From Arcobacteraceae bacterium (lineage in GTDB: Bacteria > Campylobacterota > Campylobacteria > Campylobacterales > Arcobacteraceae), in the NCBI GenBank assembly GCA_048268245.1, contig JBLWVX010000019.1, positions 1 through 49,283 of the forward strand: 49,283 nt of DNA, written 5' to 3'. Numbering within the stretch: position 1 is the first letter of the stretch; each line of letters begins with the position of its first letter. The notes beneath the pieces were generated by a model, which made no database searches, was not told where the DNA came from, and was given only the letters and a program-made list of their open reading frames with translations. Both the position numbers and the translations under genes were made by a program. This document shows positions 1 through 49,283 of the stretch, piece after piece.

Positions 1-21
1 TAAATAACAAAAAGTGTATAT

Positions 22-1806
22 ATGGGAAAAAGTAATAATTATATGAACTTAGACTTACTTAATGAGGAAGTTTTAATAACTCCTTTAGAATATAATAAAA
101 TATTAACAATTCAGCAAGAAATATTAAATATGTTAGCTGAACAACATGAGACTAAACCTATTTTAGAGATGCTATGTAAATTAGCAGAAACACTTCTTCC
201 TAACTCTGTAGCATCAATTATGCTTTTAGATAAAGATGCAAACCATCTAAATGTTATAGCTGCCCCATCTATTCCAGTAGAAGCACAAAAAGAATTAGAA
301 TACTTAATACCCGGTCCCAAATCAGGTTCATGTGGTAATGCTGTTTATAAAAATGAGGCTATATTTGTGAGAAATACGCAAACAGATAAAAGATGGGAAA
401 ATGTTAGAGACTTTGCACTTAACTTTAACCTTTGTTCTTGCTGGTCTATGCCAATAAGAGATGCAAATAAAATCGCTATTGGATCTTTTGCATTAACTTC
501 ATTTGAGCAAAGAGCTCCAAGTGCATTTCATAAAAAGCTTTTAGAAACAGCTTCATCAATTGTAACAATCGTTTTAAAAAATCAAGAGAATGAAGAAAAG
601 TCAGATTTCCTAGCATACAATGACACCTTAACAGATATATATAATAAATCTTATTTTGAAAAAGTAATTTATGAAAAAAGAGCTAGAACTCTACTTCTTT
701 TAAATATCAATAACTTCAATTATATAAATAGTGCTTATGGATTTAATATAGGAGATAAACTTTTGAGAAAAATTGCAAAAGTTTTAAAAGAAAACTTTAG
801 TGAACATAATAGTTTTAGATTTAACTCAGATGAATTTGCCTTACTTTATGAAGGGAAAATAGATATTGAGAAAAAGATTGAAGAGATTAGAGACTTTTTC
901 TTCTCAAATCCTATAAATATAGCTGAACTAAAAATTAATATTACTTTTTGTATAGGCGCAGTTTACAGTGAAAAGAACCTCTTAAGAAATTCATCAATTG
1001 CACTTAAAAAAGCAAAAGAATTAGGGAAAAACAGACTATATATATTCAAAAAAGATGATGATATTACTTATGAAAAAACTCAATCTTTTATTGATGCAAC
1101 AAATTTAGTTAGAGAAGCTATAGAAAAAAGTTTAATATGTCCTTTTTATCAAGGAATCCATGATAATAAAAAAAATGTACTTACTAAATATGAAGTACTT
1201 GCTAGAATAAAAAAAGATGATAAAATAATATCTCCTTATGAATTTTTAGAAGCAGCTAAACTATCAGGTTTTTTACCTGAAATTACTAAAATTATTATTG
1301 ATAAAAGTTTTGATTATATGAGCAGAAATAGTTATTTATTCTCTATAAATATTACAGAAGAAGATTTAAGTAAAAACTATTTAGTTGATTATTTAAAAAA
1401 TGCCTTACTAATACATAATATAAAAGCTTCACGAGTAACTCTTGAAATACTTGAAGGAATAAGTTCTACAGGTAAGAAAAATCACATAAAACAACTAAAA
1501 GAACTTAAAGATTTAGGATTAAATCTTGCTATTGATGATTTTGGGAGAGAGTACTCAAACTTTGAGAGAATCATCGATTTAGATATAGATAGTATAAAAA
1601 TTGATGCTAAATATATAAAAGATATAGATACAAACTCTAAAAGCTATGAGATTACAAAAGCCTTATCTAGCTTTGCTAAAGGTGCAAAGATATCATGTGT
1701 TGCTGAATTTGTTCATAATGAAAATATTCAAAAAGTAGTTGAGAGTTTAGAAATTGATTATTCACAAGGCTACTATTTTAGTGAACCTTGTGAATATATA
1801 AATTAA
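22..1806 (+). CDS. GAF + degenerate GGDEF + EAL protein, probable c-di-GMP phosphodiesterase
   Basis: GAF motifs (GSCGNAVY, SCWSMPI); GGDEF entry motif DTLT with degenerate NSDEF active site; EAL motifs EVLAR, DDFG, IKID, AEFVH, SQGYYF. Start could be Met8. Confidence 0.9.
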   Translation: MGKSNNYMNLDLLNEEVLITPLEYNKILTIQQEILNMLAEQHETKPILEMLCKLAETLLPNSVASIMLLDKDANHLNVIAAPSIPVEAQKELEYLIPGPKSGSCGNAVYKNEAIFVRNTQTDKRWENVRDFALNFNLCSCWSMPIRDANKIAIGSFALTSFEQRAPSAFHKKLLETASSIVTIVLKNQENEEKSDFLAYNDTLTDIYNKSYFEKVIYEKRARTLLLLNINNFNYINSAYGFNIGDKLLRKIAKVLKENFSEHNSFRFNSDEFALLYEGKIDIEKKIEEIRDFFFSNPINIAELKINITFCIGAVYSEKNLLRNSSIALKKAKELGKNRLYIFKKDDDITYEKTQSFIDATNLVREAIEKSLICPFYQGIHDNKKNVLTKYEVLARIKKDDKIISPYEFLEAAKLSGFLPEITKIIIDKSFDYMSRNSYLFSINITEEDLSKNYLVDYLKNALLIHNIKASRVTLEILEGISSTGKKNHIKQLKELKDLGLNLAIDDFGREYSNFERIIDLDIDSIKIDAKYIKDIDTNSKSYEITKALSSFAKGAKISCVAEFVHNENIQKVVESLEIDYSQGYYFSEPCEYIN

Positions 1807-1825
1807 GGTTTTATAAAAACCTTAA
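1803..1825. terminator. Hairpin between convergent genes, probable bidirectional terminator
   Basis: ttaaggtttt / aaaaccttaa inverted repeat overlapping both stop codons. Confidence 0.5.
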
Positions 1826-3147
1826 AAAACATAAACTGCTGCGAACCATCCAAATAAAATCAATGGAATATTATAGTGAATAAAAGTAGGAACTACAGTA
1901 TCCCATATATGGTCATGTTGCCCATCTACGTTTAATCCCGATGTTGGTCCTAGTGTACTATCTGAGGCTGGACTACCAGCATCACCAAGAGCTGCTGCTG
2001 TTCCTATAATTGCAATTGTTGCCATTGCAGAAAAATCCATTTGCATACATAAAGGTGCATAAATAGTAGCAATAATTGGAATAGTTGAAAAAGAGGACCC
2101 TATTCCCATAGTAATAAATAAACCAACAATTAGCATTAAAAATACTGCAAGAGATTTATTTTCACCTATTAAATCAGAGATAGATGCTACAAGTGTTTCA
2201 ACACCTCCTGTTTCATTTATCACATTTGCAAAACCATTTGCTGCTATCATAATAAAACCAATCATTCCCATCATCTTAAGACCTTTGGTAAAGAAGTCCT
2301 GTGTTTGATTTGCTTTAATAACTCCAGCAACTATAAAGATAATAAATCCTGCAAGAGAACCTAAAATAATAGACTTAGTATAAAGTTGTAAACCTAAAGC
2401 CGTAACTATTGATGCTAAAGCAATAACTATATAGAAGCTATTTATCTCATTTTTTTGAGATTCACTTTCAAGTATCATATCCACATTATAAACTCTTTTT
2501 TTTCTATATGTAAAAAACATAGCCGTAAGTAAACCCAAAAACATTCCAAGAACAGGAATAGACATTGCAATAGGTAATTGAGCACTTAATGCTTCTACAC
2601 CATTATCAACTAAGTTTTTAAGTAGAATCTCATTTAAAAATATACCTCCAAAACCAATAGGAAGTAACATATAAGTTGCAACTAAACCAAATGTAATAAC
2701 ACAAGCTACAACTCTTCTATCTAATTTTAATTCAGACATAGAATGAAGTAAAGGCGGGATTAAAATAGGAATAAATGCAATATGCACAGGTATAAGATTT
2801 TGAGAAGAAATAGCTGCTAATAAAATAAGTGTAAGCATTAAATATTTAATATAAATAAACTGCATAGAAGAAGAGCTATTACCTACTTTTTTTATTATCA
2901 TATTTGATAATAAATCTGTGATTCCAGACTTTGAAATAGCTACAGCGAAAGTTCCAAGCATAGCATAACTAAGTGCAATTGTAGCACCATCTCCTAGACC
3001 AGCATTAAAAGCTTTTATAGTTTCATTTATATCTAAACCTGCACTAAGTCCTCCTACAATTGCTCCAATTATTAAAGCAATAACAATATTTACTCTAACT
3101 AATGAGAGTAAGACCATAGCCATAACGGCAATAATTACAGAGTTCAT
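1822..3147 (-). CDS. Na+/H+ antiporter-family (YuiF-like) membrane transporter, possibly for amino acids
   Basis: 441 aa polytopic protein; family motifs [45 protein letters not shown]. Confidence 0.8.
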
Positions 3148-3385
3148 CTGTTTTCCTTTTATATAACATTTAGTGTTGTTTCAAAAACAAAGTTGAAAGT
3201 CTACTTAAAGTTATGTAAAAGTTGCATAAACTTATATTTTTATTGTTCATTATATTTAAGATATAAAGGTTTTTTTTAAAAATTAGAATTAAGCGCTTCT
3301 TTTGGAGTTTGCCAGTTTAATGAGTCCTTTGAAAATATACACAATATGATGAAAATAGCAGATACAAATATGTATCAAGATAAGA

Positions 3386-3412
3386 AAAACTACCTTAGAA
3401 GTAGGTAGTTTT
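3386..3412 (-). terminator. Intrinsic terminator of the RraA-family gene
   Basis: aaaactacct-N7-aggtagtttt immediately after the stop codon. Confidence 0.65.
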
Positions 3413-3414
3413 AT

Positions 3415-4017
3415 CTAATTATAAAATGAATCTATTTTTTCTTTATGATTAGCAGCCCATTGCTCAAAACTCATAGCTCTTTCTTTTTCAACATTTGCTT
3501 TAGTTTGTTCATAAATCTCTTGGGCTTTATCTTTTGGAATTACAACAACTCCTTCTTCATCTGCAACGATAATATCTCCAGGATTAACAGCAATACCACC
3601 TGCTTTAATTGGAACATTTACAGGAACTGCATTTTTTTTGCCTCCAGGCATTGGTAATACACCTCTTCCAAATATTGCCACTTCATTTTCTCTTATCTCA
3701 GCAATATCTCTTACCGTTCCATCAATTACAAAACCTGTTATTCCTCTTTTCTTAGCAATTAAAGCAACATTTCCACCAATAACAGAGTAATCAACTGTAT
3801 TTGATTGAGCTACAATAATAGATCCAACTGGTGCTTCATATATTGCTCTATGCAATGCCAAATTTTCACCTGCTACCATTTCCACAGTAAAAGCAGGTCC
3901 TGAAATTCTCGGTATTCCTGCCCATAGCTCTTTTATACCAGAATCCATAAAACTTTCTCTTTTTAATGGACCTGCATAATCACAAGGGGAAAAGTCTGCA
4001 AACTTCTTATAATCCAT
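3415..4017 (-). CDS. RraA family protein / HMG aldolase-like
   Basis: GPAFTV, GFVIDGTVRD, VNPGDIIVADEEGVVVIP motifs; GAGGAG RBS. Confidence 0.88.
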   Translation of the reverse strand: MDYKKFADFSPCDYAGPLKRESFMDSGIKELWAGIPRISGPAFTVEMVAGENLALHRAIYEAPVGSIIVAQSNTVDYSVIGGNVALIAKKRGITGFVIDGTVRDIAEIRENEVAIFGRGVLPMPGGKKNAVPVNVPIKAGGIAVNPGDIIVADEEGVVVIPKDKAQEIYEQTKANVEKERAMSFEQWAANHKEKIDSFYN

Positions 4018-4536
4018 ATAATCTCCTCAATATTAATGAAATAATTATACAGTGTCTAACTAAATAATACTTGATTTTTTACAAATTCCTATTTAGATTT
4101 ATTCTTGTGTATAAATACAAAAGATATAATTACCCAGTATTTAAAAAGTAACTCTACTTTTTTAAATATAAAATAAAACAAATATTTTCTCACTTATAGT
4201 ACTTGAGCTTTAGCATTTTTTTTGATTTTAAACTATATTTTCACCTCAATTTCAAATCAAAAAAACAATACCAACTCTATTGAAGAGTGGAAAAATAAAA
4301 GAGCTCTTTCATGGTATTTATATAAATACTTACAATAATATACTTCATATTTATCCCACTGTAAACTTAGCTTACGAAAAACATGCTGCTGCTCCTACAA
4401 CACAGCATTGGTATGATGCAGCTAATTTTAAAAATAAAACATTTATTTGTAAGTTTTAATTATATTCCTAATAGTTCAATTAAAGTATCAGGTACAAGCA
4501 GGCATATAAAAGGCCACATATTTTTATATTGGTCTT

Positions 4537-4956
4537 TTATATCCCCATAATCGTAGCAACAAGATTTCTATTACCACCATAATCTCTATGTTCACCTAGA
4601 TATATTCCCTGCCAAGTGCCAAGGTTTAATTCACCATTTGAAATAGGTATTGTAAGGCTTACTCCAAACAGTGAAGATTTTATATGAGCTGGCATATCAT
4701 CATCCCCTTCATAAGTGTGTTCAAAATATGTTTTATTTGAAATCACATCATTTACAAATCTTTCCATATCATCTCTAACACTACTATCACAATTTTCATT
4801 TATTGTAAGACTAGCACTTGTATGTTTTATAAAAAGATTAAGTGTGGCAACTTTAAAATTTTTTATTTCATTAAGATTTGATAGAACTTCATTTGTTATT
4901 AAATGAAAGCCTCTATTTTTTGATTTTAGTTTAAATTCTTTTTGTATTATATTCAT
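4537..4956 (-). CDS. yjbQ: Secondary thiamine-phosphate synthase YjbQ (UPF0047)
   Basis: HTSASLTINEN, EGDDDMPAHIK, LGTWQGIYLGEHR signatures. Confidence 0.92.
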   Translation of the reverse strand: MNIIQKEFKLKSKNRGFHLITNEVLSNLNEIKNFKVATLNLFIKHTSASLTINENCDSSVRDDMERFVNDVISNKTYFEHTYEGDDDMPAHIKSSLFGVSLTIPISNGELNLGTWQGIYLGEHRDYGGNRNLVATIMGI

Positions 4957-5000
4957 AAGTTTAATGATATCAAGTTTTATATTAGAAGATTAAGAAAAGC

Positions 5001-5034
5001 GTAAAACTACCATATGACACTTAGGTAGCTTTAC
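5001..5034 (-). terminator. Intrinsic terminator downstream of the 25-aa small ORF
   Basis: Minus strand gtaaagctacc-N12-ggtagttttac (one G-U pair) followed by gcttttct. Confidence 0.6.
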
Positions 5035-5070
5035 TTTAATAGGAACTATATATATTCAGTTTTTTAGTTT

Positions 5071-5148
5071 TTATAAGCTAGCACTTATAAAACCAATAGC
5101 TGCAAAAGATACAACTACTAAAACAATTAAGTTTCTTAAGAAAGTCAT
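5071..5148 (-). CDS. Unannotated 25-aa hydrophobic small protein MTFLRNLIVLVVVSFAAIGFISASL
   Basis: ATG start, AAAGGA RBS, one transmembrane-length segment, own conserved promoter (5191-5247) and downstream terminator. Confidence 0.65.
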   Translation of the reverse strand: MTFLRNLIVLVVVSFAAIGFISASL

Positions 5149-5190
5149 ACTAAATCCTTTAAGTTTTATTTCTTGTTTGTGGCTAATATA

Positions 5191-5247
5191 ATTGTATTGG
5201 ATAATTGTCAATTTCTAAACGTAATTTTTCTTTACAATTTCTTGACA
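5191..5247 (-). promoter_or_regulatory. Conserved promoter copy A (putative OmpR-type direct-repeat box plus -10)
   Basis: Minus strand TGTCAA-N5-TGTAAA-N19-TTGACA-N9-TACAAT; same spacing as copies at 8727 and 9033. Confidence 0.75.
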
Positions 5248-5262
5248 TATTTATTTTATATT

Positions 5263-6648
5263 TTAAAAGACAATTGAAAAGATATTATGTGGTTTAGTAT
5301 AGTTATATTCAAGTTTGAAATCATGCATTTGAAGAATTTTATTTACAATATTTAATCCTAAACCATGACCCACTTGCTGATTTGGTTCTCTTGTAAATGG
5401 TTGAGTATAGTATATAAGATCACTAGCAAGTTTATTAGCAATGTTTTTAACTTCAATTCTATTTTCATTTACTTCAATTTTAATAGGATATTCATCTGCA
5501 TATTTCATTGCATTATCTATCAAGTTTTTTAGTGCTATTGTTAGATAATACTTATCAGCATGAATATAGAAATCATCTTTTATATCAAGTTCTATTTTAG
5601 ACTCATCATCAATTGAAAGTTTCGATAATGATTCAAGAATTAATGTACTTGTTTTAAACTTAGAAGGGTTTACTTTTGCAAAATTAAGTTTCTCTCTTTG
5701 TAAAAGCTTACTTGTAAGCTCTTCAATATCAACAATAACACTGTTTAAACTATCAATTTCTTTATTATCTTCACTGTGTTTTAAATTCTCAAGTAAAAAT
5801 TTTGCTTTTGAAATAGGTGTTTTTAGTTCATGACTTATATTTCTTAAAAGCTCTTCTCTTGAATGAATAATATCACCTTGTTTTTCAAGATATGAATTTA
5901 AATTACATGTTATTTCAGTTAATTCATTGTTTTTACCAATATCAACTTTTATGGTATTTTCATCATCTTTAAAAAGCTGTAAAACACCTTTGTTTAATTT
6001 ATCAAGTTTGTCTTTAATTTTTTTAGTAATACTAGAGGAAATAATAAAAGATAAAAGAAATGCAATAAAAAATAATATTACTAATTCAACTTTTATTGTA
6101 TCAATAAACTGATTTCTACTTTGCTCAGTCTTATCAAGTTGAGACTGTAAGTAAAGTATCTCTTCATTTAAAAGCTTAGTTACTTTAAAACTTATATTGT
6201 TGAACTTTTTGTTAAATAAATCAAAATCTTCTTCACTTTTACTTATGAGTACTAATTCATATAATTCATATTTGATTAATTTTTCAACTTTTAGTAAGTA
6301 TTTAAATATCAATTCTAAGTTCTGTTTTTCACTTATAGATTCAGAGTTCTCAATAACTTGTTTTTTCTTTAGAATCAATGTCTTAAAAAGTTCATCTGAT
6401 TTACTTAGACGTTTTTTTACTACATCTATTTTTTCATAATCAGTTACAATATCTAAAACAATCCAAGAAAAAGAGTTATTAAACTCTTTTAGCTTTTCAA
6501 CTCGTCTTATTTGATCATATCTGTGAGTTTGACTTTTATGAATTTCACTTAGATTAAAAATAGTGTAAAAAAACACTCCTATTATAAATAAAATAATAAG
6601 TAAAATAAGTGAAAATGAAATAAAAAGTCTTTGTCTAATTGTTATCAC
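5263..6648 (-). CDS. Membrane sensor histidine kinase (TM-periplasmic-TM-HAMP-HisKA-HATPase)
   Basis: H-box ISHELKTP, N-box KNLIDNAMKY, G-box GHGLGL; GTG start overlapping the regulator. Confidence 0.93.
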   Translation of the reverse strand: MITIRQRLFISFSLILLIILFIIGVFFYTIFNLSEIHKSQTHRYDQIRRVEKLKEFNNSFSWIVLDIVTDYEKIDVVKKRLSKSDELFKTLILKKKQVIENSESISEKQNLELIFKYLLKVEKLIKYELYELVLISKSEEDFDLFNKKFNNISFKVTKLLNEEILYLQSQLDKTEQSRNQFIDTIKVELVILFFIAFLLSFIISSSITKKIKDKLDKLNKGVLQLFKDDENTIKVDIGKNNELTEITCNLNSYLEKQGDIIHSREELLRNISHELKTPISKAKFLLENLKHSEDNKEIDSLNSVIVDIEELTSKLLQREKLNFAKVNPSKFKTSTLILESLSKLSIDDESKIELDIKDDFYIHADKYYLTIALKNLIDNAMKYADEYPIKIEVNENRIEVKNIANKLASDLIYYTQPFTREPNQQVGHGLGLNIVNKILQMHDFKLEYNYTKPHNIFSIVF

Positions 6649-7315
6649 AAAATTTATACCCTATTCCCCAAACTGACTTGATGTATCTTGATTCTTTTGA
6701 GTCATCATTTATTTTAAATCGAATATTACTTACATGCATATCAATAGTTCTATTTTTTGTATCTTCTTTTAAAGAAGTTTGATTTACAATATCTTCTCTT
6801 GATATAACTTTATTAATATTATCAATAAACATAAAGAAAATTTCTGATTCTATTTTGGTAAACTCAATTTGTTGATTTTCTAAAAAAACTCTTTCTTTAT
6901 TTAAATCAATTAATAAATCATTTATTTGAATTTCATCACTGTCATTATATCGTTTAAGAGTAGCATCAATTCTTAAAACTAATTCCCTTGGTTCGTAAGG
7001 TTTAGAGAGATAATCATCTGCTCCAAGTTCAAAGCCATAAATCTTATTTCCAATATCATCCCTAGCAGTTGATATAATAATAGGAATGTTTTTTATGTTT
7101 TTTAGTTTTTTAAAAAGATCAAAGCCATCCATTCTAGGAAGGCCTAAATCTAAAATAATAATAGAGTATTTGAAGTGATTTGCTTCAAACTCCTCTAATG
7201 CTTCTAAAGGTTGAGAATAAACACTACATGTATAATTGTAATCTTTTAAAAAATTACTTATAAGTTTTTGTAGTTCAATATTATCTTCAATCAATAGAAC
7301 ATTTTTATTTTTCAC
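6635..7315 (-). CDS. OmpR/PhoB-family response regulator
   Basis: LLIED, ILDLGLP (phospho-Asp), GADDYLSKP, winged-helix RTIDMHVSNIR...VWGIGYKF; GTG start. Confidence 0.95.
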   Translation of the reverse strand: MKNKNVLLIEDNIELQKLISNFLKDYNYTCSVYSQPLEALEEFEANHFKYSIIILDLGLPRMDGFDLFKKLKNIKNIPIIISTARDDIGNKIYGFELGADDYLSKPYEPRELVLRIDATLKRYNDSDEIQINDLLIDLNKERVFLENQQIEFTKIESEIFFMFIDNINKVISREDIVNQTSLKEDTKNRTIDMHVSNIRFKINDDSKESRYIKSVWGIGYKFCDNN

Positions 7316-7348
7316 TTTTTAGCCTCATTTTCTAATATCTTATAATGT

Positions 7349-8680
7349 TTATTTTTTCTTTGATACTGATTTTAACCAAAAATATCCAAATAAACCTGAA
7401 AATAAAGAAGCACTTAGAATTCCTATCTTAGCTTGGAAAATAAGTTCAGGATTTCCAACAAAAGCTAAATCTGCAACAAAGATAGACATAGTAAATCCAA
7501 TTCCACCTAAAAATGCCACACCAAATACTTGACTCATACTACTATCTTTTGGAAGTTGAGCAATCTTTAATTTTACAGCTAACCATGAAACTCCAAAAAT
7601 TCCAATCACTTTTCCTAAAATAAGACCTAAAATAATACCTAAAGAAACAGGCTCTAAAATTGTTGTTCCAATAGAGCCAAAATCTATTTTTACTCCAGCA
7701 TTTGCTAAAGCAAAGATTGGGATAATTAATAGTGCAACAGGTAAATGTAGATTATGTTCTAACCTTGCAGCAGGAGTTCCAACTTCATCAATCTTATCTT
7801 GAATATTTGTTAAAATCTTTTTTTGTTCTTCATGCATCATATGGTTTTCTTGCACAGGATATTTATCATATTCATCTAATAAATGTTTTGTATCAGCAGT
7901 TAATGTTTCTGGTGCTCTTTTTGGAGTTGATGGTATTGCTAAGGCTGCTAATACACCTGCGATAGTTGCATGTACACCTGACTCAAGCATAAAAAACCAC
8001 ATAAATAAACCAACTACAAAATATGGTAAAATCATATGAATTCCGAATCTATTAAATAGAATCATTACTGCAAACATCGCTCCTGATAAACCTAATGGAA
8101 GCATATTAATAGTTTCAGTATAAAATATTGCAATAACTAAAACAGCACCTAAATCATCTACAATAGCAAGTGCAACCAAAAATGTTACAAGTGCAGTTGG
8201 AACTCTTTTTCCTAATAAAACTAAAGCACTAATTGCAAAAGCAATATCTGTTGCCATTGGAATACCCCAACCAGCAGTAGCTGCAGTTCCATAGTTTAAA
8301 CTTGTATAGATTAATGCAGGGAAAACCATACCACCAATAGCAGCTAAAATAGGAAGCATTGCTACTTTCAAGTTAGATAATTCTCCTGATGTAAGTTCTC
8401 TTTTTATTTCTAATCCAATTAAAAAGAAGAAAATTGCCATAAGAGCATCATTTATCCAATCTTGCAATGAATGAGAAAGTTCCCATGAACCTACATTAAA
8501 ATCAATATAAGTATTAAAAAAGTGTGCATAGGTTTCATATAAAGGACTATTTGCTAATACTAATGCCAAAACTGTCATTATTATCAAAATCAAACCTGTT
8601 GTTGTTTGGGCATGTAAGAACTCTTCAAAAGGTGTTGATACTTTTTTAAAAGCCTTTTCCCAAGGTGCGTATAGTTTCAT
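7349..8680 (-). CDS. nhaA: Na+/H+ antiporter NhaA (copy 1)
   Basis: WINDALMAIFF, GWGIPMATDIAF, LAIVDDLG, GVHATIAG, GIGFTMSIF. Confidence 0.95.
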   Translation of the reverse strand: MKLYAPWEKAFKKVSTPFEEFLHAQTTTGLILIIMTVLALVLANSPLYETYAHFFNTYIDFNVGSWELSHSLQDWINDALMAIFFFLIGLEIKRELTSGELSNLKVAMLPILAAIGGMVFPALIYTSLNYGTAATAGWGIPMATDIAFAISALVLLGKRVPTALVTFLVALAIVDDLGAVLVIAIFYTETINMLPLGLSGAMFAVMILFNRFGIHMILPYFVVGLFMWFFMLESGVHATIAGVLAALAIPSTPKRAPETLTADTKHLLDEYDKYPVQENHMMHEEQKKILTNIQDKIDEVGTPAARLEHNLHLPVALLIIPIFALANAGVKIDFGSIGTTILEPVSLGIILGLILGKVIGIFGVSWLAVKLKIAQLPKDSSMSQVFGVAFLGGIGFTMSIFVADLAFVGNPELIFQAKIGILSASLFSGLFGYFWLKSVSKKK

Positions 8681-8726
8681 TTAAACTCCTAGTAAAATTT
8701 TTAACTATTTATTTGTAAAATGTCAA

Positions 8727-8783
8727 ATTATACTAATTAAATGTCAAGATAGTTACACATTATTTATTGACATTTTCTTGACA
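8727..8783 (-). promoter_or_regulatory. Conserved promoter copy B, upstream of the nhaA-regulator-kinase operon
   Basis: Minus strand TGTCAA-N5-TGTCAA-N19-TTGACA-N9-TATAAT. Confidence 0.8.
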
Positions 8784-8839
8784 ATAATTGAAAAAGGTAT
8801 TATATAACTTTTATGTAAGGGGTTTATCAAAAAAGATTT

Positions 8840-9027
8840 TGTAAAGAAGATGAGATAAGTAGTATTCTTTAGCTCTAGTTAAATAAACTGTTAATTTGTT
8901 AGGTGGGGTGTAAAAAGAATTCTAATCTATCTCATCTTAAAAATATTGGAGAATATTTTTTAATCACGGTTTATAATGTTGAAAATTGCACTACTACTTT
9001 ACATAAGCATATACTAGTAGTGATTGT
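8840..9027 (-). ncRNA. Candidate structured small RNA (or long nhaA leader); ends approximate
   Basis: Begins just downstream of promoter C. Three stems: 9015-9022/8989-8996; 8952-8960/8939-8947 with CUCC loop; 8914-8938/8847-8870 enclosing a C-rich loop. G-U pairs favour the minus strand. No credible ORF. Confidence 0.5.
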
Positions 9028-9032
9028 ACAAA

Positions 9033-9089
9033 ATTATATATTAGAATTGTCAATTTTAAAATGTAATATCTCTTGACATTTTATTGACA
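9033..9089 (-). promoter_or_regulatory. Conserved promoter copy C, upstream of the candidate sRNA
   Basis: Minus strand TGTCAA-N5-TGTCAA-N19-TTGACA-N9-TATAAT. Confidence 0.78.
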
Positions 9090-9154
9090 AAAAAAATAAT
9101 ATTATTTTAAATACAAATATGTAAAAATAAGATATAATCAATTAGGATTTACAC

Positions 9155-9415
9155 ATGAAAGAAAAAAAAGAAGACAATTCATTATCAGAAAAAATATTTA
9201 AAATTTTAGTTGCACTAGTTGTACTAGTTTTTGTAATAATTATTATACAACAACCAAGTGGTAGTTTTTCATTTTCAGAAAATAAATTAAGAGAATCTCC
9301 AAAAAGTAGGCCAACACCAATTGATAGTGTACCCAGTGAACTTAAATGGACTGATTCATTTAAAGGTATTTCAAATGAAAAAAGTGATTCTAAAGATAAA
9401 GGCTTTTTAGACTAA
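9155..9415 (+). CDS. Hypothetical single-pass membrane protein (86 aa)
   Basis: TATAAT at 9133-9138, AGGA RBS, hydrophobic ILVALVVLVFVIIII segment. Confidence 0.7.
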   Translation: MKEKKEDNSLSEKIFKILVALVVLVFVIIIIQQPSGSFSFSENKLRESPKSRPTPIDSVPSELKWTDSFKGISNEKSDSKDKGFLD

Positions 9416-9425
9416 GGAGTTTAAA

Positions 9426-9578
9426 ATGGAATTAATTTTTATAATCTTTTATATAGTTATGTTTCTTATAGCTTTAATTCTTTCTTATCAATCTATTAAA
9501 TATTTTAAAACTATGTGGAAATTTAAAAATAGAAAAAAAGATGGTAGTGAAGATAAAGACTTTAAGTATTTTGATTAG
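9426..9578 (+). CDS. Unannotated 50-aa single-pass membrane protein (MELIFIIFYIVMFLIALILSYQSIKYF...DFKYFD)
   Basis: AAGGAG RBS overlapping the upstream stop; N-terminal TM helix with basic tail. Confidence 0.65.
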   Translation: MELIFIIFYIVMFLIALILSYQSIKYFKTMWKFKNRKKDGSEDKDFKYFD

Positions 9579-10452
9579 TATCTTTATTTACAACTGAAAT
9601 TAATACAGCAACTGAAACAAGTAAAGTTGATATTAAAAGTTTCAATGTAAATACTTCTCCTAAGAAAAGAACACTTAAAATAATAGCAATAACAGGAACA
9701 AGCAACTGTAAAATACTTGCAGTAACAATTTTAATACAAGGTAAGACTTTATACCAAATAACATATCCTATAGCAGATGTTATACTTCCCGATAAAAAGC
9801 TTAATAAAACTCCATTAAAACTAATTTGAAGTGAATCAAATAAAATAAATAGAAAAAATATCAATGTAAAGATCAAAGCTTTAAAGAAGTTATCGTAAGT
9901 ATTAAATAATGCATCTTTTGAACTCTTACCAATAACAGAATAAACTCCCCATGCAACTCCTGAGATAATCATCAATGTTAAATGAAAATATGAAATATCA
10001 AAATCTTTGCTAGGATATAGTAAGTATGATAGACCAATAAAAGCTAATATGATTCCAATAAATTTATTTATATTGATTTTTTCTTTATAAAATAGTGAAG
10101 TAATAAGCATTGTTAATTGAACTGCTGTAAATAGTAATAGTGTCCCAAAACCTGCTTCTAAGTTTAAATAAGAGTAAGAAAAGCCAATTGCATATATAAA
10201 AAGCATAAAAGAGCTAAGCCAATTACCTTTTAAACTTATCTTCTTTAGTTTAGATTCTTTTTTACTTTCTCTTATTGTGATTAAAATAAGTAGTGTTAAA
10301 AAAGCAAAAAAGACTCTAAAAAAAGTAAATGAGTAAGCATCTATATACTCATTTACTAAAGCTATTTTACATAAAATAGAGTTTAGACTCAAAAATATTA
10401 AAGAAAGAGTAATTAAAATAAAAAGTTCGAACTCTTTCTTTAAAAAACTCAT
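9562..10452 (-). CDS. DMT/EamA-family transporter
   Basis: About 10 TM in two EamA repeats; AWGVYSVIGK, QLLVPVIA..LFLGE. Confidence 0.88.
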   Translation of the reverse strand: MSFLKKEFELFILITLSLIFLSLNSILCKIALVNEYIDAYSFTFFRVFFAFLTLLILITIRESKKESKLKKISLKGNWLSSFMLFIYAIGFSYSYLNLEAGFGTLLLFTAVQLTMLITSLFYKEKININKFIGIILAFIGLSYLLYPSKDFDISYFHLTLMIISGVAWGVYSVIGKSSKDALFNTYDNFFKALIFTLIFFLFILFDSLQISFNGVLLSFLSGSITSAIGYVIWYKVLPCIKIVTASILQLLVPVIAIILSVLFLGEVFTLKLLISTLLVSVAVLISVVNKDTNQNT

Positions 10453-10456
10453 GATT

Positions 10457-11713
10457 TTACTTTATCTCAAAAATTCTATCAAGAGTTGCTATTGATAAAT
10501 ACTTATCAAAATATGCTCTATTATATTTTTGTTTTGCAGAAGTTAATAAGAAGTTTGCATCTGTTAAATCAGTTGAAGTTGAAACTCCTTCTTTAAATCT
10601 GTTATTTACTATCTCATAATTCTCTTTTGCTTGTTTCAAAGCTAATGAAGCTGTCTCATAATTATCACTTGCAACTTCTAAAGCTGATTTTGCATTTTCA
10701 TACTGTAAATTTATATCAAGCTGTGTTTTTTGAATTTGTGTTTTTAGCTTAGATATTTGAGTATTATAAATAGCTACTTGTGTTTGTGTAGAACCTCCAT
10801 CATATAAGTTCCAAGAAGCACTAAGTGTTGCTACATTTTGATTGTCATTTCCATCTATTTCATTAAATCCTAAATCCTCATAAAATCTATTATGAGCAAG
10901 TTTAGCATCAAGTTTTGGAAGGTATGAACCTTTTTGTGCTTTTTTTTGTTTTTTAAGTGCTTCAAGATTCATCTTTAAAGCTTCAACTTCACTTCTTTTT
11001 TCTAATAACTCTTGATTATAACTTGAAGAAGTTATTGATTTTGCTTCAAGATTTTCAATTGTTTCATTTGATAAATCATATCCACCTAAGATATTTGATA
11101 GTTGAAGTTTTGCGATTTTTACATCTGACTTTGCTTTAACTACATTTTGTTTAGCCCCTGACATATTTACCTGAACTTGTAAAAAGTCATTTCTTGCTAA
11201 TAAACCTTGCTCATATCTATTTTTTGCATCTTTAAATTGATTATCAAAAAGTTTATACTCACTCTCATAAGTTTTTAATACATTTAACTTATCAAGATAG
11301 TTTATGTATGCTTTTTTAGTCTCTAAGACAATATCATGTTTTAAAGCAGTTAATGAGTAGTTTGATGATTTTGATAAATACTTTGAAGCTTGTTTATTTG
11401 AAATATCTTTTAATCCATTGAACAAATTATAAGAAATAGCTGCACTAAAAGAGGCATCTTCTTTAGACTGATTTCCTATTATTTCACCTCTTTTATTATA
11501 TCCATAAGATAAATCAAGTTTTGGTAAATAGTTTGCATTTGCCAAATCTACATTTTGTAGGCTTTGCGTATAATCATAAGCTTGTGCTTTAAGCTCATGA
11601 TTATTTTTAAGTGCTAAATCTACTGCTTGATTTAAATCTAAAGCATTAGCTCCACTTACAAAAATAGATGTCACTAAAGATAATTTTAGTAGTCTGTTTT
11701 TAATACTTTTCAT
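10457..11713 (-). CDS. TolC-family outer membrane efflux protein
   Basis: Signal peptide; YLPKLDL and NLFNG/NLYDGG repeats; position in RND operon. Confidence 0.92.
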   Translation of the reverse strand: MKSIKNRLLKLSLVTSIFVSGANALDLNQAVDLALKNNHELKAQAYDYTQSLQNVDLANANYLPKLDLSYGYNKRGEIIGNQSKEDASFSAAISYNLFNGLKDISNKQASKYLSKSSNYSLTALKHDIVLETKKAYINYLDKLNVLKTYESEYKLFDNQFKDAKNRYEQGLLARNDFLQVQVNMSGAKQNVVKAKSDVKIAKLQLSNILGGYDLSNETIENLEAKSITSSSYNQELLEKRSEVEALKMNLEALKKQKKAQKGSYLPKLDAKLAHNRFYEDLGFNEIDGNDNQNVATLSASWNLYDGGSTQTQVAIYNTQISKLKTQIQKTQLDINLQYENAKSALEVASDNYETASLALKQAKENYEIVNNRFKEGVSTSTDLTDANFLLTSAKQKYNRAYFDKYLSIATLDRIFEIK

Positions 11714-11725
11714 ACACTTATCCTT

Positions 11726-14700
11726 TTATGCTTTACTTACATCAACTGGTTTATTTTTATTTGCAACTGCTTGTTCTAACTTAATAAAGAACATTAATAA
11801 AGCAGGCGTTACAAAAATTGTAAAGATTGTTGAAAATGCTAAACCACCAGTAATTACAGAACCTAAACCTCTATAAAACTCTGAACCAGGACCTGGAACT
11901 AAAACTAATGGCAACATACCAAAAATTGAAGTTAATGAACTCATATAAATAGGTCTAACTCTTGTTCTTGTTGCTTCAATAACTGCTTTTTTATGCTCCA
12001 TACCATGGTTTTTGATATAGTTTAAACTTTGGTGAACAATTAAAATTGCATTGTTTACAACAATACCAACTAAAATAATAAACCCTAGCATAGTTAAAAT
12101 ATCAAGTGGTTGCGGCGCAATAAACGTATTTGTTAATGCAAGTCCTATAAACCCACCTGCTGTTGCTAAAGGTACTGTAAACATAATAACTATTGGATAA
12201 ACAAAGTTACCAAATAGTGCTGACATAAGTAAGTATACAATAACCAATGCTAATAAAAAGTTACCAAGTAATAATTCAATTGTTTCAGTTAATTTATCAG
12301 CTGTTCCTGATAAATTAATATCAACACCAGAGGAAATCGCACCTTTTTCTTTCATTCCTTCTAGCATACCATCAATACTTTTCATAGCTTCATCGATAGT
12401 CATACCAGCTGGTGGTGTAACTTGAAGAGTAATTGTTCTTTTACCATCTAAGTGTCTAATTTCTGAAATACCTGTAGTTGATTCATAACTAGCAAGTGAA
12501 GATACAGGAACTAATGCACCATTTGGTAAAGCAATTTGTGAACTCATAATATCTTGTGGTGTTTGAATATATTCATCACTAGCTTTTAATACTAAATCGA
12601 TTTTCTTCTTACCATCTTGTTCAAAATCACCTAATTTTCTACCACTCATAAGTACATCAACTGCAATACCTAAATCTCTTGAACTCATACCTAAAGCTTT
12701 TAATGCATCTTGATTAGGTTTTATTCTAACTTCTGGATATAAAAGCTCAACTGATGGAACGGGTCTTACTTGGCTACCTTCTAAATCACCCCTCGTAGCA
12801 CCAAATAGTTGACCACCAACATTTGCAATATCTTCAATACTTTCACCACTAATATCAATATTTACAGTATTACCCTCACCAATACCGTTTTCAAATACAC
12901 CTGATTGTAGTGATACACCAAATACAGATGGCATTGAGTTTACTATTGGTGTAAACATTGGTATTAAGTCTTTTGCTCTATCCTCAACCATTGATGTTCC
13001 ACCAAATAGATTAAAGTCACCAAAAGATACGAAGAATGCTCTATTTAATCCAGGAACACCATCAACTTCTTGATTTATATGTGGCTCAATTCTTTTCATT
13101 AAATATGCACCCATATCATATCTTTCTTGGTATGATAATCCAGGAGGTGCAATCAAAATATTGAAAATCAAGTTTTTATTTCCTTGTGGAAGATAATCTA
13201 ACTTAGGGAATAAAACATAAATAGCACCTACAGAAAATGCTGCTAATGATACAATCGTAACTATCTTTGTAAATAAATTCTTTAAAGAAGCATTTACAAT
13301 TGACATAATTAAGTCAACTAATTTTTGTCCAAACTTAGCAATAGCCCCTGCATCTTTTGGCTCTTTTTTAGAAATAGATGCAAATCTCTTCCAAAGCATA
13401 GGAATTACTGCAATTGATACAAATAAAGAGAATGATACAGCTGATGTAACAGCTATAGCAATATCTTTAAATAACTGACCTGCTTCATCTTCTAAGAAAA
13501 TAATAGGTAAGAATACTGCAATAGTTGTAGAAGCTGATGCAATTAATGCACCCCATACTTCACTCGCACCTTTATATGCAGCTTCACTAATACTATCACC
13601 ATTTTTTCTGTGTCTATCAATATTTTCAAGTACAACAATAGCTGCATCAACTAACATACCAACAGCAAAGGAAATACCAGCTAATGAAATAGTATTTAAA
13701 CTTCTTCCCATAGCTTGAAGTATAATAAATGTACCTATAATTGATATAGGAATTGCAACTGCAACAACAGCTGTAGGTGAAATACTTCTCAAAAATGTGA
13801 TTAGAATAATTACTGCAAGAATTGCACCAATCATAATATTTTGTTGAACTAAATCAACAGAACCAACGATATAAGGTCTTTGGTCATATAACCATTGAAT
13901 TTTTAATTCTCTTTCTTTTAAAACAGTTTCATTTAATTCATTTACAACTTTTTCTACATCATTTGTAAGTTTTACTATATTTACTTCACTATTTGGTTGA
14001 ACCCCTAAGAAAATACCATCTTTTCCTAAGAACATCGCAACAGTGCTTGCTGTTTCATAACCAAAGTTTACTTTTGCAATATCTCTTACTCTTACTCTTT
14101 GGTCTCTATTTGAAATTAGAATTAGATTTTCAATATCTTCAGTTGTTGAGAATTTATGTACTGTTCTAATTCTATATGATCTTCTGTCTAAATTTTGAAT
14201 ACCTGCTGAAACATCCACATTTTCATTTTGTAAAGTATTTATAACTTGGTTGATTGTAAGTCCATAAGAGGCAAGTTTGTTTACATCAAACTCAATTTGC
14301 ATTTCTTGCTCTCGACCACCACCACCCATAGTTCCTGAAACACCCTCAACTCTTTTGATAGCTGGTTTTATTTCATTCTCAAAATATGTTTTATACTCAT
14401 CAATATGTCTGTCATTACTTTCCAGTGTTTGAAGCATCAACCAAATAACAGGACTTGCACTTGCCGTTTCTATTACAGGTTCGTTTGCTGCACTTGGATA
14501 AGAGTTAACTTCATTTAACTTGTTTGATACATCTTGTAAAGCTGCTCTAATATCAGTTCCAAGTTTAAATGTAAGTGTAATCTCTCCATAATTATCTTTA
14601 GAAAATGACTCATACTCTATTAGATTGTTTAAACTTTTTAATGCCTCTTCTTGCTCTTCAATTATCTCTCTCTCAATCTCATAAGGAGTAGCGCCTGTCC

Positions 14701-14851
14701 ATGATGTAGTTACTTTAATTTCAGGTTTAGTAACTGTAGGAGTTAATTGATAAGGAAGTTTAGTTAGTGATAAAAAACCAAAAATTACTACAATAAGTAC
14801 TGATACTATTATAGTAACTGGATTTTTTATGGAAAATTTGATTAAATCCAT
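11726..14851 (-). CDS. RND efflux permease (AcrB/AcrD/AcrF family)
   Basis: 1041 aa; GMLVDAAIVVLEN, GIVVNNAIL, RVRPIYMSSLT. Confidence 0.95.
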   Translation of the reverse strand: MDLIKFSIKNPVTIIVSVLIVVIFGFLSLTKLPYQLTPTVTKPEIKVTTSWTGATPYEIEREIIEEQEEALKSLNNLIEYESFSKDNYGEITLTFKLGTDIRAALQDVSNKLNEVNSYPSAANEPVIETASASPVIWLMLQTLESNDRHIDEYKTYFENEIKPAIKRVEGVSGTMGGGGREQEMQIEFDVNKLASYGLTINQVINTLQNENVDVSAGIQNLDRRSYRIRTVHKFSTTEDIENLILISNRDQRVRVRDIAKVNFGYETASTVAMFLGKDGIFLGVQPNSEVNIVKLTNDVEKVVNELNETVLKERELKIQWLYDQRPYIVGSVDLVQQNIMIGAILAVIILITFLRSISPTAVVAVAIPISIIGTFIILQAMGRSLNTISLAGISFAVGMLVDAAIVVLENIDRHRKNGDSISEAAYKGASEVWGALIASASTTIAVFLPIIFLEDEAGQLFKDIAIAVTSAVSFSLFVSIAVIPMLWKRFASISKKEPKDAGAIAKFGQKLVDLIMSIVNASLKNLFTKIVTIVSLAAFSVGAIYVLFPKLDYLPQGNKNLIFNILIAPPGLSYQERYDMGAYLMKRIEPHINQEVDGVPGLNRAFFVSFGDFNLFGGTSMVEDRAKDLIPMFTPIVNSMPSVFGVSLQSGVFENGIGEGNTVNIDISGESIEDIANVGGQLFGATRGDLEGSQVRPVPSVELLYPEVRIKPNQDALKALGMSSRDLGIAVDVLMSGRKLGDFEQDGKKKIDLVLKASDEYIQTPQDIMSSQIALPNGALVPVSSLASYESTTGISEIRHLDGKRTITLQVTPPAGMTIDEAMKSIDGMLEGMKEKGAISSGVDINLSGTADKLTETIELLLGNFLLALVIVYLLMSALFGNFVYPIVIMFTVPLATAGGFIGLALTNTFIAPQPLDILTMLGFIILVGIVVNNAILIVHQSLNYIKNHGMEHKKAVIEATRTRVRPIYMSSLTSIFGMLPLVLVPGPGSEFYRGLGSVITGGLAFSTIFTIFVTPALLMFFIKLEQAVANKNKPVDVSKA

Positions 14852-14875
14852 TATATTCCTTTTTATTGTCTATAT

Positions 14876-15916
14876 TTATTGTTTATTTATAATTTTTACT
14901 GGTGACTTAGGGAAAATTCTTTCATTTCCTTTTACAACTATTTGCATACCTTCTCTTAATTCTTGACCTTTAATAGCTACTTTATTTGAAATAAAGCCAA
15001 TAATTTTTACAGGAATCATCATAGCTATGTTTTGTTCATTTACAGCAAATACAACTCTTTGCCCAAATCTTTTAATAACTGCATCTCTTGGTAAAACTAA
15101 AGCTTGTTTGATAGCATCTTTTGACAGACTAACTTTTGCTTCTTGACCATCAAATACAAAACTATTTTCTACATTAGCTTTAAATTTCACTGGAAAAGTT
15201 CTTGTTAACTTATCTCCATTTGGAATTATTGCTGTAAGCTTTGCTTTTACTGTTTGTTTTCCAACTTGAACATCATAAACATCACCCATTCTTAAACCAT
15301 CAACAACTTCTAAAGGAATATTAAATGTAATCTCAGCTTTTGAAGTATCTACTATTCTTGCTATTGCAGTTCCTGCATTTACCCACTCACCTAAACTAAT
15401 ACTTTTTTCAACTATTACACCTGAGAAAGGAGCTTTAATTCTTTTTTTAGAGCTTTGAATAGTAAGTTCTTTTAGTTTTGCTTCTAATGCTTTTACATTA
15501 CTTTTTGATGAATTTGATTTTAAAAGTGCATCATCATACTCTTTTTGAGTAATTGATTTTGACTCTAATAATTTTTTATATCTTTCATAATCTTTTGAAG
15601 AGTTTTTTTGTTCATCTTTTGCAATACTTAAATTTGCTCTTGCTGCTTTTATTTGAGCATTTAGTAAATCATCATCAATTTGAACTAAAGTTTTACCTTT
15701 TGATACTTTATCTCCAACTTCAAAATTTACTTTTTTTACTAAACCTGAATTTTGAGCTGCTAAAGTTGATTCATTGTCAAATTTTAATGTTCCCACAAAC
15801 TCTTGTAGTGGATTTACTTCACCTTTTACTAGTGTAGTTGTCTCAACTAAAGAAGGCCCTTGCGCATATAAAAGCCCTAAACCTAAAAAAGCTATAATTA
15901 AAATCTTTTTTATCAT
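14876..15916 (-). CDS. RND periplasmic adaptor (membrane fusion protein)
   Basis: Lipoyl halves GDKVSKG and IKAPFSGVI, coiled coil, TRTF motif. Confidence 0.93.
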   Translation of the reverse strand: MIKKILIIAFLGLGLLYAQGPSLVETTTLVKGEVNPLQEFVGTLKFDNESTLAAQNSGLVKKVNFEVGDKVSKGKTLVQIDDDLLNAQIKAARANLSIAKDEQKNSSKDYERYKKLLESKSITQKEYDDALLKSNSSKSNVKALEAKLKELTIQSSKKRIKAPFSGVIVEKSISLGEWVNAGTAIARIVDTSKAEITFNIPLEVVDGLRMGDVYDVQVGKQTVKAKLTAIIPNGDKLTRTFPVKFKANVENSFVFDGQEAKVSLSKDAIKQALVLPRDAVIKRFGQRVVFAVNEQNIAMMIPVKIIGFISNKVAIKGQELREGMQIVVKGNERIFPKSPVKIINKQ

Positions 15917-15925
15917 TATCTTTCC

Positions 15926-16123
15926 TTATTTAATTAACTTATTTGTAATTTTATGCACAAATGGTGCAACAACAAAGATGATTGGAAAAGCAAATGAAAA
16001 TGCTTTTAAATAAGTCTCCATCCATCCAATAAAAAATCATCTACTAAACCTAAATTTATAAACGTAATAATCATACTCATTAAAAAATGCAAATACTATA
16101 TTTCTATATTTTGCAGCTATCAT
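15926..16123 (-). pseudogene. DUF2798-like small membrane protein, frameshifted
   Basis: ATG overlaps the tetR stop (ATGA). Repaired reading MIAAKYRNIVFAFLMSMIITFINLGLVDDFFIGWMETYLKAFSFAFPIIFVVAPFVHKITNKLIK needs compensating indels in two T6 runs; as written the frame hits TGA. Confidence 0.65.
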
Positions 16124-16722
16124 TTTTTAACCTCAATTAGCATAAAAAGTGTATTAAAAAAATGTTCGAATTTTTCTTCAACTTGATGGTCGTTTTGACT
16201 CATTTTCATTAAAACCAAACCTTTTTCAAAAATGAGCAAACTCTCTGCTAAATCAATAGCTTCAGGTTTTAAATCACCTATTTTTACACCCTCTTTTAAT
16301 ATCTGAACTAACTGATTTTTAAAAAAATCATGAGTATCACAGTTAAACTCTTTCATTGCACTATTTTCATCTGCTAAAACGATAGATAAAAATTCTTTAT
16401 AGCCATTAAAATGTTTCATATTCTCTTCACTATCATCTAAAACAAATTTAAAAAAGTGTCTAATTTTATCTTTTGTATTTTTAACTGTTTTTATGCTCTC
16501 TTTGAATTCATCATGATATTGCTCAATATGGATATTTATTATTTCAAAAATTATGTCATCTTTATTATCAAAATATTCATAAACAGTACCCTTACCAATT
16601 CCAGCTGTTTTAGCAACTTGTGCAACGGTAATATTTTTCATACCAACTTCATGTATTAAATCAGAACAAGCAAGAGCAACTTCTCTTCTTTTTTCTTCTT
16701 TATTTACTTTTCTTGGACTCAT
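16120..16722 (-). CDS. TetR/AcrR-family regulator of RND operon 1
   Basis: HTH ITVAQVAKTAGIGKGTVYEYFDNKDD; AAGGAG RBS. Confidence 0.95.
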   Translation of the reverse strand: MSPRKVNKEEKRREVALACSDLIHEVGMKNITVAQVAKTAGIGKGTVYEYFDNKDDIIFEIINIHIEQYHDEFKESIKTVKNTKDKIRHFFKFVLDDSEENMKHFNGYKEFLSIVLADENSAMKEFNCDTHDFFKNQLVQILKEGVKIGDLKPEAIDLAESLLIFEKGLVLMKMSQNDHQVEEKFEHFFNTLFMLIEVKK

Positions 16723-16762
16723 CTCACTCCTTCAAAGTCTTTGTAAAACAAAAAAATAATTT

Positions 16763-16844
16763 ATTGACCGACGGTCAGTCAATTTATATTTAGAGTATAT
16801 TCTAAGAAGTCTTAATGTTTTTTTAATAAACTGACCAATGGTCA
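16763..16844. promoter_or_regulatory. Two putative TetR operators
   Basis: Palindromes TGACCG-A-CGGTCA (16765-16777) and TGACCA-A-TGGTCA (16832-16844) in the tetR/yceI divergent region. Confidence 0.75.
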
Positions 16845-16945
16845 ACCAATTTTAAAATTATGCAAGTAATAATTACAGACCTAACCTTTAAATAATCTTA
16901 TAAGTATTTCTTTTATATTATAGAGAAAAATTACAAAGGACAAAA

Positions 16946-17497
16946 ATGAAAAAATTACTACTTACATCTATATTTGCTTTTGCATTAATTACTAATCTTA
17001 ATGCATATGAATTAAATGGAGATTTACTTATCAAATGGACAGGATTTAAGACCTTGAAAAAAACTCCTGTTTCAGGAAGTTTCAAGGATATAAAACTTGA
17101 AATAAAAAAGAATAAAGACTTAGAAGAGTTTTTAAAAAGTGCAAAAGTTTCTATTAAGACTGCTTCTTTTGACTCAAAAAATGATTACAGAGACAAAAAT
17201 ATCACTTCAACTCTTTTTTCACTTGCTACTTCAGAGCAAATAACAGCTTCAATTTCAAAAGTAAATGTAAAAAATAGAGTTTTAAATCTAAAACTAACTA
17301 TGAATGAAACAACAAAAGATGTTCCTATGAGATTTGAGATTTTAAATGATCTTATTTATGCAAAAGGGAAAATTGATATTTTAGATTATAATATGAAAAA
17401 CTCTTTTTTAGCTTTTGCTAAAAAATGTGCTACATATCATGAAAATAAATCTTATTCAGATGTAGAAATAGAGTTTTCTCTTCCATATAAAAACTAA
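16946..17497 (+). CDS. YceI-family periplasmic lipid/polyisoprenoid-binding protein
   Basis: Signal peptide; WTGFKT..K.PVSGSF and RDKNI motifs. Confidence 0.8.
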   Translation: MKKLLLTSIFAFALITNLNAYELNGDLLIKWTGFKTLKKTPVSGSFKDIKLEIKKNKDLEEFLKSAKVSIKTASFDSKNDYRDKNITSTLFSLATSEQITASISKVNVKNRVLNLKLTMNETTKDVPMRFEILNDLIYAKGKIDILDYNMKNSFLAFAKKCATYHENKSYSDVEIEFSLPYKN

Positions 17498-17516
17498 AGC
17501 TTAAAAGCTTTAGTTT
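17491..17516. terminator. Bidirectional terminator between yceI and selO
   Basis: aaactaaagctt-aa-aagctttagttt perfect inverted repeat. Confidence 0.7.
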
Positions 17517-18969
17517 AAGAAGAACAACTAAGTTTTAGATTTGCATACTCTTGTGGTGTAGGATTTGAATATCTCTCAAAATCTTTGTATTCATCAAAAG
17601 GATTTTGAGCAATTTTAAGTAAGTCTTTTACTAAACTATAATCTTCCTCATGGGCTTTTTCTATTGCTTCTTGAAGCATGTAGTTTTTGATAGTATATTT
17701 AGGATTTACTTTTTTCATAATTTTTTGTCTGCTTTCAAAACTACTTTCTTCTTTCTGGCATACATTTTTATATGAATTAAACCAATCAAATAAAGGCTCT
17801 CTAAAAACAGCAATATCAGTAATACTACTTAGATTATCAAAACTATCTAGCTTCGTAAGTCTATAGAAAAATACATTATAATCCATCTGTGAACTTTCTA
17901 AACTTCCTAATAACTCTTTTATTAAAGAGGCATTATTATCACTACTTTTAGAACCATCTAATCCTAATCTTTTGTTCATAAGATTTAAATATACATTTTC
18001 ATGTTGTGGTAAAAATGCGTGTAAATACTCTATAGCTTTTTCTTCATCTATTATACTGCCCATTGCATTTGCTAAAACCATCAAGTTCCATCTAGCTACA
18101 TATGGCTGATTATTATAAGAGTATCGCCCTTCACTATCTGTATGATTACAAATACAGTTTTTATCAAAATAATCCATAAAAGCATACGGCCCATAATCAA
18201 TAGTAAGGCCTGCCATAGAGAAGTTATCAGTATTTAAAACTCCATGCATAAAGCCATATGCTTGCCAATAAGCTACAAGTTCACTACTTCTATCAACTAA
18301 CTCATAAAACATTTTTTGATATTTATTTTCTTCATTTTTTAAGTGAGGATATGACTGATTTATCACATAATCTGCAAGTTGAGTTATATTTGCTTTAGCA
18401 TTATCAGTTCTTGCAAAAAACTCAAAAGTTCCTATTCTTATCCAAGAAGGTGAAAGTCTCATTACAATAGAACACGATTCACTTTCCCATTCTCTATGGG
18501 CAAATGATTCTGAGTCTATGATAGCTAAGGCTCTTGTAGTTGGTATTCCTAAAGCATGCATAGCTTCACTCATAATATATTCTCTAATTGAAGATCTAAG
18601 AACTGCTTTTCCATCACCTTGTCTTGAATATTTTGTAAGACCTGAACCTTTTGTTTGCAAGTGCCAACCGTTTATGCTTCCTAAGTTTATAGCTCTTCCA
18701 TCACCAAGTTGTGGTACAAAATACCCAAACTGATGACCTGCATAAACCATAGAATAAGGAATTGAGCCTTTTAAAACCTTCTTTCCATTCATAAAATCTA
18801 AAAAATCTTGCGTCTCACACTCTTCATAATCTAAACCTATTAAATCACAGGCTTGTTTGTTAAAAGAAACTAACTTGGGATTTAACACAGGTGTTGCATC
18901 TAACTTTTGATATAAACTCTCATCAAATTCAAAATAATCAATATTTACTTCTAATTCATCTAATTTCAT
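17515..18969 (-). CDS. selO: Protein adenylyltransferase SelO (YdiU), Cys-containing form
   Basis: YAGHQFG, QLGDGRA, KGSG, HGVLNTDN, TIDYGP, C-terminal SCSS. Confidence 0.95.
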   Translation of the reverse strand: MKLDELEVNIDYFEFDESLYQKLDATPVLNPKLVSFNKQACDLIGLDYEECETQDFLDFMNGKKVLKGSIPYSMVYAGHQFGYFVPQLGDGRAINLGSINGWHLQTKGSGLTKYSRQGDGKAVLRSSIREYIMSEAMHALGIPTTRALAIIDSESFAHREWESESCSIVMRLSPSWIRIGTFEFFARTDNAKANITQLADYVINQSYPHLKNEENKYQKMFYELVDRSSELVAYWQAYGFMHGVLNTDNFSMAGLTIDYGPYAFMDYFDKNCICNHTDSEGRYSYNNQPYVARWNLMVLANAMGSIIDEEKAIEYLHAFLPQHENVYLNLMNKRLGLDGSKSSDNNASLIKELLGSLESSQMDYNVFFYRLTKLDSFDNLSSITDIAVFREPLFDWFNSYKNVCQKEESSFESRQKIMKKVNPKYTIKNYMLQEAIEKAHEEDYSLVKDLLKIAQNPFDEYKDFERYSNPTPQEYANLKLSCSS

Positions 18970-19111
18970 ATATTTTCTCTTTTATAATTGTTTGTATTTT
19001 TTATAGATTATCTAAAAAATCCACAAAACAAGATAAATTTTGTCCTATTTAAACTTAACACAAACTACACGAAAAAAATCTATACTAATAAAAATTCAAA
19101 AAGGAATATCT

Positions 19112-19480
19112 ATGAGAAGAATAGTACTTGCAATGCTATTTTTTCTTTCAACTTCACTGTTTGCTTTTGAAGAGTTAACAGATGAAAATTTTGATGAGAA
19201 AATAGCAGGAAAAAATGTAATCGTTGATTTCCACGCAATCTGGTGAGGCTCTTGTAAGGTTCTAGAAAAGAACATGACAAAATATGCTACAAGTACTAAA
19301 CCCAATAATATCCACATCTATAAAGTAGACGTTTCAAAACAAAAAGAACTAACAAAAAGATTTAAAGCATTTGGTGTTCCAACACTTGTGTATCTTGAAG
19401 ATGGTATGGAAGTAGGAAGACACTCAGGCGTTTTAAGTGTAGAAGAACTTGAAGAAACTGTAAAAGAATACTTTGAATAA
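19112..19480 (+). CDS. Exported thioredoxin-family selenoprotein (122 aa, Sec45, WUGSC active site)
   Basis: Track ORFs 19040-19246 and 19274-19480 share a frame and are separated only by TGA 19244-19246. Read-through gives VIVDFHAIW-U-GSCK...KVDV...FGVPTL. AAGGA RBS at 19101; signal peptide ending SLFA. Confidence 0.88.
19244..19280 (+). promoter_or_regulatory. Bacterial SECIS-like hairpin
   Basis: Lower stem UUGU/ACAA, upper stem GUUCU/AGAAC, apical loop AGAAA with G at position 2, 17 nt between the UGA and the loop. Confidence 0.7.
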
Positions 19481-19505
19481 ATAAAAGAGGCTTTGCCTCT
19501 TTTAT
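19481..19505 (+). terminator. Intrinsic terminator after the thioredoxin
   Basis: ataaaagaggc-ttt-gcctcttttat. Confidence 0.75.
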
Positions 19506-19598
19506 AAAATACTATAACTTTTTATTATAATAAAAATTACTTCATTTTTTCTCTTAGTAAAACTTCGATATAATCCCCTAAAAAGTATTAGGACTCTT

Positions 19599-20750
19599 AT
19601 GAAGAAACATGTTGAAACATCATTAAGCCATATTGCAAAATTTGCACCATTTGCTGAACAAGCAGGTGCTTCACACTTTCCTATTTACAACACAGGAACA
19701 TTTGATTTAAAAAAACAAGATGGCGATAAAATTTATGACTATACAAGAAGTGACAACCCTACAAGAGAGATGTTAGAAAATCTTTTCACTGAAGTAGAAG
19801 GTGGTGCTGGATGTGTATGTACACACACAGGTATTGCTTCTGTTGCACTTTTATTTGAGACAACTCTAAAAGCAAACTCACATATTTTAGTTGAAGCTGA
19901 CTGTTATGGCGGAACATTTAGACTTCTAAAAGTATTTAAAGAAAAGTACAATGTAACAGTACACTTTGCTAACTTCTTAGAGTTTGATAATATGGAAGAG
20001 ATTCTAAAAAACAACCCAATTGATTTAGTTTTATGTGAGAGTCCTACAAACCCTGGTCTTAAAATCATTGATTTAAAAGAAGTAGCTAACTTAGCACATA
20101 AGTACAATGCTTTATTTGCAGTTGATAACTCACTTGCTACATTTATAAGTCAAAGACCTATTGAGCTTGGAGCTGATTTTTCACTATTCTCAACAACTAA
20201 ATATATCTCAGGTCACGGTGCAGTTGTTGCAGGTGCTATTGTTGCAGCTACAAAAGAGCTAAGTGATGAAGTTCACTACTATGCAAATGCAGGTGGAAGA
20301 AGTCAAAATCCTATGGATGTGTACTTAATCACACTTGGTATTCCAACACTAAAAGTTAGAATGAAAGAACATGAAAAAAACTCTATAATTATTGCTAAGT
20401 TTTTAGAAGAGCAAGAGTACATCACTAAAGTTACTCACCCAGCACTAGAGTCACATCCACAACACAAGCTAGCAAAAGAGCAAATGGATTATATTCCAGG
20501 ACTATTCTGTGCAGATTTCAAAACACTTGAATTAGCTGAGAAGTTTATAGAAAACACTAAAATTTATGGTGAAAAGTGTTCATTTGGAAGTCCTGATTCA
20601 AGAGTAGAAATTCCTGCTAAGATTTCTCATGCTTCATTTAGTAAAGAGGAATTAGAAGCTATTGGGATTGCAGAGGGAACAGTGAGATTCTCAATTGGTT
20701 TAGAAAATGTAGAAGATTTAATCGAAGATATAAAACAGGCAGTAAAGTAA
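19599..20750 (+). CDS. Cys/Met metabolism PLP enzyme (cystathionine beta-lyase / gamma-synthase family)
   Basis: YDYTRSDNPT, YGGT, ESPTNP, VDNS, STTKYISGH (PLP Lys), RFSIGLE. Confidence 0.9.
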   Translation: MKKHVETSLSHIAKFAPFAEQAGASHFPIYNTGTFDLKKQDGDKIYDYTRSDNPTREMLENLFTEVEGGAGCVCTHTGIASVALLFETTLKANSHILVEADCYGGTFRLLKVFKEKYNVTVHFANFLEFDNMEEILKNNPIDLVLCESPTNPGLKIIDLKEVANLAHKYNALFAVDNSLATFISQRPIELGADFSLFSTTKYISGHGAVVAGAIVAATKELSDEVHYYANAGGRSQNPMDVYLITLGIPTLKVRMKEHEKNSIIIAKFLEEQEYITKVTHPALESHPQHKLAKEQMDYIPGLFCADFKTLELAEKFIENTKIYGEKCSFGSPDSRVEIPAKISHASFSKEELEAIGIAEGTVRFSIGLENVEDLIEDIKQAVK

Positions 20751-20761
20751 GAAGGCAATAA

Positions 20762-22258
20762 ATGAACAAAAACTATTTTAATCACATCCCAACAGGAGAA
20801 ACTCTACCTGTAAACAATGTACATGCGGTTTCAGTATCGATGCCCTATTTACAAGATGTGATTGATTATGAACTACAAACTCCCGAAATTCTTGACACTA
20901 TAAAAAGTGGTTATCCAAGGTTTGTACTTCATCCTTATTTAAAACAGCTTGGACTTTATATCAAAGAAAAATATAAAGTAAGTGATGATTATGAAGTAGT
21001 AGTGCTTAGTTCTCAAAAAGCTGTAAAGCTTGTAAGTGATAAATATTATATAAACAATAAGCTTGAAGTAGATGAAGCTTTTGGTGTTATCTTAGTTCAA
21101 AGAAATACTTGTCAATTACAAAGAGTTTTAAGTTATATTCAACATGTAGGCTGCAACCTATCTTCAAGACTTGCTGAAAAGTATCTTTATGATTTAGGAT
21201 TGATTGATAAAATACATGAAGAAGAGCTGGAAGAAGAATCAAAAGCTCATGATATTATCATTGACACACTAGCTAGTGCTTATAATCAACCAAAAGATAA
21301 AGTATGCCTAGCACCATCTGGAATGAATGCAATTTATTCAGTTATAAGAGGTATCAACTCTATTCAAACACACAATGGAAGAACTGTTTTAGTTCAGTTT
21401 GGTTGGCTTTATTTGGATACTATGAATATAGTAAATTATCACTATCAAGAATCAAAAGTTTTTCCTGATATTTTAAATCTTGATTTACTAGAAGAGTATT
21501 TAAAAACAGATGGCTTAAAAGTTAGCGCCATTATCACAGAAGTTCCAACAAACCCTCTTTTAAAAACTGTAAATATAAAAAGATTAAGAAAGTTATGTGA
21601 TGAGTATAATATACCTTTAGTTATTGATACAACTTTTGCTACACCTTATAATCTAAACTTAGAAGATTACGCAGATATTTTTGTAGAATCTCTTACTAAG
21701 TTTGCTTGTGGAAATGCTGATGTTTTAATGGGTGCAATTATTTTAAATAAAAGAAATAATCTATCACATATGACAACAGAGTTTTTCAAACATTGTGACC
21801 CAGTTTATATAAAAGATAAACAAAGATTAGCACTACAAATAAAAGATTATAAAAACAGAGTTAAAAAAATAAGTTCAAATACAAAAGCCTTAGCTGCTTA
21901 TTTTGAAGAGTGTTCTTATATTGACAAAGTCTTTTACTGTTTAAATGAAGAAAACAAAGACAACTATTCTCAAACAATGAGAGATGACAATAGCCTTACA
22001 GGTATTATATCTGTTACTTTTAATAGAGCATTTAAAAAAGTATATGACAAACTAAACTTTGCCAAAGGACCTAGCTTAGGTACTGAATTTACACTTCTTA
22101 TGCCATATACTTATTTAGCTCATTGGGATTTAATTCAATCAAAGCAAGGAAACAAGTTCTTAGAAGAAATTGGTCTTCCTATAGATTTACTTAGAATTTC
22201 TGTTGGAGTAGAACCAATTGATGAGATTATAAATGAATTTAAAAAACTAGAAGAATAA
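20762..22258 (+). CDS. Long-form cystathionine gamma-synthase-like PLP enzyme (fungal Str2-type architecture)
   Basis: N-terminal HAVSVSMP...GYPRFVLH extension; EVPTNPLL, SLTKF, KGPSLGT.FTL, RISVGVE. Confidence 0.8.
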   Translation: MNKNYFNHIPTGETLPVNNVHAVSVSMPYLQDVIDYELQTPEILDTIKSGYPRFVLHPYLKQLGLYIKEKYKVSDDYEVVVLSSQKAVKLVSDKYYINNKLEVDEAFGVILVQRNTCQLQRVLSYIQHVGCNLSSRLAEKYLYDLGLIDKIHEEELEEESKAHDIIIDTLASAYNQPKDKVCLAPSGMNAIYSVIRGINSIQTHNGRTVLVQFGWLYLDTMNIVNYHYQESKVFPDILNLDLLEEYLKTDGLKVSAIITEVPTNPLLKTVNIKRLRKLCDEYNIPLVIDTTFATPYNLNLEDYADIFVESLTKFACGNADVLMGAIILNKRNNLSHMTTEFFKHCDPVYIKDKQRLALQIKDYKNRVKKISSNTKALAAYFEECSYIDKVFYCLNEENKDNYSQTMRDDNSLTGIISVTFNRAFKKVYDKLNFAKGPSLGTEFTLLMPYTYLAHWDLIQSKQGNKFLEEIGLPIDLLRISVGVEPIDEIINEFKKLEE

Positions 22259-22268
22259 ATCTTCTAGT

Positions 22269-22610
22269 TTATAATTTTAAGACATTTTTCACTCTAAGTA
22301 GTGAATCATCTTTAGATAATGTAAGTCTTACAATTGAGTCTTCATTTGCTTTAAGATTATGTACAATACTGGCTTCTAAACTTACGATATCGCCTTTTAC
22401 AAGATTATAAACCTTTTCACCAACTCCAAAATCAATTGAACCCTCAAAAATTTCAACTGTAATAGGATAAGCTGTTTTATGATCTTTCATAATTTGTTCT
22501 TTTTTAAAAACTATACGAATCTCTTTTGAAAAAGCAGTCTCTAACATAGGAGATACTTTTACTTTATCTTCACCATATTCAATATGGTCATAAATATTTA
22601 CTTTTTCCAT
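22269..22610 (-). CDS. Cupin-domain protein
   Basis: MKDHKTAYPITV..FEG and SIVHNLKA cupin motifs. Confidence 0.8.
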   Translation of the reverse strand: MEKVNIYDHIEYGEDKVKVSPMLETAFSKEIRIVFKKEQIMKDHKTAYPITVEIFEGSIDFGVGEKVYNLVKGDIVSLEASIVHNLKANEDSIVRLTLSKDDSLLRVKNVLKL

Positions 22611-22675
22611 AATAAAACCTTTTAATTTAATATCATAATTTTATCTTGAGAAAAGAAACAATACATTGATTATAA

Positions 22676-23122
22676 TCAAGAAAGTTTTGCTATAAAAAAG
22701 AAGTTATTATCAAAACTACCCTCTTCTAAAAGCTCATAATTCTCATTTAATAAAGTTAAAACTTCATTTTTTTCAATCTTATTTTTGTCTAAAATATGAA
22801 AGATTAGACCTTCTTTATTTAAAATATTTTTTTGATTTTTTAAAGAATCATTGAGTTGAACAAGAGATAAACTATCTAAAGTATTTCTTGAAAAAATAGC
22901 ATCGAACTTCTTGTGTGTATCAATTGTAACTTTATCTATTAAAATAACTCTTATATCAATAAATTCATCTTTTAAAAATCTTGTTTTAACTTTTTCGTCT
23001 TCACTTGCAACTACTTCATAATATGAATGAAGTAGTTTTAAATCATCACCTTTTTTACTTCCTAGTTCTAAAACTTTTTTAAATCTTGGAAGATATTTTC
23101 TAAAAGTCGTGATAATATCCAT
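22676..23122 (-). CDS. Short class I SAM-methyltransferase-fold protein with degenerate motif I
   Basis: KVLELGSKKGDD, KFDAIFS, LNKEGL motifs; only 148 aa. Confidence 0.6.
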   Translation of the reverse strand: MDIITTFRKYLPRFKKVLELGSKKGDDLKLLHSYYEVVASEDEKVKTRFLKDEFIDIRVILIDKVTIDTHKKFDAIFSRNTLDSLSLVQLNDSLKNQKNILNKEGLIFHILDKNKIEKNEVLTLLNENYELLEEGSFDNNFFFIAKLS

Positions 23123-23131
23123 TTTTATTCC

Positions 23132-24592
23132 TTATAAAATATCTGCGTTTAAAAGAAGTAACAATCCTAATGCAAACATTACAATAGGAGCTAAAACCTC
23201 CATTATGTTGATTATTTTAGTAGATTTAGCTGATACTTTATTTAAAGATACTCCTAAAAATGATGAAGCAAAGATTACAAGACCCATTCCAAGAGAAATA
23301 GCAATACTTGCTAAAATTACTGAAAAATAAGTTTTTAAAATAAAAGCATATACAAAAAGAACTACTGTTCCAGGACAAGGTATAAGTCCAGCAGTTAATA
23401 CAAATATCAAGTCTTGCTTTTTTCTTTCATTGTTAAAATGAATTTTACTCTCAAACTTTTGTACAAAGTTTACATTTCCAGTTATAGAAAACATTGGTTT
23501 CTCTTCTGTACTACAACAAGCACTACAAGCACAAGATTTTTTCTTTAGTTTTCTATATAAAATATATATAGATAAAAGCATTATTAAAACTGCACTTGTT
23601 TGAGTAATGTATTTAATAGAATCATCTAAAAAACTATTTAAAACACTTTGAAGTATAAAAATAGAAATCACAACTAAAATCAGTGCTCCAACAATATGAA
23701 TAAATGCAGTTGCAAGTGAAATAATAAACGCTTGAAAATATGAACTTTTTTGAGCACTAAAGTATGAAAAGGCTAATGCTTTTCCATGCCCAGGTCCCAT
23801 AGCATGAATTATTCCATATACAAAAGATACTACAAGTAAAAATAGTAAAGCCCATTTATCTTCACCCTTTTCAATCTCTACTAAGTAATATTTTACTTTC
23901 TTCACAAAACCACCTAAAAGAGTCTCTTCTTTTTGAGTTTTTTCTTCTTCTAAAGATTTTTCAATTAGATTTTTTTCTTTCTTTCTAACTTCAGTAACAC
24001 TTTGTTTTACTTCTTCTTTAGTCTCACTTGTAGCTAGTGAAGGCGCATTTATAGTGTAAGTTACACTATTATAATCCATCTGCTTTTTTACCCCATAAGG
24101 AATACTAAAATCTTGTTTATTCTCATCAATTAGCATAATAAAGTAACTTGCATCATCATACACTTCAATATATAGCTTGTGATTATGTTTGATTTCATAA
24201 TTTAAATCAAACTCATAATCAAAACTTAATATTCCATCATTAAAATTGAATTTATATTTTTTTATATCAAGTGTTCTTGATACTTCTTCAATTTTAGTAC
24301 TATAAGTAAGATGTGTAAGGTAATTCTTGGGTTCTATATAAGCTAGTAGTGCATCTTGAATCACTTCTATTTCTTTTTCATCAAATGTTGCGTCTAAATT
24401 TGTATCGTAGAGATTTAAAAGCTCTTTTGTAAACTCTTTTGCAAAAACCCATTTAACTTGAGCATTTTTTATAAGTTTGTCATCTGCTTTTATAGAAATT
24501 GAAACATGTGTTTTAGGAGAATAAACTGAACATAAGGAACATCCAAAAAAGATGCCCTTAAAAATTAAAATTAATAGTAAATATCGTATCAT
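23132..24592 (-). CDS. DUF1007-like periplasmic domain fused to a NiCoT/RcnA-type metal permease (ZevA-ZevB-like fusion)
   Basis: N-terminal half with W.F...F, DTNLD and YDDASYF motifs; C-terminal half with YGIIHAMGPGHGK and GLIPCPG. Confidence 0.75.
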   Translation of the reverse strand: MIRYLLLILIFKGIFFGCSLCSVYSPKTHVSISIKADDKLIKNAQVKWVFAKEFTKELLNLYDTNLDATFDEKEIEVIQDALLAYIEPKNYLTHLTYSTKIEEVSRTLDIKKYKFNFNDGILSFDYEFDLNYEIKHNHKLYIEVYDDASYFIMLIDENKQDFSIPYGVKKQMDYNSVTYTINAPSLATSETKEEVKQSVTEVRKKEKNLIEKSLEEEKTQKEETLLGGFVKKVKYYLVEIEKGEDKWALLFLLVVSFVYGIIHAMGPGHGKALAFSYFSAQKSSYFQAFIISLATAFIHIVGALILVVISIFILQSVLNSFLDDSIKYITQTSAVLIMLLSIYILYRKLKKKSCACSACCSTEEKPMFSITGNVNFVQKFESKIHFNNERKKQDLIFVLTAGLIPCPGTVVLFVYAFILKTYFSVILASIAISLGMGLVIFASSFLGVSLNKVSAKSTKIINIMEVLAPIVMFALGLLLLLNADIL

Positions 24593-25545
24593 TTATAACT
24601 TTTTGCAATCTCGTTTACTACCTTTAATAGATTCTTATCCCATTCATAAGACAATGGGTCAATTGTAGCAGTGTAACCTTTAATACTATTTGAAATAACT
24701 TTTGCACCTTTTTGAGAGAATTGAGGTGCTACAAATACGATTTTTATATCGTGTTTTTTAGCTTCATCTATTAACTCAACTAATTGAGCTGGTTTTGGCT
24801 CTTTTCCTTGGATTTCGATAGAAATTTGCTCTAAATGATATCTTTTTGCAAAATATCCCCATGATGGATGAAATACCATGAATGCTTTATGTTCATAAGG
24901 TTCTATAATTGATTCTAACTTCTTATTTAAAGTTTCTAACTCTTTAACAAAAGCTTTATAATTTGTTAAATAAAACTCTTTATTTTTAGCATCAATTTTA
25001 ACTAATGCTTCATAGATATTTTTTGCTTGAACTTTTACTAACATAGGATCTAACCAAACATGTGGATCTAAGCCAGAATGATCATGTCCTTCATGTTCAT
25101 CATGTTTTGCATCTTCTTTTTCATGTTTATCATGTTCATGGGCATCATGGTCATGTGTATCGTGGTCATGATCTTTGTGCTCTTCGTGTTTATTCTTTTC
25201 TTCATCATGATGTACATGTGCTTGCATTTTAAGTTTCTTTATACCATTTGTAGTATCTACAACAAGCATATTTTTATTTGCATGCTCAAATTTTTCTAAC
25301 CATACTTTTTCAAATGGCACACCAATTGAAAAATAAGCTTTTGAGTTAGCTAATTTTCTCATTTGTGATGTTTTTGGCTCATATGTTGCAGGAGAGAAGC
25401 CAGCCTTTACCATAACATTTATTTCAACTTTATCTTTTGCTATTTTTTCAACAAAATATTTTTGTGGTAATATACTTACAGTTACTTCATTGGCAAATAA
25501 ACTCATACCAATAAAAAAGAATAAAGACAATAAAACTTTTTTCAT
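24589..25545 (-). CDS. znuA: Zinc ABC-type substrate-binding protein with His-rich loop
   Basis: VSILPQKYFV, SPATYEP, long His/Asp/Glu loop, DPHVWL, FHPSWGYF. Confidence 0.9.
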   Translation of the reverse strand: MKKVLLSLFFFIGMSLFANEVTVSILPQKYFVEKIAKDKVEINVMVKAGFSPATYEPKTSQMRKLANSKAYFSIGVPFEKVWLEKFEHANKNMLVVDTTNGIKKLKMQAHVHHDEEKNKHEEHKDHDHDTHDHDAHEHDKHEKEDAKHDEHEGHDHSGLDPHVWLDPMLVKVQAKNIYEALVKIDAKNKEFYLTNYKAFVKELETLNKKLESIIEPYEHKAFMVFHPSWGYFAKRYHLEQISIEIQGKEPKPAQLVELIDEAKKHDIKIVFVAPQFSQKGAKVISNSIKGYTATIDPLSYEWDKNLLKVVNEIAKSYK

Positions 25546-25573
25546 ATATTTTCCTTAATTTTCACATTTATTT

Positions 25574-25634
25574 TGCAAGCTAGTTGCATTTATGAAATAA
25601 TATTACATAAAAACTTTAATGCAACTTAGTTGTA
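25574..25634. promoter_or_regulatory. Two putative Zur boxes
   Basis: TGCAA-N5-TTGCA (25574-25588) and TGCAA-N5-TTGTA (25620-25634) between the divergent znuA and Fur-family genes. Confidence 0.7.
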
Positions 25635-25686
25635 TTTAGACAAAAATAATAAAGTTCTTTTAAATTAAAATTGATATAATCTAACT

Positions 25687-26055
25687 ATGAACTTAGAAAA
25701 ACTAACACATGAAAAAAATATAAAACTAACTACTGCAAGAAAAGCTATCTTGGAGATTTTAGTTGAATCAGACAAACCTTTATGCTACGAAGATATTAAA
25801 GATAATCTTTCTATGGATAAGGCTACATTTTATAGAAACATTACAAAGTTTGAAGAACAAAATATTATTAACTCTTTTGAGTCAAATGATAAAAAAAGAT
25901 ATTTTGAAATAGCAAAAACAAAACACTCTCACTTTGTATGTAATGTTTGTTCTAAAATTGAGTGCATTCATGAGAAATTGGATTTTAATTTAGAAGGTTA
26001 TCAAGTTGACAACATAATAATCAAAGGTGTTTGTCCTAAATGTATAAATTCATAA
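25687..26055 (+). CDS. zur: Fur-family regulator, probably Zur
   Basis: DKATFYRN HTH, HSHFVCNVC, GVCPKC; divergent from znuA. Confidence 0.82.
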   Translation: MNLEKLTHEKNIKLTTARKAILEILVESDKPLCYEDIKDNLSMDKATFYRNITKFEEQNIINSFESNDKKRYFEIAKTKHSHFVCNVCSKIECIHEKLDFNLEGYQVDNIIIKGVCPKCINS

Positions 26056-26064
26056 GGAAAAAAA

Positions 26065-27351
26065 ATGATTAAACAATTAATTACAATTGAAAGATATATA
26101 AATAAAGAAGCCCTAAGTGGTATTATACTTTTCATTGCTACTGTTGCTGCTGTAATTGTTGCAAATTCAAGTTGGGGACAAGCATATTATGACTTATGGC
26201 ATTTACCTCTTGGTATAAATCTTGGAGATTTAACTGTTTCTATGACCCTTACATATTGGATTGATGATGGTTTAATGGCACTATTCTTCCTAATGGTTGG
26301 TTTAGAAATAAAAAGAGAAATGCTAATAGGAGAATTATCAAGTGTAAGTAAAGCTTCATTTCCAATCGTTGCTGCAATTGGGGGTATGTTAATACCTGCT
26401 TTAATTTATGTAGGTTTTAATCCTGACAATCCATTAGGTTTTGGTGTACCTATGGCTACAGATATTGCTTTTGCCTTAGGTATTTTAATGCTTTTAGGAA
26501 CAAGAGTAAATCCAGCACTAAAACTGTTTTTAGTTGCTTTAGCTGTTGTTGATGATTTAGGTGCTGTATTAGTAGTTGCAACTGTTTATACAAGTGATAT
26601 TCAATCACAATACTTTTTACAGGCAGGTGCTATTTATGCTTTAATTTGGATTTTAAATAAAAGAGGTGTTACAAGTATAACTGTTTACTTATTACTTGGT
26701 ATTTTACTTTGGGTTTATATTCATGCAATTGGTATACATGCTACTATTGCAGGTGTTTTATTAGCATTTGCTATTCCTATTACTTCAAAAATTGATGAAA
26801 AAAGGTTTATTGAAGAAACTAGACAATCAGTAGATGAATTTGAAAAACATATAGATCCTATTCCTGTTTTAAATCATCATCAGATTGATCAACTAGAAAA
26901 TATAGCCTATAGATACGATAGAGTTCAAAACCCATTAGTAAGACTTGAACACAACTTACATGGTCTTTCAGCATTTTTTATTATGCCTTTATTTGCATTT
27001 TCAAATGCAGGTGTTTTAATCGACTTTAGTACAGTAAGTGCAAACTTAATGATTGTATTAGGTGTTGTTTGTGGTTTAGTAATTGGTAAGCCTATAGGTA
27101 TTTTAGGACTTACATACATTGCTGATAAATTTAACATAATTAAAAAACCAGATACTATTTCATGGAGAGAAATTTTAGCAGTTGGGTTTATAGCTGGTAT
27201 TGGATTTACAATGTCAATCTTCATTACTCATTTAGCCTTCTTAGATGAAGGAACAATTGCTGCTGTTAAACTTGGTGTATTTGCTGCTTCATTTATAGCT
27301 GCACTTATTGGTGTTTTACTACTTCTTTCTATAAAAAAAGAGAAAGCTTAA
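26065..27351 (+). CDS. nhaA: Na+/H+ antiporter NhaA (copy 2)
   Basis: WIDDGLMALFF, PMATDIAF, LAVVDDLG, GIGFTMSIF. Confidence 0.95.
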   Translation: MIKQLITIERYINKEALSGIILFIATVAAVIVANSSWGQAYYDLWHLPLGINLGDLTVSMTLTYWIDDGLMALFFLMVGLEIKREMLIGELSSVSKASFPIVAAIGGMLIPALIYVGFNPDNPLGFGVPMATDIAFALGILMLLGTRVNPALKLFLVALAVVDDLGAVLVVATVYTSDIQSQYFLQAGAIYALIWILNKRGVTSITVYLLLGILLWVYIHAIGIHATIAGVLLAFAIPITSKIDEKRFIEETRQSVDEFEKHIDPIPVLNHHQIDQLENIAYRYDRVQNPLVRLEHNLHGLSAFFIMPLFAFSNAGVLIDFSTVSANLMIVLGVVCGLVIGKPIGILGLTYIADKFNIIKKPDTISWREILAVGFIAGIGFTMSIFITHLAFLDEGTIAAVKLGVFAASFIAALIGVLLLLSIKKEKA

Positions 27352-27372
27352 AAACTTTCTCTTTGTATAAAA

Positions 27373-27391
27373 AATAGCAATATTATTCTAT
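27373..27391 (+). promoter_or_regulatory. Putative AraC binding site, copy 1
   Basis: AATAGCAATATTATTCTAT, 20 nt upstream of TAAGAT -10. Confidence 0.6.
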
Positions 27392-27422
27392 TTTCAAAAA
27401 GAAAATTTAACTAAGATATAAC

Positions 27423-28214
27423 ATGTCAAAACTACTACAAAATATACTTTTTGAAAACGTTAAACAATCAACAAATGATTTTACAAAACACTACCATGAT
27501 ACATATACAATAGGTCTTACATATAAAGGTGTTTTAAAATCATTTAATTCTTTTGAGACATATGATTCTTATGAATACTCAATAAGAGTAAATAACCCAG
27601 GAGAAGTTCACTCAGGAAAATCAAAAGAGTGGAGCCATGCGAACTTCTATCCAACAGTTGATTTATTATCAAATCTATATGAGCAAATATTTTATGAAAA
27701 AAAAATTCCTTTTTTTCAAAGACATATTGTAGAAAACAAACTTTTATTTTTAAAACTACATAACTTTTTTACAGCCTACTTTGCTAAAGAAGATGAGATG
27801 TTTGTTGAATCATTATTGATTGAAGCTTTAAGTGAATTAATACTTTCAAATACAATTTATACAAAAGATTATAATAAAATCTTTGAAGATAGAAAACTTA
27901 CTAAAGATACCTATGAACTTATAAATGACTCATTAGATACTAACTTTACCCTTGATACACTAGCTTCAAATGTAAACCTAAGTAAGTATCACTTTTTAAG
28001 GCTATTTAAAAAAGAGTTTGGTCTTACACCACATGCTTTTATCATAAATCAAAGACTAAATAGAGCAAATAAACTTATTCAAAAAGGTATATCAATAAGT
28101 CAAGCAAGTGTTGAAGTTGGCTTTAATGACCAATCTCACTATTCAAGAAATTTCAAGAAGTTTTTTGGATATACTCCTCTTACTTTAAAAAAGAATAGCA
28201 ATTTTATTCTATAA
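27423..28214 (+). CDS. AraC-family transcriptional regulator
   Basis: Cupin-type HYHDTY and NPGEVH; HTH LSKYHFLRLFK...GFNDQSHYSRNFK. Confidence 0.95.
   Translation: MSKLLQNILFENVKQSTNDFTKHYHDTYTIGLTYKGVLKSFNSFETYDSYEYSIRVNNPGEVHSGKSKEWSHANFYPTVDLLSNLYEQIFYEKKIPFFQRHIVENKLLFLKLHNFFTAYFAKEDEMFVESLLIEALSELILSNTIYTKDYNKIFEDRKLTKDTYELINDSLDTNFTLDTLASNVNLSKYHFLRLFKKEFGLTPHAFIINQRLNRANKLIQKGISISQASVEVGFNDQSHYSRNFKKFFGYTPLTLKKNSNFIL
28194..28212 (+). promoter_or_regulatory. Putative AraC binding site, copy 2, inside the araC 3' end
   Basis: AATAGCAATTTTATTCTAT, 20 nt upstream of TATACT -10 (28233-28238). Confidence 0.6.
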
Positions 28215-28266
28215 ATAAAAAAAACTTTTTACTATACTTTTTTAAATTTATTTAAAAGAATATATT

Positions 28267-29178
28267 ATGACAGATACAAATAAAAACCTATTTTACTTTT
28301 TGATGTTTCTAGCTATGGCTGGTTGGGGTGCTTCATGGGTAAATGCTAAAGTTTTAAGCTCATATATAAATGAGTATGAACTAATTTTTTTAAGAAATTT
28401 TTTTACTATAGCAAGTTTAATTCCTGTACTTATTTTTACAAGAAAATATTTCTATATAAATAAAAGAAGTTTTCTTTTAGCTATCTTAGCATCAGTAATT
28501 ATGATAGCTTATATGAAGTGCTATTTTTTAGGAACAAAGTTTGGTACAGCTTCACTTGGTGGAGCACTTGTAACAACGCTAATTCCAATAAATACCTTTT
28601 TAATTATGGCTTTTTTCTTCGGTAAAAAAATAGTAAAAAAAGACTACTTTGCTTTAATTATTGGAGCATTAGGAGTTATGACTATGCTTAATGTTTGGTC
28701 TTTTTCAAGTGAGCAAATATTTACAATACAAAATATGTATTTTTTAGGAGCTTCTATTTTATGGCCTGCTCTAACAATTACAAGCTCTAAGATTACTAAG
28801 ACATCACCTATGGTATTTACTTTATATATGTATATTATTACATCTATTATGGTTGTTGTATTTTTTACAGAGTCATTAGAGTTTAATTATTCTAGTTATG
28901 ACACAATATTTTGGATAAATATCTTGGGATTAGCAGTAGTTTCAACAACTTTTTCAACTACTATTTATTTTATAGGTATTGAAAAGCTTGGAACAAATGA
29001 AGTAAGTTCTTTTATATTTTTAGTACCATTATTTGCTATTTTATTTAGTATTATTTTCTTAAAAGAACACTTAAGTATTTCACTTCTAATAGGTACTGTT
29101 TTAACACTAATAGCTGTAAAAATTTTAAATAATATAAAAATTTTAAAAAAAAGAGGAAAAGTTGAGTACAGAAAATAA
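28267..29178 (+). CDS. DMT/EamA-family transporter
   Basis: WGASWVNAK, SSFIFLVPLFA..FLKE; about 10 TM. Confidence 0.88.
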   Translation: MTDTNKNLFYFLMFLAMAGWGASWVNAKVLSSYINEYELIFLRNFFTIASLIPVLIFTRKYFYINKRSFLLAILASVIMIAYMKCYFLGTKFGTASLGGALVTTLIPINTFLIMAFFFGKKIVKKDYFALIIGALGVMTMLNVWSFSSEQIFTIQNMYFLGASILWPALTITSSKITKTSPMVFTLYMYIITSIMVVVFFTESLEFNYSSYDTIFWINILGLAVVSTTFSTTIYFIGIEKLGTNEVSSFIFLVPLFAILFSIIFLKEHLSISLLIGTVLTLIAVKILNNIKILKKRGKVEYRK

Positions 29179-30358
29179 AAAGCTAAATACCTTTACTTTA
29201 TCAGGCCTAATAATAGGACCTATTTTAGGTTCAGGACTTATACTATTGCCTCCACTTTTATATAATATGATTGGAAACTTTTCACTTGTTATTTGGGCAG
29301 TAATTTTAAGTCTAGGTTTTGTTTTTGCTTTAATATTTGCAAAGCTTGCAATTTTATATCCAGGAGATGGAGGAGTAAGTCTTGCCACAAAAGAAGCAAT
29401 GGGTAAGAAATATCAATTACTTACATCTTTTTATTTAATTTGTGCTGTATTTTTTGGACCAGTAGCTGTACTTTTAATAGCAGCAGAATTTATACAAGTT
29501 TATTTTCCTAATAGTTCTTTAGTTGAACTAAGTTTTTATATTTACTTAATCATTTATTGTTTACTACTTATAAAAATAGACTTCTTGGGTAAATTAATGC
29601 TAATTGTTAGTTCAACAATTACTATTATTTTTCTTTTATCAAGTATATATGTACTATTTAATATAAATGAGTTTTCTTTTTCTTTTCCAAATATTGAAAC
29701 TTCACAAATTGGATACTCTTTTGTTTTAGCATTTTGGGCAATAGTTGGATGGGAAGTAATAGGTAACTACTCAAATGAAGTTAAAGAAACAAACATAATA
29801 AGTAGGTCTGTAGTTCTTTCTGCCATTGTTGTATCTTTAGTTTATATCTTAGTAACCTTAGCCATTTGTTTTGGTGAATTTCCTAAAAATGAAGAGTTTA
29901 AATTAGTATGGATAATAAAACCTTTATTTGGGAATATCTCAGATTTATTACTTGCTACAATTTCTATGATTTTATGTATTGGAACACTTATTCTTTTTGT
30001 GGGAGGAGTAGCTAGGCTTATTTCATCTTTAAAGCTTACAATTTATACTTCAAAACATCTAAAAAACAATACGCCAATAGGAGCATTAAACTTTTTATCT
30101 ATAATTTATATAATAACTTTAGTTTTAGTAAATCTTGATTATTTAAGTCTTGATAACTTAGTAGCTTTTGCAGATGCCTTTTTTATTTCAAATGCAATTA
30201 TTGGTCTTATTACAGCAGTCATTCTTTTTGATAGAGGCTTTTTTAAATTTAGTGCTATATTTCTAATTGGAGTTTTTTTTATAATCATGCTTTTTTCAAA
30301 TATTTTTATTTTAGCTATGATTATAGGGTTATTTTTATTTACTTATTTTAAGAAGTGA
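29162..30358 (+). CDS. APC-family amino acid permease (YjeH-like exporter)
   Basis: ILGSGLILLP, YPGDGG, AFWAIVGWE; TTG start. Confidence 0.82.
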   Translation: MSTENKKLNTFTLSGLIIGPILGSGLILLPPLLYNMIGNFSLVIWAVILSLGFVFALIFAKLAILYPGDGGVSLATKEAMGKKYQLLTSFYLICAVFFGPVAVLLIAAEFIQVYFPNSSLVELSFYIYLIIYCLLLIKIDFLGKLMLIVSSTITIIFLLSSIYVLFNINEFSFSFPNIETSQIGYSFVLAFWAIVGWEVIGNYSNEVKETNIISRSVVLSAIVVSLVYILVTLAICFGEFPKNEEFKLVWIIKPLFGNISDLLLATISMILCIGTLILFVGGVARLISSLKLTIYTSKHLKNNTPIGALNFLSIIYIITLVLVNLDYLSLDNLVAFADAFFISNAIIGLITAVILFDRGFFKFSAIFLIGVFFIIMLFSNIFILAMIIGLFLFTYFKK

Positions 30359-30388
30359 TGTTTATACTTCTTAAAATAGATATTTATA

Positions 30389-31246
30389 TTAATAATCTTT
30401 TAACACATCCTTAGTAAGAGAGCGTCCATACTCTATAAGCTCTTTTGCTTTATGAAAATCATAAAACTCACAAGCTTTTGAGGAAACATTTATCATAATA
30501 TCAGGCTTATGACTTGCTAATTGATGTCTTGCTATTACATCTTGCATACTCTCTATAGATAAGTTTAAAATCTCAAAATATGAAAGTTTTTTCTTTTTAG
30601 TAAACTTTTTATTTAAAAACTTACCTACAGTCTTCTTTAAATAACTGTCATCTTTTTCAAATATTTTTTTATGTTTATCTTTGATAATCGCATCATCATT
30701 TAAATTCACAGCTATTACTAAATCTGTAAACTCAGATGCAACAGGTAAAATTGGAACAGGATTTAAAATACCACCATCAAATAAAACTCTTCCATTTAGT
30801 TTTTTAGGGGTGAAAATAGTAGGAATTGATATTGAAGCTCTTATTGCATCTTTTAGACTTCCTTTTCTAAGCCAAACCTCTTTTTTATTTAAAATATCAG
30901 TTGCTGTTGCAGTAAAAGGTATAGGTAAATCTTCTATCAAAATATCTTTTCCCATAAACTCTTGAATTTTATCAAAAACCTTATCTGCTTTTATCATTCC
31001 ACCATCTGAAAATGAAAAATCAACTAAGTCTAAAACATCTAAAACATCAAAATTTAAAACCCAATCTTCGTAAGCTTGAAGTTTCCCACTTGCATATAAA
31101 CCACCAACTAAAGCGCCCATAGAAGAGCCTGAAATAGACTTTATTTCATAACCTTGTTTTTCTAACTCTTTTATAACTCCAATATGAGCATAACCTCTAG
31201 CCCCTCCACTTCCAAGAACTAGTGATACTGTTTTTTTCTTTTTCAT
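30389..31246 (-). CDS. Patatin-like phospholipase (RssA-like)
   Basis: GSGGARG, GSSMG nucleophile elbow, DGG. Confidence 0.92.
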   Translation of the reverse strand: MKKKKTVSLVLGSGGARGYAHIGVIKELEKQGYEIKSISGSSMGALVGGLYASGKLQAYEDWVLNFDVLDVLDLVDFSFSDGGMIKADKVFDKIQEFMGKDILIEDLPIPFTATATDILNKKEVWLRKGSLKDAIRASISIPTIFTPKKLNGRVLFDGGILNPVPILPVASEFTDLVIAVNLNDDAIIKDKHKKIFEKDDSYLKKTVGKFLNKKFTKKKKLSYFEILNLSIESMQDVIARHQLASHKPDIMINVSSKACEFYDFHKAKELIEYGRSLTKDVLKDY

Positions 31247-31254
31247 AATTTTCC

Positions 31255-32562
31255 TTAATCACTTTTTGTTTTTAAAGCGTTAATCTCTTTTGCAACATCT
31301 GCTTCATCGCTTGAGATATTTACTAATTTTTTCATAACTAAAGAGGCTGTTAAATCCCCTGTCACGTTTATAGTAGTTCTACACATATCAAGTATTCTGT
31401 CAACTCCTAAAATAAGTGCTATTCCCTCAACAGGAACTCCTAAACTTTGAAGAATTGTTGCAAGTATTACAATACCAACACCTGGTGTACTTGGAGCTCC
31501 AATAGAAGCTGCTACTGTTGTTAAAGCTAAGATTATCATCTGAGTTAAACTTAAATCTATTCCAAATAATTGTGTTAAAAATATAGCTGCTATTACTTGA
31601 TATATTGCTGTTCCATCCATATTTATAGTTGCACCTAATGGTATTACAAATTTAGAAATTGGTGTAGGAACATTTAGTTTATCTTCTGCTATTTTCATCG
31701 ATAAAGGCATTACAGCAGCTGATGAAGAAGTTGAAAAAGCCATAAGTTGAACTTCACGAACTCTTTTTATAAAATCAAGAGGTTTTATTTTTGAACTTAA
31801 ATATACTATTGTTAAGTAAAAACATAAAAGTGCAAATAATCCTAATAAAACTGTAAATACATACATTGACATAGAAGATATTGCATCAAATCCTATTTTA
31901 ATAGTGATACTACAAAGTAAACCAAAAACAGCATAAGGAGCAAGCTTCATAGCCCAACTAACTACTGTCATAGAAAACGCTTGAAATGACTTAGCTAAAT
32001 CTTTCATAGGTTTTGAGTCATCATCTTCCATATTCATCAAAGCAACACCAACAAAAATAGCAAGTATTACAAAAAACAGTATATTACCATCAAGTTCAGC
32101 TTGACTTACATTTACAGGGATTAAATCTACAATCATATCAGGAATTGAAGTATTTGATATAGGATTTACTTCTTTTATTACCACAGTACTTGTACTTATA
32201 GTATTTAATATATCTTTTGATACATATTGCCCAGGGTTTATATATAAAGCTATAATCAAACCTAAAGTAACAGCAACTATAGTTGTAAATACAAAATAAG
32301 GAGCTATTTTCAAACCTAAACTTTTTAATGTTTCTGTATTATTTGCACTTGTAATTCCTAAAATTATTGAACTCATAACAAGAGGAATTACTACCATTTT
32401 TATAAGTGCTAAGAAGATATTTCCAGCTAAAGCAACCCAAGGAGCAATAGTAAAAGCAACTTCTTTTGAGACTAAAGCAAAAGCATTTGGAGATAAAACA
32501 AGTCCTACTACAATCCCTAAAATCATTCCAACTAAAACTTTAAACCAAAGTGTTTTAAACAT
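31255..32562 (-). CDS. Dicarboxylate/amino acid:cation symporter (DAACS)
   Basis: AFSTSSS, GATINMDG, DRILDMCRTTINV. Confidence 0.93.
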   Translation of the reverse strand: MFKTLWFKVLVGMILGIVVGLVLSPNAFALVSKEVAFTIAPWVALAGNIFLALIKMVVIPLVMSSIILGITSANNTETLKSLGLKIAPYFVFTTIVAVTLGLIIALYINPGQYVSKDILNTISTSTVVIKEVNPISNTSIPDMIVDLIPVNVSQAELDGNILFFVILAIFVGVALMNMEDDDSKPMKDLAKSFQAFSMTVVSWAMKLAPYAVFGLLCSITIKIGFDAISSMSMYVFTVLLGLFALLCFYLTIVYLSSKIKPLDFIKRVREVQLMAFSTSSSAAVMPLSMKIAEDKLNVPTPISKFVIPLGATINMDGTAIYQVIAAIFLTQLFGIDLSLTQMIILALTTVAASIGAPSTPGVGIVILATILQSLGVPVEGIALILGVDRILDMCRTTINVTGDLTASLVMKKLVNISSDEADVAKEINALKTKSD

Positions 32563-32563
32563 T

Positions 32564-35500
32564 TTAAGACCTCTTTACTTTGTATAAAATAGCATATAAA
32601 ACAGGTATAAAACCTAATGTTAAAATCGTAGAGAACATTAAACCAAATATAATAGAAATAGCCATAGGTTCCCACATTTCACCACCACTATACCATAAGG
32701 GAATTAATCCAAAGATTGTAGTAATAGTTGTAAGAACAATAGGCCTAAACCTACTAACACAAGCTTCTATAATTGAATCATATAAACTTAAGCCATTATC
32801 ATTTTCAAGTTTTATTCTCTCTAAAAGAACAATTGCGTTGTTTATTACAATACCACTTAAAGAGATAATTCCTAAAAGAGTCATAAATCCAAAATATGAA
32901 TTCATGCTATAAATCCCAATTGATACCCCAATAACACCTAAAGGAATAGAAATAAGTATAATAAATGGCTTTCTAATAGAGTTAAATTGAGCAACCATAA
33001 GTAAAACTATAACCATAAAAGCAAGGGGTAAATTCTCAACTATTGACTTATTTGCTTTTCCTGAGGCTTCATACTCTCCACCAAATTCATAATAATACCC
33101 CAAAGGAAACTGTTTTTGTAACTCATCCATAAAAGGCTGTATTTTTTCAAATACTGCTATTGCATTTGCTCCTTGGTTTATATTTGCTCCAATTGTTACT
33201 GTTTTTAATCTATCTCTTCTAATAATTTTTGATTCTTCAAAGACTGCTTTTACAGAAGCAACCTGAGATAAAGGAATATTTTTTCCACTACTTTGAGAGT
33301 AAACACTAATTGATTTAAATCTATCTAAATCATCTTTTGTATTCTCATTAGATCTTAAAACTATAGGTATTAACTTATCATCTTTTCTAAAAGTTGTAAC
33401 CTCAAAACCACTTAAGGCACTTTGCAATGAGATTGCAATATCAAGGTTTGAAATACCCTCTTTTAAAGCTTTTGCCTCATCAATATCCACAACAAACTTC
33501 TTGTTTCTTATACCCCAATCATCAACAATAGTTTTAACTTCATCGTAGCTTGATAACTTTTGTTTTATTATTGAACTTAACTCAAAAAGTTTATCAACTT
33601 CTTTTCCACTTATTCTTATCTCAATTGGTTGCTTTACAGGAGGTCCGTTTGCTAAAACTTTTGCTGAAACCTGCATATCAGGAAAACTATTTTTAGCAAA
33701 CTCTTCCACATCTTTTTTTACACTATATAGATTTTTATACTCTTTTACATTTACTAAAATCGTACTATACTCTACACTTGCTAACTCTTGGTCATATGCC
33801 AACCAAAACCTTGGAGCACTCTGACCTATAAAAGATACAAAGTTTTTAACCTGATGTTTTTTTATTATATATTTTTGATTTATATACCCTTCTATTTTTC
33901 CTACAGCTTGTTTTGTTGTATCTATATTTGTTCCAACTGGAAGTCTAAGCTCTAAGGTAAAACTAGGTTCACTTGAAGGTGGAAAAAACTTTTTTGGAAC
34001 CATATCTAAGACTTTTAGAGAACCTACAAAAATCAAAATTACAGCTATTACAGTTAAATATCTGAATTTTAAAACAGTTTTTAAAAACCCTCTATAATAA
34101 AAATAAAACTTGCTCTCTTTATCTACAAGCTTTTTCTTTTTCATAAAATATTTACTTAAAACAGGTGTTAAAGTAAGTGCTAAAACCCAAGAGGAAAGTA
34201 AAGTTATAGTAACTACTTTAAATATAGAGTTTGTATACTCTCCTGTGCTTGATTTTGCTAAAAAGATTGGAAGAAATGCTGCTGATGTTGTAAGTGCAGA
34301 TGTTAAAAGTGGTATTTTTAATTCATTTGCACTTTGCAATGAAGCTTCAAATACACTCTTTCCTCTTTGCATTAAAACCATAATAGACTCACTCATAACA
34401 ATAGCACTATCAACTAAAAGCCCAAGAGATATAATAAGTGCTGCTAAAGATACTTGATCTAGCCAAATATCAAAAATACTCATGATTATAAAAGAAGTCA
34501 AAACAGACATTGGAATTAAAACAGCAACAATAAGTCCTGTTCTAAAACCAAGAGAAAATAGCATAACTAAAACAACTAAAGCCATAGCTTGAAGTAAGTT
34601 ATCTACAAAGTTTCCAACAATTTGCTCTACTATTCTAGGTTCATCAAAAAGCTTTTCTAATTTTACACCTAAAGGAAGTTTATTTTGAATTTCTAACATC
34701 AAGTTATCAAGTTTCTCTCCAAGCTTTATAATATCCCCATCTTTTTTCATAGAAATAGCTAGAACTATTGCATTTTGGGCATTTTTTCTTACTATGAAAC
34801 TACTTGGGTCTTTATATTCATACTTTATGTTTGCTATATCTTTTAAGTATATATACTCACCCGTTACTAAAGGAACAATTGTATTTTCTATTTGTTTTAT
34901 ATTTTCATAATTTCCAGTTGGTTCAACTGACAATCTTGAAGTATCAACTTTTATACTTCCACCTGATAAAACTATATTTTTTTGCTCTAAAATATTCTTA
35001 AGATATGAAGCACTAAGATTTAATTTTGCTAATTTTGTATTATCAAACTCTACATAAACTCTTTGAGGTTGAAGTCCTAGTAACTCAACCTTAGCAACCT
35101 CATCAATTCTTAGTATAATATCCTTAGCATCATTTGCAATATCTTCAAGCTCTTTATATTCTAAGCCATCACTTGTAATTGAGATTAAATTTCCATAAAC
35201 ATCTCCAAACTCATCATTTACTATAGGTTGGCTTGTTCCATTTGGTAATGACCTACTTCCTTTTTCAACTTTTCTTCTAAGGCTATCCCAAATCTCACGC
35301 ATATTTTTGTGCTTTTCTAAAATATTTACAAAAATTATTGATACACCATTTTTTGAAGTTGATTTTATATTATCAAGTTCAGGCATCTCTTGTATAGTTT
35401 TTTCTAGTTTATCAGTTACAAGTTGCTCAACTCTTTTTGCACTAGCTCCTGGAAAGTATGTTACAACTGTTGCAGTTCTTATTATAAAACCTGGATCTTT

Positions 35501-35605
35501 TGCCCTTGGTAAATCAAAAAAAGATACTACTCCATAGATTAAAAGCATAAGTGAGAAGACTATAGTAACAGTGCTTTTTTCTAAAGCAAATTTTGTAATA
35601 GACAT
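32564..35605 (-). CDS. RND efflux permease (operon 2)
   Basis: 1013 aa; GLLVDSAIV, GIVINNAIVL, RFRPIVLTT. Confidence 0.95.
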   Translation of the reverse strand: MSITKFALEKSTVTIVFSLMLLIYGVVSFFDLPRAKDPGFIIRTATVVTYFPGASAKRVEQLVTDKLEKTIQEMPELDNIKSTSKNGVSIIFVNILEKHKNMREIWDSLRRKVEKGSRSLPNGTSQPIVNDEFGDVYGNLISITSDGLEYKELEDIANDAKDIILRIDEVAKVELLGLQPQRVYVEFDNTKLAKLNLSASYLKNILEQKNIVLSGGSIKVDTSRLSVEPTGNYENIKQIENTIVPLVTGEYIYLKDIANIKYEYKDPSSFIVRKNAQNAIVLAISMKKDGDIIKLGEKLDNLMLEIQNKLPLGVKLEKLFDEPRIVEQIVGNFVDNLLQAMALVVLVMLFSLGFRTGLIVAVLIPMSVLTSFIIMSIFDIWLDQVSLAALIISLGLLVDSAIVMSESIMVLMQRGKSVFEASLQSANELKIPLLTSALTTSAAFLPIFLAKSSTGEYTNSIFKVVTITLLSSWVLALTLTPVLSKYFMKKKKLVDKESKFYFYYRGFLKTVLKFRYLTVIAVILIFVGSLKVLDMVPKKFFPPSSEPSFTLELRLPVGTNIDTTKQAVGKIEGYINQKYIIKKHQVKNFVSFIGQSAPRFWLAYDQELASVEYSTILVNVKEYKNLYSVKKDVEEFAKNSFPDMQVSAKVLANGPPVKQPIEIRISGKEVDKLFELSSIIKQKLSSYDEVKTIVDDWGIRNKKFVVDIDEAKALKEGISNLDIAISLQSALSGFEVTTFRKDDKLIPIVLRSNENTKDDLDRFKSISVYSQSSGKNIPLSQVASVKAVFEESKIIRRDRLKTVTIGANINQGANAIAVFEKIQPFMDELQKQFPLGYYYEFGGEYEASGKANKSIVENLPLAFMVIVLLMVAQFNSIRKPFIILISIPLGVIGVSIGIYSMNSYFGFMTLLGIISLSGIVINNAIVLLERIKLENDNGLSLYDSIIEACVSRFRPIVLTTITTIFGLIPLWYSGGEMWEPMAISIIFGLMFSTILTLGFIPVLYAILYKVKRS

Positions 35606-35606
35606 C

Positions 35607-36707
35607 TTATTTTCCTAAATCTTTGATATTTGATACTTTTACTCTCATCTGCTCATAAACTTCACTCATTCCCGCTTTCAAAACTAAATCATCACTTTTT
35701 AATCCCTCAAGTATTTCAAAGCCATCACTAGTTAACTCCCCTACTTTAACCATAGTTTTTTTAATCACATAATCTTTTTCATCTTTTTTAAGGGTATATA
35801 CAAAATATCCCTCTTTATCATTTAAAACACTATTTGAAGGAACACAATAAATACTATTTTTTGAAGCATCTAAGAGATTAAAGTAAACATCTGCTGACAT
35901 ACCTGACTTGATTAGTTTTGAACTATTTCTTAGTTTTACAACAACTTTATAAGTTTTACTTTTAGATGAAGCATACTTTGATACTTCTTTTACTTTTGCT
36001 GTAAATACTCTGTTTTTATCAAGTGAAGGAAATACTACTTTTACTAAATCATTTTGCTCTATTCTATTTATGATTGATTCAGGAACTTGTACTAATACTT
36101 CATCTATTAGCTTATCTCCTATTAAAACAATAGGTGTTCCTACTGCTACATTTTCATTTTCTTGTACATATTTTAATGAAATATACCCATTCATTGGTGA
36201 ATAAAGTTTTGTGTATGAAAGTTTTAGTTTTGCATACTCTAACTCTTTTGTGATATTTTTAACCTTTGCATTTGTAGCTTCATAAGCTGCTTTTGCTTTA
36301 TCTATATCACTTACACTTGCATTTTGATTTATGTACAGTTTTTTTACTCTCTCATAACTGCTTTTGGCATTTTGCAAACTTGCATTTGCTTCACTTAGAG
36401 CATATCTTATTTGAGAAACTCTTAGCTCATAAGGTTTTGAATCTAACTTTGCTATTAATTCATCTTTTTTTACTTCATCACCTATTTTTGATTTTAGATA
36501 TGTGATGTTTCCTTGCACTTTAAAGCTTAGTTTTGTTTCATTATTTGAAATAGCAGTTGCATTAAAAACTCTACTTTCATTTGAATCTTTTGCTATTGGT
36601 AAAGTAGCAAATACTGTTTTTATATCTTGTGTTTGTAACTTTTGCTCTTTTTCTTGGCAAGCAGTAAAAACTACTAAAATAAATATGGCTAAAACTAAAT
36701 TTTTCAA
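35607..36707 (-). CDS. RND periplasmic adaptor lipoprotein
   Basis: Lipobox FTAC, LSFKVQG, lipoyl motifs; TTG start. Confidence 0.92.
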   Translation of the reverse strand: MKNLVLAIFILVVFTACQEKEQKLQTQDIKTVFATLPIAKDSNESRVFNATAISNNETKLSFKVQGNITYLKSKIGDEVKKDELIAKLDSKPYELRVSQIRYALSEANASLQNAKSSYERVKKLYINQNASVSDIDKAKAAYEATNAKVKNITKELEYAKLKLSYTKLYSPMNGYISLKYVQENENVAVGTPIVLIGDKLIDEVLVQVPESIINRIEQNDLVKVVFPSLDKNRVFTAKVKEVSKYASSKSKTYKVVVKLRNSSKLIKSGMSADVYFNLLDASKNSIYCVPSNSVLNDKEGYFVYTLKKDEKDYVIKKTMVKVGELTSDGFEILEGLKSDDLVLKAGMSEVYEQMRVKVSNIKDLGK

Positions 36708-38461
36708 CTTTTATCCTTTAAAATCTCTTGTATTTTTCTTTCAACTTCTTCTTTTTTTATCTCATCTAATAAAATATCTATACGTCCACTAAAAAAGTAT
36801 ATAGAACTTAAATCCACTAAATATTCTATATTCGAAATATTTAGATTTAACTTTGAAACTATATATGAGTTTTGAGCATCTAAAAGCGAGATAATATTCT
36901 CTTTTCCTTTTTTATACTTATCTTGAATTAATTCATAATTCTTCTGTGAAGAATTTAAAGAGTCTTTTGAATAACCTATCTTTGAATAGGACTCTTCTAA
37001 TGAATCATAATTTTTTCTCACATTCTCTATTATTAGATTTTTTACATCATTGTATTGAAGTTTTAAATCAATCAATTCAACTTCATTTTTTTGAATCTTT
37101 GAGTTTTTAACTCCCCCTTCATACAATGGAAGATTTAAATTTATTACAGCTTGATACTCTTCATCATCCGAAATTCTTGGCATATCAGAAGCTTCACCAC
37201 CTCTTTTTAGAACTTTTTTTGCACTTCCTTCAAAAGCAATACTTGGTAAGTAATAAGAGTTTTTATTCATTTGTAGCTGTTCATTTTTTGCTTTTATTAA
37301 CTCTTTTATTTGTTTTAATCTTGGATGAGTATGAACTATTTCAGAGGTAAAAGCTTCTTGAACCTTTTTATTTTCTAAGTACTTAATAGCATCTTTATTT
37401 AAAAGCTTAAAAAGTTTTGAGTTTAATCCATACTCTAAAAAATCATATTCATTTTTTATTCTAAGTAAATTTGATAGTTGAACTTTTAGTTTTTTTAACT
37501 CTTTTTGAGAAGTTGCTAGTTGTATATTTGCGTTTGCTAATTCACTTTGCCATCTATATACGTCACTTCTATCTTGAACTCCTATTTGATTTCTTTGTTT
37601 TGCAAATAAAAGATTTCTTTGTATGAAATCATGTTTTATTTTGATTATTTGATTATACTCTTTTGCTTTTATTATGTTTAAATATATCAGCGTTACTTTA
37701 TATAAAATTTCATCATCTAAAGCCTTAGCTTCTTGTTTTGTAGATTTATATAAAAGCTTATTTATTTCTATATTTTTTAAAACCTTATCTGAATAAATAA
37801 GCTGGGATAACTTTAATCCTGCTTCAAGTGTTCTTTGAGGATTTAAACCTCTACTTGCAAGGGCTCTATCTTCATCAATCTCTATATAGTTTGAGAAAAT
37901 ATCAATTTTAGGTTTATATAAACTTTTTGTTTCATGAACTCCTATCTCTTGAAGTTTTATACTATTTTGGTTTCTTTTTATTTGAAGATTATTTTCTACT
38001 GCTAAGTTTAAAACCTCTTTTAAATTTAGAGTTTTAAAAGTTTTATTTTGTTTATTTTCTAAAACTAATGCTTTATTTTTTATATGTATAGTTTTATTTC
38101 TTTTCTCTTTTAAATACTCAAAAATCCCTAAAGAAGTTGTTCTTATAACTCTATTTTCATCATATATAGATGATATTAAATTATACGTAATAATATATGA
38201 GTTGTGCTTTTTAGGCTTTGAGCCTACACTATTAAATAAAAAAACTGCTTCTTTATTATCAATTAGACTTTGACAATTTTTAGAACAAACTTCTATTTTA
38301 TAATTAATTTTGTCACTACTTGAAAAAAGTTTTGAACTCTCTTTTTTTATGGCTTCTAAATAAGTTTGTGATGTTTTATCCACAACTAGATTCAAACTGT
38401 ATTCTTTACTAAAAGCAAGACTTGTAAAAACTATAAATATTAAAATAAAAAACCTTTTCAT
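36704..38461 (-). CDS. TolC-family protein with about 140-aa N-terminal extension
   Basis: TolC fold starts near LNLKEVLNLAVENN; YYLPSI and LPLYEGG motifs. Confidence 0.88.
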   Translation of the reverse strand: MKRFFILIFIVFTSLAFSKEYSLNLVVDKTSQTYLEAIKKESSKLFSSSDKINYKIEVCSKNCQSLIDNKEAVFLFNSVGSKPKKHNSYIITYNLISSIYDENRVIRTTSLGIFEYLKEKRNKTIHIKNKALVLENKQNKTFKTLNLKEVLNLAVENNLQIKRNQNSIKLQEIGVHETKSLYKPKIDIFSNYIEIDEDRALASRGLNPQRTLEAGLKLSQLIYSDKVLKNIEINKLLYKSTKQEAKALDDEILYKVTLIYLNIIKAKEYNQIIKIKHDFIQRNLLFAKQRNQIGVQDRSDVYRWQSELANANIQLATSQKELKKLKVQLSNLLRIKNEYDFLEYGLNSKLFKLLNKDAIKYLENKKVQEAFTSEIVHTHPRLKQIKELIKAKNEQLQMNKNSYYLPSIAFEGSAKKVLKRGGEASDMPRISDDEEYQAVINLNLPLYEGGVKNSKIQKNEVELIDLKLQYNDVKNLIIENVRKNYDSLEESYSKIGYSKDSLNSSQKNYELIQDKYKKGKENIISLLDAQNSYIVSKLNLNISNIEYLVDLSSIYFFSGRIDILLDEIKKEEVERKIQEILKDKS

Positions 38462-38462
38462 C

Positions 38463-39101
38463 TTATGCCTTTTTGTTTAAGTAATTTATTGAAGTTAATA
38501 GATTTGTATTTTCTAAACCTTTTTTTGTCATATAAGGTTTTATAAAATACAAAATATTTAATATCCCTTTTTTTCTTCTTGTCTCTTCATCTTCTAACCT
38601 ATCAATTAACCAATATATCTCCCATTGAGTTGCGATAATCCAAGTATTTGAAACTAAAAATTCAAGTTCATACTCTTCTAAACTCTTCATATATCCATAC
38701 TTCATTTGATGAGAATATACATGTTTTATTTGCTGTTTTTTTTGAATTTGATTTTTTTCAAAAGCCTCTTTTACTTTTGGATAATTCAAATAGATATTAT
38801 TAAGTTCAAGTCTAAAAAATCTATATTTTAACTCATAAGCCATTTGCTGTTCTAGAAAGTCATAATAGTCAAAAGCCATATCTTCACCCTCTTTGACACT
38901 TGTAAGTTGCCTTGAGATCAAAGACATAAACTCTTCATAAATAGCTATAATAATTTCTTCTTTATTCTTGAAGTAATAATATAAATTCCCCACACTAATA
39001 CCAAGCTTTGAAGCTATATGTCTTGTACTTGTATTTATGCAGCCTTTTTCATTAAAAAGATTTATTGATTCTTGAATTATTAGATTTTTTCTACTAGTCA
39101 A
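38463..39101 (-). CDS. TetR/AcrR-family regulator of RND operon 2
   Basis: HTH STRHIASKLGISVGNLYYYFKNKEE; TTG start with AAGGA RBS. Confidence 0.93.
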   Translation of the reverse strand: MTSRKNLIIQESINLFNEKGCINTSTRHIASKLGISVGNLYYYFKNKEEIIIAIYEEFMSLISRQLTSVKEGEDMAFDYYDFLEQQMAYELKYRFFRLELNNIYLNYPKVKEAFEKNQIQKKQQIKHVYSHQMKYGYMKSLEEYELEFLVSNTWIIATQWEIYWLIDRLEDEETRRKKGILNILYFIKPYMTKKGLENTNLLTSINYLNKKA

Positions 39102-39131
39102 AACTATCCTTTAAAACTTTTGCCCCAATTA

Positions 39132-39147
39132 TAGAACATATGTTCTA
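39132..39147. promoter_or_regulatory. Putative TetR operator
   Basis: Perfect 16-bp palindrome TAGAACATATGTTCTA abutting the minus-strand TATAAT upstream of tetR. Confidence 0.75.
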
Positions 39148-39230
39148 AAAGAGTAATTAAAAAATATATTATTATACTAGTATTTCAAATGTAGTTTTTT
39201 ATCTTGAAGGGAAATATATAGTTTGAGTTT

Positions 39231-39259
39231 TAAAACTAGAGAGTTATTCTCTAGTTTTA
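39231..39259 (-). terminator. Terminator of the SDR gene
   Basis: taaaactagaga-N5-tctctagtttta. Confidence 0.65.
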
Positions 39260-39964
39260 TCTTGCATAGAAAGTGTTGTTTATATCAATTGTAATACCAT
39301 TTATATATTCAGGACAATCCGTTGCTAACCATACAATAGCCTTTGCAACCTCTTCAGGTTCTGCAAATCTATTTGTAACAACTGCTGCTTTAAATGCTGC
39401 TTTTCTTTTTTCATCATTGTCATTTTGCATATCAGTTTCTGCTGCACTTGGAGCTACACAATTTACTGTAATACCATCACTTCCAAGAAGTTTTCCATAG
39501 ATTTTTGTAGCATTTATAAGTCCAGCTTTTGCAATACCATACCATACATCAGGGTGACCTATTTGACCTGCTATTGAAGCTGTATTTACTATTCTTCCAA
39601 ATTTTCTTTTTTTCATACCAACACTAAAAAGATTCATAAGTTCAACTGGTGCATGTAAGTCTACATTCATCAAGTGTTCTTTTGCTTCTTTTGGGTATTT
39701 GTCATAAGTATATTTTGGTTGCATGTAACCTGCATTGTTTATAAGTACATCAATTTCACCTACTTTTTTAGCTAAAGCTGGTAAGTTCTCTATATCTGAT
39801 AAATCATACTGTATTTCAGTTACATCTGGTAGTCCACCTAACTGAAAATTATCAAAGTTTCTAGCCACTACTATAATCTCATAGTCAAGTTCTAAAAGTG
39901 CTGCTGATACGGCTAAACCAATACCTTTATTTCCACCTGTGATTAAAGCTCTTTTTTTACTCAT
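39257..39964 (-). CDS. Short-chain dehydrogenase/reductase (FabG-like)
   Basis: TGGNKGIG, NNAG, catalytic YGIAK (YxxxK). Confidence 0.93.
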   Translation of the reverse strand: MSKKRALITGGNKGIGLAVSAALLELDYEIIVVARNFDNFQLGGLPDVTEIQYDLSDIENLPALAKKVGEIDVLINNAGYMQPKYTYDKYPKEAKEHLMNVDLHAPVELMNLFSVGMKKRKFGRIVNTASIAGQIGHPDVWYGIAKAGLINATKIYGKLLGSDGITVNCVAPSAAETDMQNDNDEKRKAAFKAAVVTNRFAEPEEVAKAIVWLATDCPEYINGITIDINNTFYAR

Positions 39965-40044
39965 AATTATCTCTCCATAATTTTTATATGAGTTAAGTAT
40001 ATAAAGGCTTTGGTTTTAAATCTCTTAAATTTTAGTCAGGTATT

Positions 40045-40143
40045 TTAAAAAGTATACCAATCATCCTCTTCTTCATCACTTGAAGTTTCAATTGGTTTTT
40101 CATTTGTTGCTTTACATGTAAGTTTTAAAGGGTAGTTTTTCAT
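40045..40143 (-). CDS. Unannotated 32-aa peptide MKNYPLKLTCKATNEKPIETSSDEEEDDWYTF
   Basis: ATG, AGGAG RBS 9 nt upstream, TAAAAT -10 at 40176-40181; C-terminus resembles chemoreceptor xWxxF pentapeptide. Confidence 0.55.
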   Translation of the reverse strand: MKNYPLKLTCKATNEKPIETSSDEEEDDWYTF

Positions 40144-40182
40144 TTGAAGTATCTCCTGTATTTCTTATGGAGATTATTTTAT

Positions 40183-40226
40183 AAAAAAAGGGTATTAAAA
40201 AGGTATCTTTTTAATACCCTTTTTTT
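40183..40226. repeat. Perfect 20-bp inverted repeat, terminator-like on both strands
   Basis: aaaaaaagggtattaaaaag-gtat-ctttttaatacccttttttt. Confidence 0.8.
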
Positions 40227-40382
40227 CTAATTATATCAATTAGTACTTTTTCTATTTTTAGTTCTCTAAAGTCATTTGAAAAATCTGAAGTATTGTTTGT
40301 AAATAAAAAAGTAATTCTTAAAATAATACAAGCTTTTTTATTGAATTTGGAAGTAGAATCTACATAATTTATGAAAAACTAG

Positions 40383-40414
40383 AAATAAAACACGAAAAAA
40401 TTCGTGTTTTATTT
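40383..40414 (-). terminator. Terminator of the imelysin-MauG operon
   Basis: aaataaaacacgaa-aaaa-ttcgtgttttattt overlapping the stop codon. Confidence 0.7.
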
Positions 40415-41569
40415 TTCAAGTAGATGTTCATATTTTTTATCAGTAAGAAGTTTCATAAAAGCAACTAAAGCTTCTACTTTTCTATCACTTTGCTTTTTAG
40501 CTTTAAGCTCTTCTAGTGAGATAGTCTCTTTTACTTCTGGCTTATCCCAAGGTTTATTTGTTTCAGGATTTAAAACTCTTGCAGGATTATTGTATTTATC
40601 ATAAAATTCAACTACTGTTTTTAAGTCTTTAAATACACCATTATGCATATAAGGTGCTGTTACTGCTACATTTCTTAGTGTTGGAACTTTATATTTTCCT
40701 TTATGTTTTTCATCACTTACTGCTGGGTTATTTAAAAGTCCCTTATCTATTGCTGTTACTCCATTTTTTGCTCTAAGTTCGTGATTTATTGGAACTCCAA
40801 TATTATGATACTCATAATTTGTAAATGTCTCACCTAACTTATCTTCACCTTTTAGTACATGACAAGTTGCACAAGAGTTATTGTTGTTTGAGAAAAATAG
40901 TGTTCTCCCTAAATCCTCTAATACAGTTAATTCATACTCGCCTTTTAAATATCTATCATATTTTGAATCAAATGGTGAGAATTCATCTGTCATTTCAAAC
41001 TTCTCTATTGCATCTGCCATTGCTTTATAAGCTTCTTCATTTGAGCTGAAAATATCTTTTCCATAAACCTCTTTAAATGTTTTCACATAATAAGGATTTT
41101 CTTTGATTCTATCAACTACAGCTTTTTTACTTGGCATTCCCATTTCAATTGGATTTGTAGGAGGCCCACCTGCTTGACCTGCTAGAGTTGCTTCTCTACC
41201 ATCCCAAAACTGTCCACCTATATACTTTTGTTTTTTCTCATCAAAATGAAACTTTGGTGAGAACTTAGCATACGCTGCACTTGGAGCTTGTCTATCCCCT
41301 AATGATTTTCCATCATCTCCAAGAGAAGCCATTGCACCTATTGTGTTATCCCTGTCATCTGCAAATCCTTTTTGGGGATTGTGACAAGTTGAACATGATT
41401 GAGTTCTATTTTTTGATAAATTTACATCAAAAAACAGTGATCTTCCTAAATCCTCTTTTACTTTTAAGTTTGCTAACTTTTGAGCTTTTGAAACCTCAGC
41501 ATTATTTACACAAGCTGTAAACAATAAAGCAACACTCGCTGTTAAGGCAAATGATTTTAAATATTTCAT
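40409..41569 (-). CDS. MauG-type di-heme cytochrome c peroxidase-family lipoprotein
   Basis: Lipobox FTAC; CSTCH and CATCH; GGQFWDGR, NPIEM, KVPTLRNVAVTAPYMHNG...FY. Confidence 0.9.
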   Translation of the reverse strand: MKYLKSFALTASVALLFTACVNNAEVSKAQKLANLKVKEDLGRSLFFDVNLSKNRTQSCSTCHNPQKGFADDRDNTIGAMASLGDDGKSLGDRQAPSAAYAKFSPKFHFDEKKQKYIGGQFWDGREATLAGQAGGPPTNPIEMGMPSKKAVVDRIKENPYYVKTFKEVYGKDIFSSNEEAYKAMADAIEKFEMTDEFSPFDSKYDRYLKGEYELTVLEDLGRTLFFSNNNNSCATCHVLKGEDKLGETFTNYEYHNIGVPINHELRAKNGVTAIDKGLLNNPAVSDEKHKGKYKVPTLRNVAVTAPYMHNGVFKDLKTVVEFYDKYNNPARVLNPETNKPWDKPEVKETISLEELKAKKQSDRKVEALVAFMKLLTDKKYEHLLEK

Positions 41570-42471
41570 TACCTCTTACCTCCTACTAAATTTTTAAATG
41601 GTGCTATTATTAAATTTGCTATTGAATTGTACTGATTCATTTGTTCACGTCTAAGTCCAAACTTTAAAACTTTTACATCTTTTGAAAATCTCAAAGTGCC
41701 AAAAGCCCAATCCCAAATAGCTAAATATCCTCCATAGTTTTTATCAAAATGTTTTTTACTATGGTGTATTTGGTGTTGCTTAGGTGAGATAAAAAATCTC
41801 TCCAAAAATTTAGAATAAGAAAAAGCCACGTGAGAATGTCTTAAGTTAGAACCTATTAAAGAAAAAGCAAATACAAATACATTTACCCCTAAAATAGCAT
41901 ATACATCAATCATCGCACCAAAAAAGTATATAAACACCCCTGTTACAAGTCCAATACTAAGTGAATATCTAAGTCCAAAAAGTAGATTTTCAATAGGGTG
42001 AACCCTATAAAAAGTAATAGGTGTTAATACCTTTGCGCTGTGATGAATCTTGTGAAATTCCCACAAGAAAGGAATAGTATGTAAAAATCTGTGAGTCCAA
42101 TATCTAGTGAAATCACTCACAACAAACAAACAAATAGTATACATAAGTAAAACAGCCTCATAAGAAAAGAAGGTGTTTTCATAAAAATCAAATGATAAAT
42201 AAAGCTGTTTGTTTATAAATAAAGCGATAGTTTTTGCACTTATTACTATAGGAAATAACATAAATACCTTTATAAAATAACCAATAAAAAAGTAATAATA
42301 ATCAAGCTTAGCACTAGGATGTAACCAAAGCTTTGAAGATAGATTTACTTTTAATTGTTTTTTATTAAAATAAAAATATATCCCTGCTATTAAAATAGAA
42401 GATAAAATATAAACCCAAAAAACTCTTTTATTTGGGTTTACAAAATACTCTAGTGCAAAAAAATCGCTCAA
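41569..42471 (-). CDS. Sterol desaturase / fatty-acid hydroxylase family membrane di-iron enzyme
   Basis: His boxes HRFLH, HKIHH, HQIHH; NYGG...WD; TTG start with GGAG RBS. Confidence 0.88.
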   Translation of the reverse strand: MSDFFALEYFVNPNKRVFWVYILSSILIAGIYFYFNKKQLKVNLSSKLWLHPSAKLDYYYFFIGYFIKVFMLFPIVISAKTIALFINKQLYLSFDFYENTFFSYEAVLLMYTICLFVVSDFTRYWTHRFLHTIPFLWEFHKIHHSAKVLTPITFYRVHPIENLLFGLRYSLSIGLVTGVFIYFFGAMIDVYAILGVNVFVFAFSLIGSNLRHSHVAFSYSKFLERFFISPKQHQIHHSKKHFDKNYGGYLAIWDWAFGTLRFSKDVKVLKFGLRREQMNQYNSIANLIIAPFKNLVGGKR

Positions 42472-42474
42472 CTT

Positions 42475-43416
42475 TTAATCTCCATCAGCATCAAGAATTT
42501 TTGCAGTTACAGCTAAATCTTCCACTAAAGATAAATAGTAAGTATTATGAAGTTCTTTTGTTGCTTCATATAAAGGTTTTGCTTTTGAGAAATCATCATT
42601 TTTATAGTTTTTTAACTCTTTTAATGATTTATTTAAAGCCTCTTGTGCTTCTATAATAGCTCTTTTAGCACCTGCATTTTTAGCCATTGTTGCAAAGTTT
42701 TCGTAAGATTTATCTCCTATTACCTCATCATGAGCTTTTAAAATAGCTTTTATTGCATTTAGTGAGTTTTTACTTAGATAATACTCAGCTCTTTGATTTT
42801 TTGGGTCATTTTTATATTTTGCAGCAAATCCAGATGGTTCACCAACTCTCCACTCTCTTAATCTGTAAGAACTTGAAATAAGTGTATTTATAACAAGTGA
42901 ATTTTCCCACTTCTCACTTTTTGAACCTACTTTTAAATACTCTTTATATACCTCTTTTATATCTTCTAAATTTGAAATAATAGTATCTAAGATATTTACA
43001 GCAAGAAGTTTTTCTCTTTTTGTGATTGTTTCATCATTGAAAAGTACATACTCTAAAGCATTTATAGTTCTAAATGAGTTCTTGAAAAGTGCAACTCGTG
43101 GTTCATCATTTGAATCAATTGCTCTTTGCATTTGTTCACTTAAATCCTCTTTTAGATTATGGTACACATCTATATATCTTGGTGTATCAATATAGTTTTC
43201 ATCAAAATCACCTGCAAAGTATAAAGCTTCTACTTTTTTCCAATCTGACACTAATTTTTCAAAATTTTTTTTGTTTGTATTTTCTTTTAAACTCTTTGCA
43301 GACTCTATTGTTTTATTTACATTTGGAACTGATACATTTTCTAAAATCGAGTGTAAACTAGTTTGCGCAAACATACTTGTTGCTAAAAATACTGTTGTTA
43401 TTAATAATTTTTTCAT
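42475..43416 (-). CDS. Imelysin-family periplasmic protein with degenerate metal motif
   Basis: Signal peptide; TINALEYVLF in place of GxHxxE; C-terminal DADGD. Confidence 0.78.
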   Translation of the reverse strand: MKKLLITTVFLATSMFAQTSLHSILENVSVPNVNKTIESAKSLKENTNKKNFEKLVSDWKKVEALYFAGDFDENYIDTPRYIDVYHNLKEDLSEQMQRAIDSNDEPRVALFKNSFRTINALEYVLFNDETITKREKLLAVNILDTIISNLEDIKEVYKEYLKVGSKSEKWENSLVINTLISSSYRLREWRVGEPSGFAAKYKNDPKNQRAEYYLSKNSLNAIKAILKAHDEVIGDKSYENFATMAKNAGAKRAIIEAQEALNKSLKELKNYKNDDFSKAKPLYEATKELHNTYYLSLVEDLAVTAKILDADGD

Positions 43417-44819
43417 TATAACCTTTCTAAAAATTTAATTAATTTTTCTCTTTGTTCTTTTGAAGCACGCATATATTTTTGTTTCGATATTTCTGCTTCA
43501 CCACCATGCCAAAGTATTGCTTCTTGGAAATCTCTTGCTCTTCCATCATGTAAAAGTCTTGGCTTTTTTTTATTTATCTTTTCATGAAGAGCTAATCCCC
43601 ATAAAGGTGCAGTTCTAAACTCTCTTTCATTGGCTTTAAATTCAACTCTTCCATCACTTAAGCCCTCACCCATATCGTGTAAAAGCATATTAGTAAAAGG
43701 AGAGATACTAAAACCATCAATAGTTTTCAAGCTTGTTTTATGACATTTAGCACAATCTAAGCTTTTAAAAACCTCTAAACCTTCCATATATTGTTTATCT
43801 TCTTTAGGTTTATATGCTTTTAAATTTCTTATATAAAAATCAATAGCACCTAATCTTTCATCTGTAATATCTTTTTTATGCCATGGTTTTGGTGCTTCAT
43901 TACAAAGTTTTTGACTTGATGTACAATTTTCATTTGGCTGTAAAAAAGTTGTTAAGCCCATGTCATTGTTTGCTGCAGCTGCTATTTGCTCTATAACAGT
44001 GGCAGCACTAGCTTTCCATGTGTATCTTCCAATCTCTTCTTTTTTTGTAAGAGGAGAATAAACTCTATTAGCTCTCCCTGAAATACCATCACCATCTTTG
44101 TCAAACTCATCTTCATTTGATAAAATCTCTTCATCTGATACTTTTTCTAATAATCCTAAACCATTTAAAGATTGAGCCATTCTATAAGTTATGGCTGTAT
44201 TTTTTGCAAGCTTGCCATAGTTTTTATCAATAAGTTCATATTTTGGTTTTAAAATAGTATCAACTTCTCCATCAGGAAACTGCACTTTTATCTCTTCAAA
44301 TTTCACATCAACTCTTGCTTCAAAAGGTACACCGTGTATTCCATTAACTGATATTTGAGAACCATATGTTGGCTCAGGAACAAAGCCTTGTTTTTCAAAT
44401 AGTTTTTTATGTTCTTTTGAATTATCAAAAGGAATAGATAGTCTTGCTACAAGTGACCTTGAAGGTTTCATTTTATTATTGTATAAATTACCTCTTCCAT
44501 TTCTTGGATGACATGACACACAAGTATTTGAGTTAAAAAGAGGTCCTAAACCATCTCTTGCTGTTGTTGCACTTGGGGCTTCTACCCAAGGTATTACAAA
44601 AAAGCTTCTTCCTAAAATAAACTGATCGTATTGCTCATCATTTAAGCCTTTTACAGGTTTTTCAAGCAACGACTTATTTTTTTCTGTTGAGAAATATTTG
44701 CCCTCATTATTAACGGCAAAAAGCCCTGTAGCAAAAATTGCTACAAGGCTTTTAGTTAAAATAACTTTTTGTAATAAAAATAAACTAGATTTGTGTTTCT
44801 TCTGCATCTGTAACATCAT
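43416..44819 (-). CDS. Di-heme oxidoreductase (DHOR) family protein; start uncertain
   Basis: DGLGPLFN, CVSCH, DGDGISGR, CAKCH, LLHDMG, TAPLWG, LLHDGRAR. Confidence 0.88.
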   Translation of the reverse strand: MMLQMQKKHKSSLFLLQKVILTKSLVAIFATGLFAVNNEGKYFSTEKNKSLLEKPVKGLNDEQYDQFILGRSFFVIPWVEAPSATTARDGLGPLFNSNTCVSCHPRNGRGNLYNNKMKPSRSLVARLSIPFDNSKEHKKLFEKQGFVPEPTYGSQISVNGIHGVPFEARVDVKFEEIKVQFPDGEVDTILKPKYELIDKNYGKLAKNTAITYRMAQSLNGLGLLEKVSDEEILSNEDEFDKDGDGISGRANRVYSPLTKKEEIGRYTWKASAATVIEQIAAAANNDMGLTTFLQPNENCTSSQKLCNEAPKPWHKKDITDERLGAIDFYIRNLKAYKPKEDKQYMEGLEVFKSLDCAKCHKTSLKTIDGFSISPFTNMLLHDMGEGLSDGRVEFKANEREFRTAPLWGLALHEKINKKKPRLLHDGRARDFQEAILWHGGEAEISKQKYMRASKEQREKLIKFLERL

Positions 44820-46140
44820 CTGTTGTTAAACTAATTCCATTTGCAGCAGCAACATTTACCATCTCATCACCTAATTTTCTCATCTCATTTTTAAGTTTTA
44901 CAATAACTTTTGCTTGAGGGTTACCTGGTTGAATTTGGTAATCAAAATGTTGTTTAGTTTTTGCCATTTCGTCTACTAAATTAATCTTAGCTTCAATTGA
45001 TGCCATTTTATTTAAGATTCTTTGTTTAGTTTGAGCATCAACTGCATCTAATAATGAAGGACCAAAATTTTTACCATTGTATGTAGAAGTTAAAGCGTTT
45101 CTAAATCCTAAGTAATTCATAGCAATATCTCTATGTGTATTATCAGAGAAACAAGAGTGCTCATCTTCTTCTGATGGAGTTAAAACTGCAACAGCAATTC
45201 TTTCATTTGCTAATTCAGATTTGATAAATACACCCATTCCTGCAATGATTTGTTTTAAAGCCTCTTCTTTTGAAATATTTTTAGAAGCATTATCACCTGA
45301 AAGTTTACCTTGTAATGCTGCTTGATATAATCCAGCTGTACCATTTACTTCTTTTTCCCAAGCTGATTTTACAATTTTTAAATCAGATACGATTTTATCT
45401 GCTGCTGCTTGTAAATATGCAATTCTTCTGTCAGCATTTTTATCAACTGTAAAGTCTGTTAAACTTCTTTGACCTGCAGTTAAAGCTCCATTTGTAACTG
45501 AGTCTTTAATAAAGTTAGAATAATCTTGGTCTTGTCCCCATAATAAGAATTCAATTGCATGGTATCCAGTAGATACATTTGCATCTCCACCATTTTCATT
45601 TAACGCTGTTAGTGCATCAACTGTGATTTTCTTAACATCTACAGCTTGTGCATCTTCACCACCTGGATTAAATACACCTGCTGTATCTATAATATTTCCA
45701 GAAGTTTTATTTCCATTTGCATCAATAGTATAATCAATCATATTTTCATCTAAAGGCCAAGCATTTAACTGTCCTTCAAGTGAGCCATAAGCATCTGCAA
45801 CCCATCCTTCTTCAGCATCAATAGGTCCATTTGATAATCTAAAGATTTCAGTTTGACCATATGATTCTCTTGAAATCAACCAAGCTTTTTTTGCTTGCTC
45901 AAAAGTATATTTATTTGGTTTTGAAGCAAAAGCGTCAATTCTAAATTTTAAGTTAATTGCATCATTTAACGCATCATTGTAATTTGCAAGTGCAATATTT
46001 GAGTATGCACCTAAGATTGTATTTGCTTGTTGTGTCATTTGTGTTGGTGTAGTACTTTGAGATGATGTAGCACAACCAGTTAAAGCTAAAGCAGCTACTA
46101 CAGATAAAGAAGCTACAAAAATTTTAGTTTTATTAAACAT
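44785..46140 (-). CDS. Iron-regulated imelysin-family lipoprotein (IrpA/IcmP-like)
   Basis: Start moved to MFNKTK (AAGGAA RBS); lipobox LTGC; LNAWP, GYHAIEFLLWGQD, EDEHSCFSDNT. Confidence 0.9.
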   Translation of the reverse strand: MFNKTKIFVASLSVVAALALTGCATSSQSTTPTQMTQQANTILGAYSNIALANYNDALNDAINLKFRIDAFASKPNKYTFEQAKKAWLISRESYGQTEIFRLSNGPIDAEEGWVADAYGSLEGQLNAWPLDENMIDYTIDANGNKTSGNIIDTAGVFNPGGEDAQAVDVKKITVDALTALNENGGDANVSTGYHAIEFLLWGQDQDYSNFIKDSVTNGALTAGQRSLTDFTVDKNADRRIAYLQAAADKIVSDLKIVKSAWEKEVNGTAGLYQAALQGKLSGDNASKNISKEEALKQIIAGMGVFIKSELANERIAVAVLTPSEEDEHSCFSDNTHRDIAMNYLGFRNALTSTYNGKNFGPSLLDAVDAQTKQRILNKMASIEAKINLVDEMAKTKQHFDYQIQPGNPQAKVIVKLKNEMRKLGDEMVNVAAANGISLTTDDVTDAEETQI

Positions 46141-46160
46141 TATGTTCCTTTTTTTAATTT

Positions 46161-46235
46161 TAATATCAATTATCATTAATGTAATTAAATCTAAAAAAAC
46201 CTTTTAATAAACTTAAAAATGATAATAATTATCAT
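46161..46235. promoter_or_regulatory. Fur boxes upstream of the imelysin operon
   Basis: Perfect ATGATAAT-A-ATTATCAT at 46219-46235; weaker copy at 46161-46175. Confidence 0.85.
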
Positions 46236-46325
46236 AACAATAAAATATTTAAGATATAATTTAAGTGAATAAACCTATACTTAAATTTATAAGACATACT
46301 AATATAATAATACAAAGGAGCTAGT

Positions 46326-47024
46326 ATGTTTAAATTTATTTTATTAATATTAGGTGTTTCTTTAAGTTTATATGCAGTAAAACCCATAGCCTTACAATAT
46401 AGTGGTTTTGAAGTTACGCATACCTACTCAAATAACACAAAAGAAAAATATACAATAGAGAGAAAAGTAAATGAAAGTTGTCTAGGAATTGGTATTAGTC
46501 CATATTTTTTTGATGAAGAGTATATAAAAGAAGAGATTGATGAGTCTTGTAAAAAAGTTTTTATAACAACTACAGGAGCCATTCAAAATAATGAGATTGA
46601 TAAAGATATAAAAAACTTAGGTGAAAATGAGCTAATGCATTTTATTTACTCAAAATCAGCTAAAAACCCTGACAAATATATCTTAGTTGATTCAAGAAAT
46701 AAAGCATGGTTTGACTTTGCAACTATTCCAAGTGCTGTAAATATTTACTATGATGATTTAAAATATGATTTTGATTTTGAAGAGGATTTTTATAGAGCTT
46801 ACAAGCTTCTAGGTGTAAAAGTAATCGATGATGATAAATTTGATTTTACAAATGCAAAAACAGCAGTTTTTTTCTGTAATGGAGCTTGGTGTCCCCTCTC
46901 TTCAAAAAGTATCAGACATCTAATAAGCATAGGTTATCCAAAAGAAAAACTTCTTTGGTATAGAGGTGGTGTTCATGCTTGGAGTATGGTAGCACTTCCT
47001 TTAACAAAAAAATTAAAAGAGTAA
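46326..47024 (+). CDS. Exported rhodanese-domain protein
   Basis: Signal peptide; LVDSR, TIPSAVNI, FCNGAWC, WYRGG...W. Confidence 0.88.
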   Translation: MFKFILLILGVSLSLYAVKPIALQYSGFEVTHTYSNNTKEKYTIERKVNESCLGIGISPYFFDEEYIKEEIDESCKKVFITTTGAIQNNEIDKDIKNLGENELMHFIYSKSAKNPDKYILVDSRNKAWFDFATIPSAVNIYYDDLKYDFDFEEDFYRAYKLLGVKVIDDDKFDFTNAKTAVFFCNGAWCPLSSKSIRHLISIGYPKEKLLWYRGGVHAWSMVALPLTKKLKE

Positions 47025-47042
47025 GATTTTCTTACTCTTTTA
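47014..47042. terminator. Bidirectional terminator
   Basis: taaaagagtaaga-ttt-tcttactctttta between convergent genes. Confidence 0.7.
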
Positions 47043-47046
47043 GCTT

Positions 47047-49107
47047 TTAAAATAAAGACTTAAAGTTATTTAGAAGCTCTTTTGCTCCCTCATCTCCTAG
47101 CTTTTCTTTTAGTTTATTACCAAGTTTTTCATTTACTTTTTCTTCAATTTTATTTTTTAGTAAACCTTTTGTATTAAGTTTTACCTTTGGACTTTTCATA
47201 TTTCCTTTTACATTAAAATCAAGGTTTAGTTTTCTAATTTGAGCTTTTATGTCTGCATTTACATATGATTTATTTAAATCAAGAAGTGATTTTGTTACAT
47301 CAATTTGAGTATTTTTACTCTTCATATTTACAATAGTTTTTAAAACCATATTATTTATATCACTATTTATATCAACCGTATCGTATATCTCTCTTGTTAA
47401 GTCAAATTTTGCAAACTGATTAATTAGACCTGAAAAATCATTTGGTAAAAAATGACCTTTTATAAGATTACCTTTTAATTTCCCTTTTTTTGATAAAAGA
47501 TTATAGTTTAAAGCTAAATCAGAAGTAGAGTCAAACACTTCTGGATAATACATCATATGCGTTAATTCTTTTATTTCTACGCCTTTTACATTTGCAGTGA
47601 AATCATTGTTGTTTAACTTGAAGTCTAAATTTCCACCAAGAAGTTTTGAAGCCCCTGTAAGCAATAAGTTCTCTTTTTTAGATTCTAACTTACCATTTAA
47701 GTTTACTTTTCCTCTTATTTTTGTTTGAGTAACATCATACAGTTTCCCTAAATTTGGGATATCTAAAATATAGTTACTATTTAAAGAAGCCTCTTTTATG
47801 TTAAATATTGCATTTTTAATATCTAATTTTGCAAGGGAAGAATCAACATTTCCATTTGTAATAGCATTTGTTTTATCAAGATTTGTTTTTGCATCTACTT
47901 TATAAGTAACTACTTGTTTTAGTTTTTGATTAAACTGTTTATTTATTACTTTGTTAATAAGTTTTGCATCTTTTATTTGTGTTGTAACTAACCCAGCTAG
48001 ATTATTTATGTCTGCATTTTTAATATCTGCTATTAAGTTTAGATTTCCAGTTGTGTAATTTGGTTGGTTTAAAAGGTATAATAGTTTATCAAGTTTTGCA
48101 TCTTTTATGTTTAGATATGCAAAACTAGGTTTTGAATTTACAATCTTAGTTTCATAATTTGTAAAACTGTCAAAAACATCACTTCTACCTTTTACATCAA
48201 TTACACCATTATTTACTTCAACTACACCATGAGTAGCAAACTTACCATTTAGTTTTATTCCTATAATTTGTTCTAATTTACCTAAATTTGCAATATCAAT
48301 TTTATAATTAGATTTCACTTGATTTTTATCTAAAAATATCACTGTTTCATCAGAGGAAAGAGTTGACAAAGAGTTTATAAGTGTAGCTTTTGCTGTAACT
48401 TTATTTGGAGTTAAAATAGCATTTGTTCTTGACTTGAATGTAATATTGTCTTTTAATGCTAAATTAAAACTCTTATTTACAATATCATTATTGATTTTAC
48501 CATCTGTAATACTTGAAACTATATTACCATCTAAAGTAGGAAATTTAGCATTTTTGATGTTTGCATCTAAATTTAATATACCCTTTGCATATTTTGGCTG
48601 ATTTACTAAATATAAAAGCTCTGATATATTTGCATCTTTTACTAAAAAGTTTATATTTGAAGGCTCAAAATTCTTAAGCTCTAAATTGTATAAAGTATCA
48701 CTACTTGCAATAGTTGATGTACCATTTATAACTGAAAAACTTTGGTCACCTTTAAAAGTACCTTTTGTTTTTAATGGGCCATTTAATTTCTGGTTTATTA
48801 AAGGTTCTAAAGTTGACAAATCTTTTATATCAATATCATATTTCAAATCAACTGTTTTTGCAAAAACTTGTAAATCACCTGAGATGTTTATATGTGAACT
48901 ATCAGCAATAATTGCCTTAAATTCAATAGTATTAAAAGTAAGCTCAAAGTTTTGCACTTTTAATTTCGCATCTTTATTTTGTGAATTTACCGTACTTTGA
49001 ATATATGAAGCTATTAAGTTGTTTCCTGGTTTTGTAAATAAAACACCAAAAACTAAACCTATCATGATTAAAAGTATAAGTGTCATAGCTAAAAAAAATC
49101 GTTTCAT
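47047..49107 (-). CDS. Membrane-anchored beta-rich periplasmic protein with internal repeats (AsmA/TamB-like)
   Basis: N-terminal TM followed by FTKPGN; amphipathic beta strands; repeats LLYLVNQP / LLYLLNQP / LTHMMYYP; C-terminal VKGNMKSPKVKL. Confidence 0.65.
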   Translation of the reverse strand: MKRFFLAMTLILLIMIGLVFGVLFTKPGNNLIASYIQSTVNSQNKDAKLKVQNFELTFNTIEFKAIIADSSHINISGDLQVFAKTVDLKYDIDIKDLSTLEPLINQKLNGPLKTKGTFKGDQSFSVINGTSTIASSDTLYNLELKNFEPSNINFLVKDANISELLYLVNQPKYAKGILNLDANIKNAKFPTLDGNIVSSITDGKINNDIVNKSFNLALKDNITFKSRTNAILTPNKVTAKATLINSLSTLSSDETVIFLDKNQVKSNYKIDIANLGKLEQIIGIKLNGKFATHGVVEVNNGVIDVKGRSDVFDSFTNYETKIVNSKPSFAYLNIKDAKLDKLLYLLNQPNYTTGNLNLIADIKNADINNLAGLVTTQIKDAKLINKVINKQFNQKLKQVVTYKVDAKTNLDKTNAITNGNVDSSLAKLDIKNAIFNIKEASLNSNYILDIPNLGKLYDVTQTKIRGKVNLNGKLESKKENLLLTGASKLLGGNLDFKLNNNDFTANVKGVEIKELTHMMYYPEVFDSTSDLALNYNLLSKKGKLKGNLIKGHFLPNDFSGLINQFAKFDLTREIYDTVDINSDINNMVLKTIVNMKSKNTQIDVTKSLLDLNKSYVNADIKAQIRKLNLDFNVKGNMKSPKVKLNTKGLLKNKIEEKVNEKLGNKLKEKLGDEGAKELLNNFKSLF

Positions 49108-49283
49108 GATCTATCCTTTTTGTGCATATATATTTATTATAACAAAATATACAAATTATTTACTTTTAAACTGTCTATTATAAACTTAATATTTTCTTTA
49201 ATTTATCATTTAATAGATATCACTTAATAATTGTTTAATATACAAAAAGATATACTACCGCCAATCAAAGTGATTAGTAGGGA

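Follow-up and report, generated by a model that had tools for sequence, protein, structure and literature searches.

A 49,283-nt stretch of DNA from an Arcobacteraceae bacterium (assembly GCA_048268245.1, contig JBLWVX010000019.1), which is called the window here, contains the Na+/H+ antiporter gene nhaA together with genes for a response regulator (RR) and a sensor histidine kinase (HK), and around them three short elements of one layout, which we term modules. What reads these modules, and what do they control? The features concerned are as follows.

4992-5034, minus strand: terminator-like hairpin with an 11-bp stem and a GCUUUUCUU tail, 3′ of the micropeptide gene
5071-5148, minus strand: micropeptide gene, 25 aa (MTFLRNLIVLVVVSFAAIGFISASL), downstream of module A, preceded at 7 nt by the Shine-Dalgarno sequence AAAGGA
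5191-5247, minus strand: module A, predicted micropeptide promoter-operator, TGTCAA-GAAAT-TGTAAA-N19-TTGACA-N9-TACAAT from 5247 to 5191 (DR1 5247-5242; DR2, TGTAAA, 5236-5231; TTGACA 5211-5206; -10 TACAAT 5196-5191); begins 15 nt past the kinase stop codon, predicted transcription start ~5184
5263-6648, minus strand: sensor histidine kinase, 461 aa, its start overlapping the end of the regulator gene
6635-7315, minus strand: gene for a response regulator of the OmpR/PhoB family (226 aa), starting with GTG 33 nt past nhaA
7349-8680, minus strand: nhaA, encoding a Na+/H+ antiporter of 443 aa; starts with ATG at 8680, downstream of module B
8721-8726, minus strand: further TTGACA immediately 3′ of the module B -10, offset by 21 bp relative to the first inverted half-site
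8727-8783, minus strand: module B, predicted nhaA promoter-operator, TGTCAA-GAAAA-TGTCAA-N19-TTGACA-N9-TATAAT from 8783 to 8727 (DR1 8783-8778; DR2 8772-8767; TTGACA 8747-8742; -10 TATAAT 8732-8727); predicted transcription start ~8720
8829-9026, minus strand: candidate non-coding transcript unit of ~200 nt, downstream of module C, with a U-rich tail to ~8829
9033-9089, minus strand: module C, TGTCAA-TAAAA-TGTCAA-N19-TTGACA-N9-TATAAT from 9089 to 9033 (DR1 9089-9084; DR2 9078-9073; inverted half-site TTGACA 9053-9048; -10 TATAAT 9038-9033); predicted transcription start ~9026

The module in the host genome and in the family

The preliminary description had claimed three 57-bp minus-strand elements sharing the layout TGTCAA-N5-TGT(C/A)AA-N19-TTGACA-N9-TA(T/C)AAT, with spacers that differ, and both points can be read directly from the letters. 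A relaxed search of the window that allowed N17-21 returns exactly these three sites, every one with N19, while 100 dinucleotide-preserving shuffles give no match at all. The motif scan that had been called for was extended to the whole assembly (57 contigs, 2,681,560 bases, 27.9% G+C), where the full pattern again occurs three times, always within the studied locus. The direct-repeat pair alone occurs four times genome-wide; the fourth pair (C7:52520) is taken as chance, since it is internal to an ORF in a flagellar-type cluster and has no -10.

The scan of orthologous loci was equally productive. The module is present in 48 of 184 family genomes, with 108 matches against 3 for a reversed-pattern control, and its N5/N19/N9 spacing is invariable in the real sites of relatives, where hexamers and spacing are kept while spacer letters diverge. 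The proposed -10 assignment is borne out by TA.AAT at exactly N9 in 110 unique instances compiled from relatives, and the module always stands at a fixed distance upstream of the -10 box and the gene start. Both flanks of nhaA-RR-HK carry it in 26 of 31 loci, in the order module-nhaA-RR-HK-module-peptide. Module C is kept in 5/6 genomes of the host genus and is specific to that genus. The TATAAT-TTGAC (or TTTAC) arrangement seen at the -10 of module B recurs in the consensus of the nhaA-class modules (31 instances). Symmetric variants in relatives have a further half-site over the -10, and in some relatives there is a full dyad of two pairs.

The protein-coding genes between the modules are readily classified. 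NhaA matches PF06965 at 1e-148 (residues 20-436) and TIGR00773 with 414 bits, above the cut-off of 254. The OmpR/PhoB-type regulator that had been claimed for the locus is indeed encoded there, with a receiver domain (PF00072, 2.8e-24) and a winged-helix Trans_reg_C domain (PF00486, 3.6e-17). Its best solved relative is BaeR (1e-30); it falls below the cut-off of all 25 NCBIfam families shown (best RpaB, 160.9 bits against 330), so that the named equivalogs tried, PhoB, OmpR, CpxR, KdpE, BaeR and others, were rejected. The kinase has two transmembrane helices around a periplasmic four-helix bundle (approximately residues 35-185), followed by HisKA and HATPase domains (Pfam), and its AF2 model (pLDDT 85) places helices at 4-69, 74-100, 105-134 and 139-227. 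The sensor bundle carries conserved acidic residues; its fold is generic, with weak matches to 4HB sensor domains, none at E<=0.001.

Two small predicted outputs

The micropeptide had been proposed as one arm of the regulon from the window alone, and comparison with relatives argues for a genuine gene. The orthologs number 28 ORFs (25 unique), each 25-27 aa long, with a conserved Shine-Dalgarno site, codon-position entropies of 15.6/8.4/28.1 (the third position varies most) and six invariant residues, S14, F15, I18, G19, I21 and S22. This signature supports its status as a real coding gene, as judged from sequence. No Pfam or NCBIfam family matches it at E<=0.01, which also disposes of a known small-protein family of the MgrB type by sequence, and 7/8 orthologs checked are missing from a 15-billion-protein collection. 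The gene has its own upstream module in 28 loci, and in genera g6 and g15 peptide gene and module are inverted together. If the module is the regulator's site, the micropeptide gene would thus be driven by a site of its cognate regulator. The terminator-like hairpin behind the gene is weak evidence, since its fold z is only -1.7.

What the peptide does is harder to say. It would be a membrane peptide of N-in/C-out topology whose helix has a single conserved face (S14/F15, I18/G19, I21/S22), most likely binding a membrane partner, and it could modulate either the kinase, as MgrB does, or antiporters. We give a little under even odds to the reading in which it belongs to cation/proton antiporters, or to some other membrane effector, as a modulating or accessory subunit and is not a feedback regulator of the kinase. 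Peptide paralogs immediately precede an NhaC-type gene and Mrp operons (G128 and G125), and in one genome (G010) the peptide promoter is the sole strict module, which one would hardly expect of a pure feedback inhibitor. The peptide nevertheless accompanies three unrelated antiporter families and so no single one of them has it as a dedicated subunit; it also stays beside the kinase gene at five loci where nhaA is missing (L094, L100, L110, L117, L118), while one genome (G004) retains nhaA-RR-HK without it.

The unit downstream of module C begins with a 5′ hairpin (9022-8989), followed by an AAUAUU-CUCC-AAUAUU hairpin (8960-8939, CUCC at 8951-8948) and by a long stem, AAGAUGAGAUAG (8938-8927) with CUACUUAUCUCAUCUU (8862-8847), that encloses the C-rich loop CACCCCACC (8910-8902) and leads into the U-rich tail. 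Its minimum free energy is -34.4 kcal/mol (z -3.9), and 0/200 shuffles fold equally well. Covariation is found in 3/27 pairs only, the 12-bp stem being invariant and therefore uninformative. Five species have no shared ORF on either strand downstream of module C. Positions 8775-8945 are covered by none of four RNA or RNA-labelled runs (fragmentary metagenome contigs). In other genera a different module-driven RNA occurs, with compensatory changes in 5/13 stem pairs.

This ~200-nt unit, found in the host genus only, may be either a trans-acting sRNA or a leader. In the leader reading, which we hold to be possible though somewhat the less probable, it would be a cis-acting attenuator in which transcription stops at the long stem and U-rich tail or reads through into nhaA, as a second, conditional tier of control. 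The unit indeed precedes nhaA immediately and in the same orientation, its end being 45 nt short of module B; a crude target scan yielded no trans target that was coherent or convincing; and in 5/5 species the long stem is followed by a pyrimidine- or U-rich tail, in a form atypical for a terminator. Against this, module B is a complete predicted nhaA promoter just ~45 nt further on, so that a leader is not needed, and trans-acting sRNAs typically have C-rich apical loops. Known cation riboswitches include the Li+ nhaA-I/II and Na+ DUF1646 classes; between 4500 and 9800, on both strands, no cation riboswitch or other relevant Rfam family appears at E<=5, the only rows being miRNA and snoRNA families at chance level.

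The regulator and the predicted mechanism

We called kinase orthologs by sensor domain identity of at least 45%, for which 49 of the 184 family genomes qualify. The module is found in 47/49 of these and in 1/135 of the others, an almost perfect co-occurrence. The sole carrier lacking the ortholog (G024) has its module in front of an operon that ends in a paralogous RR-HK pair, and of the two apparent exceptions, one (G085) has a copy with two mismatches upstream of its regulator gene. These comparisons support a tie between the module and the nhaA-linked two-component system. With a probability of about three in four, we read the three modules as composite promoter-operators of the regulator at 6635-7315 that together make up its whole strict regulon in this genome.

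It had been claimed that the regulator controls its own operon and two unannotated outputs. The comparisons support this claim in part; autoregulation is not universal, since at G010-type loci the regulator operon has no module. The Na+/pH homeostasis theme, for its part, is strengthened by relatives in which the module fronts peptide-Mrp operons, a peptide-NhaC-type antiporter gene and NhaA-like genes. On the genomic record, then, modules and two-component system appear to form a real, coherent cation/pH regulon. The preliminary description did not recognise this as a described system, and our literature search likewise found no published description of such a regulon.

It is improbable that the module is recognised by some other transcription factor, merely co-inherited with the system. 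For OmpR-family proteins a dyad of half-sites at a distance of 25 bp is unusual, but the 11-bp direct repeat is their typical geometry, no regulator gene other than the OmpR-family RR is conserved at module loci, and in three relatives (G128, G118 and G125) regulator genes of that same family, orphan or paralogous, are followed by the module. Least probable are ordinary constitutive promoters or mobile-repeat remnants with TTGACA as the -35: TTGACA is the canonical -35 hexamer, the host genome uses 17-bp spacing (TTGACA-N17-TAYAAT, 20 cases against ~3 per other spacing) and a consensus scan finds weak -35-like hexamers within modules A and C, but here TTGACA is separated from the conserved -10 by 9 bp instead of 17 bp (4 cases genome-wide, 3 of them the modules), no -10 is conserved 17 bp downstream, the keeping of hexamers alone marks a binding site rather than a copied repeat, and the module, with only 3 copies in the host genome, co-occurs with the kinase.

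With the adjacent regulator as the reader of the modules, the system would work as follows. The periplasmic four-helix bundle of the kinase would sense a cation- or pH-related cue and the kinase would phosphorylate the regulator, a head-to-tail dimer of which would bind the 11-bp-period direct repeat TGTCAAGAAAN-TGTCAAGAAA, placed by the proposed -10 at about -63 to -47, and recruit RNA polymerase to promoters with a weak -35. The inverted TTGACA, at about -27 to -22, would be a second contact for the same regulator, most likely capping expression by repression at high regulator~P, though co-activation is also possible. The first output would be nhaA-RR-HK, positive autoregulation being coupled to Na+/H+ antiport; the second would be the membrane peptide and the third, in the host genus only, the RNA with C-rich loops.

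Two observations on operator position may be added. The direct repeat lies further upstream than a classical PhoB-type box, and extra half-sites are found over the -10 in the symmetric variants of relatives and at the start site in nhaA promoters.

A more ambitious joint reading seems unlikely to us in full. There the peptide would be the primary, ancestral output and a hitherto unrecognised, universal small-protein modulator coupling a periplasmic Na+/pH sensor to NhaA, NhaC-type and Mrp antiporters; the dyad operator would act as a band-pass, on at low and off at high regulator~P; the peptide promoter would be the sole strict target in some lineages; and each genus would have recruited its own non-coding RNA.

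Known systems and meaning for the family

In the PhoQ/PhoP system of Enterobacteria, an OmpR-family regulator acts on a direct repeat, autoregulates, and controls a cation transporter, the kinase-feedback peptide MgrB and the sRNA MgrR. By analogy, the parts predicted here are alike: an OmpR-family regulator, a direct repeat, its own operon, a transporter, a small membrane peptide and an RNA. There is no sequence relationship, however, and the targets here are Na+/H+ antiporters; the 25-aa peptide, unlike MgrB, has no periplasmic domain and its feedback role is putative, while the operator carries one more half-site, inverted and within the core promoter. KdpD/KdpE genes also lie beside the transporter operon that they control, kdpFABC, in which KdpF is a hydrophobic peptide of ~29 aa. 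The likeness is in the two-component system adjoining a cation transporter and in the small hydrophobic peptide of the unit, but kdpF is the opening gene of the transporter operon, its product being a P-type ATPase subunit, whereas the peptide here has its own promoter, is invertible and goes with three antiporter types. Among named kinase families, that of Helicobacter ArsS/ArsR (NF038389) scores best, at 168 bits, and shares a pH-related theme; the score is under the cut-off of 250, so by that test the kinase, with its four-helix-bundle sensor, is not an ArsS member.

Boxes of ArcA, PhoB and CpxR have letters such as TGTTAA-N5-TGTTAA and CTGTCAT-N4-CTGTCAT. TGTCAA-N5-TGTCAA resembles them in being a direct repeat of hexamers with 11 bp from centre to centre; for ArcA boxes, compare PMC3798270. 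The module differs in having a further, inverted half-site, with exactly 19 bp separating it from the repeat upstream and 9 bp separating it from the -10; in some relatives the whole is a full dyad of two pairs. The textbook regulator of nhaA is NhaR, a cytoplasmic LysR protein. According to PMC6307784, E. coli NhaR exerts dedicated control of nhaA under high salt or high pH; against that cytoplasmic LysR-type regulator, the predicted system here combines a kinase in the membrane, with its sensor in the periplasm, and a regulator of OmpR type, both co-transcribed with nhaA.

The locus would thus be a compact alternative to NhaR, in which a periplasm-facing kinase and its regulator are joined by a sharply defined predicted operator (3 in this genome), a micropeptide missed by gene callers and lineage-specific RNAs. 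To our knowledge, sodium and alkaline sensing and the induction of Na+/H+ antiporters are largely unknown outside enterobacteria. The micropeptide would add a new family of small membrane proteins, the inverted half-site between -35 and -10 is a predicted operator design whose logic can be dissected, and the module may serve as a motif for regulon prediction across the bacterial family.

Three putative promoter-operator elements around nhaA

The locus encodes a Na+/H+ antiporter (nhaA), an OmpR/PhoB-type response regulator and a sensor histidine kinase (the last two abbreviated RR-HK), together with three 57-bp elements, modules A, B and C, each consisting of a direct repeat of the TGTCAA type, an inverted half-site TTGACA and a -10 box. 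The features are given below, module sequences being direct reads.

9155-9415, plus strand: divergent gene for an 86-aa single-pass membrane protein, adjoining module C
9089-9033, minus strand: module C, TGTCAA-TAAAA-TGTCAA-N19-TTGACA-N9-TATAAT
8783-8727, minus strand: module B, TGTCAA-GAAAA-TGTCAA-N19-TTGACA-N9-TATAAT
7349-8680, minus strand: nhaA; PF06965 at 1e-148, passes the NCBIfam equivalog cut-off
6635-7315, minus strand: OmpR-type regulator gene, 33 nt after nhaA; PF00072 and PF00486
5263-6648, minus strand: histidine kinase gene, overlapping the regulator stop; HisKA and HATPase (Pfam)
5247-5191, minus strand: module A, TGTCAA-GAAAT-TGTAAA-N19-TTGACA-N9-TACAAT
5148-5071, minus strand: micropeptide ORF of 25 codons, MTFLRNLIVLVVVSFAAIGFISASL, with an AAAGGA Shine-Dalgarno site
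1822-3147, minus strand: NhaC-type antiporter gene; PF03553 and PF13726

The preliminary description had reported three identically built minus-strand elements, and this observation is confirmed. A pattern search with N17-21 allowed returned exactly these three sites, each with N19, while none of 100 dinucleotide-preserving shuffles contained a module match, and the assembly as a whole (2.68 Mb, 27.9% G+C) has three copies of the full pattern, all of them at this locus. A fourth direct-repeat pair, at position 52520 of contig C7, was rejected as a chance occurrence because it has no -10 and falls within an ORF belonging to a flagellar-type cluster. Module B precedes the nhaA start by 47 nt, module A starts 15 nt past the kinase stop and upstream of the 25-codon ORF, and module C sits within a 474-bp gap with nhaA on one side and the divergent membrane-protein gene on the other. 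The regulator is of the OmpR/PhoB type as claimed, both PF00072 and PF00486 having been found; it reached no cut-off among the NCBIfam equivalogs, and the kinase scored best against the NCBIfam family ArsS, with 168 bits where the cut-off is 250.

The divergent 86-aa gene is confined to this genus, in every case beside module C. If the TATAAT near 9125-9130 is its -10, both divergent promoters would have the direct-repeat pair about 55 bp upstream; in two species an insertion of 19-20 bp (about two helical turns) is found at this position.

This organism uses a canonical -35 element, as seen from the 20 occurrences of TTGACA-N17-TAYAAT in its genome versus about three at other spacings. The N9 spacing occurs four times, three of them being these modules. 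Given that spacing, and since no conserved -10 was found 17 bp 3' of the module TTGACA, this hexamer is ruled out as the -35. If positions are set by the assigned -10, it spans roughly -27 to -22, and the direct repeat roughly -63 to -47; A and C contain hexamers that weakly resemble a -35 (TTTAGA, TTTAAA), placed between the repeat and TTGACA and 16-17 bp from the -10. Paralogous clusters of relatives show a full dyad, TGTCAA-N5-TGTCAA-N19-TTGACA-N5-TTGAYA, whose fourth half-site overlaps the -10, and nhaA promoters carry an extra TTGACA or TTTACA directly 3' of the -10 and spaced 21 bp from the first (8726-8721 in the window). RNA polymerase would probably be impeded by half-sites that cover the -10 and the start site, and for this reason we favour a limiting or repressing role of the inverted half-site at high levels of phosphorylated regulator over the alternative that it co-activates. 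A symmetric operator, in which N19 separates two direct half-sites from two inverted ones and which matches the pattern on both strands, was seen at three loci (L085:1309-2460, L080:1571-2808, L093:1860-1912), where an orphan paralog of the regulator and an operon of peptide and Mrp antiporter genes lie next to it.

Conservation and the two-component system

Orthologous loci were obtained by BLAST of the 4.2-kb region against 41 relatives, and the pattern was scanned in 184 genomes of the family, which gave 108 module hits in 48 genomes (three hits for the reversed-pattern control). The module, unique to this locus in its own genome, is present at orthologous loci. The order module-nhaA-RR-HK-module-peptide is found in 26 of the 31 mapped loci; the remainder comprise a system without the peptide (G004), RR-HK and peptide without nhaA (G010), the order RR-HK-module-nhaA(-like) in two and a paralogous cluster in one. 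Across loci, the hexamers keep their sequence and their N5/N19/N9 spacing, and the spacer sequences diverge. The module consensus was built from 110 unique instances, including reverse-strand readings of symmetric variants.

Kinase orthology was judged by the sensor region (residues 1-240), with at least 45% identity required in a search of the 184 genomes. Orthologs were found in 49 genomes, in one as a fragment, and five more genomes have only paralogs of 21-26% identity. Of the 49 ortholog-bearing genomes 47 have the module, versus 1 of the 135 without, counts that are descriptive as related genomes are not independent; this co-occurrence argues that the module is tied to this two-component system. 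The one module-bearing genome without an ortholog, G024, has a module with one mismatch before an operon that ends in a paralogous RR-HK pair. The two apparent exceptions among the 49 are G085 and G086, of which G085 carries a module with two mismatches upstream of the regulator gene. In G085 (locus L096) nhaA is deleted to its last codons, leaving the module directly upstream of RR-HK; similar nhaA 3' remnants occur at L110 and L111.

Proposed peptide and RNA outputs

In the loci set, 28 modules have an ORF of 25-27 aa next downstream (25 unique sequences), each having a Shine-Dalgarno site of the AAAGGA type 6-8 nt ahead of its ATG. Summed column entropies for codon positions 1, 2 and 3 are 15.6, 8.4 and 28.1 (21 unique 75-nt coding sequences), and residues S14, F15, I18, G19, I21 and S22 are invariant. 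This coding signature of Shine-Dalgarno site, third-position variation and invariant residues indicates that the unannotated micropeptide is a real gene. The invariant residues share one helix face (i, i+4, i+7), which suggests packing against a partner helix. Two genera have the peptide gene inverted and convergent with the kinase gene, the module being inverted along with it. An exact look-up of eight orthologs in a collection of 15 billion proteins found seven absent and the eighth present and unnamed. Searches of Pfam and NCBIfam gave no family, and to judge from its sequence the micropeptide is outside every described family. Genome G118 (L092:3634-4038) has two tandem modules with a peptide-like ORF behind each, the first ORF apparently broken after a T run.

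Module C and the sequence that follows it are confined to this genus (five of six genomes, the sixth lacking the whole system), and BLAST over the 41 relatives matched the RNA region in the genus only. The candidate RNA unit, about 200 nt at approximately 9026-8829, folds well, at -34.4 kcal/mol (z -3.9). It contains no ORF common to the five species on either strand, and comparison of 4500-9800 with Rfam (E<=5) returned only chance-level miRNA and snoRNA rows. Conservation extends to an AAUCAC/GUGAUU stem, a CUCC-looped hairpin (four of five species) and a U-rich tail 3' of the long stem (five of five). A 12-bp stem, AAGAUGAGAUAG/CUAUCUCAUCUU, surrounds a C-rich loop and, in three species, also a hairpin insertion of about 55 nt. 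Covariation is sparse, seen at 3 of 27 pairs, and the long stem is invariant. Eighteen metagenome loci with kinase relatives lacked the AGATGAGATA...TATCTCATCT stem, and the genome of the window has no second copy of the unit.

The unit may be a trans-acting sRNA or a terminated leader of nhaA. A target scan, in which three unpaired segments were paired by duplexfold with 2,129 translation-initiation regions, gave nothing coherent and no well-scoring regulon gene (nhaA, at -10.2 kcal/mol, was near the mean); the scan is crude, its gene starts being heuristic. The sequencing runs matched to the locus (X1, X2, X3, X5) are short metagenome contigs in which 8775-8945 is uncovered and transcript ends are unreadable; X1 and X2 are probably DNA and apparently one data set, and the run search found no run with half or more of the sampled words. 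The best duplex of the CUCC segment among the 2,129 regions (-19.6 kcal/mol), a lead only, is with a 523-aa ORF near 32860 on the minus strand of contig C28, whose Shine-Dalgarno region offers about 14 contiguous nt of complementarity to the CUCC hairpin.

A distinct predicted RNA driven by the module was seen in other genera and in one metagenome contig; its 5' part is the invariant UCUU(A/G)AUAAAGUG, and a 13-bp hairpin with compensatory changes at five pairs comes next. It was located as follows.

L081, 2395-2498
L082, 2385-2485
L083, 2362-2463
L085, 10137-10235
L080, 10642-10745
L105, 1072-1170

In three species a conserved gene for a 29-aa hydrophobic peptide lies 3' of this RNA. This second RNA with its peptide gene suggests that small RNAs, like small peptides, are recurrent outputs of the operator. 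The second RNA is absent from the genome that contains the window, where the relatives' 'UCUUAAUAAAGUG' RNA was sought and not found.

Known systems, sensor and regulon theme

The preliminary description did not recognise a described system here, and our full-text literature search likewise found no paper on this nhaA-RR-HK/module system. PhoQ/PhoP with mgtA, MgrB and MgrR is the closest analogue in logic, and KdpDE with kdpFABC the closest in gene neighbourhood. The module repeat resembles ArcA, PhoB and CpxR boxes. To our knowledge, none of these systems, nor NhaR, joins a direct repeat to an inverted half-site placed at a constant 9 bp from the -10. NhaR, the known regulator of nhaA, is a LysR protein (PMC6307784).

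The periplasmic part of the kinase is a predicted four-helix bundle (pLDDT 85), for which Foldseek gave only weak matches, to 4HB sensor domains and NarQ, none at E<=0.001. Conserved sensor residues include H42, E51, E55, D66, D70, E103 and E107.

The NhaC-type gene of the window has no module and is found 2 kb beyond the micropeptide gene, on its downstream side. Genome G128 (L084) has a 441-aa counterpart of identical Pfam domain content directly behind a module and a peptide paralog, so the window arrangement may be derived, with UPF0047 and RraA-like genes inserted.

In G128 a module and peptide paralog also precede an Mrp-type multisubunit antiporter operon (MnhE, G, B, C, D-like), and in G125 a module is upstream of a peptide gene and then MnhE. 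A more distant clade has the module upstream of NhaA-like genes (43% identity), and in one genome a universal-stress-protein gene is behind it. Comparative genomics largely bears out the earlier reading of a probable regulon. With three unrelated kinds of Na+/H+ antiporter, NhaA-like, NhaC-type and Mrp, found behind one operator in relatives, the proposed theme of Na+/pH homeostasis for this regulon appears supported.

Follow-up and report, generated by a model that had tools for sequence, protein, structure and literature searches.

A Predicted Exported Thioredoxin-Fold Selenoprotein in Arcobacteraceae

Introduction

A thioredoxin-like gene interrupted by one in-frame TGA, exactly at the codon for its catalytic nucleophile, raises the question of whether the gene is broken, whether translation ends there, or whether the UGA is recoded as selenocysteine (Sec). 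Such a locus occurs on contig JBLWVX010000019.1 of an Arcobacteraceae genome (GCA_048268245.1), within the stretch of 49,283 nucleotides analyzed here (hereafter, the window). A sequence-only reading had proposed that two short open reading frames (ORFs) of the window are the halves of a single exported selenoprotein. We evaluated this proposal in the window, in the genome, and in a homolog sample of 184 genomes (22 genera) from the same bacterial family. The selenoprotein reading of positions 19112–19480 is strongly supported, and we assign a probability of about 0.88 to the full interpretation, namely that the locus is one 122-residue, exported thioredoxin-fold oxidoreductase with Sec at the attacking position and a recoded UGA.

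Gene Structure and Protein Fold

The TGA is the single in-frame stop within the gene, in the context TGG TGA GGC TCT TGT (W-U-G-S-C), and translation with table 11 yields two pieces: a 44-codon part contained in a 68-aa ORF (19040–19246), and a second 68-aa ORF (19274–19480). Direct reading of the sequence agrees with the proposal of one gene split at its nucleophilic Cys, and also confirms the ribosome-binding site (Table 1). The remainder of the fold is intact, as had been claimed, with VIVDF at residues 36–40, KVDV at 71–74, and GVPT at 88–91 of the read-through product, the Pro of the last motif being invariant in 49 family members. The proposed terminator holds in part: a stable hairpin (z about –5.0) does follow the stop codon, but a simple consensus scan found 0 terminators and so makes no call there.

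Table 1. Features of the Sec-thioredoxin locus and its upstream neighbor, in window coordinates.
Feature	Position	Strand	Basis or remark
SelO/YdiU protein adenylyltransferase, Cys form	17515..18969	-	PF02696 438 bits; NF000658 507 bits; C-terminus ...CSS
7-1-7 palindrome AGATAAA-T-TTTGTCC, possible operator	19031..19045		SelO/Trx divergent intergenic region
Putative promoter, -10-like TATACT	19081..19086	+	Inside block conserved across two genera (alignment)
Shine-Dalgarno AAGGA	19101..19105	+	6 nt before ATG; AAAGGA-like block conserved upstream in 11-locus alignment
Predicted Sec-thioredoxin CDS	19112..19480	+	122 codons + TAA stop; read-through translation, PF00085, AlphaFold2
Predicted Sec-type signal peptide, residues 1-18	19112..19165	+	MRR + hydrophobic core + SLFA/FE; heuristics, conservation
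In-frame UGA, putative U45, nucleophile of W-U-G-S-C redox motif	19244..19246	+	Column TGA/TGT in homologs
Candidate SECIS hairpin	19252..19280	+	Lower stem 19252-55/19277-80; apical 5-bp stem 19259-63/19269-73; loop AGAAA 19264-68; comparative pairing
Resolving cysteine C48 (TGT)	19253..19255	+	Invariant, 49 family members
Conserved Pro codon P90, thioredoxin cis-Pro position	19379..19381	+	Invariant, 49 sequences; cis conformation putative
Terminator-like hairpin, immediately after stop codon	19481..19505	+	-13.5 kcal/mol, z -4.99, 0/200 shuffles

The read-through product matches the thioredoxin family PF00085 at 76 bits (cut-off 23.5; E 2.6e-21) over profile positions 3–103 of 103. It scores 75.5 bits against the TrxA equivalog TIGR01068 (cut-off 96.8), and this sub-cut-off score, together with a signal-like N-terminal extension, identifies it as a thioredoxin-family protein rather than TrxA. 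None of the curated NCBIfam selenoprotein models reaches its cut-off (the best, seleno_TsoB, NF045694, scores 35.2 bits vs. 805), and the clade is thus not covered by any of them. AlphaFold2 predicts a thioredoxin fold over residues 20–122 (pLDDT 91.1), with residues 1–19 at low confidence and outside the fold; U45 lies at the N-terminus of helix 46–61, which the U45-G-S-C48 motif precedes as in PF00085-type active sites, and the Pro is conserved. A profile search of the PDB returned thioredoxins and PDI domains, with E-values from 1e-18 to 6e-41 among the 60 matches listed.

Purifying selection acts on both halves of the gene: across four orthologs of the genus, pN/pS is 0.05–0.17 upstream of the TGA and 0.11–0.27 downstream. 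An internal ATG (M55) occurs in just 5 of the 34 TGA-bearing homologs, and the second half therefore cannot be a separate gene.

Conservation of the TGA and Sec/Cys Exchange

Homologs with one in-frame TGA number 34 and occur in 31 of the 184 genomes and 8 of the 22 genera. In every one (34/34) the TGA occupies the catalytic Cys column (x-U-x-x-C) of an otherwise intact gene of 119–130 codons, with no further stops or frameshifts down to ∼40% identity. The Cys homologs, which carry WCPPC, have TGT at this column in 15/15 cases, and position 45 (C or U), C48, and P90 are invariant across the 49 family members. The alternation of TGA with TGT that the sequence-only reading had sought in relatives is thus present, and its concern that the TGA might be strain-specific among Cys-bearing close homologs does not apply. 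Among the genomes searched the clade occurs in a single family of Campylobacteria: a class-level sample of 378 genomes outside the family contained no close TGA-bearing homolog, and two matches there that seemed to carry one TGA were discarded, each being a standard cytoplasmic TrxA whose reading frame had been extended through a stop upstream of it. In the tree, which includes a subset of the ∼95 Cys forms, the Sec forms group with only moderate support (91/83).

These observations bear directly on whether the locus is a pseudogene, created by a nonsense mutation (TGT to TGA) at the catalytic Cys and left with two decaying halves. Such a mutation needs only one base change, annotation pipelines handle the gene as broken or truncated, and a Cys paralog in the same genome could take over the function. 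Decay, however, would hardly leave the TGA at one column in 34 otherwise intact genes, with constrained codons downstream and a covarying hairpin (see below); moreover, the Cys paralog was not found, at E ≤ 1e-20, in about half of the Sec-form genomes (16/31), which have the TGA form only. We regard a pseudogene as highly improbable.

The pipelines do miss the gene, as had been anticipated. The GenBank ortholog in a close relative (UTJ07249.1) is a 68-aa fragment, as is the contig's own gene call, and the full-length database entries (P0002, P0003, P0005, and P0008) read the TGA as W.

Sec Machinery and Genetic Code

The machinery for Sec incorporation, whose presence in the genome was among the checks proposed for this locus, is complete. 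A single contig (C15) carries selA (571 bits), selB (293 bits), and selD (356 bits), all above curated cut-offs, along with a tRNA-SeC(tca) called by ARAGORN, and selD has an in-frame TGA of its own. The TGA form of the thioredoxin co-occurs with the Sec trait, selA being present in 107 of the 184 family genomes and in 29 of the 31 that harbor a TGA-bearing homolog, a contrast whose significance is overstated because related genomes are not independent; the two TGA-form genomes without selA are incomplete assemblies (86 and 88% complete).

The four database entries with W at this position would be correct if TGA were read as tryptophan, either by a code 4-like reassignment or by near-cognate tRNA suppression, to give W-W-G-S-C. 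In this genome, however, TGA terminates 116 of 1329 long ORFs, two of the homologs themselves (L079 and L082) end at a TGA stop, and the only one of 41 tRNAs with a tca anticodon is the tRNA-SeC. The TGA column aligns with Cys and never with Trp, and a Trp in place of the nucleophile would abolish the redox motif. Tryptophan decoding is accordingly the hardest of the alternatives to credit, and Sec is probably the residue inserted at the UGA, judging from the machinery, the column, and the downstream element.

The Candidate SECIS Hairpin

The candidate SECIS element begins 5 nt downstream of the UGA and has two tiers (UUGU/ACAA and GUUCU-AGAAA-AGAAC), with 17 nt separating the UGA from the loop; the tiers, spacing, and G-containing loop described in the sequence-only reading are all there. 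Numbered from the U of the UGA, the apical stem comprises nt 16–20/26–30 and the loop nt 21–25, of which G22 (position 19265) is invariant across the Sec forms of the family. The features of a bacterial SECIS, i.e., a stem-loop 3′ of the UGA at a fitting distance with a conserved G in its apical loop, are thus found.

Across the 34 Sec-form sequences, of which 30 are distinct, pairing holds in 91.2% of the hairpin cells, vs. 34–65% when the partners are slid. Three pairs change on both sides, namely 16–30 (GC 18, AU 9, GU 3), 17–29 (UA 19, CG 10), and 19–27 (UA 17, CG 13); there are 32 covarying cells, and none of 500 shuffles attains the covariation score, although this figure, like the co-occurrence with selA, overstates the significance for a set of related genomes. 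Several of the compensatory changes also switch amino acids (V..N, T..S, A..S, I..N). Same-codon identity among the Sec forms is 0.81 in the hairpin codons vs. 0.61 elsewhere, and among the Cys forms 0.61 vs. 0.67. The capacity for such a hairpin extends beyond the Sec forms: sixteen Cys-bearing sequences (including a cytoplasmic TrxA, L026) can form between 4 and 11 of the 11 pairs, and two (L052 and L070) form all 11; in a 14-row Cys alignment 67.5% of the hairpin cells are paired, and covariation above that of shuffles is absent. One recent Sec-to-Cys revertant retains its SECIS.

The SECIS elements of selD and fdh in the same genome have a matching geometry, their apical loops starting at nt 21 and nt 22, respectively; the thioredoxin loop shares their position, but is AGAAA rather than the G-rich GGG/GGGGU. 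The candidate element likewise resembles E. coli fdhF-type elements and those of a survey of Epsilonproteobacteria in its 5-bp apical stem, invariant loop G, and stem covariation; that survey portrays the SECIS as a stem-loop of 5/6 bp whose loop contains one invariant G (Cravedi et al., 2015, PMC4607533). The support for the window's hairpin is comparative, not thermodynamic: over 45 nt, its stability (–7.8 kcal/mol, z –1.2, 24/200 shuffles) is not significant, and over 29 nt it is modest (z –2.7, 3/200 shuffles) for an element that is very AU-rich. A scan of the whole window at Rfam gathering thresholds returned no family, which says little because Rfam is not known to include a curated model of the bacterial SECIS. 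A covariance model built from the 34 hairpins (R1) recovered only the thioredoxin gene itself in the genome (59.9 bits); it missed the selD and fdh elements and is thus too sequence-specific as a general SECIS detector, a use for which we rejected it.

The weak hairpin also invites a different interpretation, in which the UGA mostly terminates and the locus is a selenium-sensing or regulatory device, or a site of low-efficiency read-through, with a 44-residue peptide as its main product in this genus, little full-length protein, and a loop degenerated to AGAAA/AGAGA. Bacterial Sec insertion is generally inefficient, the loop in the four orthologs of the genus is without the consensus GGU of the family, and the window's loop keeps only the invariant G22 of the AGGUA found in most of the family. 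Yet the 77 codons downstream remain under purifying selection in the same genus, and neither G22 nor the apical stem of 5 bp has been lost, which is what the published epsilonproteobacterial description asks for (PMC4607533). Predominant termination is therefore improbable in our assessment, and we retain Sec insertion: the UGA would be recoded during translation, with the hairpin offering its apical stem and invariant-G loop, 17 nt past the UGA, in the geometry required by SelB-GTP-Sec-tRNA(Sec).

Export and Predicted Periplasmic Function

The N-terminus has the composition of a signal peptide, with two K/R among the first five residues and a hydrophobic core of ∼15 residues, whose best 10-aa hydropathy window is 2.86 (0.67 in a cytoplasmic TrxA control). 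The arrangement of MKK, hydrophobic stretch, and SLFAFE is kept in all 49 members, among which F17, A18, and E20 are invariant. From these features, export appears likely: the first 18 residues would be cleaved at the conserved SLFA/FE and would therefore place the mature 104-residue protein in the periplasm, where U45 and C48 may cycle between selenol/thiol and selenylsulfide.

The product could also be a genuine selenoprotein that is held by an uncleaved membrane anchor (as in CcmG, ResA, or TlpA) or that stays in the cytoplasm. Many periplasmic thioredoxin-like reductases are membrane-anchored, and the proposed cleavage site has Leu at –3, where Ala or Val is more usual. The hydrophobic core is short for an anchor, however, and the invariant F17-A18/E20 resembles a conserved processing site, while the linkage of the paralog to dsbD fits an extracytoplasmic location with or without an anchor; we consider an anchored or cytoplasmic protein unlikely, and a soluble periplasmic one the better description.

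The paralog in question is the WCPPC protein of the same genome (G000:C16:26014-26364, minus strand), which lies in a rhodanese–thioredoxin–dsbD cluster. All WCPPC loci (14/14) have dsbD downstream at a spacing of 13–16 nt, shortened to 3 nt at a single locus, together with a rhodanese gene in divergent orientation, and in one genus (L054 and L062) this slot is taken by the Sec form itself. The two proteins of this genome are 42% identical and share length, signal-peptide-like N-terminus, SLFAFE, and fold family, but differ in active site (CPPC with a TGT-encoded Cys vs. UGSC) and in position (beside dsbD vs. beside SelO). The neighbors of the window gene are SelO and PLP enzymes rather than dsbD, so its link to DsbD rests on paralogy. 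By this analogy, the Sec-thioredoxin would most likely act as a periplasmic reductant that depends on DsbD as its electron donor.

Upstream Region and RNA Evidence

The SelO gene, transcribed divergently, is a conserved neighbor of the Sec-thioredoxin in two genera, and lies upstream in 10 of the 20 Sec loci for which flanks of 1.5 kb were covered, the other 14 being covered by flanks of ∼300 bp, and also in the Cys-bearing locus L052. Of the 11 loci of these genera that adjoin SelO, 10 keep the palindrome between the two genes (it is not evident in L045). It is not enriched genome-wide (11 matches vs. 8–16 expected), and no regulon could therefore be proposed. A promoter scan found promoter-like sites at the level of chance (5 vs. 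4.6 expected), and RNA-library contigs from three studies start at 19103–19110, a weak hint of the TATACT promoter. Contigs of four metatranscriptome runs, from four studies, cross the TGA and leave it unchanged; these RNA-library contigs cover the gene, but neither prove transcription nor define its ends.

Relation to Known Selenoproteins

Classical thioredoxins are cytoplasmic and carry GP between the two redox residues, whereas in the clade described here the dipeptide is GS, GA, YA, or PA, and the TrxA equivalog cut-off is not reached. A close characterized counterpart is the UxxC selenoprotein family of PF00085, with the Treponema denticola thioredoxin as its example (Kim et al., 2015; table in PMC13188914). 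Both are small, single-domain PF00085 proteins with Sec in place of the N-terminal Cys of CxxC and a bacterial SECIS directly after the UGA; the signal-peptide-like N-terminus distinguishes the clade from the T. denticola type. Within the same bacterial class, the only Sec-thioredoxin listed for Epsilonproteobacteria is the “Tr” protein of Nitratifractor salsuginis (YP_004167611.1; Tables S2/S3 in Cravedi et al., 2015, PMC4607533), likewise a U-thioredoxin, of 130 vs. 122 aa, in a comparison made by table entry alone. The three Arcobacter genomes of that survey apparently have no Tr entry, as far as the uncertain columns of the table allow (PMC4607533).

Dsb proteins are classically periplasmic, as are E. 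coli DsbA and DsbG. DsbA-like, DsbG-like, thiol:disulfide interchange, and UGC-containing TlpA selenoproteins have been predicted (PMC1794560, PMC13188914); these, too, are thiol-disulfide oxidoreductases whose redox motif contains Sec, but have DsbA, DsbG, or TlpA/redoxin architectures in place of the minimal PF00085 domain found here. Given these precedents, the earlier remark that a periplasmic Sec protein would be unusual for a simple thioredoxin was overstated. Because UxxC thioredoxins and Dsb-like selenoproteins are already known, the gene is best seen as an unannotated addition to a known class. In a literature search largely confined to sources other than subscription journals, no signal-peptide-bearing Sec-thioredoxin was described in Arcobacter-group bacteria.

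Implications

The annotation error recurs in at least 31 genomes, where a selenoprotein of 122 aa (in the window) is logged under “thioredoxin family protein” with a length of 68 aa, or is given an active-site Trp. Its correction adds a family to the small known selenoproteome of Arcobacter-group bacteria; in earlier class-wide surveys, the selenoproteins comprise Fdh, SelD, a SelW-like protein, a peroxidase, and DUF466, and Nitratifractor is the sole entry with a Sec-thioredoxin. Moreover, the clade forms a compact natural series for Sec/Cys exchange: Sec and Cys paralogs coexist within one genome, the recent Sec-to-Cys revertant has kept its SECIS, and the RNA element visibly constrains the overlapping amino acid sequence.

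The divergent pairing of SelO and the Sec-thioredoxin, with its palindrome, in two genera hints at co-regulation. It is conceivable, although we hold this only tentatively, that a clade of exported thioredoxins switched to Sec, such that the periplasmic reducing power of DsbD is passed on through a selenol instead of a thiol, and that SelO and the Sec-thioredoxin, with the operator-like palindrome between them, form a co-regulated, selenium-linked redox-stress module. If both the export and the link to DsbD hold true, these bacteria would provide a simple model of selenol chemistry in an oxidizing periplasm.

Selenocysteine Machinery of the Genome

The genome (2.68 Mb in 57 contigs, the window being contig C19) belongs to an organism that is able to make selenoproteins. 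The sequence-only reading had assumed insertion of selenocysteine (Sec), and selA (571 bits), selB (293 bits), selD (356 bits) and selC are all present on a single contig, C15, where the tRNA exceeds the gathering threshold of the Rfam tRNA-Sec model and is called tRNA-SeC (anticodon tca) by ARAGORN; no other of the 41 ARAGORN tRNAs in this genome has this anticodon. selD has one in-frame TGA of its own (G000:C15:22167, G000 being this genome) and is itself a selenoprotein here, and the formate dehydrogenase alpha subunit on C15 also has one (G000:C15:11213, minus strand). The UGA codons of both genes are accompanied by G-rich apical loops, and both genes lie near selA, selB and the tRNA-Sec. 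TGA otherwise serves as an ordinary though rare stop, ending 116 of 1329 open reading frames (ORFs) of at least 250 codons.

A Thioredoxin Gene Interrupted by One UGA Codon

Under translation table 11 the thioredoxin gene is split into two short ORFs, and read-through translation yields a single frame with one interruption (see table), located at the first Cys of the thioredoxin WCxxC motif. The read-through product matches the Pfam thioredoxin profile (PF00085) throughout the length of the profile (76 bits, E 2.6e-21), in agreement with the initial proposal that the ORFs are one gene cut by a TGA at the catalytic Cys. Other features named in that proposal were likewise found in place, including the VIVDF, KVDV and GVPT motifs, a ribosome-binding site (AAGGA, 6 nt upstream of the ATG) and the hairpin downstream of the UGA; for the proposed terminator, a strong hairpin lies directly 3' of the stop codon (-13.5 kcal/mol, z -5.0), though a simple terminator scan makes no call there.

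Coordinates of the Sec-thioredoxin gene and associated features in the window
Feature	Position	Strand	Remark
SelO/YdiU protein adenylyltransferase	17515-18969	-	C-terminus ...L-S-C-S-S, antepenultimate Cys
7-1-7 palindrome	19031-19045		AGATAAA-T-TTTGTCC; SelO/thioredoxin intergenic region
Sec-thioredoxin	19112-19480	+	122 codons
In-frame TGA	19244-19246		TGG TGA GGC TCT TGT
Predicted SECIS hairpin	19252-19280
Hairpin 3' of stop codon	19481-19505
Cys/Met-metabolism PLP-dependent enzyme, first	19599-20750	+	PF01053; downstream of Sec-thioredoxin
Cys/Met-metabolism PLP-dependent enzyme, second	20762-22258	+	PF01053; adjacent to the first

A TGA-bearing orthologue, 90-92% identical, occurs in four of the six genomes of the genus, and 110 of the 184 Arcobacteraceae genomes have a homologue at E <= 1e-20. 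Exactly one TGA is present in 34 of the homologues in this family search, from 31 genomes and 8 of 22 genera (20 taken from returned loci and 14 fetched separately). In all 34 of these Sec forms the TGA occupies the same column and the remainder of the gene is intact (119-130 codons), in active-site contexts that begin with W (WUGSC, WUSSC, WUYAC, WUFAC, WUSAC, WUGAC, WUPSC, and WUPAC) or with other residues (YUGSC, YUGAC, YUPAC, YUEAC, TUGAC, TUSAC, and GUSAC). The 15 Cys forms examined (WCPPC in 14, WCPSC in one) all have TGT in this column, so that the conservation expected of a Sec codon is borne out. A search of 401 genomes sampled from the class recovered no close TGA form in the 378 that lie outside the family; a pair of hits there with one apparent TGA proved to be cytoplasmic TrxA genes whose reading had run through an upstream stop. 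Of the 184 family genomes, 107 have selA, as do 29 of the 31 that carry a TGA form (the other two assemblies are 86% and 88% complete); because related genomes are not independent, this co-occurrence is to be read as a pattern and not a statistic.

The opening ATG of the second ORF, M55 of the full frame, occurs in just 5 of the 34 Sec forms, and pN/pS among the four genus orthologues indicates purifying selection after the TGA (0.11-0.27) as well as before it (0.05-0.17); because of these two observations the downstream half is not a gene in its own right. Metatranscriptome contigs from four runs of four studies span the TGA with no change there, which attests to presence in RNA libraries and is no proof of transcription.

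The Predicted SECIS Hairpin

In a numbering that starts at the U of UGA (nt 1), every Sec form has the potential for a hairpin composed of a lower stem (nt 9-12/34-37), a 1x1 mismatch, an upper stem (14-20/26-32) and a five-nucleotide loop (21-25), which reads AGGUA or AGGUG in most Sec forms and AGAAA or AGAGA in the genus of this organism. In the alignment of 34 Sec forms (30 distinct rows), 91.2% of cells are paired, a share that drops to 34-65% on shifting the 3' partners by one to three columns. Both partners change at three of the pairs, namely 16-30 (GC 18, AU 9, GU 3), 17-29 (UA 19, CG 10, one unpaired) and 19-27 (UA 17, CG 13); two-sided changes occur in 32 cells, and none of 500 shuffles reached the covariation score. 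The loop G that had been anticipated is also conserved, G22 being invariant among Sec forms.

Compensatory codon pairs (GUU/AAC, ACU/AGU, GCU/AGC, and AUU/AAU) encode V..N, T..S, A..S, and I..N, respectively; because these changes cross codons and alter residues, the RNA constrains the protein. Among same-residue pairs, same-codon identity in Sec forms is 0.81 for hairpin codons versus 0.61 elsewhere, and in Cys forms 0.61 versus 0.67. The Cys forms have some hairpin potential (67.5% of cells paired in a 14-row alignment), and nothing in their alignment rises above shuffles, 461 of 500 of which reached the observed pairing. By script count, two Cys-bearing rows, the WCPSC form L052 and L070, each form 11 of 11 hairpin pairs.

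As an internal standard, the apical loops downstream of the UGA in this genome begin, in the same numbering, at nt 21 in selD and nt 22 in formate dehydrogenase, and the thioredoxin shares this geometry. According to Cravedi et al. (2015; PMC4607533), the SECIS of epsilonproteobacteria is a hairpin of 5/6 bp located a few nucleotides past the UGA, with covarying pairs 1-5 and an invariant loop G, a description that the thioredoxin hairpin matches. Taken alone, the window hairpin does no better than shuffles over 45 nt (z -1.2) and only modestly better over 29 nt (z -2.7), and its loop retains just G22 of the GGU consensus. We consider it highly probable (roughly 0.88) that the Sec-thioredoxin is a genuine, unannotated selenoprotein.

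Window position 19267 varies between A and G (loop AGAAA/AGAGA), a polymorphism found both in the three other species of the genus and in contigs from all four metatranscriptome runs. In the WCPPC paralogues of the genus (L028-L030; the copy of this genome is G000:C16:26014-26364), a hairpin can form at the same place (AAGUUUU/AAAACUU over CUUG/CAAG) without the loop G; this could be a remnant, a SECIS precursor, or a side effect of having the K-V-L-x-x-K-L sequence in common.

Evolution of Sec and Cys Forms

A maximum-likelihood tree was computed from 50 rows, combining the 34 Sec forms with 15 of the roughly 95 Cys forms and a cytoplasmic TrxA on a long outgroup branch. Its backbone support is moderate, and the Sec forms all fall in one group (support 91/83). 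Nested within it, beside a WUPSC gene, is L052 (G170:C25, gene at locus 1486-1863), which has WCPSC and TGT and, because all 11 hairpin pairs are retained, looks like a recent Sec-to-Cys reversion with a fossil SECIS. The tree fits a single Cys-to-Sec switch, with later duplications inside the family and one recent reversion. Only Sec forms are found at E <= 1e-20 in 16 of the 31 TGA-form genomes. In genome G169, the Sec form L045 directly adjoins a Cys paralogue of 38% identity (911868-912203 within G169:C1:911444-912203), and this genome has one further gene of each form, making four family members in all.

Predicted Export and Genomic Context

All 49 members begin with M-K/R-K/R, about 15 hydrophobic residues and S-L-F-A-F-E, with F17, A18 and E20 invariant. 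An AlphaFold2 model (pLDDT 91.1), built from the 49-sequence alignment with C substituted for U, gives a classical thioredoxin fold over residues 20-122, places residue 45 at the N-terminal end of helix 46-61, and leaves residues 1-19 outside the fold at low confidence. Sequence and model point to a cleaved Sec-type signal peptide, and the protein is probably exported.

At each of the 14 WCPPC paralogue loci, dsbD comes next downstream, after a gap of 13-16 nt (3 nt at one of them), and upstream is a divergent rhodanese gene. The dsbD gene was identified by family scan at L030, the locus of this genome (DsbD_N and DsbD_TM; NF001419, 388 bits). In one other genus a Sec form sits in this rhodanese-dsbD slot (L054 and L062). 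Two rhodanese-domain genes, 1991-2332 (+) and 2329-2739 (-) of L054 (G164:C5), adjoin the Sec-thioredoxin-dsbD cluster and match NF041203, "rhodanese-related (seleno)protein," weakly and below its threshold. The window gene instead adjoins SelO and the PLP enzymes, and its putative link to DsbD is therefore drawn from paralogy.

The neighboring SelO/YdiU gene (PF02696, 438 bits) is divergent, and 10 of the 20 Sec loci with 1.5-kb flanks, from two genera, show the same arrangement, as does L052. Eukaryotic SelO has Sec close to its C-terminus. A "Selenoprotein O-like" prokaryotic selenoprotein is listed in a 2026 review (PMC13188914). The first PLP enzyme is a conserved neighbor, present at each of the four orthologue loci of the genus; the second is extended at its N-terminus by ~180 residues without a family match. 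Conservation of the intergenic palindrome extends to 10 of the 11 loci, from two genera, in which SelO is adjacent (by alignment it is not evident in L045); it is not enriched genome-wide (11 hits versus 8-16 expected), and its layout resembles that of Fur-family boxes.

Relation to Known Selenoproteins

As had been suspected, annotation pipelines miss the gene: both the call on contig JBLWVX010000019.1 and the Arcobacter roscoffensis orthologue, a "thioredoxin family protein" (UTJ07249.1), are 68 aa long, full-length database entries occur solely with W at the UGA, and no NCBIfam selenoprotein model matches at its cut-off. Arcobacter sp. YIC-464 and YIC-310 are the nearest relatives with a name. 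The 2026 review (PMC13188914) includes "Thioredoxin (Trx) PF00085 UxxC" among characterized prokaryotic selenoproteins, citing Kim et al. (2015) on Treponema denticola, and has further entries for TlpA-type, thiol:disulfide-interchange and SelO-like selenoproteins; another listing has Trx, DsbA-like, DsbG-like and thiol:disulfide-interchange families (PMC1794560). In Cravedi et al. (2015; PMC4607533), the sole Epsilonproteobacteria Sec-thioredoxin is that of Nitratifractor salsuginis (130 aa), and the table, whose column parsing is uncertain, gives none for three Arcobacter genomes. Our literature search found no description of this clade.

The Sec-thioredoxin adds a new clade, exported by its looks, to the UxxC thioredoxins, a kind of selenoprotein already known. 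It leaves general knowledge of selenoproteins unchanged, and provides a well-founded correction of annotation and an elegant example of co-constraint between a SECIS element and the protein whose gene contains it.
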